The position numbers and the translations under genes are program-made. A DNA stretch of 48,012 nucleotides from Eubacteriales bacterium. GTDB lineage: Bacteria; Bacillota; Clostridia; Oscillospirales; QAKW01. The notes below the pieces were generated by a model. The model had not been told where the DNA came from, ran no database searches, and saw nothing but the letters and a program-made list of their open reading frames with translations. The DNA lies in the NCBI GenBank assembly GCA_045546815.1, contig JAZQDN010000133.1, positions 1 through 48,012 on the forward strand, in the 5' to 3' direction. This document shows, piece by piece, positions 1-48,012 of the stretch (positions are counted from its first letter, which is position 1; each line of letters begins with the position of its first letter).

Positions 1-1
1 T

Positions 2-343
2 ATCGCCGATAAGATCGGCTCAACACCTGCAGAGGTTATGGGTGTTGCTACTTTTTATACACAGTTTAGGTTAAAGCCTGTCGGCAAATACCTTATAATG
101 CTGTGCCAGGGCACTGCCTGTCACGTAAACGGCTCGGAGAGAATTGAAAACACCATTAAGGAATACCTCGGTATATCTGACGGTGAAACGACAGATGACG
201 GTCTGTTCACTCTTAAAAATGTTGCGTGCCTCGGTTGTTGCTCGCTGTCACCTGTTATGATGATAAACGGTGAGACCTACGGCAGTCTCACTCCCGAAAA
301 AACAATGTCGATTTTACAGGCATTAAAGGAGGAGAGCAAATGA
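2..343 (+). CDS. NuoE/HydC-like thioredoxin-fold [2Fe-2S] subunit (5'-truncated by window edge)
   Basis: Frame is open from position 2 (IADKIGSTPAEVMGVATFY). Motifs CQGTACH and ACLGCCSLSP. Stop overlaps the next start (ATGA). Confidence 0.93.
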   Translation: MADKIGSTPAEVMGVATFYTQFRLKPVGKYLIMLCQGTACHVNGSERIENTIKEYLGISDGETTDDGLFTLKNVACLGCCSLSPVMMINGETYGSLTPEKTMSILQALKEESK

Positions 344-2073
344 GAGTTGTAGTTGGCGAGGGCTCCTGCGGTATTGCCGCCGGCGCTCATAAGGTGTATG
401 AAGCACTTGCTTTGTGCGGAATAAAGCCCGCAATCACCGGTTGTATCGGTATGTGCTTTTTAGAGCCGATTGTTGATATATATAATGAAGAAAAACTTGT
501 GCGTCGACTTGTTCGAGTTAAGGAAGGTGACGCAGAAATTATAAAAACCGCGGTTGACAGCGGGGACCTTTCCCTGATTGACAGCATTACGATCAGTGAT
601 GACGATAACGGCTTTTTACAAAAGCAGACACGAATTGCACTCCGCAACTGCGGTGTAATTGACCCCACCGATATAAATGACTATGTAAAAAACGGCGGCT
701 ATACTGCTCTTAAAAAGGTGCTTTCAATAACACCCGAGTCTGTTATCGACGAGATAAAGACGTCGGGTCTTGCAGGCCGCGGCGGCGCGGGCTTTCCTAC
801 CTGGTTTAAGTGGAACGCTGCCCGTCAGTCGGTTTCTGATAAAAAATATCTTATCTGTAACGCGGACGAGGGCGATCCCGGCGCGTTTATGGACAGAGCG
901 GTAATCGAGTCTGACCCGCACAGCCTTATTGAAGGCATGCTTATCGGTGCGTATGCGATCGGTGCTGACGAAGCGGTTGTATACGTGCGTGCAGAGTACC
1001 CGCTTGCAATTGTCCGTCTGCAGCACGCGATTGAGCAGGCTACAAAGGCGGGGTATCTCGGCAACAACATCCTCGGCACCGACTTTAGCTGTACAATGCG
1101 TATAAAGGCGGGCGCCGGTGCGTTTGTCTGCGGCGAAGAGACTGCACTTATCGAGTCTCTTGAGGGCAAGCGCGGCATGCCGCGTCTTAAGCCCCCGTTC
1201 CCCGCACAGCGTGGCTATAACGATGAGCCTTCTAATATAAATAACGTTGAAACCTTTGCAAACGTTGCGTGGATCATACAAAACGGCGGCGATAAGTTTG
1301 CTGCTATGGGTACAGAGCAGTCAAAGGGCACAAAGGTATTTGCACTTACCGGTAAAATCAAGCGCGGCGGTCTTGTTGAGGTTCCTATGGGTATGACAAT
1401 CCGCGATATAATTTACGATATCGGTGGCGGAATCCGCGGCGGCCGTGAGTGTAAAGCGGTTCAGCTCGGCGGTCCTTCAGGCGGCTGTATCCCTGCTGAC
1501 AAGTTTGATACGGTCATCGATTATAAAGCACTTGCCGCAACGGGTGCTATAATGGGCTCGGGCGGTATGGTTGTTATGGACGACACTACCTGTATGGTCG
1601 GTATGGCAAAGTTCTTTCTCGATTTTACTGCAAAGGAATCGTGCGGTAAATGTGTTCATTGCCGTATCGGCACAAAGCGCCTTCTTGAAATTCTTACCCG
1701 TATTACAAAGGGTGAGGGCAGGGACGGCGACATCGAGCTTTTGGAAGAGCTGTGTGTCGGTGTAAAAGAGGGTGCGCTTTGCGGTCTCGGACAAACAGCG
1801 CCCAACCCCGTTTTGTCAACGATCCGCTATTTCAGAAATGAGTACGAGGCGCACATTTACGAAAAACGCTGTCCCACCTGCGAATGTACCGACCTTGTAG
1901 AATATTATATAGATAAAGAAAAATGCCGCGGCTGTACACTCTGCGCCAAAAAGTGCCCTGTTGATGCAATTTCGGGAAGCCTTAAGGCTCCGCACACGAT
2001 CGATACCGAAAAATGTATCAAGTGCGGTCAGTGTAAAACACTTTGTAAATTCGGCGCGGTATGCGTAAGATAA
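340..2073 (+). CDS. NuoF/HydB-like NADH/FMN-binding Fe-S subunit
   Basis: GRGGAGFP, CNADEGDPG, GAGAFVCGEET, SCGKCVHCR...ALCGLG, HIYEKRCPTCEC, C-terminal 2x[4Fe-4S] ferredoxin, N-terminal Cys-containing thioredoxin-like domain. Confidence 0.95.
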   Translation: MRVVVGEGSCGIAAGAHKVYEALALCGIKPAITGCIGMCFLEPIVDIYNEEKLVRRLVRVKEGDAEIIKTAVDSGDLSLIDSITISDDDNGFLQKQTRIALRNCGVIDPTDINDYVKNGGYTALKKVLSITPESVIDEIKTSGLAGRGGAGFPTWFKWNAARQSVSDKKYLICNADEGDPGAFMDRAVIESDPHSLIEGMLIGAYAIGADEAVVYVRAEYPLAIVRLQHAIEQATKAGYLGNNILGTDFSCTMRIKAGAGAFVCGEETALIESLEGKRGMPRLKPPFPAQRGYNDEPSNINNVETFANVAWIIQNGGDKFAAMGTEQSKGTKVFALTGKIKRGGLVEVPMGMTIRDIIYDIGGGIRGGRECKAVQLGGPSGGCIPADKFDTVIDYKALAATGAIMGSGGMVVMDDTTCMVGMAKFFLDFTAKESCGKCVHCRIGTKRLLEILTRITKGEGRDGDIELLEELCVGVKEGALCGLGQTAPNPVLSTIRYFRNEYEAHIYEKRCPTCECTDLVEYYIDKEKCRGCTLCAKKCPVDAISGSLKAPHTIDTEKCIKCGQCKTLCKFGAVCVR

Positions 2074-2086
2074 GGAGGCGATACAT

Positions 2087-4108
2087 ATGGAAAAAATTAC
2101 AGTAACTATAAACGGCAAAGTATGTACCGCCGATAAGGGTACAACCATTCTTGATATCGCAACAGCAAACGGCATTGAGATTCCCACGCTCTGCCACCAC
2201 AAAAATGTAAAGCTTTACGGTGCCTGCGGTATCTGTATAGTCGAAGGCGAAAATATGCCGAAGCTTATGCGTGCCTGCTCAACTGTAGCTATGGACGGCG
2301 CTGTGTATTTCACAGAATCAGAGCGTGTTAAAAAGGTTCGAAAAATCGCACTTGAGCTTCTTATGAGCGACCATGAGGGCGACTGCAAGGGTCCTTGCAC
2401 CCTTAACTGTCCTGCAGGTACTGACTGTCAGGGCTATGTAAAAGAAATTGCAAACGGCAACGACCGCAAGGCAGTCGAAATAATCAAAGAAAAGGTGCCG
2501 CTTCCCGCATCTATCGGCAGAGTGTGTCCGCATCCGTGCGAGACCGCATGCAGAAGAACAAAGGTCGAGCAGCCTATTTCAATAGCATATCTTAAGTCCT
2601 TTGCGGCAGATAACGTTTTAAAAACAAATCCCTATATCCCCGAGTGCGACGCACCGACGGGTAAAACCGTTGCCATTGTCGGCGGCGGTCCTGCGGGACT
2701 TACTGCGGCTTACTATCTTGCACTCAAGGGTCACTCCGTTACTATCTTTGATATGATGGAAAAAATGGGCGGTATGCTCCGATACGGTATCCCCGAATAC
2801 CGTCTGCCAAAAGCGGTGCTCGATGCAGAAATTGCAGAAATCGCATCACTCGGTGTTACATTTAAAAACAATGTGAAAATAGGCGAGCAGATAACTCTTG
2901 ATACTCTCGAGGCTGACTTTGACGCGGTTATCGTTGCTATCGGCGCCTGGAACAATATGGGTCTTCGCTGTACAGGTGAGGAGCTTTCGGGCGTTATGGG
3001 CGGCATTGAATTTTTGCGTAAAATCGCAAAAGGTGAGCCGTCGGGTATAGGTAAAAACGTTGCCATCGTCGGCGGCGGTAATACCGCTATGGACGCCTGC
3101 CGCAGTGCAGTTCGCGCAGGTGCCGAGAATGTTTATGTAATTTACAGACGTACCCGCGACGAAATGCCGGCAGAGGATATTGAAATTACAGAGGCAATGG
3201 AAGAGGGCGTTCAGTTCAAATTTCTGACAAACCCTGCAGAAATCATCGGAAAAGACGGAAAAGTTACCGCTGTCAAGCTTCAGATTATGGAACTCGGCGA
3301 GCCGGACGCAAGCGGCAGACGTGCCCCCGTTGCAGTAGACGGAAAGTTTGAAATATTGGATGTAGATAATGTTATTTGCGCTATCGGTCAAAAGGTTAAC
3401 GTAAAGGGCTTTGAGACTTTGGAACTTAACGCACGCGGCATAATCTCTGCCGACGAGCGCACCTTTGCAACCTCCCGCGACGGTGTGTTTGCAGTGGGCG
3501 ATGCTACTAATAGAGGCGCGTCAATCGCCATTGCCGCAATTGGTGAAGCGGGTAAGTGTGCAAGCGTTGTTGACGGATATCTCAACGGAATGGAAGTGCC
3601 TTATAAGGCTCCGTTTGTGTCGGAAAAACAGCCCACACCGGAATTTTATGAAAAGTTTGAAAAATGCGCACGCATAAAAATGCCTGTACGCCCTGCAGAC
3701 GAGAGAAAACACGACTTTTTGGAGATAAACTTGGGCTTTTCGGACGAGGATGCGCGCAAAGAGGCAAAGCGTTGTCTCGAGTGCGGCTGTCACGACTATA
3801 AGGACTGTAAGCTTATAAGATACGCAAATATGTACGACCTTGATGTCAAGCGTCTTGAGGGAGAAAAACACCTCTCGTTTACCGAAAAGCGCCTTGTAAA
3901 TATTGAGCGCGATCAAGGCAAATGCATACTGTGCAATCTCTGTGTACGCACCTGCCGCGAAAATGCGGGAAAGGGAATACTCGGACTTGTTGACCGCGGC
4001 TTTAAAACGGTTATCCGTCCCGAGTTTAAGGGCGATACCTCGCCTTGCGGTGATTGCCGTCTGTGTGCAGAGGCGTGTCCTACCGGTGCACTTAAAATTA
4101 TAAAATAA
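2087..4108 (+). CDS. Fe-S flavoprotein: NuoG/HydA-type N-terminal Fe-S region with an inserted GltD/NfnB-like FAD/NADP(H) domain (StnC/NfnA-like)
   Basis: N-terminal 2Fe-2S (PTLC, GACGIC, RAC), HEGDC, GRVCPHPCE, GGGPAG, GGGNTA + YRR, GD FAD motif, RCLECGC, C-terminal CILCNLC/CGDCRLC...CPTGAL. RBS AAGGAGG. Confidence 0.88.
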   Translation: MEKITVTINGKVCTADKGTTILDIATANGIEIPTLCHHKNVKLYGACGICIVEGENMPKLMRACSTVAMDGAVYFTESERVKKVRKIALELLMSDHEGDCKGPCTLNCPAGTDCQGYVKEIANGNDRKAVEIIKEKVPLPASIGRVCPHPCETACRRTKVEQPISIAYLKSFAADNVLKTNPYIPECDAPTGKTVAIVGGGPAGLTAAYYLALKGHSVTIFDMMEKMGGMLRYGIPEYRLPKAVLDAEIAEIASLGVTFKNNVKIGEQITLDTLEADFDAVIVAIGAWNNMGLRCTGEELSGVMGGIEFLRKIAKGEPSGIGKNVAIVGGGNTAMDACRSAVRAGAENVYVIYRRTRDEMPAEDIEITEAMEEGVQFKFLTNPAEIIGKDGKVTAVKLQIMELGEPDASGRRAPVAVDGKFEILDVDNVICAIGQKVNVKGFETLELNARGIISADERTFATSRDGVFAVGDATNRGASIAIAAIGEAGKCASVVDGYLNGMEVPYKAPFVSEKQPTPEFYEKFEKCARIKMPVRPADERKHDFLEINLGFSDEDARKEAKRCLECGCHDYKDCKLIRYANMYDLDVKRLEGEKHLSFTEKRLVNIERDQGKCILCNLCVRTCRENAGKGILGLVDRGFKTVIRPEFKGDTSPCGDCRLCAEACPTGALKIIK

Positions 4109-4113
4109 CAATG

Positions 4114-4148
4114 AAAGAGGTCGGAAATCATTTCCGACTTCTTTTTTT
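4114..4148 (+). terminator. Rho-independent terminator of the oxidoreductase operon
   Basis: GAGGTCGGAAA-tca-TTTCCGACTTC followed by a T7 tract. Confidence 0.85.
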
Positions 4149-4219
4149 GTAAAAAAGTGTTGTTTTATTAATACTAATATGTTAATATATAGGATAGATT
4201 ATTATATAATGGTGATATT

Positions 4220-5218
4220 ATGGAACAAAAACAAAAAACAATATTCAGCGGCATTCAGCCGAGCGGTACAATAACTCTCGGTAACTATATCGGCGCCGTT
4301 CGTAACTGGCCCAAAACCGCGGAGCTTGGCAATGGAATCTTTTCTGTTGTCGATATGCACGCAATCACGGTGAGAAACACACCGGCCGACCTTCGCGCGC
4401 GCAGTCTTTCTACTCTTGCGATAATCCTTGCTGCAGGTGTTGACCCCGAAAAAAGCCTTGTTTTTATTCAGAGCCACGTGCCCGCTCACGCTGAACTCGC
4501 GTGGATTCTTAATTGCTATACAATGTTTGGCGAGCTTTCAAGAATGACACAGTTCAAGGATAAGTCAAAGCAGCACGCGGACAACATAAATGCGGGTCTT
4601 TTCACATATCCTGCACTTATGGCGGCAGACATTCTGCTTTACGGCACCGACCTTGTACCTGTCGGTGTTGACCAGAAGCAGCATCTTGAGCTTGCACGAG
4701 ATATTGCGATACGTTTTAACGGTATTTACGGCGATGTGTTTACGGTGCCCGAGGGCTATATCAACTCTGTCGGTGCACGTGTCATGTCGCTTGCACAGCC
4801 TGATAAAAAAATGTCAAAATCCGACCCCAACCCCAAATCCTATGTCAGCATTGTCGAAGAGCGTGACAGCATTATCAAAAAATTCAAAAGCGCTGTTACC
4901 GACAGCGACAACACAATCAGATTTTCAGAGGATAAGCCGGGTATCAGCAATCTTCTCTCAATTTACAGCGCAATCACGGGTTGCACCGTACAAGACGCTG
5001 AAAAGAAGTTTGAGGGATACGGCTACGGCGACTTCAAGCTTGCTGTCGGTGAAACTGTTGCAGACGAGTTAAGGCCTCTTAAAGAAAAGTACGATGCGCT
5101 TATGAAAGACAAGGCATACCTTGAAAAAGTGTATACCGAGAGCGCAAAAACAGCAAACTATCTTGCAAATAAAATGTTATTTAAGGTGCAAAAGAAAATA
5201 GGATTTATTAAAAGATAA
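4220..5218 (+). CDS. trpS: Tryptophan--tRNA ligase
   Basis: SGIQPSG, HIGH-like TLGN, YPALMAADIL, VPVGVDQKQH, KMSKS. Confidence 0.97.
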   Translation: MEQKQKTIFSGIQPSGTITLGNYIGAVRNWPKTAELGNGIFSVVDMHAITVRNTPADLRARSLSTLAIILAAGVDPEKSLVFIQSHVPAHAELAWILNCYTMFGELSRMTQFKDKSKQHADNINAGLFTYPALMAADILLYGTDLVPVGVDQKQHLELARDIAIRFNGIYGDVFTVPEGYINSVGARVMSLAQPDKKMSKSDPNPKSYVSIVEERDSIIKKFKSAVTDSDNTIRFSEDKPGISNLLSIYSAITGCTVQDAEKKFEGYGYGDFKLAVGETVADELRPLKEKYDALMKDKAYLEKVYTESAKTANYLANKMLFKVQKKIGFIKR

Positions 5219-5231
5219 AAGGTGACTTTGT

Positions 5232-6296
5232 ATGACTACAGTAGATTATATCTATCTTGTCGGCGCTTTTCTTTTGGCGCTGGTGCTCTCTTTTGCGGGT
5301 GCACCCGTTGCAAAAATAATCGCTCATAAAATCGGTGCGATCGATGTGCCCAAGGACTCCCGACGTATGCATAAAAAACCTATTCCGCGCCTTGGCGGAA
5401 TCGCGATATTCGCGGGCTTTTACATTTCGGCAATCATTTTTGATATGGCGTATATGTCGCGAGAGATCCGCGGTATGCTTCTTGGCTCAATCGTAATTGT
5501 GGCACTTGGAATGTTCGATGATGTGCTCGCACTTAAGCCAAAGCAGAAATTTGGTTTTCAGGTGATTGCAACGCTTATCCCTACTGCGTGCGGTGTGCGC
5601 ATCACGGGTATACCGAACTTTTTCAGCCCGACCGGTGCAAACTTCCAGCTTCCTGTTGTTGCACAGTATTTTGTGACAATCGTGTGGATGCTTGCCATTC
5701 TCAACGCAGTCAACCTGCTTGACGGTCTCGACGGTCTTGCAGTCGGTGTTTCTACCATAATGTCTGTCTGCGTTACTATAATTGTTGTACTTTTGCATTC
5801 ACCCGCTGTCGGAATACTTGCGGCAGCTCTTGCGGGTGCCTGTCTTGGATTTATACCGTATAACTTCAATCCTGCAAAAATGTTTATGGGCGATACGGGC
5901 TCAATGTTTATCGGTTATACGCTTGCGGTAATGTCGGTTATGGGCGTGTTCAAGGCGTATGCGATAATCGCTTTTGCAATTCCGTTTTTAATTTTCGGTC
6001 TGCCGATATTCGATATGGTGTTTGTGTCGATCCGCCGAATGCTCAACGGTAAATCGCCGATGAGCGCGGACAAGACCCATCTCCACCACCGACTTATCGA
6101 TCTCGGCTTTAATCAGAAGCAGACGGTTGCAATTATGTACGCAATCGCGGCAGTTCTCGGTCTTACCGCCGTTCTTATTGCGGGCGAGGGATTTATGCGT
6201 GCTGCGGTTGTTGTGCTGATCGTATTCATAATTGTAATTATGTGTTCAATATTTATGTATAAACATAAAGTTCATAAGGAGATAAAAAATGACTGA
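5232..6296 (+). CDS. Undecaprenyl-phosphate GlcNAc-1-phosphate transferase (TagO/WecA, MraY family)
   Basis: Multi-TM protein; PRLGG, GMFDD, NLLDGLDG, FMGDTGS, HLHHRL. Confidence 0.93.
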   Translation: MTTVDYIYLVGAFLLALVLSFAGAPVAKIIAHKIGAIDVPKDSRRMHKKPIPRLGGIAIFAGFYISAIIFDMAYMSREIRGMLLGSIVIVALGMFDDVLALKPKQKFGFQVIATLIPTACGVRITGIPNFFSPTGANFQLPVVAQYFVTIVWMLAILNAVNLLDGLDGLAVGVSTIMSVCVTIIVVLLHSPAVGILAAALAGACLGFIPYNFNPAKMFMGDTGSMFIGYTLAVMSVMGVFKAYAIIAFAIPFLIFGLPIFDMVFVSIRRMLNGKSPMSADKTHLHHRLIDLGFNQKQTVAIMYAIAAVLGLTAVLIAGEGFMRAAVVVLIVFIIVIMCSIFMYKHKVHKEIKND

Positions 6297-7437
6297 TAAA
6301 ATAAAGGTAATGACGGTTTTCGGTACTCGTCCCGAGGCTATTAAAATGGCACCGCTGATAAAGGAGCTCGAAACCCGCCCCGAAATTGAGAGCATTGTTT
6401 GTCTTACCGGTCAGCATCGCGAAATGCTTATGCAGGTGCTTGATACATTTAAAATCAAACCCGACTTCAACCTCGACATTATGCGTCCCGGTCAGACGGT
6501 CACCACTATCACAACTGATGTTTTACTCGGTATGGAAAAGGTGCTCAAGGACTTAAAGCCCGACGTGCTTCTCGTCCACGGCGATACCAGTACGACCTTT
6601 GCGGGTGCGCTTTCTGCTTTTTATAACGGTGTGCGCATCGGACACGTGGAGGCAGGCCTTCGTACTTATGATAAGTATTCGCCGTTTCCTGAGGAGATGA
6701 ACAGACAAATGACATCGCGCCTTTGCGATATGCATTTTGCGCCCACTCTTGCAAACAAAAATAATCTTTCAAAAGAAGATGTAACAGAAAACGTGTTTAT
6801 AACAGGTAACACGGTAATCGACGCGCTCAAAACCACTGTTTCGGACGACTATGTTTTTGTAAACGAAACACTTAAGGCGATCGATTTTACTGATGCTAAA
6901 TACATCCTGCTCACCGCGCATCGCCGCGAAAACCTCGGAAAACCGCTTGAGCAGATATGTACCGCAATAAAGCAGCTTGCAACGGAAAATGCGGATGTCC
7001 GCTTTATTTACCCGATGCATCTCAATCCGCTTGTGCGTAACACCGCAACCGAAATTTTGGGTAACCTTGATAACGTTATTCTTATTGACCCTGTTGACGT
7101 TTGCGATATGCACAATCTTATGAACCGTTGCTATATGGTAATGACAGACAGCGGCGGTCTTCAGGAAGAAGCCCCGGCACTCGGAAAGCCTGTTCTGGTG
7201 CTTCGTACCGAGACCGAGCGTCCTGAGGCGGTTGAAGCGGGTACTGTTAAAATTGCAGGTGTCGATACAGACGATATCGTGCGTCTTGCAACAGAGCTTA
7301 TACGTGACAGTGCCGCTTATGACAAGCAGTCAAAGGCGGTCAACCCCTATGGCGACGGCAACGCGTCGGCACGTATAACAGACGCAATACTTTATTATTT
7401 CAACAAAGGAAACAAACCAAAGGATTTCGGTGAGTAA
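6289..7437 (+). CDS. wecB: UDP-N-acetylglucosamine 2-epimerase (non-hydrolysing)
   Basis: FGTRPEAIKMAP, VHGDT, HVEAGLR, PFPEEMNR, TDSGGLQEEAP, NPYGDG. Confidence 0.96.
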   Translation: MTDKIKVMTVFGTRPEAIKMAPLIKELETRPEIESIVCLTGQHREMLMQVLDTFKIKPDFNLDIMRPGQTVTTITTDVLLGMEKVLKDLKPDVLLVHGDTSTTFAGALSAFYNGVRIGHVEAGLRTYDKYSPFPEEMNRQMTSRLCDMHFAPTLANKNNLSKEDVTENVFITGNTVIDALKTTVSDDYVFVNETLKAIDFTDAKYILLTAHRRENLGKPLEQICTAIKQLATENADVRFIYPMHLNPLVRNTATEILGNLDNVILIDPVDVCDMHNLMNRCYMVMTDSGGLQEEAPALGKPVLVLRTETERPEAVEAGTVKIAGVDTDDIVRLATELIRDSAAYDKQSKAVNPYGDGNASARITDAILYYFNKGNKPKDFGE

Positions 7438-8464
7438 AATAATGAGAAACAGTTATTTAACTGAACAAAAAGAGGAAATGAGTACATCACGGTTCAAGGC
7501 CTTTATTGGTCGCCCGATAGGCAAATATGTAGTATCGCTTTTTTTAACCTGGCTTGTTCTTGGCTCGATCAGCTTATTTTTGCTTTACGGTCCGTGGAGC
7601 GGCTTTCGTACATTTATGATAACATCTACGGAAACGACCATTAACCATAAATATATTTCGCGCATTTTCTATTCTGACGAAACAATCAAAAAGGTTATGG
7701 ATTCAAACACCGTTGTTGAGCTTGATACGAAGGTTGATACACAGAGCGTTAATACGACCGCAAAAGAAAACGTAACCACCCTTACCGAGATAAGTAAGGA
7801 CGGCTACAAGGCGTGGAAGCTTGAAATTTCCGACCCGTCAAAAGTCAAGCTCGGTATATCGAAATATTTTGGTATCAAGGGTCAGAAAATGCCCTATCTA
7901 CTTGAAAATTACCCCGAGGCAATTGCGGGCATAAACGCCGGCGGCTTCGGTGACGCTTCGGGTTGGGGTAACGGCGGCGTCGTAATGGGCTACTGCGTAG
8001 CGGACGGCGAAATACTTAAGTTCCCTAAAAAATCGATTTATAACATTATCGGCTTTGACAAAAACAACGTTTTAATTCTCGGTAACTTTAAGCAAAGCGA
8101 GCTTGAGAGCCTTAATCTTCGCGACGCGGTTGAGTTCACTCCGTTTTTGATAATCAACGGTGAAACGGCAGAAATCAAAGGTAACGGCGGCTGGGGTACA
8201 GCACCTCGTACCGCAATCGGTCAGAAAAAAGACGGTACGGTTGTGTTCGTTGTTGTTGACGGACGTCAGCCCGGCTACTCAATGGGTGTTACAATGAAGC
8301 AGCTTCAGGAGATTATGATTGAAGCGGGCTGCTACAATGCCGCAAACCTTGACGGCGGCTCGTCTACCGTTCTTTCATACCACGACGATATAATCAATCA
8401 ACCCTCGGGCTCTGACTCGGATGGTATGCGCTTTATTCCCAATGCTTTTATTGTAATGGAATAA
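7430..8464 (+). CDS. Phosphodiester glycosidase (NAGPA/EpsL-like) family, membrane-anchored
   Basis: N-terminal TM helix; INAGGF, PRTAIGQ, VDGRQ, NLDGGSS. Start codon uncertain (GTG 7430 or a downstream ATG). Confidence 0.85.
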   Translation: MSKIMRNSYLTEQKEEMSTSRFKAFIGRPIGKYVVSLFLTWLVLGSISLFLLYGPWSGFRTFMITSTETTINHKYISRIFYSDETIKKVMDSNTVVELDTKVDTQSVNTTAKENVTTLTEISKDGYKAWKLEISDPSKVKLGISKYFGIKGQKMPYLLENYPEAIAGINAGGFGDASGWGNGGVVMGYCVADGEILKFPKKSIYNIIGFDKNNVLILGNFKQSELESLNLRDAVEFTPFLIINGETAEIKGNGGWGTAPRTAIGQKKDGTVVFVVVDGRQPGYSMGVTMKQLQEIMIEAGCYNAANLDGGSSTVLSYHDDIINQPSGSDSDGMRFIPNAFIVME

Positions 8465-8468
8465 ACAT

Positions 8469-9104
8469 ATGTTAAGTTTAATCTTTTTTGTGCTCGAGCT
8501 TGTCGGCACAGTGTCCTTTGCAGTGTCGGGTGCAACAGTTGCAATTGCAAAAAAAACAGACCTTTTCGGTGTGGTGTTTTTGGGAAGTATTACAGCACTC
8601 GGCGGCGGAATAACCCGCGATATCCTGCTTGGCCACTTTCCGCCACGTGCGTTTACCAACGCGCTTTACGTGTCGGTTGCAGCGATATCCTCGGTTGCTG
8701 TTTTTGTTCTTGTGCGCGTTTTTAAAGATAAATACGTAGTGCATGAGCAAGTATTTGAACACATAAATAACGTTTTCGATGCGCTCGGACTTGGCATTTT
8801 TACTGTTACCGGCATCAACGCCGCGCTGTCATCAAGCACTCAGAGCAATGCATTTTTTGCAATATTTTTAGGAGTTACAACCGGGGTCGGCGGCGGTGTC
8901 CTTCGTGATCTTTTGTCAGGCTCCGTTCCGTCGGTACTGAAAAAACATATCTATGCTCTTGCGTCGATCGCGGGCGGCTGTGTTTACTATATTCTTGTTG
9001 CAAGCGGTGTGTATCAGACGATTGCGGCGGCAGTCTGCGTTTTGATAGTGTTTGTAATAAGAATACTTGCAACGGTTTTTAAATGGAATTTACCAAAAGC
9101 ATAA
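8469..9104 (+). CDS. Trimeric intracellular cation channel family (TRIC/YadS, UPF0126) membrane protein
   Basis: Duplicated FAVSGA / GGGITRD and DALGL / GGGVLRD repeats; about 7 TM. Confidence 0.9.
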   Translation: MLSLIFFVLELVGTVSFAVSGATVAIAKKTDLFGVVFLGSITALGGGITRDILLGHFPPRAFTNALYVSVAAISSVAVFVLVRVFKDKYVVHEQVFEHINNVFDALGLGIFTVTGINAALSSSTQSNAFFAIFLGVTTGVGGGVLRDLLSGSVPSVLKKHIYALASIAGGCVYYILVASGVYQTIAAAVCVLIVFVIRILATVFKWNLPKA

Positions 9105-9136
9105 AAGTCAGCTATACTTCTGTATAGCTGATTTTT
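9103..9136 (+). terminator. Terminator ending the trpS...TRIC run
   Basis: AGTCAGCTATAC-ttct-GTATAGCTGATT followed by T tract. Confidence 0.85.
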
Positions 9137-9138
9137 GA

Positions 9139-9167
9139 TTGTATTACGACTGTTTTTGTGTTAAAAT
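9139..9167 (+). promoter_or_regulatory. Sigma-A promoter of the ribokinase-AraC operon
   Basis: TTGTAT-N17-TAAAAT with extended TG. Confidence 0.6.
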
Positions 9168-9218
9168 AGTACTTGTTATAAAGTAGTAATACAATTATAA
9201 TGGTAATAGAGGTGACAT

Positions 9219-10442
9219 ATGAAAATTTTAAATTTCGGGTCTTGTAACATAGACTATGTATATTCACTTGACCATATAGTAAATGTCGGCGAAACGCTAA
9301 GTTCGCAAAATTTAAGTGTTTATCCCGGTGGTAAAGGACTTAATCAATCGGTAGCACTGTCGCGTGCGGGTGTGCCGGTTTATCACGCGGGCTGTGTGGG
9401 TAGTGATGGCAGTATTTTAACAGAGCTTCTTATGCAAAACGGTGTAGATATTTCGCACATAAAAAAAGTTGATGCTACAAACGGTCACGCGATAATACAG
9501 GTGGGTCGTGACGGTGAAAACTCAATATTTATTCATTCGGGCAGTAACGGTATGATATCAAAGTCACAAATTGACAGTACACTTGCTCAATTTGAAAAAG
9601 GTGACATTTTGCTTTTGCAAAACGAGATCAACAATATAGAATATATTGTTGATACGGCATTTAAAAAACAAATGAGAATCATATTAAACCCGTCACCTAT
9701 AAACGAAAACCTGTTTAATATTGATTTTAATAAGCTGTCATACATAGTGCTCAATGAGGTGGAGGCAAAAACCTTTTCAGGATGTGACGAGCCCGAAATG
9801 AGCCTTGAGTTTTTTAAAAAAACATTTCCTAACCTTTGTGTTATGCTGACACTTGGCAAAAATGGTTGTGTGTATCAGGATAAAAACATTAAGCACTATC
9901 ATTCAATATTTGAAACAAGTGTTGTTGACTCAACTGCAGCGGGAGATACCTTCCTTGGATATTTTGTTGCGGGAATTTCGCAAAGAAAGGATATCCCCGA
10001 AATTTTAAAATATGCATCAGCCGCTTCTGCAATAGCGGTTTCACGGGCGGGCGCGGCTCCCTCAATTCCAACAGCACAACAGGTAAGGTATGCTTTAAAA
10101 ACAATGAAAGTAAAGGCCGTTGATATGGCGGCAAAGCGTATTTTGAAATCAATCGATGATTATATTGACAATAATATTTGTACAGTAACGCTTACCGAGC
10201 TTGCTAAAGAGCTTGACTATTCGCCTGTTTACACAGGCTCTCTTATTAAAAAACTTACAGGTAAAAGCTATGTTGACTATTTGCAGAGTAAGCGCTTGGA
10301 GCTTGCGACGCATCTACTAAAAAACAGTGAAATGCCTGTAAAAGATATTATTCAATGCTGTGGTTACCAGAATGAAAGCTATTTTCGTAAAATTTTTAAA
10401 CAGCAATATAACAAAACGCCTTTACAGTATAGGAGAATATAA
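9219..10442 (+). CDS. Ribokinase (PfkB family) fused to a C-terminal AraC-type double HTH
   Basis: GSCNID, GGKGLNQ, LLQNEI, NEVE, DSTAAGDTF. The last ~100 aa read LTELAKELDYSPVY...RLELATHLL...IIQCCGYQNESYFRKIFKQQYNKTPLQYR. Confidence 0.9.
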   Translation: MKILNFGSCNIDYVYSLDHIVNVGETLSSQNLSVYPGGKGLNQSVALSRAGVPVYHAGCVGSDGSILTELLMQNGVDISHIKKVDATNGHAIIQVGRDGENSIFIHSGSNGMISKSQIDSTLAQFEKGDILLLQNEINNIEYIVDTAFKKQMRIILNPSPINENLFNIDFNKLSYIVLNEVEAKTFSGCDEPEMSLEFFKKTFPNLCVMLTLGKNGCVYQDKNIKHYHSIFETSVVDSTAAGDTFLGYFVAGISQRKDIPEILKYASAASAIAVSRAGAAPSIPTAQQVRYALKTMKVKAVDMAAKRILKSIDDYIDNNICTVTLTELAKELDYSPVYTGSLIKKLTGKSYVDYLQSKRLELATHLLKNSEMPVKDIIQCCGYQNESYFRKIFKQQYNKTPLQYRRI

Positions 10443-10444
10443 AA

Positions 10445-11353
10445 ATGACGAACGAACAAAGACTTAAAAATTTGCAGGTGCCGCAGGGCAGGGTAGATGT
10501 CGTGCTCGACACCGACGCATTTAATGAAATCGACGACCAGTTTGCAATTGCATATCTTTTAAATTCAAAGGAAAAGCTAAATACAAAGGCAATTTATGCC
10601 GCACCGTTTCACAATGCCAACTCAAAAAGCGCAAAGGACGGAATGATAAAAAGCTATGACGAAATACTAAAGCTGCTGGATTTTATGGGCGAGAACGCTG
10701 ACGTCTATAAAGGATCAGAGGACTATTTAAATGATGAGACAACACCCGTTATATCTCCTGCGGCGCTCGACCTTGCAAAGCGCTGTGATAGCTATAGCCC
10801 CGAAAACCCGCTTTATGTTGTGGCAATTGGCGCTATCACAAACGTAGCATCCGCTATACTTTTAAATGAAAATATGATAGAAAATACCGTTGTTATATGG
10901 CTCGGCGGGCACGCGCACCACTACTGTGATACTGCCGAGTTTAATATGAAGCAGGATGTTGCCGCCGCACGCGTTGTGATGAATAGCGGCGTGCCGTTTG
11001 TACAGCTTGCTTGCAAGGGCGTTGTAAGCTCTTTTACAATCTCCGAGCCGGAACTTAAGTATTGGTTTGAGGATAAAAACAAAATCGCCGACTACCTTGC
11101 CAAAAACACGATAGCCGCCGCAAGCAAATATGCATCGGGTAAACCGTGGACGCGCGTTATATGGGATGTTACTGCGGTTGCGTGGCTGCTTAACGATGAT
11201 GAGCGTTTTATGAAATCGCAGATTGTAAAGACCAAACTGCCAAACTACCAAAATATATATGAAACGTCAGATAACGGTATTGATATGAACTATGTTTACT
11301 ATATTCATAGAGACAGCCTGTGGGAAGACGTTATAAATAAAATAACCAAATAA
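10445..11353 (+). CDS. Nucleoside hydrolase (IU-NH family)
   Basis: N-terminal DTDAFNEIDDQFA, GAITN, WLGG, EFN..QD, IWD. Confidence 0.9.
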   Translation: MTNEQRLKNLQVPQGRVDVVLDTDAFNEIDDQFAIAYLLNSKEKLNTKAIYAAPFHNANSKSAKDGMIKSYDEILKLLDFMGENADVYKGSEDYLNDETTPVISPAALDLAKRCDSYSPENPLYVVAIGAITNVASAILLNENMIENTVVIWLGGHAHHYCDTAEFNMKQDVAAARVVMNSGVPFVQLACKGVVSSFTISEPELKYWFEDKNKIADYLAKNTIAAASKYASGKPWTRVIWDVTAVAWLLNDDERFMKSQIVKTKLPNYQNIYETSDNGIDMNYVYYIHRDSLWEDVINKITK

Positions 11354-11384
11354 AAAAATCACTCGCAATTGCGAGTGATTTTTT
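11353..11384. terminator. Bidirectional terminator between nucleoside hydrolase and yabO
   Basis: Perfect palindrome AAAAAATCACTCGCAA/TTGCGAGTGATTTTTT. Confidence 0.85.
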
Positions 11385-11414
11385 GTTGTAGGGGGCTTGC
11401 TCCCGCCATCTGTC

Positions 11415-11657
11415 CTATTCCAGTATCGTGTACATTGTTTCAGCTTCGTTTGCTTTAATAAAGTCACACACCTTTGTCACCTGTACACGCGTTTTTTTAG
11501 CACCGAACGATATCTCGATAATATCGTTTTCCTTGATGTCGTATGACGGCTTTACAACCTTGCCGTTAACGGATACGCGTCCGCCATCCGCCGCCTGCTG
11601 TGCGACGGTGCGCCGCTTGATAAGGCGTGACACCTTTAAATATTTGTCAAGTCGCAT
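11415..11657 (-). CDS. yabO: S4-domain RNA-binding protein (YabO/RqcP, Hsp15-like)
   Basis: MRLDKYLKVSRLIKRRTVAQ...VNGKVVKPS; lies downstream of hup as in the Firmicutes yab region. Confidence 0.92.
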   Translation of the reverse strand: MRLDKYLKVSRLIKRRTVAQQAADGGRVSVNGKVVKPSYDIKENDIIEISFGAKKTRVQVTKVCDFIKANEAETMYTILE

Positions 11658-11667
11658 AAATTCTCCT

Positions 11668-11702
11668 AAAAAATAGACTGCAGGACTAAAAATCCTGCAG
11701 TC
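11668..11702 (-). terminator. Terminator after hup
   Basis: GACTGCAGGA-N7-TCCTGCAGTC stem with T tract on the minus strand. Confidence 0.75.
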
Positions 11703-11716
11703 GACTTTTTTAAAAA

Positions 11717-11989
11717 TTAGCCGATGTAATCCTTGAAAGCTTTGCCAGCTTTGAATACGGGAGCCTTTGAAGCTTTGATTGTGATAACTTCGCCTGTTCT
11801 GGGGTTCTTACCCTTTCTTTCGGGCTTGTTCTTAACTTCGAAAGAACCGAAGCCAACGAGCTGAACTTTGTCACCCTTTTTAAGTGCTTCTTTGATTTCG
11901 TCCATAACAGCACCAACTACTTTAGCTGCCTCTTTCTGTGATACTTCTGCTGATGCAGCAACTGCTGCGATAAGTTCTGCTTTGTTCAT
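11717..11989 (-). CDS. hup: DNA-binding protein HU
   Basis: MNKAELI...VQLVGFGSFEV...GKNPRTGE...PVFKAGK; GGAGG RBS. Confidence 0.97.
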   Translation of the reverse strand: MNKAELIAAVAASAEVSQKEAAKVVGAVMDEIKEALKKGDKVQLVGFGSFEVKNKPERKGKNPRTGEVITIKASKAPVFKAGKAFKDYIG

Positions 11990-12042
11990 TTTAAATTTTC
12001 CTCCAATTTTTGATTTTCATACGTGGATTTAACTATGATAAT

Positions 12043-12071
12043 ATTATCGCAAATTTTTTTTCGATTTGCAA
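12043..12071 (-). promoter_or_regulatory. Sigma-A promoter of hup
   Basis: TTGCAA-N17-GATAAT with TG on the minus strand. Confidence 0.6.
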
Positions 12072-12098
12072 TAGTATTTCAAAAAAATATAAGTTTTT

Positions 12099-12779
12099 TT
12101 ACACTTTTTTACAAATTTCTTTGCAAAATTCATCATTTTTCGCGTAAAGATCTTGCTCAAGGTCACGTCCGAATGTGTTTCCAAGACGCGCACACTCAAA
12201 CAAAAGCTGTGAAACCGCGTCGCTGTTTTTGTTTTCGATCTGCTGTATACATCCTTTTATGTTGGCGATGATTTCGTCTGTGTCGTTTGCGATCTCCGAC
12301 TTTTTAATAAGCTTTTGTGCACGCATAAGCGAGGGTAATGCACTTGATACTGACTGCATAACCTCGGCTTTGTTCTTTTGTCCCTTTTCTTTTTTCTTGA
12401 GCTCGTCCCAATTTTTGAGAACGACGTCAGAGGTGTCCGCGACAGTGTCGGCAAACACGTGCGGGTGACGGTAAATAAGCTTTTTGCATATTCCGTCGCA
12501 CACGCCGTCAATGTCAAACGTACCGTTTCCGTTAGCAATGCACGCGTGGAAAACCACCTGCAGAATAAGGTCGCCCAGCTCTTCTTTCATAATATCGGGG
12601 TCGTTTTTGTCAATACCCTCAACGACCTCGTAGGTCTCCTCAATAAGTCCCTTGCGTATTGACTGATGCGTCTGCTCCATATCCCACGGACAGCCGCCGG
12701 GCGCACGGAGTATGTCGACAATCTCTACAAGATCATCAAAATTATAGCTGTCTTTTTGTAAAATTGTCTCTTTGCTCAT
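12099..12779 (-). CDS. mazG: MazG-family NTP pyrophosphohydrolase (second domain degenerate)
   Basis: LRAPGGCPWD.EQTH, EETYE, EELGD, KLIYRHPHVF, NWDELK. Confidence 0.9.
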   Translation of the reverse strand: MSKETILQKDSYNFDDLVEIVDILRAPGGCPWDMEQTHQSIRKGLIEETYEVVEGIDKNDPDIMKEELGDLILQVVFHACIANGNGTFDIDGVCDGICKKLIYRHPHVFADTVADTSDVVLKNWDELKKKEKGQKNKAEVMQSVSSALPSLMRAQKLIKKSEIANDTDEIIANIKGCIQQIENKNSDAVSQLLFECARLGNTFGRDLEQDLYAKNDEFCKEICKKV

Positions 12780-14446
12780 TATTTAATAAGTCCTTTTCTT
12801 TCAAGTATTGAACAGATCTTTTCGCCCTTTGGCAGTAGCAGCACGTCCTCACGCTTTATTGCCTTGAACACAAAAATAAATACGATATAAAGCACTGCCG
12901 CAATCGCAATTCCGATAAGTGCGCACAGCCTTATTGATATGTTGCCGAACAGCACATATTTATATAAAGCATATGACAGTCCGACGCCAAGGAGCGAGCA
13001 TATGATCGGCTTTAGGAAAACCGATACAAAATCCGTTTTATAGCCTTGCTTTTTATAAAGCATGATCAGATTGATTATCAGAGCGGAGCCGTAGCAAAGC
13101 AGCGTGCCGAAGGGTGCTCCGTTTATGCGGATGCCCGGCTGTGACACAAGCGTGTAGTTTGTAATAATCTTCAAAACAGCACCTGTCGCCATTGCGATAA
13201 GCGGAATGTTAACGTGTCCGCAGCCCTGCAAAAACAGGCTTGTCGGGTACACCATCGCAACAAGGTAAATGCCAAGTGCTAAAATATGAAACGGCTGTGT
13301 TGCTATTATTATTTCGTTAGGATTGCTTGCAAATAGCAGGTTGAATATCGGATAAGCAAAAAACGAAAGGCCGATTGCGCAGGGTGCCGCGATAAGCGAT
13401 ACGATACGCATTGACGAGTTCATATTCTGGTATGCTTCGTTATACTTTTTCTTTGCAAAAAGTTCGGAAATGAACGGAAGCACCGAAATACCTATTGTTT
13501 GCGTAATTGTCGGCGGAAGGTTGAAAAGGGAGAAGCAGCAGCCTGAATATGCACCGTAAACAGAGTTTGCGTGCATAACAAAATCTGCACCCGCCGCCTT
13601 CAAAGCCTCGACCTCCGCTTCGGTATATGACGGCAGCCCTGAGTTGATAAGCGCCTGCCTTACGCTTATCATATCAATGGTTGATGTAATGCTCATGATC
13701 GATGAGCTGAGAGTTATCGGTATTGCAATTTTTAAAATCGCTTTAAAAAGAACGCTGTTCGAACGGTTTTCAATGGGGTTTACAACGTCGGTTTTTATCG
13801 GGCCCTTACCAAAGTAAAATCGTATAAACATAAACGATGTCGACACAAACGAACCGATGGTAACACCGAGAATTGCGCCGCACGCGAGCACCGAACTTTG
13901 TGTGTGCCCTTTTGCAATAAGTATAATGACCGCCGCAAGCCCGAGTAGCTTTGATGCCGCTTCGAGTATCTGATAAATCGCGGTCGGTGCCATGTCCTTG
14001 TAGCCCTGGAAAAAGCCCTTGAACGACGAACCGAGAGATACAAAAAATATTGCAGGAGCAATTGCGATTATCGAAACGCCGGCACCCGGGGCATCAACAA
14101 AATTTGCAAACCACTTTGAAAAAAATATGAGAACCAGCATGCCGATAAGACCGACCACCGCAAAGATTTTAAGCGATAAAGACAGTATCTTTTTTGGCTC
14201 GTGTATTCTGCCGACCGCGTTTGATTCGCTGATAAGCTTTGCAAGTGCCACGGGAATGCCGCCTGTTGAAATAACAAACAGCAGTGAATATACCTGATAT
14301 GCAGCGTCATAATACCCCTGACCGTCGCCGCCGATGAGGTTAAACAGCGGTATTTTGTAGATAAATCCTATTGCTTTTACAATAACGAGTGCCGCGGTCA
14401 AAACCATTGCACCGTTTAAAAAATTCTTTTTTGTTTTGTCTGACAT
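12779..14446 (-). CDS. MOP-superfamily flippase (YabM/SpoVB/MurJ-like polysaccharide biosynthesis protein)
   Basis: FLNGAMVL, YKIPL, STGGIPVA.AKLISE, GFFQG..DM.PTA; ~14 TM; upstream of mazG like yabM. Confidence 0.9.
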   Translation of the reverse strand: MSDKTKKNFLNGAMVLTAALVIVKAIGFIYKIPLFNLIGGDGQGYYDAAYQVYSLLFVISTGGIPVALAKLISESNAVGRIHEPKKILSLSLKIFAVVGLIGMLVLIFFSKWFANFVDAPGAGVSIIAIAPAIFFVSLGSSFKGFFQGYKDMAPTAIYQILEAASKLLGLAAVIILIAKGHTQSSVLACGAILGVTIGSFVSTSFMFIRFYFGKGPIKTDVVNPIENRSNSVLFKAILKIAIPITLSSSIMSITSTIDMISVRQALINSGLPSYTEAEVEALKAAGADFVMHANSVYGAYSGCCFSLFNLPPTITQTIGISVLPFISELFAKKKYNEAYQNMNSSMRIVSLIAAPCAIGLSFFAYPIFNLLFASNPNEIIIATQPFHILALGIYLVAMVYPTSLFLQGCGHVNIPLIAMATGAVLKIITNYTLVSQPGIRINGAPFGTLLCYGSALIINLIMLYKKQGYKTDFVSVFLKPIICSLLGVGLSYALYKYVLFGNISIRLCALIGIAIAAVLYIVFIFVFKAIKREDVLLLPKGEKICSILERKGLIK

Positions 14447-14459
14447 AAAATTTTAGTCC

Positions 14460-14816
14460 TTACAGTTTAGTGCCGCAATTTTTGCAGTATGTGTCACTTG
14501 CACCTGCGTGCTTTGAGCAGACGGGGCAGGTCTTTTTGAACTTCGACATTTCGGTGTTGACCTCTTTTAGTCTGAACTTGAGCACGTCGATTTTTTCCAT
14601 ACACTGTGCAATCGGACTTTCGTCGTCGCTCTGCTTCTTTTTAATATCGTATGTCAGCTTGCCGAGCTCGCAGAAGGTGCGCTCGATTTCACTTTTAAGC
14701 GTTGACGCCTTGTATTCGAGCTTAACGTAATCCTTTGCATCGACAGCCTTGTCAGTCACATATTTACCGGCTTTTTCCATCGAATCAATAATATCGTCAA
14801 TTATTGCCATTGTCAC
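14460..14816 (-). CDS. Coiled-coil protein with C-terminal double zinc-ribbon
   Basis: CPVC...YCKNCGTKL; AAGGAG RBS; own promoter upstream. Confidence 0.8.
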   Translation of the reverse strand: MTMAIIDDIIDSMEKAGKYVTDKAVDAKDYVKLEYKASTLKSEIERTFCELGKLTYDIKKKQSDDESPIAQCMEKIDVLKFRLKEVNTEMSKFKKTCPVCSKHAGASDTYCKNCGTKL

Positions 14817-14841
14817 TTCTCCTTAAAATATTATAAGATAT

Positions 14842-14870
14842 ATTATATCACAGGTTATTGCATTTTACAA
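14842..14870 (-). promoter_or_regulatory. Sigma-A promoter for the zinc-ribbon/yabM/mazG operon
   Basis: TTGTAA-N17-TATAAT with TG on the minus strand. Confidence 0.7.
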
Positions 14871-14871
14871 C

Positions 14872-14913
14872 AAAAAGTAAAACGGCACAGCTGTTGTGCC
14901 GTGCCGTCTTACT
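14872..14913 (-). terminator. Terminator shared by tadA and the putative sRNA
   Basis: AGUAAGACGGCACGGC-ACAACA-GCUGUGCCGUUUUACU-UUUU; two G-U pairs form only on the minus strand. Confidence 0.85.
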
Positions 14914-14963
14914 GTTTTGCATTAAAAATAGGAGGGGGATTGAGATAAGTTTTATCTTATCTT
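14872..14963 (-). ncRNA. Putative C-rich trans-acting small RNA (~92 nt)
   Basis: Own extended -10 (TGGTATACT, 14978-14970), 5' hairpin AGAUAAG-AUAAAA-CUUAUCU, unpaired AAUCCCCCUCCU, 16-bp terminator; no ORF. Confidence 0.6.
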
Positions 14964-14969
14964 GTAAAC

Positions 14970-15023
14970 AGTATACCACGCCATAGCGCAAAAGTTGTTA
15001 TCAAACTTTTAACTTTTTGTTAA
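14970..15023 (-). promoter_or_regulatory. Promoter with OmpR/PhoB-type tandem boxes
   Basis: Minus strand TTAACA-N5-TTAAAA-N5-ATAACA-N20-TATACT (preceded by TGG); no consensus -35. Confidence 0.55.
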
Positions 15024-15477
15024 AAGCGGGACCTTTCCGCAGACGCGCAAAAAAATCCTTTATGATCTGCGAGCACTCGCCCTGCAAAACGCCAAAGGTG
15101 ACAAGCGGCTTGTGGTTTACGGGCAGTGCCATTACGTCAACTATTCCGCCCATCGCGCCCGCTTTTTTATCGGCTGTACCGATTACCACGCGGTCGATGC
15201 GCGAATTTATTATCGTGCCTGCGCACATAATGCACGGCTCGAGTGTCACGTACAGCGTGCACCCTGTCAGCCGCCAGGAGCCCAGCTTTTTGCACGCTTT
15301 TTCAATCGCGATGTGCTCTGCGTGTGCTACGGCACTCTGTGCGGTTTCGCGTCTGTTGTATCCGCGTGCAATAATTTTGCCGTCCTTCACTATGACAGCA
15401 CCGACAGGCACTTCCCCAAGAGCCTCCGCTCTTTTTGCCTGAATAAGTGCTTTTTTCATAAAATAAATATCGTCCAT
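15001..15477 (-). CDS. tadA: tRNA adenosine(34) deaminase
   Basis: GEVPVGAVIV, HAE, TLEPCIMC, DFFARLR. Confidence 0.95.
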   Translation of the reverse strand: MDDIYFMKKALIQAKRAEALGEVPVGAVIVKDGKIIARGYNRRETAQSAVAHAEHIAIEKACKKLGSWRLTGCTLYVTLEPCIMCAGTIINSRIDRVVIGTADKKAGAMGGIVDVMALPVNHKPLVTFGVLQGECSQIIKDFFARLRKGPAFNKKLKV

Positions 15478-15483
15478 AAAAAT

Positions 15484-15512
15484 ATTATATGCTAAATTAA
15501 GCCAAAGGTCAA
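15484..15512 (-). promoter_or_regulatory. Sigma-A promoter of tadA (probably leaderless transcript)
   Basis: TTGACC-N17-TATAAT; the ATG begins 7 nt after the -10. Confidence 0.7.
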
Positions 15513-15536
15513 TAAAATTAGAGTGGGTGATATTAT

Positions 15537-16721
15537 TTGGTATATATTTTGCTTGCGTGTCACATTTATTTTTGCTTTAAAACGCGCTTTGTTCAGCGCC
15601 ACACACTAAAAGGTATACGTTACTCGCTTTTTGAAAATGACGGCGGCACTTACTCGGCGTTTGCCGCCGCCCTCGGCACAACAATAGGTCCGGGAAATAT
15701 AGTCGGTGTTGCCGTTGCGATATCGACGGGCGGTGCGGGTGCGGTCTTGTGGATGTGGGTCTGCGGAATTTTGTCAATGGCAACCAAATATGCCGAGAGC
15801 TATCTGTGTCTGAAATATCGCAATAAAGAATACGGCGGACCGATGGTGCTTTTAAAAATGCGCGGCTATAAAAAAACAGCGCTTGTGTGGGCGATTTTAT
15901 GTGCGGCTGCGGGTCTGTTTATGGGCGCTGCCATCCCTGCAAATGCGCTTTCGCAAACACTGCCGCTACCGCTTTGGATAACGGGTGCGGCTTTGGGCGC
16001 ACTCACGCTTATTACCGTATCGTTTGGCGTTGGCGGTATATCAAAGGTGTGCTCCTTGCTTGTGCCGATAATGTCTGTCGGCTTTATATCGCTGTGTGTT
16101 GCGGCGGTTATTTTAAATATCGGTCAGCTGCCCGCCGCAATCTTAAAAATAGTAAAAGGCGCGCTTATGCCGTCGGCGGTTGTGGGCGGCGGTATTGGTG
16201 CTGCTGTAAAAAGCGGTGTTGCGCGCGGACTTTATTCAAACGAGAGCGGGCTTGGCAGCGGCGGAATTCTTGCGGCAGAATCGGGCGATGAAAATACCGT
16301 GCTTTCGTCACTTGGCGCAATGACAACGGCGTTTTGGGACACCGTTGTGATGTGCGCTCTTTGCGGAGTTGTGTTTGTGCTCGGCGGTGCGGATGTCGGC
16401 TGCAGTCCGTCTGCAACCGTTGCGGCGGCTTTTGCAGATATTCCGTTTTCGCGGGTGTTTTTGAATGTTTCAATGTCAATGTTCGTGTTTGCAACGGTAA
16501 TCGGATGGTACTATATCGCGCGTCGCGCTGTTGCGTTTGCAAAAATTCCGTCTCACCTTTACGACATGCTGTATGTTGCGGCAGTCTTTTTCGGCGCGAT
16601 CAGTATAAACGCACCGCTGTGGCAGATTGCCGATATACTCAATTTTGCAATGCTGATACCGTCAATGTTTATATTTATATTGATGTCAGGTAAAATAAAT
16701 CTTTACATATCTAATAAATAG
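15537..16721 (+). CDS. Alanine/glycine:cation symporter (AGCS/AlsT family), short variant
   Basis: LGTTIGPGNIVGVA.AI..GGAGAVLWMW, TKYAE, GGPM, GVARGLYSNESGLGS, FWDT; TTG start. Confidence 0.9.
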   Translation: MVYILLACHIYFCFKTRFVQRHTLKGIRYSLFENDGGTYSAFAAALGTTIGPGNIVGVAVAISTGGAGAVLWMWVCGILSMATKYAESYLCLKYRNKEYGGPMVLLKMRGYKKTALVWAILCAAAGLFMGAAIPANALSQTLPLPLWITGAALGALTLITVSFGVGGISKVCSLLVPIMSVGFISLCVAAVILNIGQLPAAILKIVKGALMPSAVVGGGIGAAVKSGVARGLYSNESGLGSGGILAAESGDENTVLSSLGAMTTAFWDTVVMCALCGVVFVLGGADVGCSPSATVAAAFADIPFSRVFLNVSMSMFVFATVIGWYYIARRAVAFAKIPSHLYDMLYVAAVFFGAISINAPLWQIADILNFAMLIPSMFIFILMSGKINLYISNK

Positions 16722-16730
16722 TGATAATAT
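16702..16730 (+). promoter_or_regulatory. Probable internal promoter for ddl-murI-DUF1934-argS
   Basis: TTTACA-N17-TAATAT with TG. Confidence 0.5.
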
Positions 16731-16758
16731 TATATGGATAATATATAGGAGTGAAAGT

Positions 16759-17814
16759 ATGTCTGATAAATTAAATGTCGCCGTAATTTTCGGCGGTGCT
16801 TCGAGTGAATATGAGGTGTCGTGTAAATCGGCGGCAAATGTCATTTCAATTCTTGATTCAACAAAATATAATGTATATAAAATCGGCGTGTCAAAGCAAG
16901 GCGAATGGTTTTTGACAAACGCCTCGGTTGCTGATATCCGTGTCAATAACTGGCAAACCGATTGCACGCCCGCAATAATTTCACCTGACAGCAAAACACA
17001 CGGTATACTGTGTGGTGGCAAGAGTATTTATATCGACGTTGCTTTTCCCATAATCCACGGTAAAAACGGCGAGGACGGCGCGATTGCCGCGCTTTTACAG
17101 CTAGCAGGTATCCCGCAGGTGACAACCACTATGACAAGTGCCGCCAACGGTATGGATAAGGTGCTTACACATATCATTTGTGAGGCGGCGGGTGTGCCGA
17201 TGGCAAGGTATAAGTATTGCTATTCGCGCGAGTGCGTAGCTGACGTGAACGCTGTTGCGGACGACCTTGAAACATACTTTGAATACCCTGTTTTTGTAAA
17301 GCCCGCGTCCGCCGGCTCAAGCGTCGGCGTCAATAAGGCAACTGACAGAGCGTCGCTTGTTGCGGCACTGACCGAGGCGGCAAAGCACGACTTTAAAATA
17401 CTTGTTGAGGAAAACATAGTCGGTGTTGAGGTTGAGGCTGCAGTTATCGGAAATTCCGAGCCGCGCTGTGACGTGTGCGGTCAGGTTATTGCCGCTGACG
17501 AGTTTTATACTTATGACGCCAAATACAATAACGCTGCTTCAAAGGTCGTTATCCCCGCACTTGTACCCGACGAGTGTCAGAGCCGTGTGCGTGAGCTTGC
17601 GGTGCGTGTTTACAGGGCACTTGAGTGTCAGGGACTGTCACGTGTCGACTTTTTTGTGACAAAGGACGCGCGCGTTATCTTTAACGAAATAAATACTACC
17701 CCCGGCTTTACCGATATCAGTATGTACCCCAAAATGATGGCGTATAACGGTCTTGAGGGCTTTGCGCTTGCAGACGAGCTTATCCGCCTTGCGCTTGCGG
17801 AGGATAGAATATGA
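16759..17814 (+). CDS. ddl: D-alanine--D-alanine ligase
   Basis: FGGASSEYEVS, HGKNGEDG, FVKP..AGSSVG, YTYDAKY, EINTTPG. Confidence 0.95.
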   Translation: MSDKLNVAVIFGGASSEYEVSCKSAANVISILDSTKYNVYKIGVSKQGEWFLTNASVADIRVNNWQTDCTPAIISPDSKTHGILCGGKSIYIDVAFPIIHGKNGEDGAIAALLQLAGIPQVTTTMTSAANGMDKVLTHIICEAAGVPMARYKYCYSRECVADVNAVADDLETYFEYPVFVKPASAGSSVGVNKATDRASLVAALTEAAKHDFKILVEENIVGVEVEAAVIGNSEPRCDVCGQVIAADEFYTYDAKYNNAASKVVIPALVPDECQSRVRELAVRVYRALECQGLSRVDFFVTKDARVIFNEINTTPGFTDISMYPKMMAYNGLEGFALADELIRLALAEDRI

Positions 17815-18620
17815 ACAGTGGCGCAATCGGCGTTTTTGACAGCGGTCTTGGCGGTCTTACCGCGGTAAAGGAGCTTATAAAAATATTGCCGAATGAGGAT
17901 ATTATCTACTTTGGTGACACCTCGCGTGTGCCCTACGGTACTCGTAGCCGTGATACCATAATCTCCTATGCAAAGCAGGACCTTAACTTTTTAAGCACTT
18001 TTAATATAAAAGCGGCTCTTGTTGCGTGCGGTACCATTTCTGCGGTAGCTCTCGATACGCTTAAGGATAAATATGAGTTTGACATAACCGGCGTTATCGA
18101 CTCGGCGGCACGTGCCGCATCAAGCGCCACCGTAAATAACAGGATCGGTATTATCGGCACAAACGCAACCGTCAGCTCGGGGGCTTATGAAAAGGCGCTT
18201 TTGGCAATATCGTCCGATATACAGACTGTTGCTGTACCCTGTCCTCTTTTTGTACCGCTTGTTGAAAACGGACATATCAAAGAAGATGACCCCATCACCG
18301 CGCTTGCGGTAGAGTATTATATAAAAGAGATTGTCGATTTTGGTGCTGACACGATAATTATGGGCTGTACCCACTACCCGCTTATCGCGCACGCTATCAA
18401 AAAATATGTAGGCGGGCAGGTGACCCTTGTCAACCCCGGAAAAGAAGCGGCAAAGACGCTTAAGGAAAAACTGTCGTCACAAAAGCTTTTGTCAAAAAAC
18501 GGCGGTGTCCGTCGCTTTTATGTCAGTGACAGCACGCAGAATTTTGAAAGCTACGGCAGTCTGTTTATGGAACAGTCGATTTCGGGCGAGGTGCATAAAA
18601 TTGACATTGAAAAATACTGA
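17811..18620 (+). CDS. murI: Glutamate racemase
   Basis: GVFDSGLGGL, PYG, VACGT, MGCTHYP. Confidence 0.96.
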   Translation: MNSGAIGVFDSGLGGLTAVKELIKILPNEDIIYFGDTSRVPYGTRSRDTIISYAKQDLNFLSTFNIKAALVACGTISAVALDTLKDKYEFDITGVIDSAARAASSATVNNRIGIIGTNATVSSGAYEKALLAISSDIQTVAVPCPLFVPLVENGHIKEDDPITALAVEYYIKEIVDFGADTIIMGCTHYPLIAHAIKKYVGGQVTLVNPGKEAAKTLKEKLSSQKLLSKNGGVRRFYVSDSTQNFESYGSLFMEQSISGEVHKIDIEKY

Positions 18621-18999
18621 TGTAAAAATCACTCTCACCACCGTCCAGCGTGCAGAAAACACCGAAAAATATACGGTAACGCTTGACGGTACGCTCTCAT
18701 TAAAAAACGGAACATATTTTATTAAATATACCGATACCGAGCCGAATATTATTGCAATAAAGCCCGACTGTGTGCACATTTCAAAGCCGCAGTCAAATTC
18801 TGTTCTCACCTTTGAGCAGGGTCGGGAGCACGTGTCGGGCTATATGACGCCTGTCGGAAAAATGTCGGTTAGCGTTTTTACACACAAGCTACTTAATGCG
18901 TTTGAAACAGAACGCAGGATTTTTATAAAATACCGTCTTGTGTTTAACGAGTCGGCTGAGGCAGAAAACGATATAACCATTAAAATACAGGAGAAATGA
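18601..18999 (+). CDS. DUF1934 family beta-barrel protein
   Basis: Start re-assigned to TTG 18601 behind GAGGTG. LTFEQG...YMTPVG motif; position between murI and argS. Confidence 0.75.
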   Translation: MTLKNTDVKITLTTVQRAENTEKYTVTLDGTLSLKNGTYFIKYTDTEPNIIAIKPDCVHISKPQSNSVLTFEQGREHVSGYMTPVGKMSVSVFTHKLLNAFETERRIFIKYRLVFNESAEAENDITIKIQEK

Positions 19000-20690
19000 A
19001 AATGACAGCAGTAAACCCTACAGAATTTTTTAAAAGCCTTTTAAAGCAAAAGGTTGTTGACGCATACACCGCGTGTGTTGCTGACGGCATTTTTGAAAAG
19101 GTGGATATTGTCGATTTTGACGTTGAAGTACCAAAGGACAGCGCAAACGGCGAGTTTTCGGCAAACTTCGCAATGAAAAACGTTCGCCTTTTAAAAAAAG
19201 CTCCCGCAATGATAGGAAACGAGATCGTTTCGCATATCGACTGCGGTGAGTATATCGAAAACGTAGCTGTTGCAGGTCCCGGATTTATCAACTTTAAAAT
19301 GTCACCCGCATACTATGCCGGTCTTGTCGACGGAATACTTGAGCTTTCCGATAACTTCGGTAAAACAAATGCACTTGACGGACAAACTGTGCTTGTTGAG
19401 TTTGTTTCGGCAAACCCCACAGGACCTATGCATATGGGTAATGCCCGCGGCGGTATTATCGGTGACTGCCTTTCGTCTGTTCTTGCGTGGGCGGGTGCTG
19501 ATGTTAAAAAAGAGTTTTATGTAAACGATGCGGGTAACCAGGTAATGCTTTTCGGTGAATCACTCTATGCGCGTCTTTATCAGTATGTAAACGGCGAGGA
19601 CAGTATGGAGTTTTTAGAGGACGGCTACCACGGTGACGATATCAAAATTCTTGCAAAGGAATTTTGCGAAATAAACGGTGCTGATATTTTAAATCAGCCA
19701 AAAGAAGAAGTTATCGAAAAGTTGGTTGCCTTCGGTCTTGAAAAGAATATTGCACGTATGCAGAGCGACCTTGAAAAATATAAAATTGTTTATGATAAAT
19801 GGTTCCGCGAATCGACCCTTCATAAGAGCGGCTATGTAAAGGAAACTATCGACCTTCTCGATAAGGCAGGCGCGCTTTATGAAAGTGAGGGTGCAAAGTG
19901 GTTCCGCGCTACCGACTACGGCTGTGAAAAGGATGAGGTAATGGTAAAGGCAAACGGCTTTTACACTTACTATGCCGTTGATCTTGCATACCACCGCAAC
20001 AAGTTTTGTGAGCGTAACTTTGAGCGTTGCATAAACGTTCTCGGCGCCGACCATCACGGTCACACGATACGCTATAAAGCGGGTATGAAGGCACTTGGTA
20101 TTGAACCCGAGCGTCTTGAGGTTGTGCTTATGCAGCTTGTACGTCTTATGCGTGACGGCGAGGTTGTCAGAATGTCAAAGCGCACCGGTAAGTCGATCAC
20201 GCTTTCTGACCTTCTCGATGAGATCCCCGCAGATGCTGCAAGATTTTTCTTTAATATGAACCGCTGTGAGTCGGTTATGGACTTCGACCTGTCGCTTGCT
20301 GTCAAGCAGGACAGCGAAAACCCGATGTATTACGTGCAGTATGCTCACGCACGTATTTGCTCCATTCTTCGCAATCTTGAGGTTGATGCAGGCACCGTTT
20401 TATCCTGCGGCGGTTATGATTATAACACCGATGCAGAAAAAGAGCTTATCCGCGCTCTTGCGTCGTTCCCGTCAGAAATCCTTTATGCCGCTGATAACTT
20501 TGAACCGTCGCGAATTACAAAATACGTTATTGATACCGCGTCGGCATTCCATAAGTTTTATAATGCCTGCCGCATAAAAGGTGAGGCGGACGATGTTGTG
20601 GCTGCACGCCTTGCACTTGTTGTCGCGACAAAAACCGTTATAAAAAATGCGCTTACACTTATGAATATAAACGCACCCGAAAAAATGTAA
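18996..20690 (+). CDS. argS: Arginine--tRNA ligase
   Basis: AGPGFIN, EFVSANPTGPMHMGNARG, GADHHG, RMSKRTG, YVQYAHAR, APEKM. Confidence 0.97.
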   Translation: MKMTAVNPTEFFKSLLKQKVVDAYTACVADGIFEKVDIVDFDVEVPKDSANGEFSANFAMKNVRLLKKAPAMIGNEIVSHIDCGEYIENVAVAGPGFINFKMSPAYYAGLVDGILELSDNFGKTNALDGQTVLVEFVSANPTGPMHMGNARGGIIGDCLSSVLAWAGADVKKEFYVNDAGNQVMLFGESLYARLYQYVNGEDSMEFLEDGYHGDDIKILAKEFCEINGADILNQPKEEVIEKLVAFGLEKNIARMQSDLEKYKIVYDKWFRESTLHKSGYVKETIDLLDKAGALYESEGAKWFRATDYGCEKDEVMVKANGFYTYYAVDLAYHRNKFCERNFERCINVLGADHHGHTIRYKAGMKALGIEPERLEVVLMQLVRLMRDGEVVRMSKRTGKSITLSDLLDEIPADAARFFFNMNRCESVMDFDLSLAVKQDSENPMYYVQYAHARICSILRNLEVDAGTVLSCGGYDYNTDAEKELIRALASFPSEILYAADNFEPSRITKYVIDTASAFHKFYNACRIKGEADDVVAARLALVVATKTVIKNALTLMNINAPEKM

Positions 20691-20703
20691 ACCTTATAAA
20701 AAA

Positions 20704-20731
20704 TATTGCCGAGCAAAGCTGCTCGGCAATA
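20704..20731. terminator. Bidirectional terminator
   Basis: TATTGCCGAGCA-aagc-TGCTCGGCAATA between convergent genes. Confidence 0.8.
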
Positions 20732-20734
20732 ATA

Positions 20735-21280
20735 TTATCTTTTAAATTTCAGTATTTCGTTGTTTTTCGGCGTTATAATATATATAATGTAAAATACTAT
20801 GAACGTCAGCGCGGTCTCCAAAAGTGCAACACCTGCGGCACAAATCACCTGTGAATTTATGTTTGTTGCAAACGGTAACAGCACCTCTCGTCTGCCGTGA
20901 AATCCGCTCGCCGCAAATGACAGCCACAGCGCAAAAAACGTCAGCACCGACGAAACGGATGCGCCGCAACCGATAACGGTCGGCGAAAGACTGTCGCTGT
21001 TGAGCCGCTTTAGTACATATACCGCCGCGCATGCGATGATTGCAGGAAGTGCGAGCCACAGTGCGTAGCTTCCGTCAATGAGAATGCACATAATAAGCGT
21101 GTGCAGAACAATGGATATGCCTCCGCCGACAGCACCACACAGCGCAGTTATATAAACGCTTCCTGCAAAATCTGCCCATATGGGAAAGCCTGCGTATTTT
21201 GAAAGGCAGAACATACCAAGGTTTATAACACTGCCTATTATAAATAAAACGATTTGCCGCATAACTGTGTTGCGGTTCAT
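20735..21280 (-). CDS. Small integral membrane protein, possibly an ECF transporter S component
   Basis: ~6 TM in 181 aa; PIWADFAGSVYITALCGAVGG resembles S-component N-termini; AGGTGGTG RBS. Confidence 0.55.
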   Translation of the reverse strand: MNRNTVMRQIVLFIIGSVINLGMFCLSKYAGFPIWADFAGSVYITALCGAVGGGISIVLHTLIMCILIDGSYALWLALPAIIACAAVYVLKRLNSDSLSPTVIGCGASVSSVLTFFALWLSFAASGFHGRREVLLPFATNINSQVICAAGVALLETALTFIVFYIIYIITPKNNEILKFKR

Positions 21281-21315
21281 ATCGGTTCACCACCTAAAAA
21301 ATTATGTCAACTAAA

Positions 21316-21344
21316 AGTATATAGCACAAATATAGAATTGTCAA
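21316..21344 (-). promoter_or_regulatory. Sigma-A promoter of the membrane protein gene
   Basis: TTGACA-N17-TATACT on the minus strand. Confidence 0.7.
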
Positions 21345-21376
21345 TATATGGATTTTAATAGAAAAGGGGAATAACT

Positions 21377-22180
21377 ATGCCCGAATTTATTTTTATACCG
21401 CTTTGCCTTGTGGGCTTTGTTGTGTTACTGTTTATTATTTACAATAATAACGCAATAATCAAGAGGTATAAAATTTCGTCAAAAAAAATTAAAACACCGC
21501 TACGGATAGTGCTGCTTTCCGATTTTCATAACAAGCGCTATTCAAAGGGCGGGCAAAAGCTTGTTAAAAAAATCGCGGCGCAAAAACCTGATATGATTTT
21601 TATAACGGGTGATACGGTTGACCGCAGACGACCTGATTTTAATGTATCGCGCGAGTTTGTAAAAAATGTTTCAAAAATTTGTGAAACATATCTTATCACG
21701 GGTAACCACGAACGCGCGCTCGGTCGCGAAAGCTGTATAGAGCAGCTCGACTGCAAGGATATACTGCTTGATGATGATTACAGAATTTTTGAGGAGTATT
21801 CGGTTCTCGGACTTTCCGATACGGTCGGACTTTCAGACAGCACGTGGCAAAGCGATGCGCTCTGCGTGTTTGAACGCCTCGAAAACTATAAAATCGTCGC
21901 CGTTCACCGTCCGTCACAGTTTGAGAACTATCTCGGGATATCAGAGCGCGATGTCGACCTTGTGCTGTGCGGTCACATTCACGGCGGGGTAATGCGTATT
22001 CCTTTTTTCGGGGCCGTCTTTTCACCCGATGAGGGCTTTTTTCCAAAGTACTCAAAGGGCGTTTATGTTAAAAACGGTACCACCCTTGTTATATCAGGGG
22101 GTCTTGGCAATACCGCTTTTCCGCTTCGTATAAATAATTTTCCCGAAATCGTCGTTATAGATATAGAACAAAAAAATTAA
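21377..22180 (+). CDS. Metallophosphoesterase (calcineurin-like, YkuE type), membrane-anchored
   Basis: SDFH, TGDTVD, GNHE, HRP, GHIHGG. Confidence 0.92.
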   Translation: MPEFIFIPLCLVGFVVLLFIIYNNNAIIKRYKISSKKIKTPLRIVLLSDFHNKRYSKGGQKLVKKIAAQKPDMIFITGDTVDRRRPDFNVSREFVKNVSKICETYLITGNHERALGRESCIEQLDCKDILLDDDYRIFEEYSVLGLSDTVGLSDSTWQSDALCVFERLENYKIVAVHRPSQFENYLGISERDVDLVLCGHIHGGVMRIPFFGAVFSPDEGFFPKYSKGVYVKNGTTLVISGGLGNTAFPLRINNFPEIVVIDIEQKN

Positions 22181-22188
22181 AAAAACAG

Positions 22189-22217
22189 TTGCATTTTAAA
22201 AATGCTTGTGTTAATAT
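22189..22217 (+). promoter_or_regulatory. Sigma-A promoter of rplS
   Basis: TTGCAT-N17-TAATAT with TG. Confidence 0.6.
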
Positions 22218-22242
22218 ATTATAGATTGTTAAAAGTGAAATC

Positions 22243-22282
22243 TTAAGGCAGTCCTCTGTGTTGCTCGCATGAATGCCTGTGG
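22243..22282 (+). ncRNA. L19 ribosomal protein leader (cis-regulatory)
   Basis: AGGCAGTCCTCTG...CATGAATGCCT: closing GGCA/TGCC stem and the TCC.CTG...ATGAA pattern of Firmicutes rplS leaders. Confidence 0.7.
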
Positions 22283-22314
22283 ATATCCTAAAATTTTAAG
22301 GAGGAACAGTTACT

Positions 22315-22656
22315 ATGGATCTTTTAAAAACTGTAACTAACGAGCAAATTAAAACCGAAAAATACACACTCAACATCGGTGACACTGTTCGTGTAAGCGT
22401 AAAGGTTAAAGAAGGCAACAGAGAAAGAATTCAGGTCTTCGAAGGCACCATTATCGCAAAGCATGGCGGCGGCATTTCAGAAACCTTCAAGGTTAGACGT
22501 GTTGCTTACGGTGTTGGCGTTGAGAGAACATTCCTTGTAAACTCACCCAAGGTTGAAAAGGTTGAAGTTGTTCGCAGCGGTAAGGTTAGACGTGCTAAAC
22601 TCTACTATCTCCGTGACAGAGTTGGTAAGGCTGCTAAAGTTAAACAGAAAATCTAA
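22315..22656 (+). CDS. rplS: 50S ribosomal protein L19
   Basis: [42 protein letters not shown]. Confidence 0.98.
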
Positions 22657-22659
22657 CAA

Positions 22660-22690
22660 AAAAACGCAACGTTTTAAACGTTGCGTTTTT
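22660..22690. terminator. Bidirectional terminator after rplS
   Basis: AAAAACGCAACGTTT-t-AAACGTTGCGTTTTT. Confidence 0.85.
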
Positions 22691-22705
22691 AATTTTATTA
22701 TAAGC

Positions 22706-23860
22706 TTATTTTTTCTCAAGTGTTACCTTGTATCTCATAACGTCAGTGCCGTTGTGGTTGTTGAGTATCGAAAACTCGTTTGATGTCAGGATATTCGGCT
22801 GAACGCTCGGGTCGTCCGATATGATCGCGTTGTAGTGGTTGCCCCACGGCTTTCCGTCAACAAAGACGGGCTCCGGCTCTGACCAGTTGATAAGGTCGGT
22901 CGAGGTCGAAATCTGCATAATCTTGCCTTTTTTGTCAAGACCCTCAAACTTGCCCTTGCCTGCTGCAACTATCGGCTTGCTTGTCATAATGTACATTTTT
23001 TCTTTCTCGCTGTACACAACGCGCGGATGCCATGCATCGCTTATGATCGGCGACTCTTTGCCGAGGTTGCCCGCTTCACAAAACGCACCGTTGTAATACT
23101 TTACAAAGTCGCCCATGGCACCGTCCGAACGCTTGCGGCAACGCGCAACGTAGCCGTCACATCTCTGCCATGCATCGCAGAACTCTTCTTTTGTCACGTC
23201 AAGCTGGATAATGTTGTAAAACACATAAATATATTCGCCGTCCGGCTCGATGTACATACAAAAATCACCGCTGCCGAGACGAATAATGTCGCCCTTCTGA
23301 CCAATCATATTATTGTTGTTTGGATTAAAGCGCTCGGTAAATCCAACTTCTTCCGCACTTAACACCCAACGGTCAAAGACCCAGTGCTTGCCCTCGTCAT
23401 CCGAGTGCATAAGACCGATGTGACGAAAGTCCGAGTCAAGACGGGGAGATTTACCGCAAAGCCCGAGTGCATCGTATGCAGTGTTTTCGGCATTCCAACC
23501 CGTTTCGTTGTGAAACCAGCAGAAAAATCTGTGTGTATTTGGGCATATATACAATCCAAATGGCCATATACTGCCGCGCGCACGCGTGCCGTCGGGATAA
23601 CGTATGCCGCTGTAGGCGTAGTCGGCATGACCTACCGAAAAATTGGTGTTGATCGGCCATTTTTCTTCCATATCGTCAAGAGTTGTGCCCGCAAACATAC
23701 CGATGTGACCCATGTGCGAGTGACCGCTGATTGCCCAGACGGTGCCGTCAACGTCGCGGTACATCGGTGTTGTGCCGTCCTGATACACACCGATTTTATT
23801 CATAAACGGCGATGGAGCTTCCTCACCGATTTTTAAGCTGTATTTTTCAAAAAAAGACAT
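22706..23860 (-). CDS. Hypothetical protein, probable beta-propeller glycoside hydrolase/sialidase-like fold
   Basis: Asp-box-like SDDEGKHW and STDLINW, WFHNE, G.GDF; no signal peptide. Confidence 0.6.
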   Translation of the reverse strand: MSFFEKYSLKIGEEAPSPFMNKIGVYQDGTTPMYRDVDGTVWAISGHSHMGHIGMFAGTTLDDMEEKWPINTNFSVGHADYAYSGIRYPDGTRARGSIWPFGLYICPNTHRFFCWFHNETGWNAENTAYDALGLCGKSPRLDSDFRHIGLMHSDDEGKHWVFDRWVLSAEEVGFTERFNPNNNNMIGQKGDIIRLGSGDFCMYIEPDGEYIYVFYNIIQLDVTKEEFCDAWQRCDGYVARCRKRSDGAMGDFVKYYNGAFCEAGNLGKESPIISDAWHPRVVYSEKEKMYIMTSKPIVAAGKGKFEGLDKKGKIMQISTSTDLINWSEPEPVFVDGKPWGNHYNAIISDDPSVQPNILTSNEFSILNNHNGTDVMRYKVTLEKK

Positions 23861-23925
23861 AATGCTTTACCTTTCAGAACAAATTTTCTTTAGTGTACTA
23901 TATAACATCCGAAAAATCAACAAAA

Positions 23926-23957
23926 AAAGAAGATGCTTTTTGAAAAGCATCTTCTTT
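23926..23957 (-). terminator. Terminator after fba
   Basis: AAAGAAGATGCTTTT-tg-AAAAGCATCTTCTTT with T tract on the minus strand. Confidence 0.85.
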
Positions 23958-23972
23958 AAAGATGATTTGATA

Positions 23973-24836
23973 TTATGCTTTGTTAACCGAACCGAAGAGC
24001 TCCATTTTTTCCTTAACGGTAGCTTTGATTGCCTCAACGCCGTCAGCGAGAACTTTTCTGGGGTCAAAGCCTTTACCCTGAAGGTCTTTGCCTGCTTCGA
24101 AGTACTTTCTTGTAGCTTCGGTGAAAGCAATCTGGCACTCTGTGTTAACGTTTACCTTTGAAACGCCCATTGAGATAGCTTTTTTAACCATATCAGCAGG
24201 AATGCCTGTACCGCCGTGAAGAACAAGCGGCATACCCTTTGTAGCATCTGAAATCTTCTTAAGAGCGTCAAAGTCAAGGCCTGCCCAGTTTGCAGGGTAC
24301 TTGCCGTGAATGTTACCGATACCTGCAGCAAGCATTGAAACGCCGAGATCTGCAATGAGTTTGCATTCATCAGCATCAGCAACCTCGCCTCTGCCTACAA
24401 CGCCGTCTTCCTCGCCGCCGATAGCGCCTACTTCAGCCTCAACTGAAAGACCCTTTTCGTTTGCAAGAGCAATAATTTCTTTGGTTTTTTCAATGTTTTC
24501 GTCGATGTCATAGTGTGAACCGTCGAACATAACTGATGAAAAACCGTCTCTGATAACAGTTTTTGCAGCCTCATATGAGCCGTGGTCAAGGTGAAGGGCA
24601 ACAGGAACTGTGATACCGAGCTCCTCAATCATACCGTTTACCATACCAACTACTGTTTTGTAGCCGCACATATACTTTCCGGCACCTTCAGAAACACCAA
24701 GGATAACAGGTGAATTGTTTTCCTGTGCAGTTAAAAGAATAGCCTTTGTCCACTCAAGGTTGTTGATGTTGAACTGACCTACTGCATAGTGTCCTTCGTA
24801 TGCTTTTTGCATCATTTCTTTTGCAGAAACTAACAT
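23973..24836 (-). CDS. fba: Class II fructose-1,6-bisphosphate aldolase
   Basis: LHLDHG, SVMFDGS, GNIHG, LVLHGGTG, KVNVNT. Start MLVSA chosen from GGAGG spacing. Confidence 0.96.
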   Translation of the reverse strand: MLVSAKEMMQKAYEGHYAVGQFNINNLEWTKAILLTAQENNSPVILGVSEGAGKYMCGYKTVVGMVNGMIEELGITVPVALHLDHGSYEAAKTVIRDGFSSVMFDGSHYDIDENIEKTKEIIALANEKGLSVEAEVGAIGGEEDGVVGRGEVADADECKLIADLGVSMLAAGIGNIHGKYPANWAGLDFDALKKISDATKGMPLVLHGGTGIPADMVKKAISMGVSKVNVNTECQIAFTEATRKYFEAGKDLQGKGFDPRKVLADGVEAIKATVKEKMELFGSVNKA

Positions 24837-24873
24837 GTTGTACATCCTCCGTTTATTAAAAAATTACGTTATT

Positions 24874-24902
24874 ATTATACCCCCCACTTTAATCAAAGTC
24901 AA
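24874..24902 (-). promoter_or_regulatory. Sigma-A promoter of fba
   Basis: TTGACT-N17-TATAAT on the minus strand. Confidence 0.8.
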
Positions 24903-24912
24903 TTGTTTTTGC

Positions 24913-24941
24913 TTGACAATATAAAGAAAATTGTTTAAAAT
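24913..24941 (+). promoter_or_regulatory. Sigma-A promoter of the degV gene
   Basis: TTGACA-N17-TAAAAT; back-to-back with the fba promoter. Confidence 0.75.
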
Positions 24942-24974
24942 TAAAATGTATAATTTTATTTAGGAGTAAATACT

Positions 24975-25823
24975 ATGTCAAATATAAAAATTACTGCTGA
25001 CAGCACCTGCGATTTGCCCGCAGAACTTATTGAAAAATACAGTATTGATATCAATCCGCTTTATACGGTTCTCGGCGACAGGTCACTGCTTGACGGTGTT
25101 GAGGCAACGCCTGACGATATCTATGAGTTTGTTGCACAGAACGGTCAACTTCCCAAAACCTCGGCAGGCTCTGTTGACGACTATATAAATCGCTTCAAAA
25201 AATATGTTGATGAGGGGCTTGAGGTCGTTCATATCAGTATTTCGAGCGGTCTTTCATCGAGCTATCAGAACGCGTGCATCGCCGCTTCAGAGGTCGGTAA
25301 TGTCTATGTTGTTGACTCGCTCAATCTTTCAACGGGCTCGGGTCTTTTGGTGCTTGATGCTGTTGATATGGTAAACGAGGGTAAGTCTGCTGCCGAAATT
25401 GCAAAGGTGCTTACAGAACGCGCGTCGCTTGTTCGTGCAAGCTTTGTGCTTGATAAGCTTGATTATATGGTTATGGGCGGCAGATGCTCGTCTGTTGCAA
25501 TGCTGGGTGCAAACCTGCTTAAAATCAAGCCGGTGATCGCTGTCGGACAAAACGGTAAGCTCTCAATGGTAGATAAGCCCCGCGGTCAGTATATCAAGGC
25601 GCTTGAAAAATATGTAAAGTCTGTTCTCAGTCAGCCCGATATCAACACCAAGCGTGTTTTTGTGACACACACCAAGTGTGATGACGGTGTTGTTGATTTT
25701 GTAAAAGACCTTATTAAAAACACTATGGACTTTGAAGAAATTATCGAATCTACTGCAGGTTGCGTAATTACCAGCCATTGCGGACCCAACACTCTCGGTG
25801 TACTTTTTGAACTCAAAAAGTAA
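24975..25823 (+). CDS. DegV/FakB family fatty-acid-binding protein
   Basis: ITADSTCDL, PKTS, ISSGLSSSY, VDSLNLSTG, GGR, SHCGP. Confidence 0.94.
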   Translation: MSNIKITADSTCDLPAELIEKYSIDINPLYTVLGDRSLLDGVEATPDDIYEFVAQNGQLPKTSAGSVDDYINRFKKYVDEGLEVVHISISSGLSSSYQNACIAASEVGNVYVVDSLNLSTGSGLLVLDAVDMVNEGKSAAEIAKVLTERASLVRASFVLDKLDYMVMGGRCSSVAMLGANLLKIKPVIAVGQNGKLSMVDKPRGQYIKALEKYVKSVLSQPDINTKRVFVTHTKCDDGVVDFVKDLIKNTMDFEEIIESTAGCVITSHCGPNTLGVLFELKK

Positions 25824-25979
25824 TCGTCGTTTTTAACAAATTTTTTATCTTAAAATGTCTGTTTTGAACAAAAAACAGTAAAAGTTAATATAAAAAAATA
25901 AAAAAAATAAATTTACTATTGAACTTTTTGTCTTAATAGTATAGTATATATTATATATATTGTTCGAGGAGGATTTTTC

Positions 25980-27443
25980 ATGAGCGACAACTATGAAAAT
26001 ACAACACCTGTCGAAGAAGAAAACGCAGTTGTTAACGAAAATACAGAAGCAGCCGCTCCTGCCGAAGAAGTGACCGAAACAGTGACCGAAGCAGTGGAGT
26101 CGACTGAGGTCGAGCTCGACCTTCAGGATATCGAAGAAGAAACAGTAAACCCCGAGCTTGGTATGACAACCGGTCAGAAGGTAAAGGTTTTACTTATGAA
26201 GCCTATGTGGTCAGCAATCATCAAGTGGGTGTTCTTTTTCCTTGGTATTGTCGGCGCAGTGCTTTACTTCATCGCAGGCAGTTCAAGAGAAACAGGCGAA
26301 GCTTTTTCAAAGGCTTTTGGTGGCGTTTCAGGTGCCATCTCATCATTTTTCAGCCTTATACCCATTTCAATGTTTGAAATTCTCATCTGCGCAGCAGGTG
26401 TGGGAATCCTTGCATACCTTGTATTCATTATCGTAAGAACCATTCAGGTTAAAGGCGGCTTCCACAAGGGCGGACTTTGGGTTCAGTTTGGCTACACACT
26501 TCTTGCAATCGCCGGTGTGTTTGCAATTCTTTGCTCAATGTGCTACGGTGTATTCACTTACCGTGAGCGCCTTTCAAAAACAACCGATTACTCGTCGGCT
26601 AACGTTACCAATATGGAGTTCAGCGAAACAATGCTGTACCTCATTGACGGTCTGAACAACTCTTACTACGAAGGTAAGGACAACATCTTCTTCACAAAGA
26701 AAAATCTTTCAAAATATCAGCAAAAGGGCAGCGCAGTTGAAGCGATAACCGAAAAGGTTGCAGAAGCGTTCGAGGCAGCCGCACAGGATATTGAAACACT
26801 CAAGGGACCCAAGCTCAATACAAAAGAGCTTTTGTTCACACCCCTTTATACAAAGAACCAGATCGCAAGTATCTATTCACCCTTCACAGGTGAGCTTTGC
26901 ATCAACCCCGAATACCCCGAAGTTTTCGTTCCCATGCAGGTTGCTAAAACAATGGCAATGCAGCGTGGCTATACAGACGACGGCGATGCAGAATTTATTG
27001 CATTCCTTGTATGTACACAGTATTCGGATGATTACTACATAAACTACTCAGGTTACTTTAACGCATACCTGCAGTTCAGCTCACAGTACTATCAGAGCAA
27101 CGGTAAAAACTTACATCTCTACATGGCAAACGCACTTCACCATACAATCAAAAAAGAGTATGTTGCAGTTGTAAAAGAACTCGACGAGCTCTACGGTGTA
27201 TCAAGTGATATCGGCTTTGTAGCAGCAGAAGACAGCCTCAGCGGCGCAGAGTACTGCGACATTGCAAAGCTCCTTCTTGTTAAGTTCAGAGATAACGTTG
27301 CAGAGGGTAATCCCAACATCGACGATATCGACGCAGTAAACTACGGTAAATACTGCAACTACCTCACAAACTTCTACAAGATCGATGGCGATTTCCAGGA
27401 TGCAGTTGACGAAACCTACGAAGAATACCACCCCGAATATTAA
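25980..27443 (+). CDS. DUF3810-like membrane protein with acidic N-tail and lost HExxH motif
   Basis: 3-4 TM, PISMFE, YSPFTGE..IN, AEFIAFLVC, YSGY. Confidence 0.7.
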   Translation: MSDNYENTTPVEEENAVVNENTEAAAPAEEVTETVTEAVESTEVELDLQDIEEETVNPELGMTTGQKVKVLLMKPMWSAIIKWVFFFLGIVGAVLYFIAGSSRETGEAFSKAFGGVSGAISSFFSLIPISMFEILICAAGVGILAYLVFIIVRTIQVKGGFHKGGLWVQFGYTLLAIAGVFAILCSMCYGVFTYRERLSKTTDYSSANVTNMEFSETMLYLIDGLNNSYYEGKDNIFFTKKNLSKYQQKGSAVEAITEKVAEAFEAAAQDIETLKGPKLNTKELLFTPLYTKNQIASIYSPFTGELCINPEYPEVFVPMQVAKTMAMQRGYTDDGDAEFIAFLVCTQYSDDYYINYSGYFNAYLQFSSQYYQSNGKNLHLYMANALHHTIKKEYVAVVKELDELYGVSSDIGFVAAEDSLSGAEYCDIAKLLLVKFRDNVAEGNPNIDDIDAVNYGKYCNYLTNFYKIDGDFQDAVDETYEEYHPEY

Positions 27444-27456
27444 ACAATATAAAGAC

Positions 27457-27491
27457 AAAGGGTGAAAGGATTTTTCCTTTCATCCTTTTTT
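27457..27491 (+). terminator. Terminator after the DUF3810-like gene
   Basis: GGGTGAAAGGA-tttt-TCCTTTCATCC followed by T tract. Confidence 0.8.
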
Positions 27492-27512
27492 ATTTAATAA
27501 GGATATAAGATA

Positions 27513-28385
27513 ATGAAAAAGAAAACAATCGTCATTTTATCTTTGGTGGCAATTGTGTCTGCGGTTTTGTGCATCGGCAGCTGTATTAAAAATCCAACAA
27601 CAGAGGTTGTTATAAATCAAACGTCAAAAGAAGCCGGTAAAACCAAAATCCTTAATATAGACCAATTAACGCCCGACCTTTATGAAAAATTTGTTGCGGA
27701 TGAGCGGCTTACCGATAACCACAAACAGATTATAAACTCGGTACAGATTGCAAAAAGCGGCACAGAGCTTACATATAAAGAAACGGCAAATTACAGTGAA
27801 GAAATTAAGCTTGACATTTATGTAGACAGCAACCAAAACGAGTACAAATACAACAGCGACGGCGATATTATAGGCTTTAGTGCCAACGCAATGGCGGTCG
27901 ATACAATTACCGGCACTGTTGATAAAGGTACTCTTACCCTTGACGATGCAAAGGCACTTGCTCCCAAATATGCGCGCGCATTTTTTGGTGACAAGATGAA
28001 CGGCTTTGAAATTTACAGTGCAAAGTACAATGACAGCCTTGGCGTTTACAGCGTTGACTTTACAAAGCTGTTTGGCGAGGGCGGGTTTATAAGAGGTCCT
28101 TACTGCTTTGTTGATATTTTGCCAAACGGCGCGCTTAAAAGCTGTATGCTTTCAAGATATGATATTTACAGCGACTTTGACTTCGATAGGTTAAACGGCA
28201 TTACGCAAAAGACAGTGACCGATTTTGTTGACAGTAAAATCAAAAGCGGAGCTACCTACGAAATCAATTATATATCGCTTGTAAAGGAGCAGAACAGCGA
28301 AGAATTTTACATTGAAATCGGAGTGGCTGTGACAGACGCAGACGGATGGGCAAGCGCAGTTGATTATAAATATGAATTAACTTAA
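27513..28385 (+). CDS. Hypothetical exported protein / possible lipoprotein
   Basis: MKKK + hydrophobic stretch + IGSC (lipobox-like); 290-aa ORF with no recognised catalytic motif. Confidence 0.65.
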   Translation: MKKKTIVILSLVAIVSAVLCIGSCIKNPTTEVVINQTSKEAGKTKILNIDQLTPDLYEKFVADERLTDNHKQIINSVQIAKSGTELTYKETANYSEEIKLDIYVDSNQNEYKYNSDGDIIGFSANAMAVDTITGTVDKGTLTLDDAKALAPKYARAFFGDKMNGFEIYSAKYNDSLGVYSVDFTKLFGEGGFIRGPYCFVDILPNGALKSCMLSRYDIYSDFDFDRLNGITQKTVTDFVDSKIKSGATYEINYISLVKEQNSEEFYIEIGVAVTDADGWASAVDYKYELT

Positions 28386-28417
28386 AAGACTGAAAGGTTA
28401 ATCCTTTCAGTCTTTTA
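28384..28417. terminator. Bidirectional terminator (hypothetical gene / htrA)
   Basis: TAAAAGACTGAAAGG-ttaat-CCTTTCAGTCTTTTA. Confidence 0.85.
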
Positions 28418-28424
28418 AGTTTAT

Positions 28425-29729
28425 CTATTCTGCTGTTGCTTCTGATAAAACAACGCTTATTTCAAGTTTTTTGGTGTTTCTGTAAACCGTGAGTGTAATT
28501 GAATCACCGGGCGATTTTTTGTTCTTCTCGGCGTCAAGCTCCGCCATTGAGCTGATGTCAACTCCGTCTACCGCTACGATGATATCGCCGTGCTTGAGGC
28601 CCTTTTTGTGAGCGTCGCTTTCTGGGTCAACGTATTCAACATAAACGCCTTCAGGGATTGAATAAATCTGTGCATAACTCTTGTCAATATCGCTGCCTGT
28701 TATGCCGATAAACGGTCTGTCCTTGATATATCCGTGCTGTATAAGCTCTTCAATAATGGTTGTAGCGCCTGCCATCGGAATTGCAAAGCCAATGCCTTCA
28801 TAACCGCTTTGAACAATCTTTGATGATGTTATACCGATTACCTGACCGTATGTGTTAACGAGCGGTCCGCCCGAATTTCCGGGGTTTATCGACGCGTCTG
28901 TCTGAATGAGCGTCATATAAAAGCTTTCAATAACGATTTGTCTGTTGAGCGCCGAAACAATGCCCGATGTCACCGTTCCCGCAAGCTCAAGACCGTAAGG
29001 ATTTCCGATTGCGATAACCGTTTCGCCTACCACGAGTGATTCGCTGTCGCCAAACTCTGCAGGCTGAAGTCCCGTCTCGTCGATCTTTATAACCGCGATG
29101 TCTGTGCGCGAGTCAGAACCGATAAGCTCTGCTGCGTACTCTTTTTCGTTTGCGAGCACAACCTTTATTGCGGTCGCGCCGTCAACAACGTGCGCGTTTG
29201 TGGAAATGTATCCGTCTTCACTTAAAATAATTCCCGTGCCCGAGCCCTGCGTTACCGTTGCGTTTCCTGCCGTTGTCACGATGATTCCGACAACCGAGTC
29301 TTTAACCTTTTCATAAACCTTCGGAATGGTGAGTGCATCTGTTGAGGGCGGCTGTGTTTCAAGCGATGGCACGTTTACGTTTTCGTTTTGCTCGTCTTTG
29401 TTTTCTTCTGTATCAACGCTTTGCTCAATTCTGTCCGGTACTTTGTTGTCATCGCCGGTGTGCTGTGCAACAAGCGATGTAAACAGAGCAATAACTGCAA
29501 TCAGCAGTATTACCGACACACCGCCGACCGCGATCAGCGCCCATTCAACGCCCGTCAGCTTTCTGCGCGGTTTTTTGGGCGGCTTGGGTGGCTTCGGAGT
29601 GTTTCCTGTGTAGCCCGTATATCCCGTGTACCCGTCATTTCCGATGTTACCGCCGTTGTAAGGGTTGGGATTTTGCCAGGTGTATTCACTGGTGTTTTGC
29701 TGGCCGAAATTATTTGTGTTTTCGTTCAT
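28425..29729 (-). CDS. htrA: HtrA/DegP-family membrane-anchored serine protease with PDZ domain
   Basis: TNAHVV, DIAV, QTDASINPGNSGGPL, PDZ. Start re-assigned to ATG 29729 (MNEN) behind AGGAG. Confidence 0.94.
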   Translation of the reverse strand: MNENTNNFGQQNTSEYTWQNPNPYNGGNIGNDGYTGYTGYTGNTPKPPKPPKKPRRKLTGVEWALIAVGGVSVILLIAVIALFTSLVAQHTGDDNKVPDRIEQSVDTEENKDEQNENVNVPSLETQPPSTDALTIPKVYEKVKDSVVGIIVTTAGNATVTQGSGTGIILSEDGYISTNAHVVDGATAIKVVLANEKEYAAELIGSDSRTDIAVIKIDETGLQPAEFGDSESLVVGETVIAIGNPYGLELAGTVTSGIVSALNRQIVIESFYMTLIQTDASINPGNSGGPLVNTYGQVIGITSSKIVQSGYEGIGFAIPMAGATTIIEELIQHGYIKDRPFIGITGSDIDKSYAQIYSIPEGVYVEYVDPESDAHKKGLKHGDIIVAVDGVDISSMAELDAEKNKKSPGDSITLTVYRNTKKLEISVVLSEATAE

Positions 29730-29739
29730 AGTATTTCTC

Positions 29740-31164
29740 CTAATCTGTGTATAGCGGAAGGGTGAAAATGAATTTTGCAAATTCGCCCTCTTTTGAAGAG
29801 AGGATTATGTCTTCGCCGTGCTCTTTAATAATATTTTTAACAAGAAACAGACCGATGCCTGTGCCTTTTTTGTTAAGGCCGCGGCTTTTATCTGCCTTGT
29901 AAAATCTTTCAAATATGTGCGCAGCATCGTCTTTAGAAATACCGCAGCCGGTGTTGTATACCGACAGATTGACTTTGCCTTTTACAACGCTTACGGTTAT
30001 CTTTATGCTTCCGTCCTGCGGTGTAAACTTAATTGCATTATCGACAAGATTGAATATAACTCTGTAAATTGCGTCGTAATCACCGACTGCAATAACGGGA
30101 TCGTCGGGGTAAACAAAATCAAGATTAATTTTGCTCTGCTCGATTTTATCCTCAAAGGCGAATAAAACCTTGCCTGCGGCCTCTACAATGTCAAAAGGCT
30201 TTTTAACGTATGACATCTGCCCTGACTGTATCTTTGCAATGTCGAGAAACGCCGCCACCATTCGTGACATTCTGTGCGCTTCCTCTGAAACGATCGCGAG
30301 ATATTTTTCGTGCTGGTCGGGCGGGATCGTGCCGTCGAGCATACCGTCAATAAACCCTGTGATTGTCGTCATCGGTGTGCGTAGCTCGTGAGACACGTCG
30401 GCAACAAAGCCTTTTCTCATATCGTCAAGGCTTTCAATACCGTCCGCCATTGAGTTGAAAGCACGGGCGAGGGGCGCGAACTCGTTTGTTTCCTTTACCT
30501 TAATTCGCTTTGAAAAATCGCCCTTTGCATATGCGTTTGCGGCATAGTACATCTGGTACATCGGCTGCGTCATCTGTCGCGTTGTAAATATAAGCGCAAT
30601 AAATGCAATTATCAGCACCGCAACTCCGCACGTTATATATAATAGGAAGTTTCCTAAAAAAATTGACGTGATATTGAGCTCTGTCGTGGTAACAAACACA
30701 GCCCCGCTGACCTCGTTGTCATCTGACATAACAGGCACTCCCACGGTATATCCCACTGTAGTACCGCGGGTGCCAAAGGAGTGCGAGCGCCTGTATACGT
30801 TACCCGAAAGCACACTTTCTACGACCGAGTGCGGAATAAAGTTGCCGGCCTTATCGCTTTTTTTAGAAAATGTAGAAAACTCAATAGCACAGTGTGAGTC
30901 GAACACGACAATATCGCTGTTCATCGTCTCTTTTATAGTGGATATCGATGACTCAAATATACTGCCTGCAAGGATATTGTAGTTTTTAGGCATAGTAGCG
31001 ACAGTATGTGCAACCTTGTTCGCGGCACGCTCCATGCTCTGACTCTGGTTATTGAAATTGCGCACGCCGATTGCGGCACTCGTGGAAAATCCAAGCAGCG
31101 AAACGGTAAGCGCCACAATAAGCACGCATATGCTGTAATATTTTAAAAATATCCGTTTATGCAT
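29740..31164 (-). CDS. HAMP-domain sensor histidine kinase
   Basis: 2 TM, HAMP, SHELRTP H-box, NLVDNAIKF, FERFYKAD.SR, GTGIGL. Confidence 0.95.
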   Translation of the reverse strand: MHKRIFLKYYSICVLIVALTVSLLGFSTSAAIGVRNFNNQSQSMERAANKVAHTVATMPKNYNILAGSIFESSISTIKETMNSDIVVFDSHCAIEFSTFSKKSDKAGNFIPHSVVESVLSGNVYRRSHSFGTRGTTVGYTVGVPVMSDDNEVSGAVFVTTTELNITSIFLGNFLLYITCGVAVLIIAFIALIFTTRQMTQPMYQMYYAANAYAKGDFSKRIKVKETNEFAPLARAFNSMADGIESLDDMRKGFVADVSHELRTPMTTITGFIDGMLDGTIPPDQHEKYLAIVSEEAHRMSRMVAAFLDIAKIQSGQMSYVKKPFDIVEAAGKVLFAFEDKIEQSKINLDFVYPDDPVIAVGDYDAIYRVIFNLVDNAIKFTPQDGSIKITVSVVKGKVNLSVYNTGCGISKDDAAHIFERFYKADKSRGLNKKGTGIGLFLVKNIIKEHGEDIILSSKEGEFAKFIFTLPLYTD

Positions 31165-31172
31165 AAAATGTT

Positions 31173-31862
31173 TTATCGGGTCTCAAACTTGTAACCCACA
31201 CCCCATACAGTTTTGATTGCCCATTTTTCCGATACGCCTTCCAGCTTTTCGCGGATTCTTTTTATGTGAACATCTACTGTGCGTGAGTCACCGAAGTATT
31301 TGAAGCCCCATATTTCGTCGAGCAGCTGGTCGCGCGTATATACGCGGTTGGGGTTTTTGGCAAGGTGGTACAAAAGCTCAATTTCCTTGGGCGGTGCGTC
31401 CACGTCAACGTCCTTTACACGCAGCTTGTAGTTTGTAAGCGAAACATAAAGGTTTTCGTAAACAACCTCCTGCATATCCTCGGCGGGAGCTACATCGTTG
31501 TCTTTTGAACGACGTATAACGCTTTTTATGCGCGCAATAAGTTCTTTACTCTCAAACGGCTTTGTAACGTAGTCGTCAGCGCCGAGCTCAAGCCCTAAAA
31601 CCTTGTCAAAGGTCTCGCCCTTTGCAGAGAGCATAATAATAGGTGTTTTTGACACCTTGCGAATATCGCGGCATACCTCCCAGCCGTCTTTTTCGGGAAG
31701 CATAATATCAAGTAAAACCAAATCAAAGCTGTCAGCCATAAACTTGCTTATAGCCTGAGTTCCGGTATGTGCACATTCAACCTGATATCCTTCTTTAATA
31801 AGATATAAACTCAAAAGGTCGCAAATGTTTTTCTCGTCATCAACAACAAGTATCTTACTCAT
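31173..31862 (-). CDS. OmpR/PhoB-family response regulator (ResD/SrrA-like recognition helix)
   Basis: VVDDE, LLDIMLP, GADDYVTKPF, GDSRTVDVHIKRIREKL, TVWGVGYKF. Confidence 0.96.
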   Translation of the reverse strand: MSKILVVDDEKNICDLLSLYLIKEGYQVECAHTGTQAISKFMADSFDLVLLDIMLPEKDGWEVCRDIRKVSKTPIIMLSAKGETFDKVLGLELGADDYVTKPFESKELIARIKSVIRRSKDNDVAPAEDMQEVVYENLYVSLTNYKLRVKDVDVDAPPKEIELLYHLAKNPNRVYTRDQLLDEIWGFKYFGDSRTVDVHIKRIREKLEGVSEKWAIKTVWGVGYKFETR

Positions 31863-31895
31863 ACCAATCTCCTTATAATTTTTTATTTCTTCTAT

Positions 31896-31938
31896 ACTAT
31901 ACCAAATATTTCAAGTCAATAGGTTACGAAAATGTGAA
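31896..31938 (-). promoter_or_regulatory. Promoter of the RR-HK-htrA operon with putative autoregulatory tandem box
   Basis: Minus strand TTCACA-N5-GTAACC-N20-TATAGT (preceded by TGG). Confidence 0.6.
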
Positions 31939-31952
31939 CAAAAATAAAGATT

Positions 31953-32579
31953 TTATTTAAAACTGTCAAATCCTCGTGAAATTTCGGCAATTTGTGCGTT
32001 GCCGCCGAGGATGTCCTTTATTTTATATGTAACCGCTTCGTAGTCTGCCTGCTTTACTGTCAGCGTGAGCGTTACCGACTCACCGAAGGCACAGTCCACC
32101 GTGTTATGCGCAAAGCCCTCAATCAGCTTTTGCACTCTGTCGTATCCCGCGTAGGGAAATGTGGCAGAAAAGGTGACTCCCATATCGCGTATCGCGCGCT
32201 CCGCCGCGCAAAGTCCGTCAGCCGCACCCTTTGCGTAGGCACGGACGAGCCCGCCCGCACCCAGCAGTATACCGCCGAAATAACGTGTCACAACAACGCA
32301 TACGTCGTAAATATCCTCTTTTTTTAACACCTCGAGCATCGGCATTCCCGCTGTACCCGACGGCTCACCGTCATCAGAAAACCTCTCGATACGCGGATTA
32401 TACAGTCTGTAGGCAATACAGTTGTGTGTTGCATCCGAGTGCTTTTTACGTATGCTTTCAATAAAATCTATAGCCTCCTGCTCACTTGTCACGTGTGCAA
32501 GATATGTAATGAACCGGCTCTTTTTTTCAATAAACTCGCAGCATGCGTCGTGTGCCGGAACACTGTAATTTGTTTCCAT
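31953..32579 (-). CDS. YigZ/IMPACT family protein
   Basis: EKKSRF, ATHNC, SDDGEPSGTAG, TRYFGGILLGAGGLVRAY. Confidence 0.94.
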   Translation of the reverse strand: METNYSVPAHDACCEFIEKKSRFITYLAHVTSEQEAIDFIESIRKKHSDATHNCIAYRLYNPRIERFSDDGEPSGTAGMPMLEVLKKEDIYDVCVVVTRYFGGILLGAGGLVRAYAKGAADGLCAAERAIRDMGVTFSATFPYAGYDRVQKLIEGFAHNTVDCAFGESVTLTLTVKQADYEAVTYKIKDILGGNAQIAEISRGFDSFK

Positions 32580-32676
32580 AGTTAATCACCATAACTATTT
32601 TATAAAAAAATACAATGTATTTCAAGTGTATATAAATATTTTGAAGAAAATAAGCTAAAAATATTAAAAAAAGTGT

Positions 32677-32705
32677 TTGACATACGTCGAAAAATATTAT
32701 ATAAT
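32677..32705 (+). promoter_or_regulatory. Consensus sigma-A promoter of rpsO
   Basis: TTGACA-N17-TATAAT preceded by an A-rich UP-like tract. Confidence 0.9.
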
Positions 32706-32717
32706 ACTTCACGATGT

Positions 32718-32797
32718 TTAACTATGCTTGGCAAATTGATATCACCAACATTTGCTCAGTATAGCCGGACAAATATTAAGAAAGGTGAATTAGTGCA
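32718..32797 (+). ncRNA. S15 ribosomal protein leader (Firmicutes type)
   Basis: CTATGCT-TG-GCAAAT...TCACCAAC-ATTTGC-TC-AGTATAG nested stem directly 5' of rpsO. Confidence 0.7.
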
Positions 32798-33064
32798 ATG
32801 ATTAAAAAGGAAGTAAAGAACGCAGTTATCGAGCAGAACAGACTTCACGAGACTGACACAGGCTCACCCGAAGTACAGATTGCTATTCTTACTGCAAGAA
32901 TCAACGAGCTTACTGAGCATCTTAAGAAAAACCCCAATGATCATCATTCAAGACGCGGTCTTCTTAAAATGGTTGGTAACAGACGTAACCTTCTGAACTA
33001 TCTTATCAAAACCGATATTACAAGATATCGTGCGATTATCGAAAAACTCAACATCAGAAAGTAA
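32798..33064 (+). CDS. rpsO: 30S ribosomal protein S15
   Basis: [26 protein letters not shown]. Confidence 0.98.
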
Positions 33065-33070
33065 TTGTCA

Positions 33071-33113
33071 GAGCGGGATTTTTGTATGAAAGTCCCGCTT
33101 TAAGTCTTTTTTT
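33071..33113 (+). terminator. Terminator/attenuator between rpsO and pnp
   Basis: GAGCGGGATTTT-N6-AAAGTCCCGCTT followed by T-rich tract. Confidence 0.75.
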
Positions 33114-33214
33114 CGGCGCGCGGTTTAGCAGTAAAATACACCGTGCACTTGCGATGCATTTTAGTGTTAAACAGCGGCCGTAACTATATTAAAAATTCAA
33201 CGGAGGTACAAAAA

Positions 33215-35335
33215 ATGTACGAAAATCACAAAATTTTTGAAACAGAAATTGCCGGCCGCAAGCTCGTAGTTGAAACAGGCAAGTTTGCACAGCTCGCAAA
33301 CGGCTCGGCTCTTGTTCGCTACGGCGAGACGGTTGTTCTCGCTTCTGCCACAGCATCGGCAAAGCCCCGCGACGGTATCGATTTTTTCCCGCTTTCAGTT
33401 GACTTTGAAGAGAGAATGTACGCTGTTGGTCGCATCCCCGGCAGCTTTATGCGTCGTGAGGGCAGACCCAGCGAAAAGGCTATTCTTTCTTCACGTGTTA
33501 TCGACCGTTCTATCCGTCCGCTTTTCCCCAAGGATATGCGTAACGACGTAAACGTAAACATCACTGTTATGGCAGTTGATCAGGACTGCATTCCCGAGAT
33601 CGTTGGTATGATCGGTGCGTCAATCGCCCTTTCAATTTCGGACATCCCCTTTAACGGTCCTATCAGCGGTGTGTCGGTTGGCTACGTTGACGGCGAGTTT
33701 GTTTTCAACCCCACCTTTGCACAGCGTGAGCAGTCGCAGATGGCAGTAACCGTTGCATCAACCGCACAGAAGGTTACAATGATCGAGGCAGGCGCAAAAG
33801 AGATCGAAGACACCACAATGGCTGACGGAATTATGCGCGGTCATGAGGAAAATCAGAAGGTTGTTGAGTTTATCAACTCGATCGTTGCAGAGGTTGGCAA
33901 AGAAAAGTTCACCTTTGAGTCATGCGATGTTGACCATGACCTTTTTGACGCAATCAAGGACTTCGCTGTAGAAGATATCAAATCAGCGCTTGACTGCGGC
34001 GACAAAATCACAAGAGACGCAAATATTGCTGCTGTATATACAAAGGTACACGAAAAGTTCGACGCTGAAAACGAAGAACGCATTGCAATGATTGATGAGT
34101 GCCTCTACAAACTTCAGAAATTTGTTGTTCGTACCTGGCTTTCAGAGGAAGGTAAGCGTGTTGATGGCCGCGGTATCAACGATATCCGCCCGCTTTACGC
34201 AGAGGTTGACCTTCTTCCCAAGGTACACGGTTGCGGTCTTTTTGCCCGCGGCAATACACAGGTTCTTACAATCGCAACACTCGGTATGGTATCAGATGAG
34301 CAGATTCTTGACGGTCTTGATGCCGACGTTGAGTCAAAAAGATATATGCACCACTACAATATGCCCGGCTTTACAACAGGCGAAGCAAAGGCATCGCGTA
34401 GCCCCGGCAGACGTGAGATCGGTCACGGTGCTCTTGCAGAGCGCGCACTCGAGCCCGTAATCCCGTCAGTTGAGGATTTCCCCTATGCTATCCGTCTTGT
34501 ATCGGACGTTTTAACATCAAACGGTTCAACCTCACAGGGTTCAATCTGTGGTTCTACCTTGGCTCTTATGGCTGCAGGTGTTCCGATTAAAGCCCCCGTT
34601 GCAGGTATTTCCTGCGGTCTTATCACCCGCGATGACGGTTCGTTTATGACAATGGTTCACATCCAGGGTATCGAAGACTTCTTCGGCGATATGGACTTCA
34701 AGGTTGCAGGTACCAAAAAAGGTATCACAGCAATCCAGATGGACATCAAGGTAGACGGTCTTACCGAAGCTATCATCCGTGAAGCAATCGAAAAGACACG
34801 TGTTGCACGTTATCACATCATCGACAACGTAATGCTTAAGGCAATCGAAAAGCCGCGCGACGATGTTAAACCGTGGGCACCCAAGGTAATCACCTTCAAG
34901 ATCGACCCCGAAAAAATCCGTGAAGTAATCGGTAGCGGCGGTAAGGTTATCCAGAAGATCGTTGCTGACACCGGTGCAAAAATCGATATTGAGGACGACG
35001 GTTCAGTATTCATTTCATCAGCTGAAAAGGCAGCTTCAGATAAAGCACTCGAGATCATCAAGGGTATTGTTTTTGAGCCCGAGATCGGTGCAATTTACAG
35101 AGCAAAGGTTGTAAAGCTTATGCAGTTTGGTGCATTCGTTGAGTTTGCACCCGGCAAAGAGGGCCTTGTTCATATTTCAAAACTTGATACAAAACGTGTT
35201 GAAAAGGTTGAAGACCTTCTTTCAGAAGGCGACGAAATCTACGTTAAGTTTATGGAAATCGACGAAAAGGGTAGATACAACCTTTCGAGAAAAGATGCGC
35301 TTTTAGATATGCAAAACGGCGCTTCCGTTAACTAA
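33215..35335 (+). CDS. pnp: Polyribonucleotide nucleotidyltransferase (PNPase)
   Basis: DFFPL, RREIGHG, SNGST, GDMDFKVAG, KH (VIGSGG) and S1 domains. Start ATG 33215 behind GGAGG. Confidence 0.97.
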   Translation: MYENHKIFETEIAGRKLVVETGKFAQLANGSALVRYGETVVLASATASAKPRDGIDFFPLSVDFEERMYAVGRIPGSFMRREGRPSEKAILSSRVIDRSIRPLFPKDMRNDVNVNITVMAVDQDCIPEIVGMIGASIALSISDIPFNGPISGVSVGYVDGEFVFNPTFAQREQSQMAVTVASTAQKVTMIEAGAKEIEDTTMADGIMRGHEENQKVVEFINSIVAEVGKEKFTFESCDVDHDLFDAIKDFAVEDIKSALDCGDKITRDANIAAVYTKVHEKFDAENEERIAMIDECLYKLQKFVVRTWLSEEGKRVDGRGINDIRPLYAEVDLLPKVHGCGLFARGNTQVLTIATLGMVSDEQILDGLDADVESKRYMHHYNMPGFTTGEAKASRSPGRREIGHGALAERALEPVIPSVEDFPYAIRLVSDVLTSNGSTSQGSICGSTLALMAAGVPIKAPVAGISCGLITRDDGSFMTMVHIQGIEDFFGDMDFKVAGTKKGITAIQMDIKVDGLTEAIIREAIEKTRVARYHIIDNVMLKAIEKPRDDVKPWAPKVITFKIDPEKIREVIGSGGKVIQKIVADTGAKIDIEDDGSVFISSAEKAASDKALEIIKGIVFEPEIGAIYRAKVVKLMQFGAFVEFAPGKEGLVHISKLDTKRVEKVEDLLSEGDEIYVKFMEIDEKGRYNLSRKDALLDMQNGASVN

Positions 35336-35343
35336 AACAAACT

Positions 35344-35383
35344 AAAGCGAGAGGCGGCACAGTCTCTCGCTTTGCGCTTTTTT
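35344..35383 (+). terminator. Terminator after pnp
   Basis: AAAGCGAGAG-N8-CTCTCGCTTT core stem. Confidence 0.75.
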
Positions 35384-35393
35384 GAGGAGTTTT

Positions 35394-37226
35394 ATGAAAA
35401 ATTTAAAGGAAAAGCTGAAAAATAAAAAATGGTTTAAAGTCCTCGGCTTTATCTTAATACCGTTTTATATAGTTTTTTGTTACGGTATTGCCGAATATAC
35501 AAACAGCAGCAGTATCAAGTCTGTTTTAAAGATGGCGTTGCCGTCCAATATGCCAAAGCTGTGGTTTGCATTGATCGTCCTTACACTTTTGTCGGCGGTG
35601 ATACTGCTGCTTGTTCGAAAGGTGTGGATATATGCCACCGTTTTTGGCAGCATTACGCTCATTATGGGTGTTATCAACTGCTTAAAGGTGGCTGTTAACG
35701 GTGATAACTTTGTGCCGTGGGATGTTACAATGCTCGGTAACGCCGGTCAGCTTGCAGGCTTTGCAAAGTTCGACCTGCCGTGGCTGACATATGTGTGGGT
35801 GCCGTGCGCGGCAATCTTTTGCCTGTTTTTCTGGCTGACCGATGCAAAAATCCCGCTTAAATGGTACTACACCGCGCCTGCAACGCTTTTAATAATTGTT
35901 CCTTTAATTGTTTTGTATAACTATCCGAATACGGTTGAAAAAGTAATAAGCAAGTTTGGTATGTCCTTTTCAAACTGTGCACTTCAGTCATCAAACTATA
36001 AGTATAATGGCTTTGTAAATGCTTTTACCATCAACTGCTTTTCGCTTAAGGTTGTTGAACCCGACGGCTACAGCGAGCAGACGATAAATTCATATCTTGA
36101 TAAATACGAAACAAAGCCTGCAACAGAGTCACCCGACGTTATCGCAGTTATGTCGGAAGCATTTTTTGATATACGCACGTTAAACGGCACCGAGTTTTCG
36201 GTTGACCCTCTTGCAAATTTTGACGAGATAAAATCGCGCAAAAACGCCTGTAGCGGTACCCTTTATACCACTGCCTACGGTGGCGGTACCGTCCGCACCG
36301 AGTTTGACTTTTTAACGGGCCTTACCGTTGATACGCTTGTAAACAGTACGACCCCCTGGCTGTACGTCAATAAAGACATTGAAACATACGTTTCAAATTA
36401 TAAGTCGCAGGGTTATACCACCACCGCGATTCATACCTATATGAAAAAGTTTTATATGCGAAATGTGGCGTACCCCTACCTTGGTTTTGACAGCTATATC
36501 GGGCAGGAGGACCTCGGTGACAGCTTTGTTTTGAGATACCGTCGCGGATATATTGTTGACGATGTGTTTATGGATGTCGTTATTGATGCACTCGAAAAAA
36601 ATCCCGATACCCCCAACTTTATTTACGGTATCACGATGGAAAATCACGGCGGCTACGATAAGTCAAGCCCTGAAAATATCGTGGTCGAGGTCAAAAATGA
36701 GCTGGTAGACGAGGAAATGTACGACCAGATAACAACATATACCCAGGGTGTGTATTATGCTGATCTTTCACTCAAAAAACTCGTTGACTATGTTGACAGC
36801 CGCGAAAAACCGACCGTAGTCATCTTCTTTGGCGATCATAAGCCCGCTTTCGGTATTTATGAGCGCGCCTTCAATCAGACGGGCAACCTCTACCAGCGCG
36901 ATGGCTACGATGTTGATGAAAACAAATTTATCTACTCGGCACCGTATCTTGTCTATGCAAACTACGATATCGACTTTGGCAAGCTTTCGGGCGAAAACAA
37001 AGAGGTTTCGGCTTATTATATGCTTTCTCTCATAGCCGAGGCTACAGGCACAAAAATGACCCCCTATATGCAAATGCTTGCAGGTAACTACGAAAACCTG
37101 CCCTGCTATAATGTTCGCCTCGGTATGACGCTTGATGGCGAAAACGAGTCTTTTGTGCTCGCAATGCGACACATAACTTATGACAGAATTTCAGGAAAAA
37201 AATATTCAGAAGCTTTGGAGAACTAA
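35394..37226 (+). CDS. LTA synthase family (phosphoglycerol transferase/sulfatase-like) membrane protein
   Basis: 5 N-terminal TM; MSEAFFD, GGGTVRTEF, TMENHG, FGDH. Start ATG 35394 behind GAGGAG. Confidence 0.9.
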   Translation: MKNLKEKLKNKKWFKVLGFILIPFYIVFCYGIAEYTNSSSIKSVLKMALPSNMPKLWFALIVLTLLSAVILLLVRKVWIYATVFGSITLIMGVINCLKVAVNGDNFVPWDVTMLGNAGQLAGFAKFDLPWLTYVWVPCAAIFCLFFWLTDAKIPLKWYYTAPATLLIIVPLIVLYNYPNTVEKVISKFGMSFSNCALQSSNYKYNGFVNAFTINCFSLKVVEPDGYSEQTINSYLDKYETKPATESPDVIAVMSEAFFDIRTLNGTEFSVDPLANFDEIKSRKNACSGTLYTTAYGGGTVRTEFDFLTGLTVDTLVNSTTPWLYVNKDIETYVSNYKSQGYTTTAIHTYMKKFYMRNVAYPYLGFDSYIGQEDLGDSFVLRYRRGYIVDDVFMDVVIDALEKNPDTPNFIYGITMENHGGYDKSSPENIVVEVKNELVDEEMYDQITTYTQGVYYADLSLKKLVDYVDSREKPTVVIFFGDHKPAFGIYERAFNQTGNLYQRDGYDVDENKFIYSAPYLVYANYDIDFGKLSGENKEVSAYYMLSLIAEATGTKMTPYMQMLAGNYENLPCYNVRLGMTLDGENESFVLAMRHITYDRISGKKYSEALEN

Positions 37227-37227
37227 A

Positions 37228-38262
37228 ATGATAAGATTTAATAACGATTATTGTCACGGCGCACACCCTGATGTGCTAAATGCGCTTGTTGAAACAAACG
37301 ATACTGCTTTTTGCGGCTACGGACTTGATGAAATGTGTGATGCGGCAAAGACAGAGATAAAAAAATACCTCGGTGGTGCCGATGCCGATATTCATTTTCT
37401 TGTCGGCGGCACACAGACAAACTTCACTGTTATCGCATCTGCGCTTCGCTCATATCAGGGTGTAATCAGCGCAGACAGCGGACATATCCATGTTCACGAA
37501 ACGGGTGCTGTCGAAAACGTCGGCTATAAAATTCTTGCGCTGCCTGCAAAGGACGGTAAAATCACCGCCGAGCAGGTGAGGGAAGTGGCGCAGGGCTATG
37601 TTGACAGCGACGTGCAGGAGCATATCACTCAGCCAAAGCTTGTATACATTTCGTTCCCGACAGAGTTCGGCACGATATATTCCAAACAAGAACTAAAAGA
37701 TATCAGCGATGTCTGCAAAAAATACGGTATGTATCTTTTTGTTGACGGTGCGCGTATGTCGTACGGTCTTGCCGCGGTAGGTGCAGATGTTACCCTTGCC
37801 GACCTTGCAAAGTATGCGGATGTGTTCTATATCGGCGGCACAAAATGCGGCGCTATGTTCGGTGAGGCGGTTGTCATAGTAAATAACGCTTTAAAACCCG
37901 ATTTTCGCAGCTATATCAAGCAAAACGGTGGAATGCTTGCAAAGGGCTGGACACTCGGAATTCAGTTCTATACGCTCTTTAAGGACGGACTGTATTTTGA
38001 GATCGCCAAAAACGCAATAGATTATGCTACCCGAATTAAGCAGGCGTGTTTACAAAAATCAATTCCAATGTATATCGACAGCCCCACAAATCAGCTTTTT
38101 GTTGTGGTGGATAAACAGCTTGCCGAGGCACTTTCGGAAAAATACTATTTTGAAAATGAGGGCGTAACTGAAGACGGCAAAAAAATAATTCGTTTTTGTA
38201 CCGCCTGGAGCACAAAGCCCGAACAAGTTGACGCACTTATAGAAAGTATAAACAAATTATGA
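37228..38262 (+). CDS. Low-specificity L-threonine aldolase (PLP)
   Basis: FNNDY, GGTQTN, HVHETGA, DGAR, IGGTKCG. Start ATG 37228 behind GGAG. Confidence 0.92.
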   Translation: MIRFNNDYCHGAHPDVLNALVETNDTAFCGYGLDEMCDAAKTEIKKYLGGADADIHFLVGGTQTNFTVIASALRSYQGVISADSGHIHVHETGAVENVGYKILALPAKDGKITAEQVREVAQGYVDSDVQEHITQPKLVYISFPTEFGTIYSKQELKDISDVCKKYGMYLFVDGARMSYGLAAVGADVTLADLAKYADVFYIGGTKCGAMFGEAVVIVNNALKPDFRSYIKQNGGMLAKGWTLGIQFYTLFKDGLYFEIAKNAIDYATRIKQACLQKSIPMYIDSPTNQLFVVVDKQLAEALSEKYYFENEGVTEDGKKIIRFCTAWSTKPEQVDALIESINKL

Positions 38263-39404
38263 TGACAAGAGAAAACATTAAAAAAATATTACTCATTGCG
38301 GCGGCAATAATCGTTATGCTGACGCTCGCTCTCAATATAGGTGTCGTATGGATAGGCATAAAGTCGCTCTATTCCATTGTTGAGCCCGTCTTAATCGGTT
38401 TTTGCCTTGCGTTTATTTTGAACTTATTGGTTGTTTTGTTTGAAAAACACGTATTTTTCAAACTTTCTACTAAGAAAAAGCAACGAAAAGCACTAATAAG
38501 AATACTAAGTATTGTTTCAACCCTTATTGTGTTTGTTTTGGTGATAGCACTTGTGCTTTTAGTAATCATTCCGCAGGTTTCAAAGACTGTTTCGTCAATT
38601 GTTGCAAGCCTGCCGCAGTTTGCTGACAGAGCAATGGAATGGGTGCGTGAGGTACTTGAACGTTTTGATGTTACGACCGAGCGCATAACAAATATTGTGC
38701 TTGGCGGTGAAGCGGTTATGGATAAGCTTACCTCTTTTGCGCAAACCAACTTAAACGGCGTTTTAAAATCGGTCGTTTCATTTGGCGGTGCGGCGGTAGG
38801 TGTCACCTCCGATATCTTTTTCGGTCTTTTCATTGCGATATACTTTCTCGCGGACAAGGATCGCGTTACCCGTCAGTGCAAGCGTCTTTTGCGCGCAGTA
38901 TTCAAAGAAAAAATCTATTCGCATATGTCGCATGTCGGCAATGTTGCTTATAAATCCTTTTCAAACTTTATCGGCGGACAGCTGATCGAAGCGGTTATTT
39001 TGGGTGTTCTGTGCTTTATCGGAATGCTTATTTTCGGATTTCCCTATGCGCCCGTTGTGTCGGTGCTCATCGGTGTAACAGCGCTCATTCCCATTGTCGG
39101 TGCTTGGGTCGGCGGCGGAGTTTCCGCAATACTCATTTTAACAAACGACCCTATAAAAGCACTGTGGTTTTTACTTTTCTTTATAATTTTACAGCAGCTT
39201 GAAGGCAACTTTATTTACCCCAAGGTTGTAGGAAAGCAAATCGGACTTCCGGGTGTCTGGGTGCTTCTTGCCGTTGTTGTCGGCACAGGAATTTTCGGTG
39301 CCGCGGGTGCGCTCATTTCGGTGCCGCTCACGTCGGTGCTTTATACACTTGCCACTGAATATGTTATAAAAACGGAAAAAGCAAATGACAGACCTCTGGA
39401 GTAA
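38259..39404 (+). CDS. AI-2E family transporter
   Basis: GQLIEA.ILG, LIP.VGA, QQLEGN.IYP.VVG. Confidence 0.92.
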   Translation: MMTRENIKKILLIAAAIIVMLTLALNIGVVWIGIKSLYSIVEPVLIGFCLAFILNLLVVLFEKHVFFKLSTKKKQRKALIRILSIVSTLIVFVLVIALVLLVIIPQVSKTVSSIVASLPQFADRAMEWVREVLERFDVTTERITNIVLGGEAVMDKLTSFAQTNLNGVLKSVVSFGGAAVGVTSDIFFGLFIAIYFLADKDRVTRQCKRLLRAVFKEKIYSHMSHVGNVAYKSFSNFIGGQLIEAVILGVLCFIGMLIFGFPYAPVVSVLIGVTALIPIVGAWVGGGVSAILILTNDPIKALWFLLFFIILQQLEGNFIYPKVVGKQIGLPGVWVLLAVVVGTGIFGAAGALISVPLTSVLYTLATEYVIKTEKANDRPLE

Positions 39405-40413
39405 ACTCAAAAGTACTGACCGCCCTATTGTGCTTTACGGCATGGGCGACGGTGCCGATAAAATGATAGCTGCACTGAATAATATCGGAAAAACTCCTGC
39501 TGCAGTCTTTGCAAGCGACGACTTTGTACGCGGACAATCATTCCGTGGTATGAAGGTACTTACCTTTACACAGGCAAAAAATGCTTTTCCTGATATGATT
39601 GCTTGTGTCTGCTTCGGTACTCAGATAAAAGAGGTGCTTGACAATATAAAAAATATATCGCAGCTGTGCGAACTGTATGCACCCGACCTGCCCGTTATTG
39701 ATAGCGGCCTTTTTGATAAAGATTATCTGCAAAAAAATATTCATACTGCCGAGCTTATCTACTCCCGTCTTGCAGACGAGCAGTCAAAACTGACCTTTGA
39801 AAGCGTTTTGCGATATAAGCTGACGGGAAATATAAATTTTCTTTCACAGTGCGAGGTAGAACCTCTTGAGCCGTACAGCAGCATATTAAGGCTTAATGAT
39901 AACGAAACGTATGTTGACCTTGGTGCATACCGCGGCGATACCGTAAGCGAGTTTTTGTCGCAGGTAAACGGCTTTGACAGCATTTTTGCGGTTGAGCCTG
40001 ATGTTAAAAATTATCAAAAGCTCTCAGATGCCTACCGAGACATTGCAATCTGTATCAATGCGGCGGCAAGCGACAGCGACGGCTTTGTTACTTTTGATAC
40101 CCGTCGCGGCAGAAGCTCGCATATATCACAGAGCGGAAAAACCGTGCCCGCCATAGCTGTCGACTCTCTTTTGGGTGTAAAGGCACCAACCTTTATAAAG
40201 CTTGATGTCGAGGGTAATGAAAAAAACGCTATTATCGGCGCTTCGCACACAATCGTGCAGTATAAACCAAAGCTGTGTGTTGCGGCGTACCACCGTTTTA
40301 ACGACATTTTTGAGATTCCGCTTCAGGTGCTGGGCATGCGACCCGATTATAAAATGTACCTGCGCCATTTTCCGTATATTCCCGCGTGGGATACAAATTA
40401 CTATTTCGTGTAG
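39385..40413 (+). CDS. FkbM family SAM-dependent methyltransferase
   Basis: VDLGAYRGD, VEPD, IKLDVEGNE, AAYH. Confidence 0.9.
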   Translation: MTDLWSKLKSTDRPIVLYGMGDGADKMIAALNNIGKTPAAVFASDDFVRGQSFRGMKVLTFTQAKNAFPDMIACVCFGTQIKEVLDNIKNISQLCELYAPDLPVIDSGLFDKDYLQKNIHTAELIYSRLADEQSKLTFESVLRYKLTGNINFLSQCEVEPLEPYSSILRLNDNETYVDLGAYRGDTVSEFLSQVNGFDSIFAVEPDVKNYQKLSDAYRDIAICINAAASDSDGFVTFDTRRGRSSHISQSGKTVPAIAVDSLLGVKAPTFIKLDVEGNEKNAIIGASHTIVQYKPKLCVAAYHRFNDIFEIPLQVLGMRPDYKMYLRHFPYIPAWDTNYYFV

Positions 40414-40439
40414 ACAACAGTATGATTTTTTTATATAAT
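40411..40439 (+). promoter_or_regulatory. Sigma-A promoter of mltG
   Basis: TAGACA-N17-TATAAT. Confidence 0.7.
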
Positions 40440-40459
40440 AGTTTTTGAGGTGATACACT

Positions 40460-41512
40460 TTGAAAAAGAAAATAGCAATTGTTGTTGTGCTTGCGGTGCT
40501 TGTTGCCGGCGGCATCTTTGCAGGCATTAAAATAAAAAACTATCTGCCGTTTTATTTTGATAAGACAGGCAAAAACCAACCCGATACACAGTATACGCTT
40601 GTCATTGAAAAGAGCGATTTTGAAAACGAGGTCGCAATTCGACTGCAGGAGCAGGGGATAATCGTTTCGGCTGTGAGATTTTTGGGGTATATTCACGAAA
40701 ACTACCCCGATTTTGTATGGTATAACGGCACATACGATGTGTCTGCCGATATGTCGTACGAGCAGCTTTGCAAAAAGCTTCAGAACCCCGATAAAAAAAT
40801 CGAGTATGTCAAATTTACCGTTCCCGAGGGTAAAAACATAATCGGTGTTGCAAATATTGTTGAAAAATCGGGACTTTGCACAAAAGAGGAGTTTTTGGCG
40901 GCGGCAGACAGCTACGACTATGATTATGCCTTTATTGATGTGCTCAAAGCGCGCGATCAGTCAAAGGTCGGCTATAAGCTTGAGGGCTATCTTTTTCCGG
41001 CAACGTATGAATTCAGAAAAGACACTGTCACCCCCGAGGAGATCGTAAATCAGATGCTGTCTGCATTTTCGGGCTATGTTACCGAGAGCACGATTGCTAA
41101 AGCCGAAGAGCTGGGACTTGATGTAAACGAGCTTATCACCTTTGCGTCGGTCATTCAGGCAGAGGCCTTTTCAAAAGAATCGATGGAATATATTTCGTCG
41201 GTGTTCTGGAACAGACTGGGTTCGTCCTATACACGTCTTGAGTCCGACCCCACAAAAACCTATGCAAAAAGCCTTCAGAGCCTTGATCACTACTCGCAGG
41301 CAATGTTTAATGCATATGATACATATGCTTGCGCAGGTCTTCCCGTTGGTCCTACAAACTGTCCCGGTATGGATACGATAAACGCTGTTTTAAACCCTGC
41401 CGAAACACCGTATTTTTACTTTGTGACAGATGCCGACGGTAACTTTTACTATAACGAAACCTATGCCGAGCACGTTGCTGATTGCTACGCTATCGGTCTT
41501 TGGAAAAGATAA
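40460..41512 (+). CDS. mltG: Endolytic transglycosylase MltG
   Basis: N-terminal TM, TVPEG, LEGYLFPATY, ASVIQAE, NRL...LESDPT, GLPVGP, YFV. Confidence 0.92.
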   Translation: MKKKIAIVVVLAVLVAGGIFAGIKIKNYLPFYFDKTGKNQPDTQYTLVIEKSDFENEVAIRLQEQGIIVSAVRFLGYIHENYPDFVWYNGTYDVSADMSYEQLCKKLQNPDKKIEYVKFTVPEGKNIIGVANIVEKSGLCTKEEFLAAADSYDYDYAFIDVLKARDQSKVGYKLEGYLFPATYEFRKDTVTPEEIVNQMLSAFSGYVTESTIAKAEELGLDVNELITFASVIQAEAFSKESMEYISSVFWNRLGSSYTRLESDPTKTYAKSLQSLDHYSQAMFNAYDTYACAGLPVGPTNCPGMDTINAVLNPAETPYFYFVTDADGNFYYNETYAEHVADCYAIGLWKR

Positions 41513-41542
41513 AAAAATCCCGTGATAACCACGGGATTTTTT
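41512..41542 (+). terminator. Terminator after mltG
   Basis: AAAAAATCCCGTG-ataac-CACGGGATTTTTT. Confidence 0.85.
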
Positions 41543-41555
41543 AAAGGATTTATTT

Positions 41556-41999
41556 ATGAAGATAATTGTTGATGCCGACGCGTGCCCTGTAACACGTCTT
41601 GCGAATAATATAGCAAAACAATATTCACTTGAGTGTATTGTCGTATGTGACACCTCGCACGTGATAAATATCGATTATGCCACTGTTATCACCGTTTCGC
41701 AGGGTGCTGACAGTGCCGACTACAAAATCGTAAATATGGTAGAGAATGGCGACATTGTTGTAACGCAGGACTACGGTCTTGCGGCACTGTGCCTGTCGCG
41801 CGGAGCATATGCTGTCAACCAGAGCGGTATGGTATATAACGAAGCAAATATGGACAGCCTTCTGTTTTTTCGTGCAGCCTCCGCAAAAGCGCGCAGGGCA
41901 GGTATTCGTACCAAGGGCTTTAAAAAGCGAAGCAGCAGTCAGGATGATGACTTTAACACCGCTCTTTGTAAGCTAATCGAGAGCAATCGTGTCAATTAA
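41556..41999 (+). CDS. YaiI/YqxD (DUF188) family protein
   Basis: VDADACPV, DSAD, VTQDYGLA. Confidence 0.93.
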   Translation: MKIIVDADACPVTRLANNIAKQYSLECIVVCDTSHVINIDYATVITVSQGADSADYKIVNMVENGDIVVTQDYGLAALCLSRGAYAVNQSGMVYNEANMDSLLFFRAASAKARRAGIRTKGFKKRSSSQDDDFNTALCKLIESNRVN

Positions 42000-42770
42000 C
42001 TCATAGCTTTCGTTGTACACATCGCACACAACTCCGTCACCCATGACCCGTATGTTTGCGCCGAACTCGCCTTCATTTAGTGTTGGCTCTGCGGGCGCGT
42101 GGATCTTTCCGTTGTTGTCAATGCTGTATATAAAGCTTTCGTAAAAAATAAACTCGCTTGTATCGGTTAAAACCGTCTTTGCAACCGCACCATCGTAGCT
42201 GAGCGTTTTAAGACAACTGTCTGCGCTGTCTAAAAAATACACACCGTCCTTGTAGGCGGACAGACTTTTCGGACGTGCCGCCGATATTTTGAATCGGACG
42301 AGCCCGTCAAAATCGGCACAGTAAATACCGTCGATCCCGCCGTAACCGATGCCGTTATGCTCGGTAACCGTTTCAAAATCAAAATCAATAATCTGTGAAC
42401 AATCGACCTGATTTATGAGTATCTCGTCTGCACCGACTGCACTGTAATATTCCTTTAAAAGCGATCTTGCACCCTCGTTTGTGCTGTCAACGTTTTGCAG
42501 AATGTGCAGTAAAATTCCCGCACCCTCGGGCGCGCTGATGTCAACATACTGCTGTGCGATATCGAGTAAAATATCGGTGTCGTCATTTGCATATTTTATA
42601 ACTCGGACAACACTTGCCTTGTTGTTTATATCCATCTTTTTAATCGCCCGCGATAAACGCACGCTTTTAAAGAGCAATGCCGACACGACAGCGACAGCCG
42701 TAACCGCGATAACTATTATAATTATCAACAAAGCCTTTGATTTTGTTTTTGTTTTTTGCATTATATCCAT
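41973..42770 (-). CDS. Hypothetical membrane-anchored protein (helical region plus short beta-repeat region)
   Basis: Basic N-terminus, single TM, GIYCADFDG/TLSYDG repeats; AAGGA RBS. Confidence 0.6.
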   Translation of the reverse strand: MDIMQKTKTKSKALLIIIIVIAVTAVAVVSALLFKSVRLSRAIKKMDINNKASVVRVIKYANDDTDILLDIAQQYVDISAPEGAGILLHILQNVDSTNEGARSLLKEYYSAVGADEILINQVDCSQIIDFDFETVTEHNGIGYGGIDGIYCADFDGLVRFKISAARPKSLSAYKDGVYFLDSADSCLKTLSYDGAVAKTVLTDTSEFIFYESFIYSIDNNGKIHAPAEPTLNEGEFGANIRVMGDGVVCDVYNESYELIDTIALD

Positions 42771-42796
42771 CCTTAAATTATACAGATGCTTTAAAT

Positions 42797-42822
42797 AAAA
42801 AAGACCTTTAAAGGTCTTTTTT
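42797..42822 (-). terminator. Terminator after the P-type ATPase
   Basis: Palindrome AAAAAAGACCTTT/AAAGGTCTTTTTT. Confidence 0.75.
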
Positions 42823-44717
42823 TATTTTTTGGCTAGGCGTGAGCTGTTTATAAGTACAACAAACGCACCGAAGTTGTGAAGTATACTGCCCGCAAGCGCA
42901 CTTATTACGCCAAACGCCGACAGCGTTATCATCGCAAGGCTTATAAGAATAGAAAGCGCAAGGTTCTGATAAATAATGCTTCTTGTCTTGCGTGCAAGCT
43001 CAATAGCGTAGGGAATGTTTAATAGGTTGTTGTTCATCAGCGCAATGTCTGCCGACTGTATTGCAAGATCAGATCCCATAGCGCCCATCGCGATACCTAC
43101 GTGCGCTTCTTTTAACGCGAGTGCGTCGTTTATGCCGTCGCCGACAGCCAACACATAATAATCCTCTTTGAGCCTTATAAGCGAATTAAGCTTATCCTGC
43201 GGTAAAAGCTGTGCCTCAAACTCCGAAATACCGATTATGTCGCAAATGTTCTGCGCGGCTTCCTTTCTGTCACCGGTAAGCATAACGGTTTTTTCAATGC
43301 CGCACTTTTCAAGCATTTCAACGCCTTGCTTTGCTTCCTCGCGTACTGTATCGCAAAAGCAAAGTGCACCTAAAAGTACTCCGTTTTTGGCAACAAAGCT
43401 GACCGAGCCTAAAAACGCCTCGTCAAAACCGTCTTCGATCTGTACACCGCATCCGGTGATCCAGCTTTTGTTACCAAACAAAACGGTGGTGCCGTCCTTT
43501 TGACCTTCTATACCCTTACCCGAGATTTCTTTTATGGAAAAATCTTTACAGTAATCGATGTTACCTGCCGCGGCGATAACCGCACGTGAAACGGGGTGAT
43601 TTGAGGCAAAGGCAACAGATGCGGCAAGCGACAACAGCTCATCCTGCTCCACACCATCACATACCTTTGCACCTGTGAGTGACAGCTCACCCTTTGTAAC
43701 AGTACCCGTTTTATCAAAAACGACCGCATTGATTTCTGTCAGCTCTTCAATGAATTTCGAGTTTTTGATAAGTATACCGCGTTTTGTTGCGGCAGACAGC
43801 GCGGCAATCATCGGTGCCGAGCTTACAAGCATCTGTCCGCAAGGGCAGGAAACAACAAGAATCGCGATAGCTTTGTTAATATCCATTGTGACAAGTGCAA
43901 TTGCCGCAGAAATAACAAGTATCAGCGGAATGTAATATTTCATAAACTTGTCGATAAGACGTGTTTCGGGGATTGAAATATTTTCTGATTCCTCAAGTAA
44001 TTTTAAAATGTTTGAAAAAGAACTGTCAACGTATTCCTTTTCAACCTCAACCACGATTTTACCGTCAAGGTTAACAGTACCCGCATACACCTTGTCGCCG
44101 ACACCGACCTGTGCAGGCTGCGGTTCGCCCGTGAGCGATTTCTGGTCAATTGCCGTCTCACCCGAAATAACCTTACCGTCAATCGGTATTCCCGTGCCGG
44201 GCTTGATTAATATTTTCTGTCCGATCTTAAGCGTTTTTGCATCAACCTCGCGCTCACTGTCACCATCAAGCAAAATTGCGGTGTTTTGCTGCATCTTTTT
44301 AAGACCGTCAATTACCTCACGGCCGCCCATAATACTGCGCTCTTCAAGAAAATGCGCAATGTTGAGTATAAACGGAATGAGCACCGACAGTACAAGCTGT
44401 CCCGTGAAGTAGCAGGCGATTATCGCGATCGCCACCAACATTTCCATTGCGTTTGAAAGCTCTTTTGAAAAAATACCCTTTACCGCCGCAATGAAAACAG
44501 GGATGCCCTCTACCAAAAATGCGATTGTATAAAAGAGCGCGGGAACAATCTCTTTTTGAGGAAACAGCAGTGTGTAAATAAATCCGACTGCAAGGCAGGA
44601 AAGCGCCACCGCTCCGCTTAAAATCTCGCGGCGCAGCTTGCTTTTTTCTTTGTCAGACATACTTTCGTTTGACAGCGCCTTAAGGCTGTTTTTTCCGATA
44701 TGGTCTATATTCTCCAT
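42822..44717 (-). CDS. P1B-type (heavy-metal) P-type ATPase without N-terminal metal-binding domain
   Basis: LTGE, SCPC, DKTGT, SNHP, TGD, GDGINDA, HN in the last TM. Confidence 0.93.
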   Translation of the reverse strand: MENIDHIGKNSLKALSNESMSDKEKSKLRREILSGAVALSCLAVGFIYTLLFPQKEIVPALFYTIAFLVEGIPVFIAAVKGIFSKELSNAMEMLVAIAIIACYFTGQLVLSVLIPFILNIAHFLEERSIMGGREVIDGLKKMQQNTAILLDGDSEREVDAKTLKIGQKILIKPGTGIPIDGKVISGETAIDQKSLTGEPQPAQVGVGDKVYAGTVNLDGKIVVEVEKEYVDSSFSNILKLLEESENISIPETRLIDKFMKYYIPLILVISAAIALVTMDINKAIAILVVSCPCGQMLVSSAPMIAALSAATKRGILIKNSKFIEELTEINAVVFDKTGTVTKGELSLTGAKVCDGVEQDELLSLAASVAFASNHPVSRAVIAAAGNIDYCKDFSIKEISGKGIEGQKDGTTVLFGNKSWITGCGVQIEDGFDEAFLGSVSFVAKNGVLLGALCFCDTVREEAKQGVEMLEKCGIEKTVMLTGDRKEAAQNICDIIGISEFEAQLLPQDKLNSLIRLKEDYYVLAVGDGINDALALKEAHVGIAMGAMGSDLAIQSADIALMNNNLLNIPYAIELARKTRSIIYQNLALSILISLAMITLSAFGVISALAGSILHNFGAFVVLINSSRLAKK

Positions 44718-44730
44718 TCTACAGCCTCCC

Positions 44731-45672
44731 TTAGTTAATGATAATATTGCTGTCGCCTTCGCTTACAACCTTGATAGTACCGATTTTATTAATGGCTTCT
44801 TTAACCTTCTGGTTATATATGCGTGTGCGCACAACAACAGAGCTTGTCTTGTACTCTTCAAGCACGCCCCAGAACTCTGCAAGGTCAGAGTTTGCCGCGG
44901 CAACCGCCGTCGAATACTCTGTGTTTGCGTCAGATATCGCTTTGTTTGCGTCCGCTTCAGCGGAAGGAATGGTGGTGTCGCGGTACTGCGTCGCATTTTC
45001 AAGAATAGTGTTTGCCTGAACTGTCGCAGAGTTTACCGCCTCATATGTTGCACGCACCTCGCTCGGCATACCGACGTATGTAAGCTCAATTGCACTTACC
45101 GTAATTCCGACCTGTGCCGCATCCAGCTTTTGCTGTGAGCTTTTTATTGTCTGTGATGTAAACTGCTCCTTGCCCGAAGTGAGAATGTCGTCAACGGCCA
45201 TATACGCCGATGTTTCGACCATTGCGTTGCTGACGCTGGCATTGATGATCTGTTTAATATCCTTTACCTTGAGTGCGTATGCAACGGGGTCTGTTATCGT
45301 GTATTTGAGCGATGCGGTAATAACCGCAATGTTGTGGTCGCCCGTGATAACGTACCCGTTTTTTGTGTAGTCAGAGCTCATTTCAGCGGGTGTGAAATGT
45401 GTTTCGACCTTCTGCTCAATAATATTGCCTGTCGGGACTGTTATGACCTCATCAATGATGTAGGGGAATGCAAACAGTATACCCGGTCCGTGCACCTGCT
45501 CCTCGGCGGTATTGCCGACAAGCTTTCCGAATCGCAGAATAAGTGCGACGTTACCGCTCTTTATAAAACGTACACCCGAAAAGCAAATGAACAGTGTTAT
45601 TATGATGACTGCGGCAACAAAAATCCGTGATACCGTTTTCAGTACATCTTCAAAAACTGCATTCTTTTTCAT
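44731..45672 (-). CDS. SPFH/HflK-like protein
   Basis: Single N-terminal TM, LRFGK, GPG..FAFPY.ID, ITGDHN, Ala-rich coiled coil. Confidence 0.88.
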   Translation of the reverse strand: MKKNAVFEDVLKTVSRIFVAAVIIITLFICFSGVRFIKSGNVALILRFGKLVGNTAEEQVHGPGILFAFPYIIDEVITVPTGNIIEQKVETHFTPAEMSSDYTKNGYVITGDHNIAVITASLKYTITDPVAYALKVKDIKQIINASVSNAMVETSAYMAVDDILTSGKEQFTSQTIKSSQQKLDAAQVGITVSAIELTYVGMPSEVRATYEAVNSATVQANTILENATQYRDTTIPSAEADANKAISDANTEYSTAVAAANSDLAEFWGVLEEYKTSSVVVRTRIYNQKVKEAINKIGTIKVVSEGDSNIIIN

Positions 45673-46742
45673 TATGCTACTCCTTTTTGCTCTGAAATAA
45701 GAGTGTAAAGAGAGCTTGTGAGAGCCTGCGCGTCCTCCTCGGGAAGCTGTGTCATTATATAGTTAAGGTCTTCAATAATAAGCTCGTTTGAGGTGCCGTC
45801 ACTTACCATATTACCGTAGTCAAGAAGCACGTTAAAGGGGTATGAATCAGCGGTTACAACAAGTACAGTTCCCTCGTCGACCGAGGCAACAACGGTGTCA
45901 AGTTCCTGCAAGAACTTGTACAGTTCAACGTTTGCCGCCTGCGCACTTGCATAGATCTGCGCAACCTCTGTTTCGGTCTTTGCTTTTATCTGTGCAGCTT
46001 CCGTCTTGCCGTCAGCAATTATCTGTGCCGCCTGTGCGTCGGCATCAGCCTTGATTTTGTTGGCATCTCTGTTTGCATTTGCAATTATCGTGTCTATATC
46101 CTTTTGTCTGTCGGCACTCATCTGTGCAAATACGCTTTCAAGATTGGCGTTGGGAAGCGAAATACGTAGTATGTTCACGTCAGTAATTTCAATGCCGTAG
46201 TTCTTTTCGCAGTTTGTCTTCACTTCTGCATAGATTTTATCCTGTATTTCCTCTGTCTTTATCGTTTCCTTTTCAAGTGAAACAAGGTCAGTCAGATTAT
46301 ATGCGCCCATAACGCTGTTTGTTGCACTGAATATCTGGTCTTTAATGTACGAGTCAACCGTACCCTGTGCACCGACACTGTTATAGTAAAGCAGTGGGTT
46401 TGTAACCTTCCATACAGCGTATGACTGCAAAATGATGTTACGGTTGTCCTTGGTGGTTGTCTCAAGATAGTTTGACTCAAGATACTGCAGTCTGTTTTCA
46501 AACTTCTCAACCGTTTCAAACGGCCACGGCAGTTTGAAGTAAAGTCCTGCCTCTGTGATCTCGGCGCGCGGCGCACCAAAGCGTAAAATCACAGCGCCCG
46601 TACCCTCGCGTACCTCGCACGTGAACATAAAGTATGCAAGAATTATAACAAGTACAGCCGCAAGCGTTATTTTTATCCAGCGCATAGAAAACAGCTTTTG
46701 TTCAGCGTTTTCGGACTGTGCTTTCTTTTTGAATATTTTCAT
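45672..46742 (-). CDS. SPFH/HflC-like protein with C-terminal extension
   Basis: N-terminal TM, LRFGAP, GLYFKLPWP, TKDNRN, VF.QM.ADR, AQIYA, LYKFL. Confidence 0.88.
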   Translation of the reverse strand: MKIFKKKAQSENAEQKLFSMRWIKITLAAVLVIILAYFMFTCEVREGTGAVILRFGAPRAEITEAGLYFKLPWPFETVEKFENRLQYLESNYLETTTKDNRNIILQSYAVWKVTNPLLYYNSVGAQGTVDSYIKDQIFSATNSVMGAYNLTDLVSLEKETIKTEEIQDKIYAEVKTNCEKNYGIEITDVNILRISLPNANLESVFAQMSADRQKDIDTIIANANRDANKIKADADAQAAQIIADGKTEAAQIKAKTETEVAQIYASAQAANVELYKFLQELDTVVASVDEGTVLVVTADSYPFNVLLDYGNMVSDGTSNELIIEDLNYIMTQLPEEDAQALTSSLYTLISEQKGVA

Positions 46743-46760
46743 TACCGTATCTCCTTAAAA

Positions 46761-48011
46761 TTACTGCTCGGCTTTTGGCTCGCTTGTCTGCGGTGCATTA
46801 AAATTGCCGAAGTAAATTTTTGAACTGTCAACACCGTTACCCACAATTACGAGGTTTGCGTTGCCGTAGGCGTTTTTGAGTGCCTTTAAGTACTTGTGAT
46901 ATCTGTAAGCACTCGGGTATGCATTGTATGCCTCGACACCTGCCATGAACTCGGCGATCTCGGTGCGGGCCGCCGCCACCTTTGTCGAGTGCTCGGCGTT
47001 TGCCTCGCCCACCGCGGTGTCATACTGTTGCTGTGCCTCTGCCTGTTTTGTTTCTGCGTCGCACTGCGCAGTGATCTTTATTTCCTCCGCCTGTATCTCA
47101 GCGCTGATTATCTCCTGATAAACCGATGCCACCTCGAGCGGCGGATGTATGCTTTCAAGAACAATGCTTACAACCTCAATACCGGTGTTAAATGAATCCA
47201 GCTTTTTGGTAAGTTCCTCACTGAACGTTTTTGCAAAAGCATCGCGGTCGGTAGACAAAAGCGTCGCAAGACTTGTGTTGATCGTTCTGTCTGTCACAAG
47301 CTCGTATGCCTGCGCCTGCAAAAACTGTTCGGGGGACGAGGTGCTTGTCAGATACTTTTTGAGGTCTTTAATCTTATACTCGACCCTGAGGTTTATCGAC
47401 ACAAGCTCGTCACCGCCGCCAAGCAGCAGCTTGTACTCGGTCTTGCCGTGCTCGCTTGTCCACACGTTGTCTGTGTTTTGTGTCGAGCTGTAGCCGATTG
47501 TAATTTTGTTTACGCTCTCTGTGTTGTAAATGTCTACCTTGTCGATAGGGTAGGGAAAAACAAAATGCAGACCCGGCTCAAGAATTTTTTGTTCAAGCGA
47601 GCCGAGGCGGTAAATCGCGCCCTTGCTGTGCGGGTCGATCTGGATAATGCAAGTCGACAGCCACAAAAAGAAAACTATAAAAACGACGGTTATCGGCGCA
47701 ATCTGCTTCACATAACGCATGCTCCACAGTCCGCGCATTGTAATGCCTGTGTTATTTTCTAAAAAGTCGATTACCGAAAGATTGTCGTCACTGCTCTTTA
47801 TAAACGGTATCGGTATTACCGCCTGCGGCTGTGTGTCGAGCTGCTTGCGTATGATCGTTACAACGAGCGATATCGCCATAAACACCGACATATAGTAAAA
47901 CAGTGCCGCGAGTATGTATTTTACATAAACGTCAATATCCCACAGTGCAAGCGCTTTGAGTACAGATGAAACAATACATACAAAAAGCACTGCATAAATA
48001 ATTCTCATATA
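46761..48011 (-). CDS. SPFH/HflK-like protein with extra N-terminal TM domain (probably 5'-truncated by window edge)
   Basis: At least 3 TM, then YRLG, PGLHFVFPYPID, HPP and coiled coil. The frame stays open to the window end. Confidence 0.85.
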   Translation of the reverse strand, partial: YMRIIYAVLFVCIVSSVLKALALWDIDVYVKYILAALFYYMSVFMAISLVVTIIRKQLDTQPQAVIPIPFIKSSDDNLSVIDFLENNTGITMRGLWSMRYVKQIAPITVVFIVFFLWLSTCIIQIDPHSKGAIYRLGSLEQKILEPGLHFVFPYPIDKVDIYNTESVNKITIGYSSTQNTDNVWTSEHGKTEYKLLLGGGDELVSINLRVEYKIKDLKKYLTSTSSPEQFLQAQAYELVTDRTINTSLATLLSTDRDAFAKTFSEELTKKLDSFNTGIEVVSIVLESIHPPLEVASVYQEIISAEIQAEEIKITAQCDAETKQAEAQQQYDTAVGEANAEHSTKVAAARTEIAEFMAGVEAYNAYPSAYRYHKYLKALKNAYGNANLVIVGNGVDSSKIYFGNFNAPQTSEPKAEQ

Positions 48012-48012
48012 C

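Follow-up and report, generated by a model that had tools for sequence, protein, structure and literature searches.

The window analysed here is a stretch of 48,012 nucleotides of contig JAZQDN010000133.1 from an Eubacteriales bacterium. It carries on its minus strand the tadA gene for tRNA adenosine(34) deaminase (15001..15477), assigned by the NCBIfam model NF008113 (164.3 bits for a cut-off of 150) and matched by the Pfam families MafB19-deam and dCMP_cyt_deam_1. Downstream, on the same strand, lies a gene for a 116-aa coiled-coil protein with a C-terminal zinc ribbon (14460..14810), to which no Pfam family could be assigned, and this ORF is followed by a SpoVB/MurJ-like flippase gene. The tadA stop codon (TGA, 15003-15001) and the next ATG (14810) are separated on the minus strand by 190 nt, and this gap holds all the RNA elements described below. 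Judged from these elements, what lies directly 3' of tadA is a non-coding RNA gene of ~95 nt, found in uncultured gut Clostridia. The RNA would run on the minus strand from ~14963 to ~14870, its start being deduced from the promoter geometry. The 116-aa gene is separate from it and has its own promoter, TTGTAA-17-TATAAT with a TG, listed at 14870-14842 by a promoter scan.

The segment 14965-14868 was folded with ViennaRNA and gave exactly three parts, a hairpin, an unpaired tract and a terminator. Its folding energy was -37.2 kcal/mol compared with -12.67 +/- 2.78 for 200 shuffled sequences (z = -8.8), none of which folded as well. The 5' hairpin (14943..14962) consists of 7 bp, with AGAUAAG at 14962-14956 paired to CUUAUCU at 14949-14943, closed by a 6-nt loop. 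The following 24 nt (14919..14942), CAAUCCCCCUCCUAUUUUUAAUGC, are single-stranded in the MFE and also in the centroid structure and form the putative C-rich seed, with an anti-Shine-Dalgarno CCUCC within its C5 run. An A-tract, an intrinsic terminator and a U-tract come next (14868..14918); they were detected by a terminator scan and are also the sole terminator of tadA. The terminator stem, at 14913-14876, has 16 pairs, eight of them G-C, and a 6-nt loop, and is followed by UUUUUGUUG. Two of its pairs, G14900-U14889 and G14908-U14881, are G-U wobbles; read from the opposite strand they would become C-A mismatches, which fixes the strand as minus. The same strand signal was seen across the 36 sequences compared below, with GU at one pair in 20 and UG at another in 11. 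All the elements that the earlier note had described, namely the extended -10, the 7-bp hairpin, the unpaired tract, the 16-bp terminator and its G-U pairs, were found where it had placed them.

To describe conservation, we used a set of 36 distinct promoter-plus-RNA sequences, which are related to one another. The extended -10 element, TGgTATACT, occupies 14970..14978 on the minus strand (T14978, G14977, g, then TATACT at 14975-14970). TGn precedes the hexamer in all 36 sequences; 35 of these have TATACT as hexamer and one has TATAAT. The hairpin begins 5-7 nt after the hexamer in 35/36, meaning that the RNA would start at the hairpin base, and the transcription start is accordingly predicted at 14963..14965 (minus strand). 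A -35 hexamer is absent, and the consensus promoter scan did not list the sRNA promoter. Further upstream, three phased A/T-rich boxes lie at 14996..15023 on the same strand: TTAACA (15023-15018), N5, TTAAAA (15012-15007), N5 and ATAACA (15001-14996). In the window they overlap the last tadA codons and the TGA stop. Every one of the 36 distinct sequences has boxes 2 and 3 (TTnAnA-N5-nTAA[CT]A), the distance from the end of TAA[CT]A to the -10 hexamer being exactly 20 nt, and 24/36 have all three boxes. The spacer between this box and the -10 is variable, with ~11 nt carrying ~0 bits of information. A -10 element kept invariant at a fixed distance, next to a spacer that varies, is the pattern predicted by a working -10 element. 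The boxes lie over the last tadA codons in genus g1 and mostly in non-coding DNA, 25-118 nt past the tadA stop, in genus g2. Resemblances to the sites of known regulators were set aside for misfits of spacing or sequence. A regulon search of the own genome gave no convincing second promoter with such upstream boxes. The best explanation of this arrangement is that the RNA would be transcribed from a sigma-A-type extended -10 promoter devoid of a -35 hexamer.

A DNA search with 151 nt matched 19/41 genomes, comprising 11/11 of the own genus and 7/7 of a second genus, with none of the 6 genomes of a third genus and none of the 16 from other families. The part best kept in these matches was the hairpin with the C-tract, at 85-90% identity. 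We then built a covariance model from 19 sequences. In the own genome it found one strong copy (101.8 bits), the next matches being the antisense of the terminator at 25.5 bits and one at 23.1 bits. In the family, 42/49 genomes were matched: 11/11 in g1, 28/30 in g2 and 2/7, weakly, in g3. An exact scan for ATCCCCCTCCTATTTT-N0-2-AATGC in 185,579 species, with one genome each, returned 38 stretches, all titled as MAGs of uncultured Clostridia, Eubacteriales or Clostridiales, with goat, deer, rabbit and human gut among their sources. The earlier note had proposed a search for paralogues and for covarying orthologues; orthologues with covariation were obtained, but neither BLAST nor the covariance model detected a paralogue in the own genome. 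A BLAST match on contig C147 (L020) was discarded as a paralogue, as it does not align. Several weak model matches in relatives proved to be antisense images of ordinary ribosome-binding sites (RBSs) beside terminators (G043:C14, G016:C68 and G001:C91). Three other weak matches (G056:C122, G010:C1 and G001:C39) could be further C-rich RNAs.

The 5' hairpin, of 7-17 bp, forms in 36/36 sequences from 23 distinct hairpin sequences. One of its pairs underwent a compensatory change from A-U to G-C between genera (AU in 13, GC in 21 and GU in 2). The terminator stem behaves in the same way: 13/14 pairs have changed on both sides while 99.2% of the cells remain paired. Over the 36 sequences, 98.7% of the pair cells are paired, compared with 74.1 +/- 1.0 in 500 shuffles and 38-65% when the partners are slid, and double changes affect 15/19 pairs, with 166 double-change cells against 44.7 +/- 6.5, these counts coming from related sequences in an alignment that was fitted to the model and leans towards it. 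With a plain MAFFT alignment of 19 sequences, compensatory changes were found in 13/19 pairs. The unpaired tract follows another pattern. In 30/36 sequences its segment ATCCCCCTCCTATTTTTAATGC is identical; 5/36 differ by a single T, either extra or missing, and in 1/36 the segment is truncated. Conservation of the C-rich tract, on which the earlier note had made its reading depend, is therefore observed, with the tract letter-identical in 30/36 at loci where the flanking proteins share 60-82% (tadA) and 25-56% (downstream ORF) identity. The sequence with the shortened tract, in genome G005, has a different terminator. Such a pattern marks a structured RNA whose single strand is functional and which has a -10 element of its own; a passive UTR would look different.

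We looked at the surroundings of the RNA in the representative loci. tadA is directly upstream in 35/36, genome G020 being the exception, and the 116-aa ORF and the flippase are downstream in 33/36, the other three loci ending at most 630 nt after the RNA. The distance from the RNA to the 116-aa gene ranges from less than 100 nt to ~1 kb. Neither in the window nor in the 23 g2 loci examined was a terminator found that would separate the tadA stop from the RNA promoter; hence the RNA sequence is also the 3'-UTR of tadA, and the two readings are not exclusive. In genus g3, a diverged homologue is present right after tadA in 2/5 genomes inspected. These homologues have the core UCCCCCUCCUAUUUUUAUG and a C-rich hairpin loop, and in G021 there is also CUCCCCC in the loop of the terminator; neither the 116-aa ORF nor the flippase was found near them. 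In the other three g3 genomes inspected, tadA ends in an ordinary terminator or is followed by another gene, without the RNA. When the model was run on 151 genomes of the order, strong matches were confined to the own family, with weaker ones elsewhere. Three genomes of family f25 have a homologue after tadA, two with the core ACUCCCCCUCCUAU behind a TATACT -10 and the third (G141) with a variant core, ACUCCUCCCCACUCCUAUUG. In family f19, a similar AAUCCCCCUCCUUUUUUGAAUG RNA is present in two genomes, away from tadA. The diverged homologues of g3 and f25 keep UCCCCCUCCUAU, and some gain further C-rich loops. Since tadA adjacency is seen in g1/g2, g3 and f25, the conserved association is that of tadA followed by the RNA. 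As far as we searched, the family is confined to a few families in one order of uncultured gut Clostridia.

To compare the RNA with known families, we used the Rfam 15 models. The earlier note had been unable to match it to a known family, and a covariance search of the window likewise gave no Rfam 15 family at gathering score. With the threshold relaxed to E<=10 over 14400-15400, 10 weak matches were returned, none of them RsaE, the best scoring 20.5 bits where 37 are needed; those on the RNA element itself scored 12.4-18.1 bits against thresholds of 85-110. In Bacillus, the RNA gene located after tadA is that of the SRP (4.5S/scRNA) RNA. The RNA described here shares with it the location directly 3' of tadA. 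It differs in that its long hairpin is a perfect helix followed by a U-tract, that is to say a terminator. A degenerate SRP RNA was rejected, as RF00169 is found on contig C28 (1588-1687) with 77.7 bits, above its cut-off, and lies away from the sRNA locus in 5/5 genomes (G000, the own genome, G004, G007, G012 and G013). A literature search with motif strings gave no relevant paper among the matches listed. The main text of a large survey of structured RNAs of the gut, Fremin & Bhatt 2021 (PMC8040213), mentions neither tadA, deaminase, anti-Shine nor C-rich, and the motif might stand unnamed in its supplementary tables.

The closest likeness is with two groups of Firmicutes sRNAs. As Geissmann et al. 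2009 (PMC2790875) describe the C-rich box class, its RNAs have a 5' hairpin and a terminator, their most conserved region contains an unpaired UCCC motif, and they bind Shine-Dalgarno sequences. The class acts independently of Hfq, and the motif of RsaE was shown to bind Shine-Dalgarno sequences and to block the initiation complex (PMC2790875). In the RNA studied here, AAUCCCCCUCCU is unpaired and invariant while the hairpin and the terminator covary, which agrees with the class as PMC2790875 defines it. The RNA thus resembles RsaE/RoxS by its 5' hairpin, its stable terminator, its unpaired UCCC-containing motif in the most conserved part and its presumed action on Shine-Dalgarno sequences. 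The likeness extends to Hfq: the class is Hfq-independent, and Hfq (PF17209) was not found in 5 genomes of the family, four of them at least 98% complete, while it was detected in control genomes. The g3 homologues, like RsaE/RoxS, carry several C-rich regions, adding C-rich hairpin loops and one terminator loop to the motif. In contrast, the g1/g2 RNA has one long, continuous, linear C-tract (C5-U-CC-U), where RsaE has two or three short UCCC loops. It also differs from RsaE/RoxS in matching no Rfam 15 model, by sequence or structure, and in belonging to uncultured gut Clostridia with a tadA-linked context rather than to Staphylococcus and Bacillus.

The second group is that of the streptococcal cia-dependent csRNAs, as presented by Marx et al. 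2010 (PMC3091779). Like these, the RNA is of similar size and has two stem-loops flanking an unpaired, highly conserved region complementary to Shine-Dalgarno sequences, and its promoter combines a strong -10 with phased upstream repeats at a 5-nt spacing. The hallmark of csRNAs is, in the same source, the CiaR repeat NTTAAG-N5-TTTAAG located 10 nt upstream of the -10. This repeat is absent here: the boxes read TTnAnA-N5-nTAACA and end 20 nt before the -10, and the 10-30 nt before the -10 are variable in all 36 sequences. Moreover, the unpaired tract has the anti-Shine-Dalgarno part and the two stem-loops but lacks the anti-start-codon CAU of csRNAs, and the RNA is single copy per genome whereas csRNAs, as described there, have several paralogues. 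By comparison with the published descriptions of the RsaE class (PMC2790875) and of csRNAs (PMC3091779), the layout noticed earlier is indeed that of Firmicutes C-rich sRNAs.

From this anatomy a mode of action can be proposed. The RNA would be transcribed from its extended -10 promoter, with the conserved phased boxes upstream, and transcription would end at the terminator common to the RNA and tadA. The hairpin at its start may protect the 5' end. The 24-nt unpaired tract would then be displayed, its CCCCCUCCU core serving as an extended anti-Shine-Dalgarno sequence, and CCCCCUCCU(AUUUUU) would pair in trans with G-rich, A-flanked ribosome-binding sites of mRNAs. With the C-rich tract on the RBS, 30S binding would be blocked and translation repressed, and Hfq would presumably not be required. 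The models for this are the C-rich box sRNAs RsaE/RoxS of Staphylococcus and Bacillus, and the csRNAs of streptococci. It is the C-rich-box anatomy together with the failure to find Hfq in 5 genomes that leads us to infer trans pairing with RBSs, and blocking of mRNA ribosome-binding sites by the C-rich stretch is the most likely action suggested by the analysis. The 23 invariant unpaired nucleotides exceed what a short seed needs, so that the RNA may have a protein, or one long RNA, as its partner.

We wanted to see which mRNAs the tract could recognize. For this, duplex energies were computed against 2,027 start regions of the own genome, taken from a home-made ORF call. As controls, we used ten seeds keeping only CCUCCU, with shuffled flanks. 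The best duplex reached -25.9 kcal/mol and the 20th -19.4, no better than the control seeds, for which the best ranged from -24.0 to -33.8 and the 20th best from -18.8 to -21.1. The earlier note had called the tract the exact complement of a strong RBS. This is formally so, but no target could be identified with it, since the 1.89-Mb assembly contains this complement, AGGAGGGGG, at a single place, the antisense strand of the gene itself. The start regions of the neighbouring genes showed complementarity at background level, the RBS region of the 116-aa gene giving a mean of -9.8 kcal/mol. Two individual candidates were set aside. One, a 271-aa membrane protein (C102), lacks a conserved site, its 12 orthologues averaging -13.7. 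The best conserved candidate was a 512-aa protein (C128:3981), with a mean of -20.2 over 30 orthologues and 70% at or below -17; its complementarity is explained by a strong Shine-Dalgarno sequence overlapping the end of an upstream ORF, and is equal in g3 genomes devoid of the RNA. Finally, the 17-mer complement, allowing up to two mismatches, was looked for in 49 genomes. The one recurrent non-self match, AAAAAGAGCAGGGGGAT, lies in conserved sequence that has no start codon after it and seems by eye to be coding, and was rejected; the remaining non-self matches were sporadic.

One lead came out of this search. It concerns an expanded family of ECF-type sigma factors, identified by Sigma70_r2/r4 and by TIGR02937 (71.6 bits, cut-off 42.9). 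The 14 ECF-like paralogues of the own genome, among them the gene at C134:12589-13059, have a mean duplex energy of -17.1 kcal/mol compared with -10.1 for other genes (a background sample of 450 genes), and 4/20 of the start regions with a G5 run belong to them. Their z-score of -2.09, against -1.25 +/- 0.23 for the ten control seeds, and the advantage of the real seed over controls in 22 of 29 family-wide sigma start regions (-15.7 against -13.1) are inflated values, as paralogues and related genomes are not independent and strong Shine-Dalgarno sequences account for part of the signal. With the query used, the sigma subfamily was found in 11/11 genomes of g1, 28/30 of g2 and 0/7 of g3. The RNA might then be a lineage-wide brake on these sigma factors, the C5 run out-competing the ribosomal anti-Shine-Dalgarno sequence at the RBSs of their mRNAs, unusual in having a G5 run (..GUGAAAGGGGGA..), a tentative idea that we hold to be rather unlikely. 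Under it, the level of the RNA would also be tied to the transcription of the essential tadA gene, as the two share a transcript end.

Several other explanations of the locus have to be considered beside trans pairing. The closest to it keeps the sRNA as real and has it mainly processed from the tadA 3'-UTR, its own promoter not being the source and the conserved upstream elements serving otherwise. In the window and in the 23 g2 loci no terminator intervenes, so that transcription of tadA must continue through the RNA. Nothing in the context is more conserved than the link of tadA to the RNA (35/36 loci plus the g3 and f25 homologues), and the promoter has no -35 hexamer, all of which fits processing. 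This origin is nonetheless unlikely in our opinion: TGn-TATA(C/A)T is invariant in 36/36, its distance of 5-7 nt to the hairpin is kept in 35/36 and the spacer upstream is free to vary, and such an invariant -10 is hard to account for otherwise, notably in g2 where the region is non-coding. A further step away, the locus would be only the tadA 3'-UTR with its terminator, functionless in itself. The element does lie directly past the tadA stop codon and holds the only tadA terminator. Against this stand a tract that is letter-identical in 30/36 while adjacent proteins drop to 25-82% identity, a covarying 5' hairpin and a -10 element of fixed geometry that are both kept, and the three g3 genomes with an ordinary terminator or another gene after tadA, which show what the plain state looks like; a functionless UTR is thus very unlikely. 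The earlier view that this is an unannotated sRNA gene and not merely a tadA 3'-UTR is borne out by the promoter elements, the covarying hairpin and terminator, the C-rich tract invariant across two genera and the diverged form beyond them. That the element could instead be a cis-acting leader or attenuator of the 116-aa gene is suggested by 33/36 representative loci, in which it precedes this gene in the same orientation. We regard this as highly improbable, since the promoter of the 116-aa gene is placed after the terminator, the distance between the two ranges from less than 100 nt to ~1 kb, the gene is not near the g3 homologues, and its start region shows no complementarity to the tract (mean -9.8 kcal/mol). 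Moreover, the arms of the terminator are free to vary and the C-tract is invariant, which makes a conserved antiterminator pairing between them impossible.

The possibility of a short protein-coding gene arises from two TTG frames in the mechanical ORF list, one of 47 aa (14848-14991, minus strand) and one of 42 aa (14858-14986, plus strand). The statement in the earlier note that neither strand has an ORF does not hold to the letter, but these frames are not conserved, as the loops of homologues carry indels of lengths not divisible by three. Among homologues the loops vary in length by 1-2 nt, and an insertion of 20 nt is present in one sequence; the stems have diverged through compensatory pairs instead of synonymous sites, and neither frame has a Shine-Dalgarno sequence arranged with a start; coding is hardly credible. 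A different kind of alternative accepts the RNA gene and gives it another partner: the RNA would bind or titrate a protein, or take the place of the C/U-rich 3' tail of 16S rRNA, and would not pair with specific mRNAs. The core contains CCUCC, the motif of the ribosomal anti-Shine-Dalgarno sequence. This motif, the 23 contiguous unpaired nucleotides kept invariant, longer than typical seeds, and a target search with no specific mRNA above the control seeds speak for such a partner. No candidate protein is linked to the RNA, the flanking genes differing between g1/g2 and g3, and the diverged homologues keep the C-run, alter the 3' part of the tract and gain C-rich loops in the manner of multi-seed pairing sRNAs, so that we find this alternative improbable. 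Taken with these alternatives, the reading that we favour, and consider probable, is that of a new family of Firmicutes C-rich box anti-Shine-Dalgarno sRNAs, encoded by a stand-alone gene of ~95 nt with an extended -10 promoter and pairing in trans independently of Hfq. The interpretation given in the earlier note is partly supported.

Altogether, the gene is well supported and the mechanism, which is drawn from the comparisons above, is plausible. The kind of RNA is already known; the family and its linkage to tadA are new. As an RNA family it is well supported, with 36 distinct sequences, heavy covariation and an unusually long invariant seed. Uncultured Clostridia make up a large part of animal and human gut communities and, to our knowledge, almost nothing is known about riboregulation in them. 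The covariance model is ready for annotating MAGs of this kind and provides a defined RNA to seek in gut metatranscriptomes. The C-rich anti-Shine-Dalgarno sRNAs that we know of come from Bacillales and streptococci. If the RNA acts as proposed, the C-rich-seed strategy would extend to another class of Firmicutes.

Downstream of the predicted C-rich small RNA lies a conserved open reading frame on the minus strand (window positions 14460-14810) encoding a 116-aa protein, which matches no family in Pfam or NCBIfam. The N-terminal part of this protein is coiled-coil-like and its C-terminus carries a zinc ribbon (CPxC...CxxC). In the genus of the window (g1) and a second genus of the family (g2), its homologues share 25-56% identity and the order is always the RNA, the 116-aa protein gene and a gene for a SpoVB/MurJ-like flippase. 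In several g2 genomes (loci L019, positions 1386-1436, and L014, L015 and L016), a near-exact second copy of the terminator hairpin of the RNA was seen about 50-90 nt downstream, past another small GC hairpin. This copy may act as a tandem terminator or be left over from a duplication.

On the other side of the RNA, the 5' region of tadA (15475-15512, minus strand) contains a promoter, TTGACC-17-TATAAT, whose last base is 15484, while the ATG starts at 15477, with no Shine-Dalgarno sequence between them. The other g1 loci have the same arrangement, and tadA looks leaderless in g1. Contrarily, the g2 tadA genes have a Shine-Dalgarno sequence of the AGGAG type.

The start region of a gene encoding a conserved, secreted-looking 512-aa protein with weak TPR matches (G000, the genome of the window, contig C128, 3940-3985; orthologues L123-L152) overlaps the final codons of the preceding gene, and its DNA, GGTATTAAGGGTTAAGGAGGGG, is almost invariant over three genera. 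A 17-mer, AAAAAGAGCAGGGGGAT, was found in seven g2 genomes (L183-L188 and L169), and its near-complementarity to the unpaired tract of the RNA is the sole reason it was picked up; it sits within a conserved stretch that, by eye, looks coding, and no start codon follows it.

One ECF-type sigma factor gave 12 matches in G000, clustered at 8.4-23.5 kb of contig C134 and at 14.9-19.1 kb of contig C131, compared with 1-3 in most relatives. Many of these genes have ribosome-binding sites with an unusual G5 run, and they share an upstream motif, GTTTT...CATTATAT.

Finally, three weak matches to the covariance model of the RNA resemble additional small RNAs (G010:C1:139055-139159, G056:C122:7172-7272 and G001:C39:1107-1233), with C-rich unpaired tracts ahead of terminators (AAUCCCCUUAUUAUUUUU with a UUCCCCC loop; GAACCCCCUCCGUUUUUU; GAAUCCCUAUUUUUUAUUGC). 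These could represent paralogues, each in a single genome.

Follow-up and report, generated by a model that had tools for sequence, protein, structure and literature searches.

The DNA analysed here, called the window throughout, is a stretch of 48,012 nucleotides from an Eubacteriales bacterium, and two loci on its minus strand concern us (Table 1). At the first, a predicted small RNA (sRNA) gene lies between tadA, which encodes a tRNA adenosine-34 deaminase, and a gene for a 118-aa protein. The second is an operon encoding a response regulator (RR), a sensor histidine kinase and an HtrA/DegP-type serine protease. The 54-nt stretch upstream of the RNA (14970-15023) contains three phased hexamers and an extended -10 element. 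The order tadA, sRNA, ORF of about 120 aa and flippase gene was found in the window and in the two loci of genus g3 that were checked by ORF layout.

Table 1. Features of the sRNA locus and of the RR operon in the window, with the basis or detail of each assignment.
Feature	Position	Strand	Basis or detail
tadA, tRNA adenosine-34 deaminase	15001-15477	-	Pfam and NCBIfam matches
sRNA promoter hexamers, three, 11-bp-phased	14996-15023	-	direct reading
Box 1, TTAACA	15023-15018	-	about -60 to -55
Box 2, TTAAAA	15012-15007	-	about -49 to -44
Box 3, ATAACA	15001-14996	-	about -38 to -33
Extended -10, TGGTATACT	14970-14978	-	TATACT 14975-14970, TGG 14978-14976, no usable -35
Predicted small RNA, about 93-98 nt	14866-14963	-	predicted 5' end
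sRNA 5' hairpin, 7 bp	14962-14943	-	fold
sRNA unpaired invariant stretch AAUCCCCCUCCUAUUUUUAAUGCAAA, 26 nt	14941-14916	-	fold and alignment
Anti-Shine-Dalgarno CCCCCUCCU within the unpaired stretch	14938-14930	-	sequence
sRNA terminator hairpin, 16 bp, then U-run	14913-14876	-	fold
Downstream sigma-70 promoter TTGTAA-N17-TATAAT with TG, for the 118-aa gene	14842-14870	-	promoter scan
RR operon promoter	31896-31938	-	TTCACA 31938-31933, N5, GTAACC 31927-31922, N20, TATAGT 31901-31896
OmpR/PhoB-family response regulator, WalR/MtrA-like	31173-31862	-	Response_reg and Trans_reg_C
Sensor histidine kinase, HAMP-HisKA-HATPase, no PAS match	29740-31164	-	domain search
HtrA/DegP-type serine protease with PDZ, last operon gene	28425-29780	-	domain search

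The RNA folds with a minimum free energy of -36.6 kcal/mol (z = -8.3), a stability reached by none of 200 shuffled sequences, and a covariance model matches positions 14871-14963 with 96.4 bits. Compensatory changes were found in all 18 base pairs and 97.2% of cells were paired, in an alignment that had been fitted to the model. Both hairpins covary, and the unpaired stretch between them is invariant or nearly so across the alignment. The CCUCCU that it contains is an anti-Shine-Dalgarno (anti-SD) sequence. A conserved unpaired stretch with covarying hairpins is the signature of a putative trans-acting sRNA with a seed, and the predicted gene has the promoter, terminator and conserved structure of such an sRNA. 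No ORF of at least 50 aa covers it on either strand. A separate sigma-70 promoter serves the 118-aa gene that follows, and thus the sRNA forms its own transcription unit, present as a single copy in this genome.

No Rfam family matched this RNA. A search of Rfam gave no gathering-level match across the whole window, and the 13 matches at E<=10 around the RNA were all at chance level, with RsaE not among them. A search of full-text literature with the seed motif and with WalR plus small RNA returned no description of it. Duplex energies with 2994 candidate start regions had a mean of -12.0 kcal/mol (sd 3.5) and a best value of -26.4 kcal/mol; the best duplexes contain long loops and none stands out among the 2994. 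Ungapped complementarity to the 28-nt sRNA core did not exceed 23 of 28 positions except at its own gene.

The 118-aa protein encoded next to the sRNA (14460-14816, minus strand) combines an N-terminus predicted to form a coiled coil with a CxxC...CxxC zinc ribbon at the C-terminus, and has no match in Pfam or NCBIfam. In both g3 loci checked, the sRNA is likewise followed by an ORF of about this length, and in the window the 118-aa gene has its own strong promoter.

By BLAST, the sRNA was located downstream of tadA in 41 of the 49 genomes of the family. It is present in this genome and in all 11 others of genus g1, in 28 of 30 genomes of g3 and, weakly, in one of seven genomes of g2 (G007). 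Its exact 24-nt core was found in 33 species-level genomes, all of them metagenome-assembled genomes of uncultured gut Clostridia. In five closed or near-closed genomes of other families, a terminator alone and no sRNA lies downstream of tadA, and no cultured relative was found to carry the RNA. Weak covariance-model matches (28-40 bits) occur in 17 of 143 genomes outside the family; those of G072, which is syntenic after tadA, and G141 look genuine, and those of G170 and G061 are doubtful. The match in G160 was not convincing.

Three divergent loci were also observed. A g1 variant (G040:C206, L009) lacks the AU-rich half of the invariant stretch (UUUUUAAUGCAAA...), has a different terminator directly after CCCCCUCCUA, and scores 44.7 bits, where the remaining loci of the family reach 68-98. 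In G007 (G007:C7:1249-1338, L131), alone among the g2 genomes in having the sRNA, TTCAAA-N5-ATAACA-N20 is kept. In the other-family genome G072 (C23, about 29170-29330, L180), the divergent sRNA downstream of tadA is preceded by three TTAATA-like phased hexamers and N20-TATACT.

A previous reading made from the sequence alone (the sequence-only reading) had described the sRNA promoter as TTAACA-N5-TTAAAA-N5-ATAACA-N20-TATACT and the RR operon promoter as TTCACA-N5-GTAACC-N20-TATAGT, each with TGG just before the -10. Both are letter-exact on the minus strand, including the TGG (14978-14976 and 31904-31902, respectively), and the geometry that they were said to share, namely 11-bp-periodic hexamers, N20, TGG and no -35, is present at both promoters of this genome. 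TGn thus adjoins the sRNA -10 hexamer, as in an extended -10 promoter. In a sigma-70 consensus scan no -35/-10 pair used either -10, which upholds the statement that neither promoter has a properly spaced consensus -35. The boxes had also been placed over the end of tadA; boxes 1 and 2 do lie within its last codons, and box 3 overlaps the TGA stop (15003-15001). At the RR operon an alternative promoter, TTGACT-N17-TATAGA, was rejected: its -10 lacks the final T and TTGACT is unconserved in relatives. This TTGACT lies within the RR spacer, and just 12 nt separate it from TATAGT.

Among 30 aligned sRNA loci, the proximal hexamer pair TT[CAT]A[ACT]A-N5-[AC]TAACA, a spacer of exactly 20 nt, TGn and TATA[CA]T were each kept without exception, and the -10 is TATACT itself in 29. 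The C of TAACA is invariant, and that of TATACT is found in 29 of the 30. Column conservation in the boxes is mostly at least 90%, versus 30-70% in the 20-nt spacer. In g3, some 75 nt separate the end of tadA from the RNA and the boxes lie wholly in non-coding DNA; tadA coding therefore does not explain their conservation. The g3 promoters have two further phased hexamers upstream (TTCAYA-N5-TTCAT). If the -10 is assumed to occupy its usual place at -12 to -7, the centre of the proximal pair falls near -41, where tandem dimers of OmpR/PhoB-family response regulators classically sit at class-II promoters, and the pair is a candidate site for an OmpR-family dimer. With repeats at about -60, -49 and -38, no sigma-70 -35 and a conserved geometry, the architecture is that of an OmpR-type class-II promoter. 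In our judgement there is about an even chance that the 54-nt stretch serves an undescribed trans-acting sRNA as its activator-dependent promoter.

The sequence-only reading had assigned the regulator of the second locus to the OmpR family, and the domain searches agree, with a receiver domain (PF00072, 105 bits) and a winged-helix Trans_reg_C domain (PF00486, 94 bits) found. Its best NCBIfam model is YycF, followed by MtrA; the YycF score of 257.9 bits lies below the 340-bit cut-off of the WalR/YycF equivalog (NF040534), and the orthologues in five of five genomes score 250-270 bits, each being the top YycF-model scorer of its genome. The RR is single-copy. Orthologues with 72-92% identity are present in 47 of the 49 family genomes, with the next paralogue at 45% or less, and order-wide 86 of 143 non-family genomes have a match at E<=1e-85. 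In 41 of 47 genomes the best HtrA match shares contig and strand with the RR and follows it at a distance of 1.4-2.3 kb, a count obtained by comparing two result tables (RR orthologues and HtrA matches). Taken at its longest, the HtrA ORF shares 41 nt with the end of the kinase gene; as relatives align with it only from about residue 20-30, the true start is probably downstream of 29780.

This genome also carries a second two-component system (TCS)-HtrA module (G000 C117:23475-29641, L107) in the order ftsK-RR2-HK2-170-aa ORF-HtrA2. HtrA2 is 40% identical to the HtrA of the window and RR2 is the second-best scorer of the WalR model. Clear orthologues were found in g1 only.

Upstream of the RR operon, the promoter family has the consensus TTTGTTcAcAaTTTcTTcAcCCATTTT (with TGTTcAcA-N5-TTcAcC conserved), then a spacer of variable sequence, then TATACT. 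Of 29 RR promoters, 19 have a 20-nt spacer and 10 a 19-nt one; TATACT occurs in 24 of the 29, and only 14 retain TGG/TGn next to the -10. The strict box-plus-spacing pattern was matched by seven of 22 regions upstream of RR orthologues from other families, where shuffled controls averaged 0.04 matches, with a highest value of 2 in 1000. The RR promoters of G072 and G061 show the tandem-repeat architecture as well. A tandem-repeat promoter of putative activator type is an old property of the RR's own operon, and the conserved RR-type repeat suggests autoregulation.

The RR promoter family thus has a repeat like the sRNA boxes, 19-20 nt from the same unusual -10; the sRNA and RR promoters use TATACT, versus TATAAT at neighbouring promoters. 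The pattern offered in the sequence-only reading, DTMAMM-N5-DTMAMM-N17-TGNTANNNT, has exactly two matches on both strands of the 1,892,339-bp genome, and these are the two promoters; as the pattern was derived from these sites, the scan shows that it is not common and nothing further. A 23-nt matrix was derived solely from sRNA promoters of relatives (24 distinct sequences), and this genome was scanned with it over 3.8 million positions. The RR promoter scored 20.3 bits, third among non-self sites, and the next site 15.4 bits. The expected number of sites of at least 20 bits was 0.15 on the genome background and up to 1.4 at 30% GC, and none of ten order-3 Markov genomes contained one. The RR promoter is the only one of the three top sites that is both conserved and placed as a promoter.

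The other top matrix matches were discarded as members of the regulon. C41:4348 falls within a 1552-aa ORF in antisense orientation, C103:6686 lies in the leader of the PEPCK gene with a box unconserved in 11 g1 relatives, and those on C34, C65, C54 and C134 lie in or against ORFs. The PEPCK (GTP) gene (C103:6640-6760, L109) has a conserved TTGCAT-N17-TATAAT promoter and an A+T-rich leader.

The reverse comparison was less uniform. A matrix of RR promoters gave the sRNA promoter of this genome -2.7 bits and all 11 g1 sRNA loci 0.6 bits or less; in g3, 14 of 19 sRNA promoters scored 11.8-21 bits. Cross-matrix scores are moderate overall (medians 9.2 and 7.1 bits), and the proximal half-site differs consistently, being nTAACA at the sRNA versus TTCACC, TTAAAC or GTAACC at the RR. 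The pattern TTHAHA-N6-TMAHN-N19-20-TATAMT has 21 matches in five genomes of 99-100% completeness. Ten of these are the sRNA and RR promoters, found in all five genomes, and the other 11 do not recur; the reversed pattern gave five matches in the same genomes. A further g3 site (G034:C11, about 3634-3676, L111) reads TTCACA-N5-GTTCAT...TATAAT and is followed after about 90 nt by an intrinsic-terminator-like hairpin; here a promoter of this type may drive a second small transcript.

The expectation that sRNA and RR orthologues co-occur holds in most of the family, with the RR in 47 and the sRNA in 41 of 49 genomes, but not strictly. All seven g2 genomes have the RR operon, and the sRNA was found in G007 only. 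G032 (97% complete) has the sRNA with intact boxes, and a search for the RR gave no orthologue there; the adjacent yigZ-like gene is missing as well, which suggests an assembly gap. No co-variation of RR and boxes was seen in G072, where TTAATA-type boxes at the sRNA stand against TTCACA/TTCACG at the RR promoter. Of the OmpR-type regulators, the RR alone was shown to be near-universal among carriers of the sRNA.

The RR at 31173-31862 is the most likely regulator of the sRNA, since its own operon has the same repeat type, the same distance and the TATACT -10. We propose that this WalR/MtrA-like RR autoregulates the RR-kinase-HtrA operon and activates the anti-SD sRNA, as a functional analogue of the CiaRH-HtrA-csRNA system, and we regard this explanation as evenly balanced between right and wrong. 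The sRNA and the operon are probably switched on together. When triggered, by a signal that is presumably envelope or secretion stress given HtrA, the kinase would phosphorylate the RR, which would act as an activator rather than a repressor and increase expression of both its own operon and the sRNA. The unpaired CCCCCUCCU of the sRNA would then pair with Shine-Dalgarno regions and lower the translation of target mRNAs. The label of a stress circuit is taken from HtrA alone. A bolder version, which is possible and yet rather doubtful, is that a single-copy WalR/MtrA-like TCS, conserved across a whole order of gut Clostridia, would be positively autoregulated, unlike canonical WalRK, and that in one uncultured family its core direct regulon would have shrunk to just HtrA and the anti-SD sRNA. 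The 26-nt seed would then be the chief means by which the system tunes down translation globally under envelope stress, and the streptococcal CiaRH-HtrA-csRNA logic would have been reinvented convergently from another RR lineage and with another promoter geometry.

The alternative that survives best, although we consider it unlikely, is that a different OmpR/PhoB-family regulator, RR2 of C117 or another, binds the sRNA boxes, and that the likeness of the two promoters reflects a generic preference for TTnAnA repeats. OmpR-family half-sites look alike in general, and two regulators could give such a resemblance. Candidates are available: genomes encode 3-8 Trans_reg_C/OmpR-type regulators (6-8 in complete genomes, only 3 in G033 and G030), and this genome has the second RR-kinase-HtrA-type module. 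The DNA-binding domain of the RR is about equally similar to those of SaeR, PhoB and WalR (67-78 bits), so its binding specificity cannot be read from its sequence. The differing proximal half-sites and the failure of the reciprocal matrix in g1 also fit a different regulator, as does the resemblance of the boxes to the TT(A/T/C)ACA repeats of Bacillus subtilis PhoP. However, only one of the 59 sites that exceed 8 bits with the sRNA matrix is RR-proximal, namely the RR operon promoter; no other RR promoter of this genome scores, that of RR2 included. The shared pattern has just three matches in each of G034 and G038, at the sRNA and RR promoters and at one unrelated site. At E<=1e-55, no RR2-like protein was matched in any of the seven g2 genomes, G007 included, or in 13 of the 30 g3 genomes, and the majority of these 13 have the sRNA; those without RR2 include the near-complete G017, G028, G030 and G033, all with the sRNA and intact boxes. 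The 19-20-nt spacing and unusual TATACT -10 shared by both promoters also argue for the RR of the window.

It is less likely still that the sRNA has no dedicated regulator and is transcribed constitutively from its extended -10, with the upstream block acting as a UP-like element, by curvature or as a non-OmpR site, and with the likeness to the RR promoter coincidental. An extended -10 can work without any activator, and it is established that such promoters can do without a -35; the region is A+T-rich, and two of the three top matrix matches proved to be chance. On the other hand, the invariant C positions and the exact 11-bp phasing and 20-nt spacing, kept in 30 of 30 loci while the spacer sequence varies, fit a sequence-specific protein better than a UP element, and the same architecture stands at RR-orthologue promoters across families. 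A cis-acting role of the RNA, as leader or attenuator for the downstream operon of the 118-aa gene and the flippase, with the boxes regulating that operon, would fit the tadA-RNA-ORF-flippase synteny and possible terminator read-through, but is very improbable given the strong independent promoter between terminator and ORF, the TTGACT-N17-TATAAT-like promoters in the same interval in g3, a very stable 16-bp terminator hairpin with no evident alternative fold, the seed-like conservation of the unpaired sequence rather than of a ligand-pocket-like structure, and the lack of any Rfam cis-regulatory match.

The regulatory RNA biology of the abundant uncultured gut Clostridia is almost blank, and here sequence alone yields a new, strongly conserved sRNA family together with its putative seed, promoter code and order-wide candidate regulator. 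If the proposed control by the RR is true, the system would be an independent instance of the design that joins an envelope-stress TCS, HtrA and an anti-SD sRNA, and the regulon would be compact, consisting of two promoters, one protein and one RNA, all accessible through recombinant protein and surrogate hosts. It would also mean that WalR-like systems in Clostridia may be wired unlike the Bacillus paradigm, with autoregulation.

Several known systems resemble parts of this arrangement. PhoP-activated promoters of B. subtilis have tandem TT(A/T/C)ACA repeats with about 11-bp phasing, located at about -60 to -20, and no -35. In contrast to that system, no link to a Pho regulon was found at the OmpR-type regulators of this genome, none of the three having adjoining phosphate-transport genes. 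The wal operon of B. subtilis ends with an HtrA-type gene, and TTAACA and ATAACA of the sRNA promoter fit the B. subtilis Wal consensus TGTWAH-N5-TGTWAH in its reverse complement, DTWACA-N5-DTWACA. A HAMP-HisKA-HATPase kinase without a PAS match recalls the WalK described for Clostridioides difficile, and canonical Wal operons are reported in the same account as not autoregulated (PMC9210968). The kinase here is not of the PAS-bearing Bacillus type and the operon has a putative autoregulatory repeat; by these marks the predicted system is WalR-like and not canonical WalR. A literature search for WalR with small RNA found no Wal-controlled sRNA.

The two precedents cited in the sequence-only reading, CiaRH acting on htrA and the csRNAs and ResDE/SrrAB acting on RoxS/RsaE, are as claimed, and CiaR/csRNA and ResD/RoxS serve as precedents for TCS-activated anti-SD sRNAs (PMC3091779, PMC4409812). 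The likeness to CiaRH lies in an OmpR-family regulator linked with HtrA and in sRNA promoters in which a direct hexamer repeat with N5 replaces the -35, as described for the csRNAs (PMC3091779), with control by the RR predicted here from the DNA. The RNA likewise has two stem-loops flanking an unpaired anti-SD, as the csRNAs do according to that description. The differences are equally clear. The CiaR box is given as NTTAAG-N5-TTTAAG, 10 nt from the -10 and with an essential G (PMC3091779), whereas the boxes here are of TTMAMA type without a terminal G, form 2-5 phased hexamers and stand 20 nt from the -10 in 30 of 30 loci. An anti-start codon is described for the csRNAs, CAU in 53 of 61 (PMC3091779); the unpaired CAAUCCCCCUCCUAUUUUUAAUGCAAAAC here has no CAU and none lies 5' of the anti-SD, and the CAA (anti-UUG) in the unpaired stretch is not kept in g3. 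There is one copy per genome here versus five csRNAs in Streptococcus pneumoniae, the two systems lack sequence homology, and htrA is here inside the TCS operon.

With ResDE/SrrAB and RoxS/RsaE, the system shares a C-rich sRNA, here putatively SD-pairing, and a conserved element upstream of the promoter that points to a TCS regulator (PMC4409812). The description of RoxS/RsaE there includes multiple C-rich regions (CRR1-4) and places the ResD site near -65, versus a single C-rich region and sites from -60 to -33 here, and no match to the Rfam model was obtained. The predicted sRNA is thus a member of neither the csRNA nor the RoxS/RsaE family, and is plausibly a new case within the known class of two-component-controlled anti-SD sRNAs.

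Follow-up and report, generated by a model that had tools for sequence, protein, structure and literature searches.

The HflK/HflC-FtsH assembly of Escherichia coli (PDB 7vhp, 7vhq, 7wi3, 9cz2, 9paw) is built with two SPFH subunits, one K-like and one C-like, each running from one membrane helix through an SPFH domain to a long helix. Nearly all cellular organisms are reported, in the literature excerpts available, to have FtsH proteases, and the role of bacterial SPFH cages beyond FtsH is an open question. The closest known case to the locus described here, likened by published gene order alone, is the hmtA locus of Pseudomonas aeruginosa (PA2434-PA2439), where an HflK-family gene, an HflC gene and a third HflC/K-family gene (PA2437-2439, or PaFlo7/6/5; PA14_33110/33080/33070 in the table of PMC9431628) lie beside the gene for the atypical P1B ATPase HmtA (PA2435), with PA2436 between the trio and hmtA. 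HmtA is described in the available parts of reviews as a Zn/Cu importer. According to Table 2 of PMC4542158, PA2435 and PA2437-2439 go up together 5.6- to 14.4-fold in a znuA mutant, and the accessible text of PMC11761036 has the proteins of this locus rising under zinc depletion. A paper from 2026 (PMC13086221) reports the deletion of all three SPFH genes, and its accessible sections describe only mild phenotypes, under conditions without zinc limitation. An earlier sequence-only reading of our locus knew of no functional characterization of such a unit; this was too broad, given the published zinc-starvation induction and triple deletion. Among the papers searched, none joins the trio to the pump. 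In their available text, the Pseudomonas papers either call the SPFH proteins FtsH modulators or omit hmtA.

The window, meaning the whole stretch of DNA that we analyzed, is a complete contig of 48,012 nucleotides from a Clostridial genome. An ORF scan of the window gave four co-oriented genes on the minus strand, closed by a hairpin:

46761..48011, minus strand, 3' part of SPFH1, 416 codons, open at the contig end, Band_7
45672..46742, minus strand, SPFH2, HflC-like, 356 aa, one N-terminal membrane helix, Band_7 at 2.5e-25
44731..45672, minus strand, SPFH3, a second HflK-like protein, 313 aa, one N-terminal membrane helix, Band_7 at 1e-18
42822..44717, minus strand, P1B-type ATPase (the pump), 631 aa, matching Pfam E1-E2_ATPase and Hydrolase and NCBIfam
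42797..42822, no strand assigned, terminator-like hairpin, a palindrome flanked by A/T runs, from a scan and from reading the sequence

The ORF coordinates and domain matches bear out the gene content and spacing claimed from the sequence, with gaps of 18, -1 and 13 nt from SPFH1 to the pump. The claimed coupling of SPFH2 to SPFH3 is directly visible as a TAATG overlap of stop and start, and the pump is preceded by a ribosome-binding site, AAGGGAGG. Immediately 3' of the pump stop codon, where the unit had been said to end at one terminator, there is a hairpin, AAAAAGACC-TTTA-AGGTCTTTTT, followed by a T-run. Its stem has 11 pairs, 3 of them G-C, and it is terminator-like by consensus match only, so we take it as the putative terminator that closes the four-gene unit.

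SPFH1 is cut by the end of the contig. The first gene had been described as a multi-TM HflK-like gene, and it is HflK-like and polytopic; it is not whole in the window, which holds only residues ~177-591. These take in its final three membrane helices, its SPFH domain and the long helix at its C-terminus. The missing start is found at the end of another contig (C91, 7934-8479, the first 182 codons), whose final 21 nt match the reverse-complemented window end without a difference, with the reading frame unbroken. Relatives of SPFH1 are 581-659 aa long.

All three SPFH proteins match Pfam Band_7 (residues 124-327 of the window part in SPFH1) and have the HflK/HflC-type architecture of membrane helix, SPFH/Band_7 domain and long helix, with K-type and C-type proteins encoded side by side. 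The E. coli proteins are their best sequence and fold matches. The best NCBIfam models for SPFH1, SPFH2 and SPFH3 are hflK, hflC and hflK, the closest solved chains by phmmer are E. coli HflK (2.6e-17), HflC (1.9e-23) and HflK (1e-15), and the top Foldseek match to a structural model of a full-length SPFH1 relative is 7vhq_E. None of the three reaches its equivalog cut-off: SPFH1 and SPFH3 at 115.2 and 130.5 bits against 159.4 for TIGR01933 (hflK), and SPFH2 at 132.1 bits against 134.4 for TIGR01932 (hflC), short by about 2 bits.

The sequence-only reading, which is supported in part, hinged on the ATPase linkage being conserved, and it is conserved in 45 of 49 Bacillota loci, in 4 of 7 loci from Planctomycetota, Verrucomicrobiota and Sumerlaeota, and on two proteobacterial replicons. 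The 49 Bacillota loci were collected through SPFH1 alone and most come from related gut MAGs, so they are not independent; the order SPFH1-SPFH2-SPFH3-ATPase is intact in the 45, and the other 4 end before the pump position at contig ends. Every one of the 42 loci with a full-length pump ORF has its genes packed tightly. In the PVC/Sumerlaeota set, the three loci with no pump in view (L073, L074, L079) are all short on the relevant side. Of the two proteobacterial units, one is carried by a Rhizobium replicon and the other by a conjugative plasmid of Klebsiella aerogenes, where a Tn3 transposase is its neighbour. Of 12 genomes of the genus, 7 have both the pump and SPFH2; neither was found in the remaining 5, three of which are 99% complete. 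The flanking genes differ among all 5 congeneric loci. Some PVC trios also sit with ABC-2 transporter genes, so the pump may not be the sole client of the trio.

With a score of 497 on TIGR01525 (cut-off 346.25) and the motifs FDKTGT, SCPCG, SNHP and GDGINDA, the pump is a P1B heavy-metal ATPase, without an N-terminal metal-binding domain. Its membrane motifs are SCPCGQ in M4, YQN in M5 and LHNFGAF...NSSR in M6. In the P1B-2 group (the ZntA/CadA exporters of Zn, Cd and Pb), an Asp in M6 and a Lys in M5 bind the metal. Aligned to ZntA (4umv), our pump has HNFGA in M6 where ZntA has ADTGA, and LISLA in M5 where ZntA has LGLKG; it thus has neither of these residues and we did not assign it to P1B-2, although it passes TIGR01512 (449 against 313.5). 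All of the Clostridial pumps that were aligned (18/18) have the H-N in M6, and the next positions read x-G-A instead of x-S/T; the Klebsiella and Rhizobium pumps have HNMST and HNFST and the fusion proteins described below mostly have H-Q. HmtA-type or 'P1B-6-like' pumps are described, in the available part of PMC13460109, as having CPC or SCA in M4 and H-N-x-(S/T) in M6.

Only one P1B lineage shows the SPFH linkage, and its pumps have His at the M6 position of the ZntA Asp. In a tree made with FastTree, a quick method, a branch supported at 97% has all 31 linked or fused pumps on the same side, 22 of them make up a core clade (99% support), and the Klebsiella and Rhizobium pumps are within the same clade as linked members. 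An HN-type sister group (L120, L130) has no SPFH neighbours. When generic P1B motifs served as anchors in metagenomes, SPFH genes adjoined the pump in 7 of 80 loci; these include the five pumps most similar to our query, all 6 with a readable M6 have the His, and none of the Asp-type (ADVGV) pumps in the set has SPFH neighbours. A close orthologue of the pump was found in one of 299 other Clostridia genomes sampled, and the trio is present there too. The proteobacterial and PVC members have His-rich N-termini, which would fit a divalent metal, and Zn2+ or another divalent ion like it is the likeliest to be transported; this is less certain for the Clostridial pumps because those have no His-rich tail.

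Eight distinct natural proteins of 984-1136 aa combine E1-E2_ATPase, Hydrolase and Band_7 in one chain, and in our view they are a strong argument for physical coupling of pump and SPFH protein. In the SPFH part, they share 33-56% identity with the query fusion (P0125). At a Sumerlaeota locus the fusion gene is followed by SPFH2-like and SPFH3-like genes. There is one membrane helix between the end of the pump and the SPFH domain, which would therefore lie outside, as in HflK. The place of the SPFH1 N-terminal domain is held in other lineages by a P1B pump, or by an ArsP_1 permease.

We conclude, with a probability of roughly 60%, that the four genes are a self-contained, horizontally mobile module, in which an atypical P1B pump has an HflK/HflC-type SPFH assembly of its own, rather than FtsH, as working partner. 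SPFH2 and the HflK-like SPFH1 and SPFH3 would assemble, in the manner of E. coli HflK/HflC, into a hetero-oligomeric ring or cage that sits on the outside of the cytoplasmic membrane, an orientation that we infer from the positive-inside rule and the architecture of the fusions. SPFH1 would be the adaptor subunit, with a six-helix membrane domain ahead of its last membrane helix. Given that a pump or an ArsP-type permease takes the place of this domain elsewhere, the pump would be held at or inside the ring, within a confined patch of membrane, and confinement may control how stable or active it is, or how metal reaches it or leaves it on the outside. That the unit has been gained, lost and fused across several phyla points to a cage-like scaffold reserved for a transporter rather than for the FtsH protease, and the genomics offers a concrete, hard-wired client for such a cage, with a single pump lineage, natural fusions that fix the geometry and members in tractable hosts (the Klebsiella plasmid and, by gene order, P. 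aeruginosa). A bolder version, which we consider rather unlikely, has the trio as a closed chamber on the outer face with transporter modules integral to its wall (CDF-derived in Clostridia, the P1B pump in the fusions, an ArsP-type permease elsewhere), so that the unit would be a dedicated metal-handling compartment outside the cytoplasm, a 'pseudo-periplasm' for the pump, for zinc acquisition or controlled metal delivery. If so, HflK/HflC-type cages would have evolved repeatedly as transporter housings and not just for FtsH.

It is improbable that the trio consists of ordinary FtsH modulators with a pump that is merely co-regulated, for instance on account of FtsH being a zinc enzyme or degrading the pump. 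The E. coli matches and the near miss of SPFH2 at the hflC cut-off speak for this explanation, the genome does encode FtsH, and two papers, in their available text, read PA2437-2439 in this way (PMC11761036, PMC9431628). However, the scores of all three proteins fall below the equivalog cut-offs, and ftsH is nowhere near the unit. As had been noted from the sequence, the window has no ftsH; the only Peptidase_M41 match of the genome is on a separate contig (C109). Nor does ftsH lie just upstream: by tblastn it is in none of the 56 related loci and none of the 5 congeneric loci (0/61), and in this genome the upstream neighbours, beyond the contig end, are an oxaloacetate decarboxylase operon (via C91). 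Neither hfq nor hflX was found in the neighbourhood of the unit, in the related loci or in this genome. The trio was also not found in the 5 congeners in which no pump was found, whereas FtsH is reported from nearly all cellular organisms, and pump fusions and lineage-specific linkage are unexpected for a general protease modulator. Modulation of FtsH does not exclude the dedicated module, as FtsH and the pump could share one cage.

More improbable is that SPFH1 is itself a metal transporter, a CDF-type domain tethered to an SPFH ring, in a two-transporter system (import and export, or in series). Its N-terminal domain is confidently predicted as a six-helix bundle (pLDDT 86.5, pTM 0.81), and the best structural matches of the model are CDF proteins, ZnT3 (Z 15.5, rmsd 3.6, 189 aligned) and SLC30A10 (Z 14.3), against Z 10.5 for the next unrelated structure, in a setting where common arrangement alone can bring the best Z of a mostly helical model to ~14. 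Foldseek independently ranks YiiP and ZnT chains first, weakly (E ~0.5-2), and real transporters fill the same position in other lineages. Against this, none of 29 SPFH1 members matches Cation_efflux even at E up to 10, we saw no conserved His/Asp pair in the would-be TM2 and TM5 on inspection of the SPFH1 alignment (A5), and the best-conserved residues are in a cytoplasmic segment ahead of the last helix, outside the bundle. SPFH1 also has no cytoplasmic C-terminal CDF domain, with a seventh helix and the SPFH domain there instead. The resemblance to CDF membrane domains, at the level of predicted structure, is best treated as a lead.

Least probable is co-expression of trio and pump in metal stress without contact, the ring protecting or reorganizing the membrane generally as flotillins or PspA-linked SPFH proteins do: SPFH proteins are often broad scaffolds and other transporters share the operon in PVC loci, but the eight fusions, the strict co-presence and co-absence within the genus and the linkage to a single pump lineage all argue against it.

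Compared with E. coli HflK/HflC, a core gene pair, the unit is an accessory cassette with three SPFH genes, one of which adds a six-helix membrane domain. Compared with the hmtA locus, the Clostridial pump has no His-rich N-terminus; if the dedicated module is real, PA2437-2439 would be recast as partners of HmtA, which could bear on how this disputed 'importer' works. The PacL-CtpC/CtpG/CtpV 'effluxosomes' of Mycobacterium tuberculosis, an analogy only, are P1B ATPases that rely on dedicated co-encoded membrane scaffolds; the available text of PMC13460109 has the PacL-dependent ATPases clustering in mobile membrane domains and gives CtpC a CPC motif and an H-N motif in M6, a combination common to CtpC (by that description) and our pump. 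The PacL scaffolds, small DUF1490 proteins with a single helix, have no relationship to SPFH, and the unit encodes none. Our module, if it works as proposed, would be a second, unrelated case, after mycobacterial PacL, of P1B pumps that need a dedicated membrane scaffold.

The four genes near the right end of the window do form a module, one that is both conserved and mobile. The window itself is a whole contig of 48,012 bases from a 1.9 Mb assembly that is 75% complete, and three sequencing runs contain the stretch, whole or in part, with no RNA run among those listed. We refer to the SPFH genes in order of transcription as SPFH1 to SPFH3 (together, the trio) and to the P1B-type ATPase as the pump.

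Genes of the unit, with matches among solved chains
46761-48011, minus strand: SPFH1, 3' part, an ORF open at the contig end; Band_7 domain, best NCBIfam model hflK, E. coli HflK at 2.6e-17
45672-46742, minus strand: SPFH2, 356 aa; Band_7 domain, best NCBIfam model hflC, E. coli HflC at 1.9e-23
44731-45672, minus strand: SPFH3, 313 aa; Band_7 domain, best NCBIfam model hflK, E. coli HflK at 1e-15
42822-44717, minus strand: pump, 631 aa; E1-E2_ATPase and Hydrolase domains, best NCBIfam model a heavy-metal P1B family

The gaps between these genes are 18, -1 and 13 nt, with a TAATG overlap, a strong ribosome-binding site precedes the pump gene, and a palindromic hairpin followed by a T-run lies directly after the pump stop. 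The sequence-only reading had described four co-oriented genes with this spacing, a TAATG coupling and one closing terminator, and the ORFs, domains and hairpin bear it out. Just past the terminator we noted a 265-aa ORF (41973-42770, minus strand) with no Pfam or NCBIfam match; the nearest congener has a 264-aa ORF in the equivalent place, and other congeners have none there.

SPFH1 relatives are 581-659 aa long and the window carries only about 415 C-terminal residues. The 182 missing codons sit at the end of another contig of the same genome, C91 (7934-8481, locus L161), whose last 21 bases are the reverse complement of the window end, an exact overlap that keeps the frame continuous inside SPFH1. 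Upstream, C91 carries the alpha, biotin carrier and beta genes of an oxaloacetate decarboxylase sodium pump as an operon with a terminator hairpin behind it; a promoter-like site then precedes the start codon by about 30 nt. In a congener (G006, L022:3078-4487, the same as L051), the gene immediately preceding the unit encodes a 469-aa protein with a Band_7_1 N-terminus, a second SPFH family, and a DUF6273 C-terminus.

Ahead of SPFH1, at a distance of 31-46 nt, the source genome and two congeners share a 12-nt palindrome, TTAATATATTAA. We considered it as the operator of a metal regulator and dropped the idea because, among the three promoter copies in the source genome (L161:7888, C61:10010 and C100:7623; there is a fourth copy besides these), the other two precede rpsB-tsf and ilvA-ridA; a metal regulon is ruled out, and the palindrome may be a shared promoter element. 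No riboswitch was found near the unit when 10 loci (136 kb) were searched with Rfam at gathering thresholds, the only matches elsewhere being a T-box, a TPP element and a tRNA.

Searching with SPFH1-derived patterns only, and with each species represented by a single genome, we obtained 56 loci. The order SPFH1-SPFH2-SPFH3-ATPase is present in 45 of the 49 Bacillota loci, and the remaining four end short of the pump position; the genes are closely packed in each of the 42 loci whose pump ORF is full-length. In the seven loci from Planctomycetota, Verrucomicrobiota and Sumerlaeota, the pump adjoins the trio in four, where it comes before it, after it or is fused, and the other three are short on the relevant side. 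The ATPase linkage proposed from the window has thus withstood a neighbourhood survey. So has the remark that no ftsH was in view: the source genome's FtsH fragment, used as tblastn query, had no match in the 56 loci or in five larger congeneric loci, the genes upstream on C91 are those for oxaloacetate decarboxylase, and the source genome's ftsH is on a different contig from the unit.

Of 12 genomes in the genus, seven have both the pump and SPFH2, and neither was found in the other five, which are 78, 86, 99, 99 and 99% complete. Only one of 299 other Clostridia genomes sampled has a close pump orthologue, and that genome also carries the trio. From this co-presence and co-absence, together with the Clostridia sample, we conclude that the unit is an uncommon accessory element that is passed on as a whole. 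Its flanking genes differ in all five congeners compared.

The unit also travels on mobile DNA, for which a Klebsiella plasmid is direct evidence. The pump matches 4,852 plasmid records, the best being a conjugative MOBF plasmid of Klebsiella aerogenes (NZ_CP142847.1), in which overlapping genes (L162, 67441-73167) are annotated by PGAP as HflK (568 aa), HflC, HflK and a cation-translocating P-type ATPase. Genes for a Tn3-family transposase and for a recombinase lie next to them, and DUF4198 and TetR genes lie upstream. The same four genes are found on a Rhizobium replicon.

The linked pumps fall in one P1B lineage. The pump alignment was also run against metagenomes, and because that scan relied on generic P-type motifs, the 80 P1B loci from it serve as a background sample. 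SPFH genes lie beside the pump in seven of them, including the five pumps closest to the query, and all six readable pumps of the seven have His in M6, where the ZntA/CadA type has Asp. At least 3.5 kb of flank was available on both sides in 29 of the 73 unlinked loci, on one side in 19 and on neither in 25. In a tree of 100 pumps made with FastTree, a quick method, the 31 pumps that are linked or fused all lie to one side of a branch supported at 97%, and a core of 22 linked pumps is a clade with 99% support; five unlinked rows share that side (two HN-type, two TPC-type and one contig without flanks). In two loci, a second, unlinked P1B ATPase lies a few kb from the unit (L078:18-2015 and L057:1962-3575), and both of these belong to the unlinked part of the tree.

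When aligned to ZntA, the M6 Asp stands opposite Asn, with the His before it, and the M5 Lys is without a counterpart. C-P-C, Y-x-N and H-N-x-G-A-F are invariant in 18 of 18 Clostridial pumps. According to passages of a 2026 review (PMC13460109), H-N-x-(S/T) marks both CtpC and the little-studied "P1B-6" pumps; the Klebsiella and Rhizobium pumps match this motif exactly. Many non-Clostridial pumps have His-rich N-termini.

SPFH1 differs from the other two in its polytopic N-domain. In the model of a full-length relative, seven membrane helices are followed by an HflK-like SPFH domain and by a long helix, and Foldseek of the whole model found only SPFH proteins (HflK, HflC, stomatin, prohibitin and erlin cages). 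The N-domain by itself gives a confident model (pLDDT 86.5, pTM 0.81). VIA-align matched it to the membrane domains of two zinc-transporter-family proteins, ZnT3 (Z 15.5 and rmsd 3.6 over 189 residues) and SLC30A10 (Z 14.3), well ahead of ferritin-type bundles at Z of 10.5 or less; Z values as high as those two can arise in helical models without kinship. YiiP and ZnT chains also rank first in Foldseek, at E of about 0.5-2. Against this, Pfam Cation_efflux matches none of 29 SPFH1 members, and inspection of the alignment showed no conserved His/Asp pair in the helices that would correspond to the CDF site. We keep "CDF-like" as a lead from modelling. Pfam finds no recurrent family among the N-domains, and the best Atlas score with the N-domain, 0.81, is under the lead level. 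Conservation in the N-domain is highest in the cytoplasmic segment preceding the last helix and at a Lys within the sequence D-K-x-C-K-H, where helix 4 ends on the inner side.

Gene fusions bear directly on how pump and SPFH1 relate. At the Sumerlaeota locus, one ORF of 1,038 codons encodes the whole pump, one more membrane helix and an SPFH domain of HflK type, and SPFH2- and SPFH3-like genes come after it. The fused pump stands where SPFH1's own N-domain would be. Since the pump C-terminus is cytoplasmic, the extra helix would place the SPFH domain outside, as in the orientation of HflK. Using the SPFH part of this fusion (P0125) as query against proteins of 570-1,817 aa, we found eight distinct pump-SPFH fusions from different sources, with SPFH parts 33-56% identical to that of the query. 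In two further proteins (P0130 and P0132, 724-732 aa), an SPFH part of this HflK-like type is joined to an ArsP_1 "predicted permease", which makes three kinds of transporter module in the position of the SPFH1 N-terminus. In Verrucomicrobiota and Phycisphaerae (L076, L077, L079 and L074), an ABC ATPase and ABC-2 type permeases share the operon, which suggests that the scaffold there may have more than one transporter client.

Given the pump-SPFH fusions, physical coupling of the pump and SPFH1 is the best reading, to which we give a probability of about 60%. A complex prediction for the pump and the SPFH1 N-domain (residues 1-300), both as alignments, scored 0.01 against a mark of 0.32; made without controls, it speaks neither for nor against binding. 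We read the unit as a probable SPFH assembly that serves a transporter of its own. We infer that the trio would form a cage facing outside and that the metal handled would probably be zinc, and the same holds for the direction of transport.

The closest known system is the hmtA locus of Pseudomonas aeruginosa, a likeness drawn from gene order and from the proteobacterial members in Klebsiella and Rhizobium. HmtA (PA2435; UniProt Q9I147 in PMC11923076) is a Zn/Cu importer according to passages of reviews, which ask for confirmation. Passages of Pederick et al. (PMC4542158) report that a znuA mutant induces PA2434 6.5-fold, PA2435 5.6-fold and the SPFH genes PA2437, PA2438 and PA2439 14.4-, 10.6- and 9.0-fold, with a weak Zur site, and those of a proteomics preprint (PMC11761036) that proteins of the locus are up under zinc depletion. 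A table in PMC9431628 equates PA2437-2439 with PA14_33110, PA14_33080 and PA14_33070. This trio, PaFlo7/6/5, was deleted in a 2026 study (PMC13086221), the available passages of which describe mild phenotypes only, with neither a mention of hmtA nor a report of a zinc-limitation test. The passages of the Pseudomonas zinc papers place the SPFH and pump genes side by side and read the former as FtsH modulators; among the papers found in our literature searches, none connected an SPFH trio with a P1B pump or proposed that the trio serves it. The PacL-Ctp "effluxosomes" of mycobacteria are a functional analogy to the unit, built on a scaffold unrelated to SPFH.
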